Of a stretch of DNA of 22,484 nt, positions 1 through 22,484 are shown one piece after another. The DNA is from Candidatus Babeliales bacterium (GTDB lineage Bacteria > Babelota > Babeliae > Babelales > Vermiphilaceae). The stretch's first letter is position 1; the number at the start of each line of letters is the position of its first letter. Made by a program: the position numbers and the translations under genes. The stretch lies in NCBI GenBank assembly GCA_044451405.1, contig JBIOKB010000017.1:1-22484 (forward strand), written 5' to 3'. The notes beneath the pieces were generated by a model. That model saw only the letters and a list, made by a program, of their open reading frames with translations. It made no database searches and was not told the origin of the DNA.

Positions 1-1311
1 GTCTCAACTACTAATGCAACAACCCATCGTTTTATCGATTATAAGAGTGGTAAACTTAAAGCGGTAGCACAAGTAACGGGAGCGTATCAGCAATCCGTGC
101 ACATGGAAGGAATTTCCCAATATTTTCTATTTCCTGGCAAAAGCCAATTACTCGTAACTGGCGATGATGTAACCAGTGATTTTTATACGCGCAATATCCG
201 TGCTGAATTTATCGGCTTACCATCAACATTTCAGGGATCATTTACCGTCAACCCGCAACAACGCCAGGAAGCTGCTTTTATTGATTTTAATCAAGATATA
301 AGTGCTTATTGGGATCATGAACTGATGGAAGGCAGCTGGGTTACCGTTAGTATCCCCGTTGTACATGTTGAAAATAATATTCAACTTTCTGAATTTAATG
401 TAAATGGCAATGGCACTGCGTATCCAAACACTATTGCACAAGCGTTCTCACAACCAACCTATTTATATGCAAAAATATGTGGCAAAAATTCAATAACACA
501 ACTTGCTGATCTTACCATTCGTCTCGGCCGTACTTTTTTGAATAGTAAGCATAATGTTGCTGCTATGTATACCAATTTAGTTTTTCCCTCAGGGAATAAA
601 CAAAATCCAAGTTATATATTTAGTCCAGTAGCAGGAACTGATGGCCATTTTGGTTATGGTGGTGGTACCCGATTTCAGATTCGCTTAAATCAAGATCCTA
701 CTAATTTTGGCCTTGTATTATTTTTAGATTTAGATGCAGTATTTTATGCACGTAACACACAAAAACGTACGTATGATTTAATTGATAAACCGTATAGCCG
801 TTATTTACCACTCATAAAACCGAATTCTACTGAAACTATTCCTGCTACAAACGTATTAACGTTAAAAACCCAAGTACATCCATTTACGTTTGCTGATTTT
901 TCATGCGGCTTTCGTTTTATAACGGCACATGCTGAACTAGAGCTCTGTTATGGCATTTGGGGCCGCGGACCAGAACAAATGAACTTGCGCTGCAATTTCC
1001 CCCAAAATTATGGCATTGCTGGTACTTTTGATCCAACTACTGGTTTTATTGGAACTTCCAGCCAAACTAACATCGGATTTCTTGCACCAAATGATCCAGA
1101 ATTTGTTGCGCTGACTATTAATGATCTTGATCTTGATTCTGGCGCAGGCCGCAGTGCGTTTAACAACAAATTTCAGATTGCTGTAGGCTTTTGGCACAAA
1201 GGTAAGCTTGCTGAAATTTTTTGTGCGGCAGGAACCTATTATGATGTTCCTATGAAAAATAGCGCCTTAAACCTTATTGGTGCATTCTTGAAGCTTGGCG
1301 CGTCATTTTAA
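1..1311 (+). CDS. 5'-truncated putative outer-membrane beta-barrel protein (lineage-expanded hypothetical family)
   Basis: Frame is open from base 1 (VSTTNATTHRF...) to TAA at 1309-1311, so the gene starts before the window. Amphipathic beta-strand pattern and C-terminal LKLGASF (BAM beta-signal-like terminal Phe). Confidence 0.6.
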   Translation, partial: VSTTNATTHRFIDYKSGKLKAVAQVTGAYQQSVHMEGISQYFLFPGKSQLLVTGDDVTSDFYTRNIRAEFIGLPSTFQGSFTVNPQQRQEAAFIDFNQDISAYWDHELMEGSWVTVSIPVVHVENNIQLSEFNVNGNGTAYPNTIAQAFSQPTYLYAKICGKNSITQLADLTIRLGRTFLNSKHNVAAMYTNLVFPSGNKQNPSYIFSPVAGTDGHFGYGGGTRFQIRLNQDPTNFGLVLFLDLDAVFYARNTQKRTYDLIDKPYSRYLPLIKPNSTETIPATNVLTLKTQVHPFTFADFSCGFRFITAHAELELCYGIWGRGPEQMNLRCNFPQNYGIAGTFDPTTGFIGTSSQTNIGFLAPNDPEFVALTINDLDLDSGAGRSAFNNKFQIAVGFWHKGKLAEIFCAAGTYYDVPMKNSALNLIGAFLKLGASF

Positions 1312-1373
1312 GCTCCCGTCTACGCTCATACTATCGAAGTAATACCCCAGGAAGTATTTAGCTACGCCGGGCT
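1311..1373. repeat. REP-like imperfect palindrome, copy 1
   Basis: cccgtctacgct-[33 nt]-agctacgccggg between convergent genes. Arms match the copies at 3973 and 9404; loop shares 24/25 nt with copy 2. Confidence 0.85.
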
Positions 1374-1394
1374 AACCAGAAACCCTTCGATGAT

Positions 1395-1571
1395 TTATGC
1401 GCCGCATGAATTGGTGCAACTTGATTTGCAATACTCACAGCATCCGCCGCATACTGCATCGCAATCTGTTTCACCTTCTTCAAGGCGACCTTCACATTCT
1501 GCAACACAATAATCTTTGCAATCTTCGCAACACTGCAAACATACTAACGTACAATCGATAGCTTTAGCCAT
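1395..1571 (-). CDS. Small Cys-rich protein (58 aa, 14 Cys), putative metal-binding
   Basis: ATG at 1571 preceded by AAGGGA. Two internal repeats of DCxxVCxxCCExCKxxCxxxC. Confidence 0.75.
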   Translation of the reverse strand: MAKAIDCTLVCLQCCEDCKDYCVAECEGRLEEGETDCDAVCGGCCEYCKSSCTNSCGA

Positions 1572-1619
1572 GGTTTTTCCCTTAATAAATAGGCTTTTTA
1601 TGTATACCATTATAAAACC

Positions 1620-1649
1620 ATGGTAGCGTATATATTTTCTATTTGTCAA
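1620..1649 (-). promoter_or_regulatory. Putative sigma70 promoter of the Cys-rich gene
   Basis: TTGACA-N18-TACCAT on the minus strand. Confidence 0.5.
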
Positions 1650-1703
1650 TATATAGTGAGAGTCTAGGGAAGGAGTCAGGTTAGGGGGAAAATAACCCTA
1701 ATA

Positions 1704-1733
1704 TTGCTTTTAAAACACTAGTTTTCCTATGCT
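1704..1733 (+). promoter_or_regulatory. Putative sigma70 promoter
   Basis: TTGCTT-N18-TATGCT, 40 nt upstream of ATG 1774. Confidence 0.45.
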
Positions 1734-1773
1734 GCAAATAGGTGAATTTAGCGTAGTTTTATAGGAGAAATGT

Positions 1774-2118
1774 ATGAAGAAACTAGTTTATTTGTTGGGT
1801 ATTGGATATATAGCGATGGCCAACCTAGCTTTAGCCATACCTGTTATCAACGATCTTTCTGTTGATATTCGTGTAGGGAGTAAAAAAGGCCTCGTTAAGG
1901 TGAGCGCTGGTGAACAAAGTGATATCGATATACTTGCATCATTCAATATCGTCATCAACCAAAAACAATACATGTTCAGATTCCCTAAAAAAGATAGTGA
2001 CTTTAAAAATCATATTAGCCAAGTAACCATAGGTGGATCCGCATCAACACCTTATGCCGATTATTCAGGAAAACCCGGATCTCCTGACTATGACAATATA
2101 AAAGGCGAATTACAATAA
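1774..2118 (+). CDS. Hypothetical secreted protein
   Basis: AGGAG RBS. Signal peptide MKKLVYLLGIGYIAMANLALA with AxA cleavage site. Confidence 0.75.
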   Translation: MKKLVYLLGIGYIAMANLALAIPVINDLSVDIRVGSKKGLVKVSAGEQSDIDILASFNIVINQKQYMFRFPKKDSDFKNHISQVTIGGSASTPYADYSGKPGSPDYDNIKGELQ

Positions 2119-2125
2119 CACATAG

Positions 2126-2476
2126 CTAGTTGCCTATCCCACATGCCTCAAGCTCATAATAGCATCGATTCATGGCATCCTGGGCATGGGATAGCTTCTC
2201 CTGGGCAAAACGCACCTCGGGGCTACTAGCTTCAAGTCCTAATTTGGTGAGTTCCCTAATTTCCTGAGAATAATTAATAATCATTTTCCGCTGCAACGCA
2301 ATACGCCGTTGTAATGATTGATGGGTATCTACCTGGGATGAGAGTGCCGCCATCTGTTCTTTTTGTTTGTATTCGATTTGTGCGGGGCTTTCATGCATAA
2401 AAATGGTCGCCCCATAGAGTAAAACCCCTAGGGTAAACCCGCAGGCGGTAATAACATGCCCTAAACGATTATTCAT
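2126..2476 (-). CDS. Hypothetical single-TM coiled-coil protein
   Basis: GGAGG RBS before ATG 2476. N-terminal hydrophobic helix followed by Q/E/K/R-rich helical region. Confidence 0.7.
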   Translation of the reverse strand: MNNRLGHVITACGFTLGVLLYGATIFMHESPAQIEYKQKEQMAALSSQVDTHQSLQRRIALQRKMIINYSQEIRELTKLGLEASSPEVRFAQEKLSHAQDAMNRCYYELEACGIGN

Positions 2477-2511
2477 ATAACCTCCGCGATTCAACTAGAA
2501 ATTCTACTATT

Positions 2512-2604
2512 CGAAGCCCTTCCATCCTTCGCTCTTGCTATCGAAGTAATACCTCAGGAAGTGTTAAGCTTCGGAGGACTTCGTCGTAGCTTGCGAAGTA
2601 GGGC
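2512..2604. repeat. REP-like palindrome copy 2 plus adjacent inverted minimal copy (doublet)
   Basis: tccatccttcgct-[33 nt]-agcttcggagga (2521-2578), followed by c-gta-gc-tt-gc-gaa-g in the opposite orientation. Flanked by gccct (2516-2520) and agggc (2600-2604). Confidence 0.8.
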
Positions 2605-2623
2605 CCGATCCATTTTAATATTT

Positions 2624-2815
2624 TTATTGGCGATTAAATAACCCGCCAGCAGGATTTAACATGCCGCCTACAGCCTTTACCTTCTCCCCACGGATATATT
2701 CTTTTTTGGTCTCACGGAATTCTTGGCGCACTACATGAAATATGTAGAGTAATGTAGCAAGAATAGCTCCGACAACGAGTATCGTAAGAAATGCTTTTAA
2801 ATACTGATTCATCAT
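2624..2815 (-). CDS. Small single-TM protein, tandem paralog B
   Basis: About 36/62 identical by manual alignment to 2831-3025. Shared LKAFL, VVG.ILA, LYIFHVVRQE and EYI. Confidence 0.8.
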   Translation of the reverse strand: MMNQYLKAFLTILVVGAILATLLYIFHVVRQEFRETKKEYIRGEKVKAVGGMLNPAGGLFNRQ

Positions 2816-2830
2816 ATCTGCCCCCATTTT

Positions 2831-3025
2831 TTATATTTTTTGCTGAACAAATCCGCCTATTACTTCTTGTGCCATCCCGGCAGCTGCCTTTTCTTTTTGT
2901 GCTTCTATATATTCAGTTTTCGCTTCATGGTACTCTTGCCGCACTACATGAAATATGTAGAGCGTTACTGCAAGAATAGAACCAACTACAGTCAAGATAA
3001 GAAATGCTTTTAATACGTCATTCAT
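2831..3025 (-). CDS. Small single-TM protein, tandem paralog A
   Basis: GAGGA RBS before ATG 3025; paralog of the downstream gene. Confidence 0.8.
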   Translation of the reverse strand: MNDVLKAFLILTVVGSILAVTLYIFHVVRQEYHEAKTEYIEAQKEKAAAGMAQEVIGGFVQQKI

Positions 3026-3070
3026 TACGTTATTCCTCACCACACTATTAAGCGTATCTTCTCATTACTG

Positions 3071-3100
3071 AGATTAATGCAAATAGATATATTGAGTCAA
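3071..3100 (-). promoter_or_regulatory. Putative sigma70 promoter of the tandem small-gene pair
   Basis: TTGACT-N18-TAATCT on the minus strand. Confidence 0.45.
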
Positions 3101-3160
3101 TATTATAAAACGTTAGAGAATAACACACGATGAACAACACTAGGAATATGTAGTAAATAA

Positions 3161-3189
3161 CTAAGGCCCGTGAAATTCACGAGCCTTAG
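3161..3189 (-). terminator. Intrinsic terminator
   Basis: Minus strand ctaaggctcgtgaa-t-ttcacgggccttag (one G-U pair), followed by ttattt, just after stop 3212. Confidence 0.75.
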
Positions 3190-3211
3190 GTTAAAATCTG
3201 AGTATAAGAAC

Positions 3212-3706
3212 TTACTTAGAGCAGGTTACACATGCTGTATAGTCAGTACCCTTAACTTGGTATGGAGCAGCAATGTTTGCGCGGTCTATAGCTTGAAGAG
3301 TATAGTGCCCACCTTTGGTAGGTTTAGTTAAGCTTAAATAATTCCAACGGGTGTTACCTCTAAGATCTGAAAGCGCCATTGGATTTTCAGCATCACCAGT
3401 AGAACAGTGGGTAATTAAATGCCCCTTAGCTCTCTTATCAACACTTAATCTAACGCGTACATCTTTAATGTTATTCCATTGTTCTTGTGTAAATGGCAAT
3501 ACATCATTTGGCGCCAAAGACATTCCAAGCGCTTGACGATCATCATTAGTCATAATATAAACAAAAAGATTTTGTTTAGTATCATTTTTGAGCCCGAAAG
3601 ACGGTAATGCACCATTTTGCATTCCCATCATATGATCACCTGCTTTAACCCCATTACTTACCACAAGTAATGCAAGCGCAGCTGCATATACGTTAAACAT
3701 CTTCAT
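3212..3706 (-). CDS. Hypothetical secreted protein
   Basis: AAGGAG RBS before ATG 3706. Signal peptide ending VKA; C-terminal CxxC (CVTC). Confidence 0.75.
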   Translation of the reverse strand: MKMFNVYAAALALLVVSNGVKAGDHMMGMQNGALPSFGLKNDTKQNLFVYIMTNDDRQALGMSLAPNDVLPFTQEQWNNIKDVRVRLSVDKRAKGHLITHCSTGDAENPMALSDLRGNTRWNYLSLTKPTKGGHYTLQAIDRANIAAPYQVKGTDYTACVTCSK

Positions 3707-3775
3707 ACTACTCTCCTTGTGCACTTAGCACTAGTTATTTGGATAAAATTATACACACCATTTCAATACACTTTT

Positions 3776-3805
3776 ATTCTAATAGAAAAGTTTATAAAAA
3801 ATCAA
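3776..3805 (-). promoter_or_regulatory. Putative sigma70 promoter
   Basis: TTGATT-N18-TAGAAT on the minus strand. Confidence 0.4.
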
Positions 3806-3894
3806 TAACATGCATTAAAAAGGGAAAAATTCAATTAACGATGTGCGCAAAAATGCTGCAAACTAGGGACTTTTTTGAAAATAGACCAACAATC

Positions 3895-3931
3895 AAAAAG
3901 GCCGATTTCTTTTGTAGAAACCGGCCTTTTT
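3895..3931 (-). terminator. Intrinsic terminator of groESL
   Basis: Minus strand ggccggtttct-acaaa-agaaatcggcc-ttttt. The only mismatch is a G-U pair on this strand. Confidence 0.85.
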
Positions 3932-3954
3932 ATTACTTATTAAGAGCTAAATGC

Positions 3955-5688
<1,734 letters not shown>

Positions 5689-5702
5689 TCACTCCTGATT
5701 CA

Positions 5703-5999
5703 TTAATTTTTTTCAACAACGCCTAAAATATCATCGGCATGAACAATAACATAATCATTTACACCCATGTCTGTACCGGAATATTTGCCTACATAGACAA
5801 TATCACCGACGTTAACCTGTACCGGAATAAGATTTCCTGATTTATCTAACGTTCCCGCACCTATGCTAATCACCTGACCAGTTTGCGCCTTTTCTTTAGC
5901 AGTATCAGGAACAATGATGAGACTATTTTCTGGATTTTCTTGATATTCGATGCGCTTGATGAGCACCCGACTTCCTAATGGACGAAACTTTTCAAACAC
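5703..5999 (-). CDS. groES: Co-chaperonin GroES
   Basis: FRPLGSRVLI, PDTAKEK, VGDIV...KYSGT and DILGVV motifs. GTG start after AAGGAG; immediately upstream of groEL. Confidence 0.97.
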   Translation of the reverse strand: MFEKFRPLGSRVLIKRIEYQENPENSLIIVPDTAKEKAQTGQVISIGAGTLDKSGNLIPVQVNVGDIVYVGKYSGTDMGVNDYVIVHADDILGVVEKN

Positions 6000-6165
6000 A
6001 GCTTCTCCTTGCAATTACTTTATTAAATTATACAAATTCATTCATTATTAAGAAATATACAACAAAGTCTAAAAAATTCAACTAATTTTTCTTGATAATA
6101 ACAGACTCATATTTTCTTATATTTATCTATAATACTTAGACAAAAACATTACTAAAAAACGACCT

Positions 6166-6552
6166 TTACTGCTCCTCTACCTCTTCTAACAACTGCCCAA
6201 TTTTTTCAGGGGTTGGCTGATATAAATCTAAAATATTCCCACCTGGATCCCTAAAGCTCACCATAATGCCATGGAGGGCTTTTTTAGGCTCTCCCAAGAA
6301 GATAACGGTATCTTTTAATTCCTCATATACGGCGAGCAGATCCTCAACTTCAAGCACTATCCCGGTACGAGTTTCAGGCACAGGAGAATTTATTGGGCAA
6401 ATACCCAACTTTACCTCGCCAATGCTAAATTCAGCCCAGGCATTTTTAAGATGAAAGCGTAACTGTAGACCGAATAATGCATAAAAGGCTACTGCTTGTT
6501 CTACGTCTGGTACCATGACTATTACCATGGCAACTTTTTTTACATAAGCCAT
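6166..6552 (-). CDS. VOC/glyoxalase-bleomycin resistance family protein
   Basis: VPDVEQAVAFY..FGL, IVLEVEDL and SFRDPGGNILDL motifs. Confidence 0.9.
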   Translation of the reverse strand: MAYVKKVAMVIVMVPDVEQAVAFYALFGLQLRFHLKNAWAEFSIGEVKLGICPINSPVPETRTGIVLEVEDLLAVYEELKDTVIFLGEPKKALHGIMVSFRDPGGNILDLYQPTPEKIGQLLEEVEEQ

Positions 6553-6647
6553 TGTTTTTCCCTATCATCCCTATAATTAATGTAATTATTTTAGGTAGTA
6601 TAACAAGAAAGTCGTACTCTATAACGTTAAAAATATAAGGAACTTGT

Positions 6648-7306
6648 ATGCCTGCTATATATCCCTCATTAATTGCTACCAATCCATCACAGCTTAATCA
6701 AATACTCGATCGCCTTATTCCCTACTGCCATGGATTTCATCTTGATGTCATGGATGGTCGCTTTGTCCCCAACGTAAGCATGGATATTCACAGCATAAAT
6801 GCTATTGCCGCCAAAACACCCAAGCCCGTCTGGGTTCATCTTATGGTACAAAATCCCAAAGCAATGATTGAGAGCCTCATGCTACAACCTGGCAGCATTG
6901 TATCTTTTCACGTAGAATCTGATGCAGGAATTTTAAATTTGATAAATTTTATAAAAGAAAAAAATATTTGCCGAGCATTGCAATAAATCCAAAAACGCCC
7001 GTTACGGAAGTTTTTCCTTTTTTGGATAAGCTACATCAAGTTCTTATCATGTCAGTTAACCCTGGCTTTTCTGGGCAGCCATTTATACATGATATATTAA
7101 GCAAGCTTGATCCGTTGGTAAGCTATCGCGCTATGCACAAGCTTATCTTTCGCATTGGTATGGATGGTGGTATTAATGCGGAGAATATCAAAGATGTTGT
7201 TGATCGCGGTGTAGATGATCTTGCTATGGGCTCTGCGATTTTTAATAATCCTGATCCAGTCGAGTTGCTCAAGAAATTAACTACGTATCTGCACACAGAT
7301 ATTTAG
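6648..7306 (+). pseudogene. rpe: Ribulose-phosphate 3-epimerase, split by a frameshift at the A7 run 6958-6964
   Basis: First half has HLDVMDGRFVPN, VHLMV and FHVE; second half (-1 frame) has AINPKTP, LIMSVNPGFSGQPF, MDGGIN and GSAIF. One extra A gives a continuous 219-aa protein. Confidence 0.85.
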
Positions 7307-7318
7307 CACAAAGTAAGA

Positions 7319-7346
7319 CAGGGACGCATTTCTGCGTCCCTGCTTT
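7319..7346. terminator. Intrinsic terminator hairpin between convergent genes
   Basis: cagggacgca-tttc-tgcgtccctg, a perfect 10-bp stem followed by ctttat. Confidence 0.8.
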
Positions 7347-7377
7347 ATATCAAGATGATGTTTGCAATCAGATGATG

Positions 7378-8061
7378 TTACTGTAATGCTGTTATTTGAG
7401 CTTCAACATTTGCAATATGTCCTGCCATGATGCGTTTTTCGTTTCGTGACACAACTTGAGTGTTTCTCAAACCATTTAATTGAGCTGTTAATTCAGCTTT
7501 CTTAGCAGCTTTAACTCTTGCAGCTTCTGCAGTTTGTCTTTGTTGTGCTGCAGCTTCTTTTGCTTGAAGTTGTTCTAAAGCATGACGCGCATCTTTTTCG
7601 ATTTGCTCTTGCTCAGCTTTGATTTGCTCAGCAGTTTTAGCTGTTGCAGCTGTTGGAGCTACTGCTGCTGAAGTTGCTGATTTAGCAGTCATCCAGTTTC
7701 TAAATCTGGTAAACATGCCGTCTTTTTTAGCATTCGCTTCAACTGTTGCTGCAGGCGTACGAAGATAGTTACGAAGCATTTGAATACCTTTGTACGTAAG
7801 TACACCGGCACCAACTACTACTGCTGCTACCACACCAGTACGTGCAACGTTAACTGATAATCTGCTGTCTTTCTTCCATAAATGCTTAAAAACTTGTGCT
7901 TTTGCAGCATTTTTAGCATTTACAGCAGCTGTTTTTACTGATGTAGCAGCTTGTGATGCCGCGTTTTTTACACGAGCAAAGCGTGAAACATCTTCAGCAA
8001 ATACCGCTGGAACGCTTAACAATAACACTACTGTTAAGACTTGTTTAAGTATACTCTTCAT
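7378..8061 (-). CDS. Secreted/membrane-anchored Ala/Lys-rich coiled-coil hypothetical protein
   Basis: GGAGG 6 nt before ATG 8061. Signal peptide ending VFA; internal hydrophobic helix GVVAAVVVGAGVLTY; C-terminal coiled coil. Confidence 0.8.
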   Translation of the reverse strand: MKSILKQVLTVVLLLSVPAVFAEDVSRFARVKNAASQAATSVKTAAVNAKNAAKAQVFKHLWKKDSRLSVNVARTGVVAAVVVGAGVLTYKGIQMLRNYLRTPAATVEANAKKDGMFTRFRNWMTAKSATSAAVAPTAATAKTAEQIKAEQEQIEKDARHALEQLQAKEAAAQQRQTAEAARVKAAKKAELTAQLNGLRNTQVVSRNEKRIMAGHIANVEAQITALQ

Positions 8062-8079
8062 GAGCATCCTCCATTAAAT

Positions 8080-8098
8080 TAGTGAGTAAAACTCACTA
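8080..8098. promoter_or_regulatory. Perfect inverted repeat in the 5' leader (operator or leader hairpin)
   Basis: tagtgagt-aaa-actcacta, just upstream of the RBS of 7378-8061. Confidence 0.4.
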
Positions 8099-8320
8099 TG
8101 GTTAATAAAACTCCATTTTGAATATAAATATAGGTGTAGATTATCGATGAATAGTAAGAATACCCCAGTCATTTACACTGTGATATAAGCCTCCATTTCC
8201 CCTATCCATGTCAAAGATCTTCAACCTACATTTTTCTTCAGTTATATATCCAGATTACCCTATTAAAATTGACCGTCAAATGGTCCCCTTATAAGAGCTC
8301 TAGATCGAACCATTGCCACA

Positions 8321-8704
8321 CTAGCCGCAGGGCACATATACCGGCTCCGGGCGCAGCGTGAGTAAAAAGCCGAGGGTAGCAAATCCTGCTCCCTTCCAGA
8401 GTGCTTTATCTTTACGAACCCTATTTCTCCATAGTCCCCATGCAGCTGAAGCAAAACACCCTGTAGCGCAGATAAGACAACCAAGTGCACCAAAACGGCG
8501 CAATTTAGTAAGCCCATCATAGCGAGGATCAGTAACCCAGCTCCATGTCTGATAGGCAGTAGCATCAACTATGCGGCCAACACCCTTGCCAATCCATTCA
8601 GCTGGGCCCATGTACTCGGGCGCGAGTGTACTATCATCGTTACTATATACAGTGGCTCCTGCACCAGTCAGTGCAAGAAGAAGAATAAGTGATCTGATAT
8701 GCAT
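8321..8704 (-). CDS. Hypothetical membrane protein
   Basis: GGGGGA RBS before ATG 8704. Signal-like N-terminus plus two hydrophobic segments. Confidence 0.65.
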   Translation of the reverse strand: MHIRSLILLLALTGAGATVYSNDDSTLAPEYMGPAEWIGKGVGRIVDATAYQTWSWVTDPRYDGLTKLRRFGALGCLICATGCFASAAWGLWRNRVRKDKALWKGAGFATLGFLLTLRPEPVYVPCG

Positions 8705-8730
8705 GAAATCCCCCATTAATTTATGATATC

Positions 8731-8758
8731 AGTATAAAGGGGTAGATTTGATAGTCAA
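8731..8758 (-). promoter_or_regulatory. Putative sigma70 promoter
   Basis: TTGACT-N16-TATACT on the minus strand. Confidence 0.45.
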
Positions 8759-8765
8759 AAGGGGG

Positions 8766-8797
8766 TAGGAAATGCGCTGCTAGACGCGCATTTCCTA
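8766..8797 (-). terminator. Hairpin/terminator after dps
   Basis: taggaaatgcgc-N8-gcgcatttccta, a perfect 12-bp stem 10 nt after the dps stop. Confidence 0.7.
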
Positions 8798-8807
8798 GAT
8801 TTGAGAA

Positions 8808-9296
8808 TTATTTCTGTAGGTGCGCTTCCAAGAACCAGAGATTTTTATCAAGCATGCGTGTTAAATCGATGTAGACGTCATTAGTTGCCATATCCTCAAG
8901 CTCTTCAGTGAATTTCATGCCATTACGCGCATGTTCACCAAGAATAGCAAAGCTGTGCGTAAGATGCTCAAGATGGTCGCGAGCAGCGAACACATCAGTG
9001 GGGTATGCGCGCAATTGTGTACCTGCAGCTGCTGCTTGCAACGTACCTAGTGCGGTACCACCCAAGCTGGTAATGCGCTCTGCAACCACATCTACCTGAT
9101 TTTCAACTTCCTCTGCAAGCTCATCAAACAATTTGTGCAGTGCAATAAATTCCATGCCCTTAACATTCCAATGCGCATGCTTCAATTGCATTTGTAGATC
9201 GGTCGTAGCAGCTAATGTTTTATTTAACAATGTTATAATTTCAACGCGAACTTTTTCTGGCAAGCTCACGCGCGTTGCGTGCAAAATAGATTTCAT
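8808..9296 (-). CDS. dps: DNA starvation/stationary phase protection protein Dps
   Basis: KHAHWNVKG, LHKLFDE, DVVAERITSLGG and LDKNLWFLEAH motifs; AAGGAG RBS. Confidence 0.97.
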   Translation of the reverse strand: MKSILHATRVSLPEKVRVEIITLLNKTLAATTDLQMQLKHAHWNVKGMEFIALHKLFDELAEEVENQVDVVAERITSLGGTALGTLQAAAAGTQLRAYPTDVFAARDHLEHLTHSFAILGEHARNGMKFTEELEDMATNDVYIDLTRMLDKNLWFLEAHLQK

Positions 9297-9328
9297 CGTA
9301 TGCTCCTTATATTGTATATTTTAGAGCT

Positions 9329-9357
9329 ACTCTAACAAAGTGCATGATGAATCTCAA
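9329..9357 (-). promoter_or_regulatory. Putative dps promoter
   Basis: TTGAGA-N17-TAGAGT on the minus strand. Confidence 0.4.
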
Positions 9358-9403
9358 GACATAAAATACAAAAAAGCATTTTTTCGCCCCTTGCCATTAA
9401 CTT

Positions 9404-9462
9404 GCGCCAGCCCGGCGAAGCCTAATTACACACCAAAGCTATTCCCTAAGGCGTAGAGGGGC
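9404..9462. repeat. REP-like palindrome copy 4 (opposite orientation)
   Basis: gcgccagcccggcgaagcct-[25 nt]-aggcgtagaggggc. First 14 nt are identical to the reverse complement of the end of copy 3. Confidence 0.85.
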
Positions 9463-9532
9463 CATTAAATTGTGTAAAAAGGCTGAATTCAAGCTACACT
9501 TGCCTATAACGCCTTTAAAACTTAGAGACTTC

Positions 9533-10594
9533 ATGAAAAACCGTACAATACACCTTACCCCACCACTTCTTTCTACTGATCATATCAAGGAAAAGATTAC
9601 CTGCATTCGGGCACACCGCGAGCGGATCTTTCAGGTATCTACCCAGACGCATAATGATAAACTTATCTGCCATAATTATGGGCATGGTGGCGCGGGATGG
9701 ACGTTCCTTTTTGGCTGTGTTAATGAATCGATCAGGAAATACGAGCAAGCACTTGAACAACAACCTTCGTTAAAAAATAAACCTATTGCTGTTATTGGCG
9801 CCGGCTGCTATGGGCTTGCCACCGCCGTTACGCTGGCACATAAGGGACACACCGTACGCATCATTGCCCGTGAAACAGACAATATTCCATCCACTAAAGC
9901 GGCAGGATTCTTCTTTCCCCGCGCACGCAAATCATCAACGCCACAGGAACGTACTACATTTCAAGAGCGCGGTATGGAATCGTATCAAACATACCTGCAG
10001 ATACTTGAAGGAAAGCATCCCTTTATTACACGCGGTCCTAAACTCCTTCCCTGCTATTTCAGCCCTGATATTGATCCTGGTTTTGCACCCTACATCGATC
10101 ATGGTCTCATGAAGGCTCCTGAGGAAGTAACCATAGATTTTGGCAATGGTAAATGCTATGAGGCTCGGGAATATACCACCCTTTTTATCAATGCAGCACT
10201 CATTATGGAAGAGTTACACCACGTGCGTTCAAAGTTTGATATTGTGATAACCTATGCAGAAATTACTGATTTTAATGAGGTTACTGAACCCGTCATTTTT
10301 AATTGTGCCGGCATGGGAGCAAAAAAGCTCACTGCCGATCCCCGTATTGTACCCGTTCAAGGGCACTTGATTACCCTCAAAAACCAGCCGGATATCACTC
10401 AATTACAATATATGATCAATGTTAAAGTAGTTATGTCTGATTTAAAGGGCACGCGCGATGAACTTATCTACTTTGCACCCAAAGATAACGGCATTTTAGG
10501 AGTCACCTTCCTGCGTGGCCAAGATTCATTAACCGCAAACCCGCATGAATTTGACCGCCTACAACAGCGCTGCCATGATTTTTTTGGTACGTAA
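9533..10594 (+). CDS. FAD-dependent oxidoreductase, D-amino-acid oxidase family, circularly permuted
   Basis: CIRAHR...HNYGHGGAGWT precedes the Rossmann motif IAVIGAGCYG; also IFNCAGMGA and PVQGHL. Confidence 0.88.
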   Translation: MKNRTIHLTPPLLSTDHIKEKITCIRAHRERIFQVSTQTHNDKLICHNYGHGGAGWTFLFGCVNESIRKYEQALEQQPSLKNKPIAVIGAGCYGLATAVTLAHKGHTVRIIARETDNIPSTKAAGFFFPRARKSSTPQERTTFQERGMESYQTYLQILEGKHPFITRGPKLLPCYFSPDIDPGFAPYIDHGLMKAPEEVTIDFGNGKCYEAREYTTLFINAALIMEELHHVRSKFDIVITYAEITDFNEVTEPVIFNCAGMGAKKLTADPRIVPVQGHLITLKNQPDITQLQYMINVKVVMSDLKGTRDELIYFAPKDNGILGVTFLRGQDSLTANPHEFDRLQQRCHDFFGT

Positions 10595-10603
10595 CATCTA
10601 AAC

Positions 10604-10633
10604 TTGCAACTTCATATCTCTTACCAGTATGCT
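10604..10633 (+). promoter_or_regulatory. Putative sigma70 promoter of the arfB operon
   Basis: TTGCAA-N18-TATGCT. Confidence 0.45.
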
Positions 10634-10670
10634 GCACTCAACAATCACTCCTAATATGGTGTAAAAAATA

Positions 10671-11102
10671 ATGAGCAAAGATGTATTTGTGCGGCACGAT
10701 GTTGTTATCCCAAGTCATGAACTTGATATATCAACAAGTAGATCCGGTGGTGCCGGTGGACAACACGTTAATAAAACCGACACACGCATTACTGTACGCT
10801 GGAATGTACGCACAACACGCGCATTAACCGATGAACAAAAAGAGCGCGTACTACAAAAATTAGCAAACCGTCTGACAAACGATGGCGAGCTTATTATTCA
10901 CAACAGTGCATCACGCTCACAACAACAAAATAGAGAACACGCACTGGAACAACTTGCACAGGAGATCAGACAGGCATTACATGTTCCTAAAAAAAGAATG
11001 AAAACGCGCATAGCAAAACACACAAAAGAAGCACGTCTGGAGAAAAAAACACAACGAAGTGAATTAAAAAAAAGCAGAAGTAAAAAAATATTCTACGAAT
11101 AA
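10671..11102 (+). CDS. arfB: Alternative ribosome rescue peptidyl-tRNA hydrolase ArfB (YaeJ)
   Basis: SRSGGAGGQHVNKT (GGQ motif), SRSQQQNR and a basic tail RLEKK...KKSR. Confidence 0.95.
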   Translation: MSKDVFVRHDVVIPSHELDISTSRSGGAGGQHVNKTDTRITVRWNVRTTRALTDEQKERVLQKLANRLTNDGELIIHNSASRSQQQNREHALEQLAQEIRQALHVPKKRMKTRIAKHTKEARLEKKTQRSELKKSRSKKIFYE

Positions 11103-11111
11103 GGAGATTTT

Positions 11112-11681
11112 ATGGACACCCTATTTATTGCAGAAGTACATCCTCTTTCTGTTAAACAATTAAAAGACAATTGGGGATGGTATTTAGCACTTGGCATCAG
11201 TTTAATCGCTTTAGGTACGTTAGCAGTATTCTACACCTGGACGGCTACGCTCGTTTCTGTGGTTTATCTTGGATTTTTGTTACTCACCTTGGGTGTTTTT
11301 GAAGCGGTTAAATCATGGAAAATAAATCGCTGGAGCACTTTTTTTCTCCATATGTTTTTGAGTGTGCTGTATGGTGTAAGCGGTGCGTTTCTTATTGCTG
11401 ATCCTACTATTAACGCCATAACACTTACTTTGCTCCTCTCCATATTCTTTGTTGTGGCTGGTGTAATAAAAGTAGTAGTGGCCTGGACACGTCTCGTACC
11501 ACACAAATTCTGGCTTACACTAAATGGTATTTTAACTGCCATCCTTGGTATTCTCATCTGGTACCAATGGCCTGAATCTTCGTTCTGGGCGGTGGGCATG
11601 CTCGTGGGCATTAATATGATCATTACCGGCTGGACGTGGGTTATGCTATCAATGGTGGCAAAGAATGTTAAAGGTGCTTAA
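11112..11681 (+). CDS. HdeD/DUF308 family membrane protein
   Basis: NWGWYLALGI, six hydrophobic helices, WPESSFWAVGMLVGINMIITGW. Confidence 0.88.
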   Translation: MDTLFIAEVHPLSVKQLKDNWGWYLALGISLIALGTLAVFYTWTATLVSVVYLGFLLLTLGVFEAVKSWKINRWSTFFLHMFLSVLYGVSGAFLIADPTINAITLTLLLSIFFVVAGVIKVVVAWTRLVPHKFWLTLNGILTAILGILIWYQWPESSFWAVGMLVGINMIITGWTWVMLSMVAKNVKGA

Positions 11682-11698
11682 TATACCAAGGAGATTCT

Positions 11699-12001
11699 AT
11701 GCCTATCCCATTTACACAAGATCTTATTGCATCAAAAAAACCAGTTGTTATTAAAGCATTTGCTACGTGGTGTCCGCATTGCAAAAAAATGGCTCCACTT
11801 TTTGAAGAGCTAGAAAAAGAACTTTCACACTATATTTTTGCCGAATTTGATGTAGATAAACACGTCGAATTCACTGAGCAATTTCATATTGAATCACTCC
11901 CCACTTTTATCTTTATAAAAAATGGTAATGAAGTGGGTCGCACCATCGGCGAAATGCCAAAAGATGAGTTAAAAGAAGCAATCGAACACTATCTAAAATG
12001 A
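11699..12001 (+). CDS. Thioredoxin-family protein, WCPHC active site, no signal peptide
   Basis: FATWCPHCKKMAP, FDVD, IESLPTF and KNGNEV motifs; AAGGAG RBS. Confidence 0.93.
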   Translation: MPIPFTQDLIASKKPVVIKAFATWCPHCKKMAPLFEELEKELSHYIFAEFDVDKHVEFTEQFHIESLPTFIFIKNGNEVGRTIGEMPKDELKEAIEHYLK

Positions 12002-12014
12002 TGTAAGGAATACT

Positions 12015-12407
12015 ATGATGACACTCATTATGATCGTTGCAGCAATTGGGCTGTGTATTTCACTATATACCTATTCAGTTGAACGCAAAATTAAAACTAA
12101 CGCACAGTATAAGCCAGCCTGTGATCTATCAGATCGCATTTCTTGCACAAAACCGATGTTGAGCGAATACGCAAACATGTTTTATTTCTCAAATGCATTT
12201 ATAGGCACATCATATTATGTATTAATCATACTTCTTGCTGCATTCAATATGCTTAACCTGCTCTTTATTGCCGCAAGCGCAGCATGTTTATTTTCTCTCT
12301 TTTTGGCGTATATTTTGTATGTAAAAATCAAAGCGTTCTGCATACTCTGCACATCAATATATCTTGTGAATTTTATTATTCTGGGATTAGTACTGTATAG
12401 CAGATAA
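12015..12407 (+). CDS. Vitamin K epoxide reductase (VKOR) family protein
   Basis: Four TM helices; loop Cys pair ACDLSDRISC; conserved Ser (MLSEY); active-site FCILC. Confidence 0.93.
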   Translation: MMTLIMIVAAIGLCISLYTYSVERKIKTNAQYKPACDLSDRISCTKPMLSEYANMFYFSNAFIGTSYYVLIILLAAFNMLNLLFIAASAACLFSLFLAYILYVKIKAFCILCTSIYLVNFIILGLVLYSR

Positions 12408-12408
12408 A

Positions 12409-13410
12409 TCAAAGAGCATGTACCTGCAACAATGTTCGATCAGCACTTGATAATCGCTTTTCAATTTCTGTGAGCGTCATAAGTCCTGTTTGGCTTCCTA
12501 CATCGCTAATAACGCTTGATGCATTAATAATACCCCCTATCAACGCATCCTCGATTGATTTACCATCAACACGTAATGCAACAAACGTTGACCCAAACGC
12601 ATCGCCAGCACCAACTGAGCTTACTACTTTAACGAGCAAACTTGGGTAAAAATAGAGCGTATTTTCATGAGCAACATATACGCCATGAGCACCATCAGTT
12701 ACAACCACCGTATGGGGCCCTTGAGCAACAATTGCATTGCAGTAGGCAGAAACACTAAATGTTGCTTGTGTAAATCCACGCATAAATTGCTGTGCTTCTA
12801 CCGTATTGAGAATAAAAATATCTATAGAGGGTAACGCTTTACGCAACACCTCTACTCCAGAACGTAATTGGCTGCCACCAGGATTAACCGCAACTGATTT
12901 TTTGTATTTTTGTGCGTGAACAACTATCGGTAACAATTGTAATGATGATGCATCGCTCAGTGAGGTAACATAAAGTTGGTCACAATTTTCTATTGCAGTA
13001 TAAGGGATCTCATCTTCTTGCAACGTTGCAGCTGCTCCTCGATATACAAGCACCGTACGATTACCTGATGGCGTTGGAACTATGCAGGAAATACCCGTTT
13101 GTACCGTTTTACTTATTACGGCACTCTTCGTGTTGATTCCCTGCTGCTGCAATATGCGCATAATATAGTCGCCATCGGGATCATTTCCCACTTTAAAAAA
13201 TGCCTGCGTATCATGATTGAGCCGTGTAAAAGATACGGCAGCGTTTGCCGCACCACCCCCTACATAAGAAAGCAGGTTAGTAACTTCAAGCTTTCGTCCT
13301 TCTTCAAATGCTATATAATTACGCCCGGCATGAGTAAGCGTAAATGGATTATCATATTCTAAAAATAGGTCGCGCACCGCGCCACCAATGGTCAAAACCT
13401 TTTTAGTCAT
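12409..13410 (-). CDS. PfkB family carbohydrate kinase
   Basis: GGGAANAAV, VGNDPDG, ILNTVEA, VVTDGAHG and SSVGAGDAFG motifs. Start overlaps the upstream stop (TAATG). Confidence 0.93.
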   Translation of the reverse strand: MTKKVLTIGGAVRDLFLEYDNPFTLTHAGRNYIAFEEGRKLEVTNLLSYVGGGAANAAVSFTRLNHDTQAFFKVGNDPDGDYIMRILQQQGINTKSAVISKTVQTGISCIVPTPSGNRTVLVYRGAAATLQEDEIPYTAIENCDQLYVTSLSDASSLQLLPIVVHAQKYKKSVAVNPGGSQLRSGVEVLRKALPSIDIFILNTVEAQQFMRGFTQATFSVSAYCNAIVAQGPHTVVVTDGAHGVYVAHENTLYFYPSLLVKVVSSVGAGDAFGSTFVALRVDGKSIEDALIGGIINASSVISDVGSQTGLMTLTEIEKRLSSADRTLLQVHAL

Positions 13411-14198
13411 TACACAAAATCCAATCTTTTTTTAAGCAACACAATGCCACGCCATGAACAGAGTACAATGAAGATGCTCAACATGCCAATACAAAGCCAG
13501 AAATTAAGAAAATCCTGTTGCCCAAGCACTGCAGCACGCATGCCTTCCATAATATAGGTCATAGGGTTAATAAAACTAAGCCATGCCAAATAAGGCCATT
13601 TACTTGCAAGTACAGCCCAGGAAAATTGAAACCCACCTAAAAACCAGACTGGATACACAAAGCGCATCCATACGTTACCAATTTTGGTCATATTTTTAAC
13701 GCGACTCGCAACCCAGAGCGTAAAGGCGCCATAAAATAAGTTACTTAACACAAAAATGAGAAAGAATTTACCTAAAGCTACATTTAAGATATTAAATTGG
13801 TTCCAGATCAGCAGCTGACCAATGGGAAGCACTAAAATGCTTAACATGCCGAAGTTAAGGGAATAATAGAAAATTAAGCGTAAAAAAATCATCCATGAGG
13901 GGATAGGCAGCGTAAGATAATAGTTAATAATCTGATCACCTTCAAAATCACTAATCATGGCAACTACGTTAGGAAATACACCAAAAAGCCCTGCGCTTGC
14001 ACACAATCCAGCTAAAATAAAAACACTATACCCAGCAGACAAACCAAACGACGGCATCAAATAGCTATTAACTAATGTCATCGTTGAAATCCAGATCATT
14101 AAGTTGATCGTCTGATCAAGTACCGTACCTTTGAGAATGTGTAAATCAGTCCACAACAGCTCTTTAAAGACTAAAAAATTCGATGGTTTAACACGCAT
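13410..14198 (-). CDS. ABC-2 type transporter permease
   Basis: Six TM helices; YYLTLPI and INPMTYIMEGMRAAVLG; follows an ABC ATPase. Confidence 0.9.
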   Translation of the reverse strand: MRVKPSNFLVFKELLWTDLHILKGTVLDQTINLMIWISTMTLVNSYLMPSFGLSAGYSVFILAGLCASAGLFGVFPNVVAMISDFEGDQIINYYLTLPIPSWMIFLRLIFYYSLNFGMLSILVLPIGQLLIWNQFNILNVALGKFFLIFVLSNLFYGAFTLWVASRVKNMTKIGNVWMRFVYPVWFLGGFQFSWAVLASKWPYLAWLSFINPMTYIMEGMRAAVLGQQDFLNFWLCIGMLSIFIVLCSWRGIVLLKKRLDFV

Positions 14199-14210
14199 AG
14201 CAGCTCCTTG

Positions 14211-14939
14211 TTATTCTTCATGCATAAGATGGATAAAGACGTCTTCTAAACGGTCTTTATGAAATGAACTCATCAAATTATGTGGCGTATCAATAAGACG
14301 CACGGCACCTTGATCCAAGACACATACACGATCAGAAAGTACTTCAGCCTCATCTAAATAGTGCGTGGTTAACAACACGCAAATATTTTCTTGCTTAAGT
14401 GCTTTAATATAATCCCAGAGTTGATGCCGTATATGGGGATCAAGTGCTACTGTTGGTTCATCAAGAATAATCAACTGCGGTTTATGTATAATACTCCGCG
14501 CCAACGTAAACCGTTGTTTATAACCACCTGAAAGTACTTCTGGTCTTTTATCCAGATACTTACCAAATTTAAATCGATTGGCCAAATCATCAATACGTAC
14601 TGCAATTTCATCATCAGGTACGGCAAAATATCGGCCAGCAAAAAACAGATTTTCACGCAACGTTAAATAGTTATTCAAATTTGGCTTTTGGGGACAAAAA
14701 CCGATAATGCAGCGATAACCAACGATGTCGCTATAGATAGAGCGATTGTTATATAGTAGATCACCGCTCGTTGGTGGTTTTAACGTAGCAACAATGGATG
14801 ATAAGGTAGTCTTGCCAGCACCATTAACGCCAAGCAGAGTGACCACTTCACCGGGATAGAGATCTAATGAGACACCTTTTAATGCCTCATAATCACCATA
14901 GCGCTTGGTAACATTGATAATACGTAATAATGGATTCAT
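14211..14939 (-). CDS. ABC transporter ATP-binding protein (ABC-2/DrrA-like)
   Basis: Walker A GVNGAGKTT, signature LSGG, Walker B IILDEPT, LTTHYLDEAE. Confidence 0.97.
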   Translation of the reverse strand: MNPLLRIINVTKRYGDYEALKGVSLDLYPGEVVTLLGVNGAGKTTLSSIVATLKPPTSGDLLYNNRSIYSDIVGYRCIIGFCPQKPNLNNYLTLRENLFFAGRYFAVPDDEIAVRIDDLANRFKFGKYLDKRPEVLSGGYKQRFTLARSIIHKPQLIILDEPTVALDPHIRHQLWDYIKALKQENICVLLTTHYLDEAEVLSDRVCVLDQGAVRLIDTPHNLMSSFHKDRLEDVFIHLMHEE

Positions 14940-14998
14940 AAGAGTAACTTTGGAAAAATGGTGGATAGAAGAAGTTTAAGTATAACTGAAGATTATTC

Positions 14999-15910
14999 TT
15001 ATTGCAGCTCCTGTATATATTTTTTAATCGTCGCTGCTGATAGCTCTAACTGCTTGCGCTCCTGATCTTGTAATGGCGGCATCACTATCTGCTCAACGCC
15101 TTTATCGCCCAACACGGCGGGCATACTCAAGCACACATCAAACTCTTTTATATAACAGGAAACGGGCGTTACCCGATTGGCATTACTGATGATATTCTGA
15201 CAATATGCTGCAACACAACTTGCAATACCAAAGGCAGTTGATCCTTTACACTCAATAATATCATACGCTTTGCGCTTTGCTTGCTCAGCCATAGCCTCCA
15301 GTGTTGATCGCGTTAAGTTTGGAAATGTAAGAATCGGCGTACCTGCGATAGTAGCTGATGACCAGGCAACAAACTGACTATCACCATGTTCACCAAGCAC
15401 ATATACATGAATAGATTGCTCAGTAACATTAATTGCTTCACTAATAATATGCCGCAAACGCTGAGTATCAAGCATAGTTCCCGAACCAAATATTTGGTTT
15501 TTTGGCAATCCCGATACCTGTTGAGCTCCATACGTTAATACATCTATTGGGTTGGTAACCATAATAATAATAAGATCAGGATTGAGTGGCTTCATCCCTG
15601 CAATAATATCGGTTACTACTTTGTAATTGGTGCGCAGTAAATCAACGCGTGATTGGCCTGGCTTTTGCGCTATGCCTGCAGTAATAATAACAATATCTGT
15701 CTGCCCTGCTTGTTGCAAAGTGCCCATGGTAACACTCGATGTGGTTGAAAATGAGAGCGTATCAGAAAGATCTTCCACTTCACCTTTGCACTTTATATCC
15801 TGAATATCCACCAGTATCAGATCTGATGCAATGTTACGGAGCATCAACGTATAGGCGGTTGTTGAACCCACCACACCAGCGCCAATAATTGCTATCTTTG
15901 ATTGCTTCAT
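14999..15910 (-). CDS. ldh: L-lactate dehydrogenase (LDH/MDH family)
   Basis: IIGAGVVG, TAGIAQKPGQSR (Gln at the specificity position), VTNPIDV, GSGTMLDTQR and LGEHGDSQ motifs. Confidence 0.92.
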   Translation of the reverse strand: MKQSKIAIIGAGVVGSTTAYTLMLRNIASDLILVDIQDIKCKGEVEDLSDTLSFSTTSSVTMGTLQQAGQTDIVIITAGIAQKPGQSRVDLLRTNYKVVTDIIAGMKPLNPDLIIIMVTNPIDVLTYGAQQVSGLPKNQIFGSGTMLDTQRLRHIISEAINVTEQSIHVYVLGEHGDSQFVAWSSATIAGTPILTFPNLTRSTLEAMAEQAKRKAYDIIECKGSTAFGIASCVAAYCQNIISNANRVTPVSCYIKEFDVCLSMPAVLGDKGVEQIVMPPLQDQERKQLELSAATIKKYIQELQ

Positions 15911-15943
15911 TATAGTCTTTACCTGTACTAAGTTTTTATTTCC

Positions 15944-15973
15944 ATGCTAGAAAAAGCACATAACAACAGGCAA
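15944..15973 (-). promoter_or_regulatory. Putative ldh promoter
   Basis: TTGCCT-N18-TAGCAT on the minus strand. Confidence 0.4.
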
Positions 15974-15992
15974 TGATTTGTCGGTGCACAAA

Positions 15993-16349
15993 TTATGGTA
16001 GGGTAACCCATACAAGCAACAAAGAGATGAGCAATAATGGTATTACAATGATAGCAAATCCTAATCCTGAGCCTTTATAATTCTTTGCAAGAGCTAATTT
16101 ATCGCGCACTCTTTTATAATCGATTGATGATAAGACAATCACTACGGCTCCCCAAAGAATCAGCGTTTCTCCTACAATATGCGCTATCATTTTATGCATA
16201 TCAGTTTTAAAACTAATCAACCTCAAAATCGCAATGCCGCCAGCCATAGCAGTAAGCGCTGTTCGCAACCAAGCAGAAAAAGTACGCTCTAATGCAAATA
16301 AAGTCCGTTCTTGCTCTTGCATAGTACTATTTACTTCTTGATTCTTCAT
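15993..16349 (-). CDS. DUF202/YidH family membrane protein
   Basis: RTLFALERTFSAWLRTAL motif plus three TM helices. Confidence 0.9.
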   Translation of the reverse strand: MKNQEVNSTMQEQERTLFALERTFSAWLRTALTAMAGGIAILRLISFKTDMHKMIAHIVGETLILWGAVVIVLSSIDYKRVRDKLALAKNYKGSGLGFAIIVIPLLLISLLLVWVTLP

Positions 16350-16410
16350 TTTTAACTCTCTCACTTATTAGAGTAAAGTAACGCACAATTCACATGGATA
16401 TAGTAGGACA

Positions 16411-17316
16411 ATGACAATGAAATATACAATGCATAGATGGTTATTATTTGTTAGCATGCTGGGATACGTACCTCTTACTGCCATATCCATAGTATACAAC
16501 TTCAGAATTGCACAAATCACCCGGCAGCCGATAACTGATGAAACACATGATAAAAATAACACATTAATCGGCCTTCTTTTTGATCAATTTCAAAAAAAAC
16601 ATACGGATACCAGTCAAAATTTCCCTGGCGGCTTAGCTTCATTTATTTATCATTTTGATGCTAATTTTTTTAGAACGGATTTTGCTGTATCCCACATAAA
16701 AGAACGAACAGATGGCTCAACTACCTTTTCTGGCACTCAAACCGATGATTTGCTATTCACCTTGGGACATAACTTTAAAATTAATAAACGCAATACGGTA
16801 ACCCTATCAGGATTTTTGGGCATACCTACCCATAAAGTTACCACCTTAGAACATGTAAGCTTTGGGTACGGCCAGCTTGGAACTGGTATACAAATTGATG
16901 GATCTTATACTCTGCATCACGATAATGCAAATGCACTCTTATATGGTGCCCGTTATCTCTATTTTGTGCCCCGCACCGCACGTGATATCGAGTGCAAGCA
17001 CCATACCTTTAGCATTGGTAACGTAGCAGACGTATTGTTTGCCTATAAAGATTGGTGGGGCAAGCATGGTTTAGAACTTGGTTTTACTGAACGAATTAAT
17101 TTTGGTGCTCACTGCTCACCTCATTTTGATGAGATAATCCAAAGAACAAATTATGTACGGAGCAACTTTTACGCCGTATATAAATATAAATTTCTTATTC
17201 GTGACCTTCCCAATAGATTTTTATTTAACATCGCCTATGGTTTTGATGAAAAATCTAAAAAATTTGGGAACAAATACATTATAACACTCTGGACATCATG
17301 GAGTGTTAATTTTTAA
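16411..17316 (+). CDS. Putative outer-membrane beta-barrel protein
   Basis: Signal peptide; alternating aromatic strands; ends ITLWTSWSVNF. Confidence 0.7.
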   Translation: MTMKYTMHRWLLFVSMLGYVPLTAISIVYNFRIAQITRQPITDETHDKNNTLIGLLFDQFQKKHTDTSQNFPGGLASFIYHFDANFFRTDFAVSHIKERTDGSTTFSGTQTDDLLFTLGHNFKINKRNTVTLSGFLGIPTHKVTTLEHVSFGYGQLGTGIQIDGSYTLHHDNANALLYGARYLYFVPRTARDIECKHHTFSIGNVADVLFAYKDWWGKHGLELGFTERINFGAHCSPHFDEIIQRTNYVRSNFYAVYKYKFLIRDLPNRFLFNIAYGFDEKSKKFGNKYIITLWTSWSVNF

Positions 17317-17906
17317 TCAAATCTATATCCAAGCCCGGCACCAATAGCAACGCTATTCATAACTGATTTCACCGGCACTGTAGTGCCACAGCATGGGCTG
17401 CCACCGACTTTAACAAAGCTATAATCAGCAAAAACATCAATAAAGAAATCACGCGGCAAATCAAAATAAGCGCCTGTTTTTGCTATACCACCAAAACCCC
17501 ACTTTGACGTTCTTTGAATAGTATTTGCTATGCAATTAACTGTTTTTACATGCAACGGCTGAAACCCTAAACCAACATAAAAATCACAGCGATTAAAGGG
17601 AACAAAATATTTCGCACCAAGAGCTAAGGGCACCATGTATAATGTTGTCGGTTCACACATCCCAGAAGAATGTCCCTTTTCCTTTAAAAAGTCTGCGCTT
17701 GCAAATCCATACCAATTATCATCTTCAAGTATTTGGAAGGTTACTTCAGGGCCGTATAATCCGCCACCAGTGCCATATATCTTGCGCACATGATGATTAG
17801 TAAAAAAATTATAGGCGCCTTTAAATTCTAGTAACACATCTCTGCAAACAAGCTGCGTGCATACACAGATGAATAAAACACAAAGTAAACGAAATAATCT
17901 AATCAT
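17313..17906 (-). CDS. Small outer-membrane beta-barrel protein (OmpW/OmpA-like)
   Basis: Signal peptide; VPLALGAKYF, FYVGLG, FIDVFADYSF and GAGLGYRF. Stop overlaps the convergent gene by 4 bp (TTAA). Confidence 0.8.
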   Translation of the reverse strand: MIRLFRLLCVLFICVCTQLVCRDVLLEFKGAYNFFTNHHVRKIYGTGGGLYGPEVTFQILEDDNWYGFASADFLKEKGHSSGMCEPTTLYMVPLALGAKYFVPFNRCDFYVGLGFQPLHVKTVNCIANTIQRTSKWGFGGIAKTGAYFDLPRDFFIDVFADYSFVKVGGSPCCGTTVPVKSVMNSVAIGAGLGYRFD

Positions 17907-17928
17907 ACGATTCCCTTTTCTATCTTAT

Positions 17929-19299
17929 TTACCCAATAGTTACGACAACCGGTTCTGATGTAGTACCAGCAGCATTAGTCCCCACAATATAATAGGTATA
18001 GGTAACACCTGTAGTGACATAATGATCTGCAAAGGTAAGTGGTCCTGTAGCAGATACCATACCTGCTAACTCAGTTAACCCTGCATCACGATAAATGGAA
18101 TAACTTACGGGTAATGAAGTTCCGGTTACTGTCCAGGTTAATTGATTCACCACATCTATGAAGTTTAAAAAACGATTACGAATCTGCGACCCTTGAGCCA
18201 CAATCTGGAATGATTGGAGTGCTATAACACTCACCGTGCCCGATGTATAATTGGAAATGTAAGCAAATTCACCATCAGGTGAGATTGCAACGTTACCAGG
18301 TGATTGCCCAACGGCAATAATCGGCGGAATAACGGTATTGGTTGCCATATCAATAATGTTCACCGTACCTTGGCCCGGAGCTAAATCAAAGTCAGATCCT
18401 GTGCTAGAATAGAGCGAGTTGTAATTAGTTGCATATGCATATTTACCATCGGGAGTAATAGCAATTCCTGCTGGTTGTATATCAAGATTAATGGTAGCCG
18501 TTATGGTGTTTGTGCTTAAATCAACCACACTTACCGTGGTACCTATCGGCGTAAAATTATTGCTACCAAAATTAGTTACGTACGCAAATGTGCCATTCGA
18601 TGTTATTACAATCGCAAATGGCCCAGAAAAGCCTGTTATTGTAGGGCCAACAACCGTATTCGTGCTTGTTTGTATGATATTTGCCGTTCCTCCACCTGTA
18701 GCACCAAGAACGTAATTAACCGTATACACAAATTTACCATCTGGTGTTATAGCTAATGCAGCAGGAGCGAGCCCCACGGTGATTGTTGCAGTGATAGTAT
18801 TGGTATTCAGATTCACCACACTCACGGTTGTACCAGTACCGCTTGCACCATCGGCCCCATAATTATTCACATATGCAGTATTACCATCAGGTGTTATAAC
18901 CATCCCAGATGGTCCATTAAACCCAGTTATTGTACCTATAACGGTATTAGTTGCAGTATTTATAATGGTTATTGTTGTACCAAAACTATTAGTTACATAC
19001 GCTTTTGTGCCATCCTTACTCAGAGTTACGGTATAGGGCTGACTAAAACTTGCATCATTAATGGTTGTTGTAAGAGTATTATTGGTAAGATTCAGAACGC
19101 TGACGTTATCTCCATTAGTGATCCCATAATTATTATTGTTAGCGACATAAGCCACAAGATTATTGGACGTAAGGGCAAGGCCTGCAGGCGTAACCCCTAC
19201 ATTAATAGTTGCTACAACGGTATTGGCTGGCGCTGCATACATGCTGTGAACAGCACATACTAACCCTAAGAAAAAATATGACGAGAATTTTTTCACCAT
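17929..19299 (-). CDS. YVTN/YncE-type beta-propeller surface protein with C-terminal FnIII-like domain
   Basis: Signal peptide; about seven repeats of P..(I)AITPDG..AYVTN...TVSV(I)D..TNT; C-terminal LTW...YSIYRD...TYTYYIVGTN. Confidence 0.9.
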   Translation of the reverse strand: MVKKFSSYFFLGLVCAVHSMYAAPANTVVATINVGVTPAGLALTSNNLVAYVANNNNYGITNGDNVSVLNLTNNTLTTTINDASFSQPYTVTLSKDGTKAYVTNSFGTTITIINTATNTVIGTITGFNGPSGMVITPDGNTAYVNNYGADGASGTGTTVSVVNLNTNTITATITVGLAPAALAITPDGKFVYTVNYVLGATGGGTANIIQTSTNTVVGPTITGFSGPFAIVITSNGTFAYVTNFGSNNFTPIGTTVSVVDLSTNTITATINLDIQPAGIAITPDGKYAYATNYNSLYSSTGSDFDLAPGQGTVNIIDMATNTVIPPIIAVGQSPGNVAISPDGEFAYISNYTSGTVSVIALQSFQIVAQGSQIRNRFLNFIDVVNQLTWTVTGTSLPVSYSIYRDAGLTELAGMVSATGPLTFADHYVTTGVTYTYYIVGTNAAGTTSEPVVVTIG

Positions 19300-19344
19300 G
19301 ACACTCCCACAAAATTTAGATAATGAATTAATTTCAGTATCTAA

Positions 19345-19374
19345 ACTCTAGAAAGTGGTGGTGGTCAGCGTCAA
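19345..19374 (-). promoter_or_regulatory. Putative sigma70 promoter
   Basis: TTGACG-N18-TAGAGT on the minus strand. Confidence 0.4.
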
Positions 19375-19386
19375 TGATAAAGTAAT

Positions 19387-20079
19387 TTAAAGAAGTTTTT
19401 TATTCGATAATTGATAGCCTTCAATTATTTCTACCGCATGACTCGTCCCGATTCTATTTACGCCTGCCTGAATAAAATCAGCTGCCTGCTCATAAGTAAA
19501 AATACCGCCAGCAACTTTTATTTTAATAGCGTCCCCAACAGCAGCACGAATTAAATGGACGTCTTGCAATGTAGCGCCTCTAGGGCCGTAACCAGAACAG
19601 GTTTTAAAAAAATCTGCTCCTGATTTAACCATTAATTCAGCTATTTTTTTTATTTCATCTGACGTTAAATAGCCAGTTTCAGGAATAAATTTTACAATTC
19701 TGGTACTATCAAAATCTTTGATAGTTTTAACCAAAATTTTCATTTCTTCGTAACATTTTTCCCATAGATGCTCTTTGATGTACCCTATATTAAGAACAAC
19801 ATCAAGTTCATCAGCTCCGGCTAATAAAGCTTCTTTTGTTGCAGTAACTTTTATGGAAAAAATATCTTGACCTAAAGGGAAGGATACCACTGTTCCAACG
19901 TTACTTTGATCACGCACTATGTTTTTTGCTTCTCGGATATAACAGGGGTTTACGTAAGCGCTATTAAATTCATAGTTAAGAACTTTATGACAAAGTTGTT
20001 CTATGTCTTGTTGGGTTGTATCAGCCCCGTGACAAGCAAAATCTAAATATGAAGCAAAATTTTTATCGTTATTGCTCAC
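19387..20079 (-). CDS. deoC: Deoxyribose-phosphate aldolase
   Basis: GTVVSFPLG, GADELDVV, GADFFKTCSG (Schiff-base Lys), IKVAGGI and RIGTS motifs; GTG start after AAGGAG. Confidence 0.93.
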   Translation of the reverse strand: MSNNDKNFASYLDFACHGADTTQQDIEQLCHKVLNYEFNSAYVNPCYIREAKNIVRDQSNVGTVVSFPLGQDIFSIKVTATKEALLAGADELDVVLNIGYIKEHLWEKCYEEMKILVKTIKDFDSTRIVKFIPETGYLTSDEIKKIAELMVKSGADFFKTCSGYGPRGATLQDVHLIRAAVGDAIKIKVAGGIFTYEQAADFIQAGVNRIGTSHAVEIIEGYQLSNKKLL

Positions 20080-20104
20080 AACAATCTCCTTGATTTCTCC
20101 TATG

Positions 20105-20947
20105 TTATTCCGCAGCCAACACCTCTAAATACTGAACACGTTCTTCTGGTGTAAATGCACGAATTGGATAAAAGAGCACATTAAAGATAGCTTTCAATTT
20201 AAGCGCTACCGCAACTCTGCTCAAGAAATCTTCCTTAATATATTTATCTTCAAGCTTAATTAATGCCTGAATTCCCTGTATTACCTGGCGTGGGTTCGTT
20301 AAACATGCTGCTTGTAGATCAACCTGCTTTTGTAAGTTGTTGGCAGCTATTTTGGTTGTTAAGAGTGCTGGTAACAGCGTAAGATGCACAAAGCCCTCAA
20401 AACTACCCTGTCTATCCCGTAACGAAGAGCGATAATTGCGTTGATCACCAAAAATAAATGTACTCAGATCAAGATTGTACTGTTTGTTTAACACATAGAG
20501 CGTAGCAATAGTGGCTGCAAAACTGCTTACCCCAATAAGGGCAACTTTAGCTGATTTACTGGTAACTTTTTCTGCAAGGGCGACTGCAATAATGCCCTCA
20601 ACTTCTTCGTACGTTAAATCAACTAAAATCTCACGACAAATATGTAAATCACCTAATAGATTTGCCCAACATCCAATGGTACCCGCCGCCGTTTTATAGA
20701 TTACCCCGCTATCACTAACCACCGAATATTCTGCTTCATGAGCGCTAATATAGCGCGGCATAGGGATATTAGCTTTTTCGGTTAAGTTCTTGATCATGCC
20801 ATACAAAACCGGATGGGAATCTTGGGTAAGATTAGGGTGTTGATATTCACGAGCTTCACTATGCATGGCTGCTGTTTTATCAAGGAAGCTGCCAGCATGA
20901 AGAGGCGCAATGAAAAGGAGGATTAATAATGCATATCGTACGTTCAT
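20105..20947 (-). CDS. Secreted/membrane M48 (HtpX-like) peptidase homolog lacking catalytic residues
   Basis: PVLYGMIKNLTEKANIPMP, LTYEEVEGIIA, VDLQAA..T.P and TPEERVQYL follow the M48 scaffold; HExxH is absent. Confidence 0.7.
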   Translation of the reverse strand: MNVRYALLILLFIAPLHAGSFLDKTAAMHSEAREYQHPNLTQDSHPVLYGMIKNLTEKANIPMPRYISAHEAEYSVVSDSGVIYKTAAGTIGCWANLLGDLHICREILVDLTYEEVEGIIAVALAEKVTSKSAKVALIGVSSFAATIATLYVLNKQYNLDLSTFIFGDQRNYRSSLRDRQGSFEGFVHLTLLPALLTTKIAANNLQKQVDLQAACLTNPRQVIQGIQALIKLEDKYIKEDFLSRVAVALKLKAIFNVLFYPIRAFTPEERVQYLEVLAAE

Positions 20948-21104
20948 AGAAAGTCCTTATAAAGAGTAAAGTTCATTGATAGAGGAAAGTATAGCAGCTT
21001 GATGAGAAATTTCTCTTTAAAGTATTTGCTATCAAATAACTACTGTGTGCATAGTGAGACATAGAGCAAAAGAAAACAGTGTATATGCCCAAAAAGAGGC
21101 ACCT

Positions 21105-22391
21105 ATGAAAACAAGATTCCAACCCCAAGACCAAGTCTTTTGGTATTTGCAAAGAAATGGCACCAAACAACTGCAAGAATCGCTAGAAACAGACGTTGTT
21201 GTTATTGGTGGCGGCATGGCAGGGCTTTCTGCTGCCCAGGCATTTAGAGAGCGGGGGAAAAACGTCATTCTTCTTGAGCAGTATTATTGTGGTGCAGGTG
21301 CTTCAGGGAAATCTTCAGGATTTATCACACCGAATGCCGAATTGTCGCTAACCAACTTTATTAAAAAATATAACGTCAACGCTGCTCAGGGCATTTGGAA
21401 ACATATCAATTCAGGTGTCACCTTTATAAAAAATAATATCGATACATACGGTATCAAGTGTGATTATATTCCTCAAGACACGTTATTCATGGCTAACCAT
21501 AAAAGATCGATGAAATCATTATACGAGGAATACCTCAACCTTGAAAAATTTGGCTATAAAAGTTTTTTCTTAGAAAAAGAAGATGTGCGCACATATTTAA
21601 ATACTGATGCCTATTATGGCGGTGTTGGTTATCGCGATTCGTTTGGCATTGATGCGTATGCGTACTGCCAAGGAATGAAAAGCATTTTAAAAGATCAGGG
21701 AGTTCAGATTTTTGAGGAAACTCCGGTCATTGCCATCGAGGATCATAGAGTAGATACCTTACACGCATCAGTTAAAGCTGAGCATATCATCGTCTGTGCA
21801 GATCGGTTTATCCCTCATTTAGGCAAACTAAAAGGCAAAATTTACCAGATCCAAACTTTTTTATTGCTTTCATCTGTCTTGACCCAAGAACAGATTCAAG
21901 GGATTTTTCCCCAACAACAGTATATGGTCTGGGATTCTGATTTAATTTATACCTACTTTCGTTTAACCGCACATTCACGATTATTGCTTGGTGGTTCAAA
22001 TCTATTGCAATCATATACATTTCAGTCCGTGCATCTGTATCAATTACTCATTGGTAAATTGAACAGTTATTTACACCACGTATTTGGATTAAACCTGCAG
22101 TTTGAAAGTATGTGGGCTGGTCTTATTGGTATGAGCAAAGATATTGTGCCCATAGCAGGAAGAGATAAAGATAATCCTTCAATGTATTACATTGGTGCTT
22201 GCGCTGGATTACCCATTGCAGCAGCATTAGGCAACTACAGCGCTGAACACATTCTCGAAAAACGACGTGATTTAGATACACACTTTTCTCCCTATAGGTC
22301 ATTTCCTATAGGATCTTTGCTCGGCAAAATTTTAGGAAATAAAGCCTCATTTGGGCTATCAAATTTGATTACAAAAATTAAATTCCACTAA
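21105..22391 (+). CDS. FAD-dependent oxidoreductase (PuuB/DadA-like, DAO family)
   Basis: DVVVIGGGMAGLSAA, GAGASGKSSG, GVQIFEETPV, YFRLT...RLLLGG and WAG motifs; GAGG RBS before ATG 21105. Confidence 0.92.
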   Translation: MKTRFQPQDQVFWYLQRNGTKQLQESLETDVVVIGGGMAGLSAAQAFRERGKNVILLEQYYCGAGASGKSSGFITPNAELSLTNFIKKYNVNAAQGIWKHINSGVTFIKNNIDTYGIKCDYIPQDTLFMANHKRSMKSLYEEYLNLEKFGYKSFFLEKEDVRTYLNTDAYYGGVGYRDSFGIDAYAYCQGMKSILKDQGVQIFEETPVIAIEDHRVDTLHASVKAEHIIVCADRFIPHLGKLKGKIYQIQTFLLLSSVLTQEQIQGIFPQQQYMVWDSDLIYTYFRLTAHSRLLLGGSNLLQSYTFQSVHLYQLLIGKLNSYLHHVFGLNLQFESMWAGLIGMSKDIVPIAGRDKDNPSMYYIGACAGLPIAAALGNYSAEHILEKRRDLDTHFSPYRSFPIGSLLGKILGNKASFGLSNLITKIKFH

Positions 22392-22426
22392 AGAGGCTGG
22401 GCCTGCTATACGTCTTTTACTTTAAA

Positions 22427-22484
22427 TTACCCAGCAAAACGAGCAATAATAAATGCAACCGTTGCTGCTAGGCCACCTATAAAC
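22427..22484 (-). CDS. 3' end of a probable VIT1/CCC1 family transporter (partial)
   Basis: Minus strand reads FIGGLAATVAFIIARFAG*, resembling the last TM helix of VIT1/CCC1 proteins; only 18 residues are visible. Confidence 0.5.
   Translation of the reverse strand, partial: FIGGLAATVAFIIARFAG

Follow-up and report, generated by a model that had tools for sequence, protein, structure and literature searches.

A leaderless CPHC thioredoxin encoded directly upstream of a VKOR in Dependentiae: candidate partners in a cytoplasm-facing thiol-to-quinone relay

To our knowledge, a few Crenarchaea are the only organisms from which inward-facing VKORs have been reported to date, and cytoplasmic disulfide formation in bacteria is otherwise engineered, for making disulfide-bonded proteins. 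The primary paper on the crenarchaeal inward-facing VKOR is reportedly that of Hibender et al. 2017. The active site of E. coli DsbA is CPHC. In the parts of the published accounts drawn on here, an inward-facing archaeal VKOR together with a leaderless DsbA leads to disulfides in the E. coli cytoplasm, and the bacterial VKORs studied to date are all described as outward-facing. The giant-virus VKORs, in the portion of their literature used here, have a K/R cluster behind TM1 and are read as outward, in violation of the positive-inside rule. When expressed in E. coli, these viral enzymes are described in the same portion as inactive in either orientation until their charges were rebalanced, the deletion of three K/R residues being required for outward function.

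The locus described here lies in a window of 22,484 nucleotides, the whole stretch of DNA that was analysed. It belongs to a Dependentiae (Babeliales) MAG of about 1 Mb, 95.7% complete, from an amoeba-associated bacterium. The features of the locus are as follows.

10671-11102, + strand: gene of an RF-1-domain (ArfB-like) protein, upstream of the thioredoxin gene on the same strand
11112-11681, + strand: gene of a DUF308 membrane protein, upstream of the thioredoxin gene, with gaps of 9 bp to the ArfB-like gene and 17 bp to the thioredoxin gene
11688..11693, + strand: Shine-Dalgarno-like aaggag, 5 nt 5' of the thioredoxin ATG (sequence read)
11699..12001, + strand: leaderless 100-aa thioredoxin that falls in the C(P/S)HC paralogue clade (PF00085, E 4e-25; clade alignment and motif counts)
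11768..11782, + strand: W-C-P-H-C codons (24-28), DsbA-type active-site motif (sequence read and pattern match)
12002..12014, + strand: 13-bp spacer between the thioredoxin and VKOR genes, with aagga at 12005-12009, too short for a terminator (sequence read)
12015..12407, + strand: minimal four-helix VKOR of 130 aa, the sole VKOR match of the genome (PF07884, E 1e-25)
12084..12095, + strand: VKOR codons R24-K25-I26-K27, the K/R cluster right behind TM1 (sequence read)
12120..12146, + strand: VKOR loop cysteine pair C36...C44, CX7C (sequence read; alignment with the vertebrate CX7C)
12324..12332, + strand: VKOR codons K104-I105-K106, in the short turn ahead of the CXXC (sequence read)
12339..12350, + strand: VKOR C109-I-L-C112, quinone-side CXXC where TM4 begins (sequence read)

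The ArfB-like, DUF308, thioredoxin and VKOR genes possibly form one four-gene transcription unit, an arrangement that is not conserved elsewhere, as the flanks differ in the genome G210. A promoter and terminator scan found no terminator-like site between the thioredoxin and VKOR genes, and the site counts of the scan were at the level of shuffled sequence. Three sequencing runs contained only pieces of 135-151 nt identical to the window, none of which crosses the thioredoxin-VKOR junction; one piece, which came from an RNA run, maps to the arfB-like gene and another to the VKOR gene. A read-through fusion of thioredoxin to VKOR was dropped, as the frames differ by +1 in both genomes with adjacent genes. 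An N-terminal fusion of this kind was also found unfit, since its thioredoxin would face the side opposite to the catalytic loops.

The sequence-only reading of the locus had described a CPHC thioredoxin without a signal peptide that ends 13 bp ahead of the VKOR gene, and this description is confirmed by the two open reading frames, 11699-12001 and 12015-12407. An in-frame stop codon is located nine codons 5' of the thioredoxin ATG, leaving no room for a signal peptide. The protein matches PF00085 with 88.2 bits (cut-off 23.5), and its Atlas model has a pLDDT of 0.90 and a TM of 0.94 to thioredoxins. Similar to DsbA, it combines a thioredoxin fold with the CPHC motif; however, it is a plain 100-aa thioredoxin without a leader, whereas DsbA proteins have a helical domain inserted into the fold and a signal peptide. 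Comparison with the DsbA families PF01323 and PF13462 yielded no DSBA or Thioredoxin_4 match at E <=0.01, the CPHC motif being all that is shared with DsbA at this level. Among the 33 orthologues of the clade, the motif is CPHC in 30, CSHC in two and CHYC in one, and the residues C25, C28 and P68 (cis-proline loop) are invariant in the clade alignment. The residue six before the first active-site Cys, which we equate with E. coli Asp26, is most often Lys (26 of the 33) and Asp in only two. The length ranges from 92 to 103 aa in 31 of the 33 members, which have no N-terminal hydrophobic stretch, and the other two carry a signal-peptide-like N-terminal extension. In addition, the genome encodes a housekeeping TrxA with CGPC on contig C28, from which the CPHC protein is separate, a distinct leaderless paralogue as judged by its sequence.

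The VKOR matches PF07884 with 90.8 bits (cut-off 27.5) over model positions 2-133 of 134. It has four hydrophobic segments, and its Atlas model aligns to VKOR models at a TM of 0.91-0.98. The four cysteines C36, C44, C109 and C112 align to the vertebrate VKOR cysteines and are invariant in an alignment of 14 sequences, and the residue K25 is conserved at >=90% in the family alignment. Residues N60 and Y116 are also invariant among the 14 sequences; we take them to be the quinone-binding Asn and Tyr of the vertebrate structures, with the same role here by analogy. The best solved relatives are the vertebrate VKOR or VKOR-like structures 6wv9 (E 9e-11) and 6wv3 (E 1e-5), and the similarity to the Synechococcus structure 3kp9 is marginal (E 0.05). 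A search for longer forms gave no thioredoxin-fused relative and a single hit, a fusion to an alpha/beta-hydrolase domain that is probably a gene-call artefact. No relatives were found in the IMG/VR viral contigs.

Comparison with the described systems reveals likeness to several of them. As in the VKORi of Aeropyrum pernix, so far as the account of that enzyme used here goes, the logic proposed below combines four cytoplasmic VKOR cysteines with a leaderless CPHC partner of the thioredoxin fold. However, that system is archaeal with a measured topology, whereas the Dependentiae pair is bacterial and known from sequence alone. In the giant-virus VKOR that clusters with the archaeal VKORi, a single residue separates the loop cysteines, unlike the CX7C of the Dependentiae enzyme. 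The vertebrate VKORC1 and VKOR-like proteins and the giant-virus VKORs share with it the CX7C loop, the K/R cluster behind TM1 and a TM4 that opens with the CXXC, and they are described as breaking the positive-inside rule. Those proteins reside in the ER membrane with lumenal cysteines. By contrast, the Dependentiae VKOR is a protein of the inner membrane of a bacterium, its N- and C-terminal tails are nearly absent, and the gene ahead of its own encodes a leaderless thioredoxin. The Synechococcus VKOR-Trx fusion (3kp9) and the actinobacterial VKOR with DsbA/MdbA are similar in the four-cysteine core, in having a thioredoxin-fold partner in or next to the gene and in using a quinone as acceptor. 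The partner in these bacterial systems is exported or fused behind a fifth helix and hence outside, whereas that in Dependentiae is separate, leaderless and encoded upstream.

The sequence-only reading had counted six K/R residues in loop 1 of the VKOR, two K before FCILC, none in the N-terminus and the TM2-TM3 turn, and one C-terminal R. These counts proved correct: R24, K25, K27, K32, R41 and K46 are located in loop 1, K104 and K106 ahead of C109-ILC-112, and R130 at the C-terminus, with no K/R in the N-terminus (MM) or the turn, making 8 on the catalytic face and 1 on the opposite face. Among 90 distinct Dependentiae VKORs, the mean K/R number is 7.9 on the catalytic side and 1.06 on the other side, with an excess on the catalytic side in 90 of 90; in the 12 of them with a long N-terminal extension from the ORF call, the N-terminal count took in just the 4 residues directly ahead of TM1. 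The short loops, which carry the greatest weight, have means of 1.77 (loop 3) and 0.28 (loop 2). The charge bias is therefore a family-wide trait and no peculiarity of the present gene. Since vertebrate and giant-virus VKORs carry the same K/R cluster and yet are read as outward, the bias may be inherited rather than a signal of topology. A proteome-wide check of the positive-inside rule with a crude helix finder gave a majority fraction of 0.67 against a null of 0.60, which was too noisy for use.

A search of 261 Dependentiae genomes found the thioredoxin paralogue in nine. Eight of these also encode a VKOR; G058 has the paralogue without VKOR. By comparison, the VKOR itself occurs in 63 of the 201 genomes of the phylum sample (138 are without it). 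Compared with these numbers, the nine genomes with the paralogue are too few for it to be the general partner of VKOR. In the source genome, G000 (family f1), and in G210 (family f8), the thioredoxin and VKOR genes are neighbours in the same order, with a spacer of 10-13 bp; between these genomes the pair shows an identity of 56% for the thioredoxin and 63% for VKOR, and the flanks differ. In addition, metagenome hits for VKOR and for the thioredoxin fall on contigs of equal size, with 7 exact size matches against 0.085 expected. The equal-sized contigs include ones of 1122, 1850 and 3994 nt, on which both genes must lie close, and the identical sizes thus indicate adjacency on at least three small metagenome contigs. 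Further contigs of matching size measure 6316, 18251 and 150609 nt. On conservation of the gene pair, which the earlier reading had looked to in related genomes, the picture is mixed: the pair recurs in G000 and G210 and, judging by the equal sizes, on the small contigs, but the genes lie apart in six genomes (G153, by 694 kb, and G120, G163, G181, G203 and G232), and none of the 29 other VKOR loci of the phylum sample has a thioredoxin neighbour. In a quick and poorly resolved VKOR tree, all the thioredoxin-linked VKORs fall within one group of 26 rows with an SH-aLRT of 83, a grouping that is suggestive only.

The redox genes in the rest of the genome bear on the possible roles of the pair. 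The source genome was searched for DsbA and DsbB, for MauE and DoxX (by tblastn), and for a UbiA/MenA-type prenyltransferase, cytochrome bd and a haem-copper oxidase, and none of these was found. DsbB exceeded the cut-off in 0 of the 201 genomes of the phylum sample and gives no discrimination with respect to VKOR; DsbD_TM, present in 181 of the 201 irrespective of VKOR, is likewise non-discriminating. As DsbB was found in no genome of the sample and 138 are also without VKOR, the phylum as a rule does not need an enzyme of this kind for envelope biogenesis. Since neither a quinol oxidase nor a quinone prenyltransferase was found in the genome, the quinol product would not be recycled by respiration, and this fits a reductase role better than it does oxidative folding over a long time. 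The presence of a VKOR in an organism apparently without quinone synthesis or quinol oxidase raises the question of which quinone it uses and what the fate of the quinol is.

Based on these data, we propose a relay from thioredoxin through VKOR to quinone, in which the two proteins would be a dedicated redox pair at the cytoplasmic face of the inner membrane, a model to which we give nearly an even chance. The sequence data show what the genes are, the catalytic residues, the missing leader, the charge pattern, the co-occurrence and the repeated adjacency, whereas we infer how VKOR is oriented, that it physically interacts with the thioredoxin, which way the electrons flow and what kind of quinone is used. 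The VKOR would insert with the N-terminus out, which would expose the CX7C pair, the CXXC and the loops rich in K/R to the cytoplasm. Two electrons would then go from the leaderless CPHC thioredoxin to the loop cysteines of VKOR, from which they would move to the CXXC and on to a quinone, leaving the thioredoxin oxidised. The quinone would come from the host, since the bacterium seems not to synthesise one. Overall, the pair might act as a quinone reductase that depends on thioredoxin and generates membrane quinol, with NADPH possibly supplying electrons through thioredoxin reductase; alternatively, it might provide disulfides locally to a handful of cytoplasmic clients. The former is favoured, since the cytoplasmic proteins of the two VKOR-positive genomes compared below show no even-cysteine bias.

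The sequence-only reading had placed the catalytic face of VKOR in the cytoplasm, together with a cytoplasmic partner. This claim is partly supported. It gains from the charge bias in 90 of 90 members, from the missing leader in 31 of 33 orthologues, from VKOR in eight of nine genomes with the paralogue and from adjacency in two families. It loses by the vertebrate-like type of the VKOR, whose relatives with the same cluster are read as outward, by the two signal-like orthologues and by a weak extracytoplasmic cysteine parity. Tentatively, and somewhat short of an even chance, the Dependentiae enzymes may be the first bacterial family of cytoplasm-facing VKORs, paired in one sub-lineage with a dedicated leaderless thioredoxin that carries the DsbA motif. 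Such a pair would act as a thiol:quinone oxidoreductase in the cytoplasm, or as the natural equivalent of the cytoplasmic disulfide-forming pathway known from engineering, working on host-derived quinone in an energy parasite without quinone synthesis or respiratory chain. If this is true, a natural bacterial inverted oxidase with a leaderless CPHC thioredoxin would widen the known thiol-quinone chemistry, show that membrane topology can re-target a redox enzyme, and offer a ready two-gene module for biotechnology.

A serious possibility, although somewhat short of an even chance and slightly less likely than the proposed relay, is that the VKOR is an ordinary outward enzyme. Its N-terminus would be inside, as it is in every bacterial, plant or animal VKOR studied, and the inherited, eukaryote-like K/R loop would be periplasmic. 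The enzyme would oxidise exported or anchored thioredoxin-fold proteins and pass the electrons to host-derived quinone, whereas the leaderless thioredoxin would stay in the cytoplasm, co-transcribed for regulation (for example in a shared oxidative-stress response) and never touching VKOR. The nearest solved relatives, vertebrate VKORs with a CX7C loop, agree with this model, and so do the published accounts as far as they are used here, in which bacterial VKORs are outward and this type of sequence breaks the positive-inside rule. Potential partners are also encoded: a thioredoxin with a signal-like N-terminus on contig C32 and two thioredoxin domains behind N-terminal hydrophobic segments on C67 could serve an outward VKOR. 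The two orthologues with signal-like extensions and the 29 VKOR loci elsewhere without a thioredoxin neighbour point in the same direction, and a DsbD-type reductive pathway is present and would suit an oxidising periplasm, though its distribution is independent of VKOR. However, an outward VKOR leaves unexplained why a leaderless thioredoxin with the DsbA motif and without the Asp26-equivalent Asp is found almost only in VKOR-positive genomes, why it recurs directly upstream of VKOR in divergent lineages, and why 90 of 90 members keep nearly all K/R on the supposed periplasmic side of a bacterial membrane, when, in the portion of the viral work used here, a few substitutions sufficed to fix the viral VKORs in E. 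coli. Moreover, no quinol oxidase was found that would keep an oxidative-folding cycle turning, and no DsbB was found in the phylum sample, most of whose genomes also lack VKOR. Even if the enzyme is outward, a eukaryote-like VKOR with inverted charges in a bacterial membrane tests the reach of the positive-inside rule.

The cysteine parity of the proteomes also bears on the outward orientation. Exported and cytoplasmic proteins were separated by a home-made signal-peptide rule, so the comparison is crude. In G000, an even number of cysteines was found in 72 of 129 exported proteins (1.62% Cys) and in 123 of 295 cytoplasmic ones (1.22% Cys; p 0.008), and in the VKOR-positive G153 in 83 of 167 and 130 of 310, respectively (p 0.12). 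The VKOR-negative G018 gave 57 of 127 exported versus 141 of 296 cytoplasmic proteins, and G049, also VKOR-negative and represented by 200 kb only, 15 of 36 versus 23 of 44. Pooling of the exported sets yields 155 of 296 for the VKOR-positive and 72 of 163 for the VKOR-negative genomes, as raw counts in which the two VKOR-positive genomes are closely related. The exported proteins of these two genomes are thus richer in cysteine and more often even than those of a VKOR-negative one, which hints weakly at disulfide formation outside the cytoplasm in genomes that have VKOR; the small size of the effect and the kinship of the two genomes count against reading more into it.

It is unlikely that the adjacency and co-occurrence are a historical accident, in which accessory genes share a gene pool with no functional link. 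Six of the eight genomes with both genes keep them apart, and the neighbourhood of the thioredoxin gene is variable between loci, as such an accident would have it. However, the same order and a spacer of 10-13 bp recur in two families with unrelated flanks and both genes meet again on several contigs, and the thioredoxin and VKOR families are known working partners. Least probable, with only a slim chance, is a partnership of the two proteins on the outer face, with the thioredoxin exported without a classical leader or with another unconventional mode such as a dual-topology VKOR, for which we know of no precedent: it draws on the same co-occurrence and adjacency as the cytoplasmic relay, and the two orthologues with signal-like extensions demonstrate that this fold is able to function outside, but an export signal of any kind is not visible in 31 of 33 orthologues and the strong, uniform charge bias argues against dual topology.

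Elsewhere in the phylum sample DoxX is the commonest VKOR neighbour, at 10 of 29 loci, and a metagenome scan gave only three VKOR loci, all of the VKOR-DoxX type. As a thiol partner DoxX was rejected, since no cysteine is invariant among the 13 DoxX proteins encoded next to VKOR. A TrxR-Trx fusion was likewise rejected as a VKOR-linked relay, as this fusion occurs phylum-wide, VKOR-negative genomes included.

The thioredoxin and VKOR genes stand in tandem on contig C17, the window, of genome G000 (1.02 Mb, 89 contigs, 95.7% complete, 40% G+C), in the following setting.

Upstream of the thioredoxin, same strand: RF-1-domain protein and DUF308 membrane protein, with gaps of 9 and 17 bp
11699-12001, + strand: thioredoxin, 100 aa, WCPHC (PF00085, E 4e-25)
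12015-12407, + strand: VKOR, 130 aa (PF07884, E 1e-25)
Downstream of VKOR, converging on the pair: PfkB kinase

The thioredoxin frame has a stop 9 codons 5' of its ATG and therefore cannot encode a signal peptide, which bears out the sequence-only reading, as does the 13-bp spacer between the two genes. Each gene has a Shine-Dalgarno-like sequence of its own. The VKOR cysteines, a loop pair C36/C44 (CX7C) and C109-x-x-C112, are all invariant among relatives. Loci related to this one come from Dependentiae MAGs, Vermiphilus pyriformis among them, and one close VKOR relative is assigned to Candidatus Babeliales. A 135-nt piece of the RF-1-domain (ArfB-like) gene, window 10698-10832, occurs identically in a metatranscriptome run, where DNA carry-over is possible.

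Judged by sequence, the thioredoxin forms a paralogue of its own, dedicated and linked to VKOR. It belongs to a clade of leaderless thioredoxins of 100-111 aa with C(P/S)HC, found in 9 of 261 Dependentiae genomes: G000, G153 and G120 (family f1), G058, G163, G203 and G210 (f8), G181 (f2) and G232 (f18). A tenth match, in G142, is an ordinary CGPC TrxA outside the clade. Eight of the nine genomes also carry VKOR, the exception being G058 (94% complete), in which none was found. A large protein collection yielded 33 clade members (30 CPHC, 2 CSHC, 1 CHYC), 31 of which have no N-terminal hydrophobic stretch. The residue six before the first active-site cysteine, which we take to be the equivalent of E. 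coli Asp26, is Lys in 26 of the 33 and Asp in only 2; in thioredoxin, Asp26 has a role in the reductase chemistry. The other two members, metagenome proteins P0072 and P0092, have a signal-peptide-like extension of about 35 residues. Both keep a Met where it joins the rest of the protein, which points to the gain of an upstream start codon, and it looks as if these proteins were thereby moved to another compartment.

Conservation of the gene pair, which the sequence-only reading had proposed as a check, stands in part. In G210, a genome of a different family, a leaderless WCPHC thioredoxin lies in the same order 10 bp upstream of VKOR; the thioredoxins are 56% and the VKORs 63% identical to those of the window, with unrelated flanks. 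The two genes are far apart in G153, G120, G163, G181, G203 and G232, and no thioredoxin occurred within 1.5 kb of VKOR at any of the 29 other VKOR loci of the phylum sample (phmmer at E 1e-5 on ORFs from 50 aa upward; Pfam on 87 ORFs from 90 aa upward). Seven pairs of VKOR and thioredoxin matches had longest contigs of exactly equal length against 0.085 expected from local density, one of the seven being G153, whose genes are known to be apart. On the matched contigs of 1122, 1850 and 3994 nt the two genes would have to lie close together. All thioredoxin-linked VKORs fell in one 26-row group (SH-aLRT 83) of a quick, poorly resolved tree. In the available text of Meheust et al. 2019, a VKOR adjoining an MdbA-like oxidoreductase is described in CPR bacteria, not in Dependentiae.

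Of the 201 Dependentiae genomes sampled, 63 carried VKOR. The K/R counts per loop given in the sequence-only reading proved exact, and we extended them to 90 distinct VKORs (60 search matches, 29 ORFs from the phylum-sample loci and the window). On the catalytic side, made up of loops 1 and 3, the mean is 7.9 K/R (range 5-10), and on the opposite side 1.06 (range 0-3); in 12 rows with a longest ORF running further upstream, the count took in just the four residues that immediately precede TM1. The N-terminus has two or three residues and is almost uncharged. The bias runs in the same direction in 90/90 and is a real family trait, a striking one in a protein of a bacterial membrane. It may also be simply inherited within this VKOR branch: giant-virus VKORs share K/R after TM1, and the window VKOR resembles vertebrate VKOR-like and VKORC1 proteins (E 9e-11 and 1e-5) far more than it does the enzyme of Synechococcus (E 0.05). 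According to the parts of Collins et al. 2026 available, giant-virus VKORs carry three K/R directly after TM1, against the positive-inside rule, and were inactive in E. coli in both orientations until these three were removed and loop 2 was given an extra lysine. The same text describes bacterial, plant and mammalian VKORs as outward and only a few crenarchaeal paralogues as inward, and has no mention of Dependentiae. A search of full article texts found no study of Dependentiae VKOR or its topology.

The site of disulfides was addressed by cysteine parity, with genes called as longest ORFs and exported proteins picked out by a home-made signal-peptide rule.

Proteins with even cysteine number, and cysteine content, in four genomes
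G000 (VKOR present): exported 72/129, 1.62%; cytoplasmic 123/295, 1.22%; p 0.008 (Fisher)
G153 (VKOR present): exported 83/167, 1.54%; cytoplasmic 130/310, 1.17%; p 0.12
G018 (VKOR absent): exported 57/127, 1.20%; cytoplasmic 141/296, 1.31%; p 0.67
G049, 200 kb (VKOR absent): exported 15/36, 1.54%; cytoplasmic 23/44, 1.35%; p 0.38

The counts come from a small set of related genomes and weakly signal extracytoplasmic disulfides where VKOR is present, with no sign of a disulfide-rich cytoplasm in these four samples.

G000 has one VKOR copy and seven thioredoxin-fold matches.

TrxA, CGPC
The CPHC protein, contig C17
C32: CGPC thioredoxin with signal-like N-terminus
C67:542-2067, - strand: two tandem genes, each with several N-terminal hydrophobic segments and then a thioredoxin domain (CGPC; CSAC)
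C14:23257-24759, - strand: TrxR-Trx fusion (CAVC and CPTC) with N-terminal hydrophobic segment
PDI-like protein without cysteine

By its charge distribution, the CGPC domain of C67 would lie outside the cytoplasm. Fusions covering the whole C14 query are common across the phylum, VKOR-negative genomes included, with an orthologue at L217:3638-5107. A divergent DsbD-type protein is also encoded, its match (E 8e-12) much weaker than that of most copies in the phylum (about 1e-50); DsbD-type membrane domains occur in 181 of the 201 genomes, mostly in frames of about 600 aa, DsbB in 0 and VKOR in under a third. DsbA (PF01323, PF13462) and DsbB were not found in G000, a 95.7%-complete assembly in which absence is no proof, nor were MauE and DoxX by tblastn with Dependentiae seeds. 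In the same assembly, searches with controls positive in between 6 and 14 of the 14 reference genomes found no UbiA/MenA-type prenyltransferase, cytochrome bd or haem-copper oxidase, although VKOR is a quinone-dependent enzyme; any quinone would be host-derived.

The dedicated leaderless paralogue with its DsbA motif, its presence alongside VKOR, the close adjacency that recurs between the two genes and a charge bias that is uniform in the family fit a direct partnership which, as the thioredoxin has no leader, requires a cytoplasm-facing VKOR. We hold such an inward relay to be a tentative reading, at somewhat under an even chance. Against it stand a low prior, no bacterial VKOR being known to face inward in the literature available, a charge pattern whose ancestry is eukaryote-like, the weak parity signal and the two leader-bearing orthologues. 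An ordinary outward VKOR to which the thioredoxin is linked indirectly is a serious and only slightly less probable alternative. Unconventional export of the thioredoxin, or no functional link at all, is unlikely. If the VKOR does face inward, a quinone-reductase role would be favoured over general oxidative folding, because no bias to even cysteine numbers was seen in cytoplasmic proteins and the search for a quinol oxidase was negative; it would draw on host-derived quinone, and respiration would not recycle the resulting quinol.

DoxX is the commonest VKOR neighbour in Dependentiae (10 of 29 loci), with nitroreductase at 3 loci and MauE at 2. The DoxX-family membrane gene lies directly 3' of VKOR in loci L012, L014, L018, L020, L023, L027, L029, L032, L034, L039, L040 and others, around locus position 1900-2400 (L039: 3400-3900), and the arrangement recurs in metagenome and genome-contig scans. 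The adjacent DoxX proteins share no invariant cysteine. In two genomes of one genus the VKOR locus holds nitroreductase and a C-A-C-containing MauE homologue (L011:2647-3189 and L016:1150-1647, + strand). MauE is proposed as a DsbB-like disulfide generator in a 2026 preprint. In the available part of a preprint on MauE, an AlphaFold model of the Vermiphilus VKOR serves only as structural illustration. The W-C-P-H-C DNA pattern also matches proteins of about 260-300 aa starting MK.IWKG.I.FGLV (L043, L045, L047, L048, L050, L060, L061, L068), which resemble Ku-type end-binding proteins. In L031, L032, L034 and L038 the surroundings of VKOR include LigD primase-polymerase and phosphoesterase domains.
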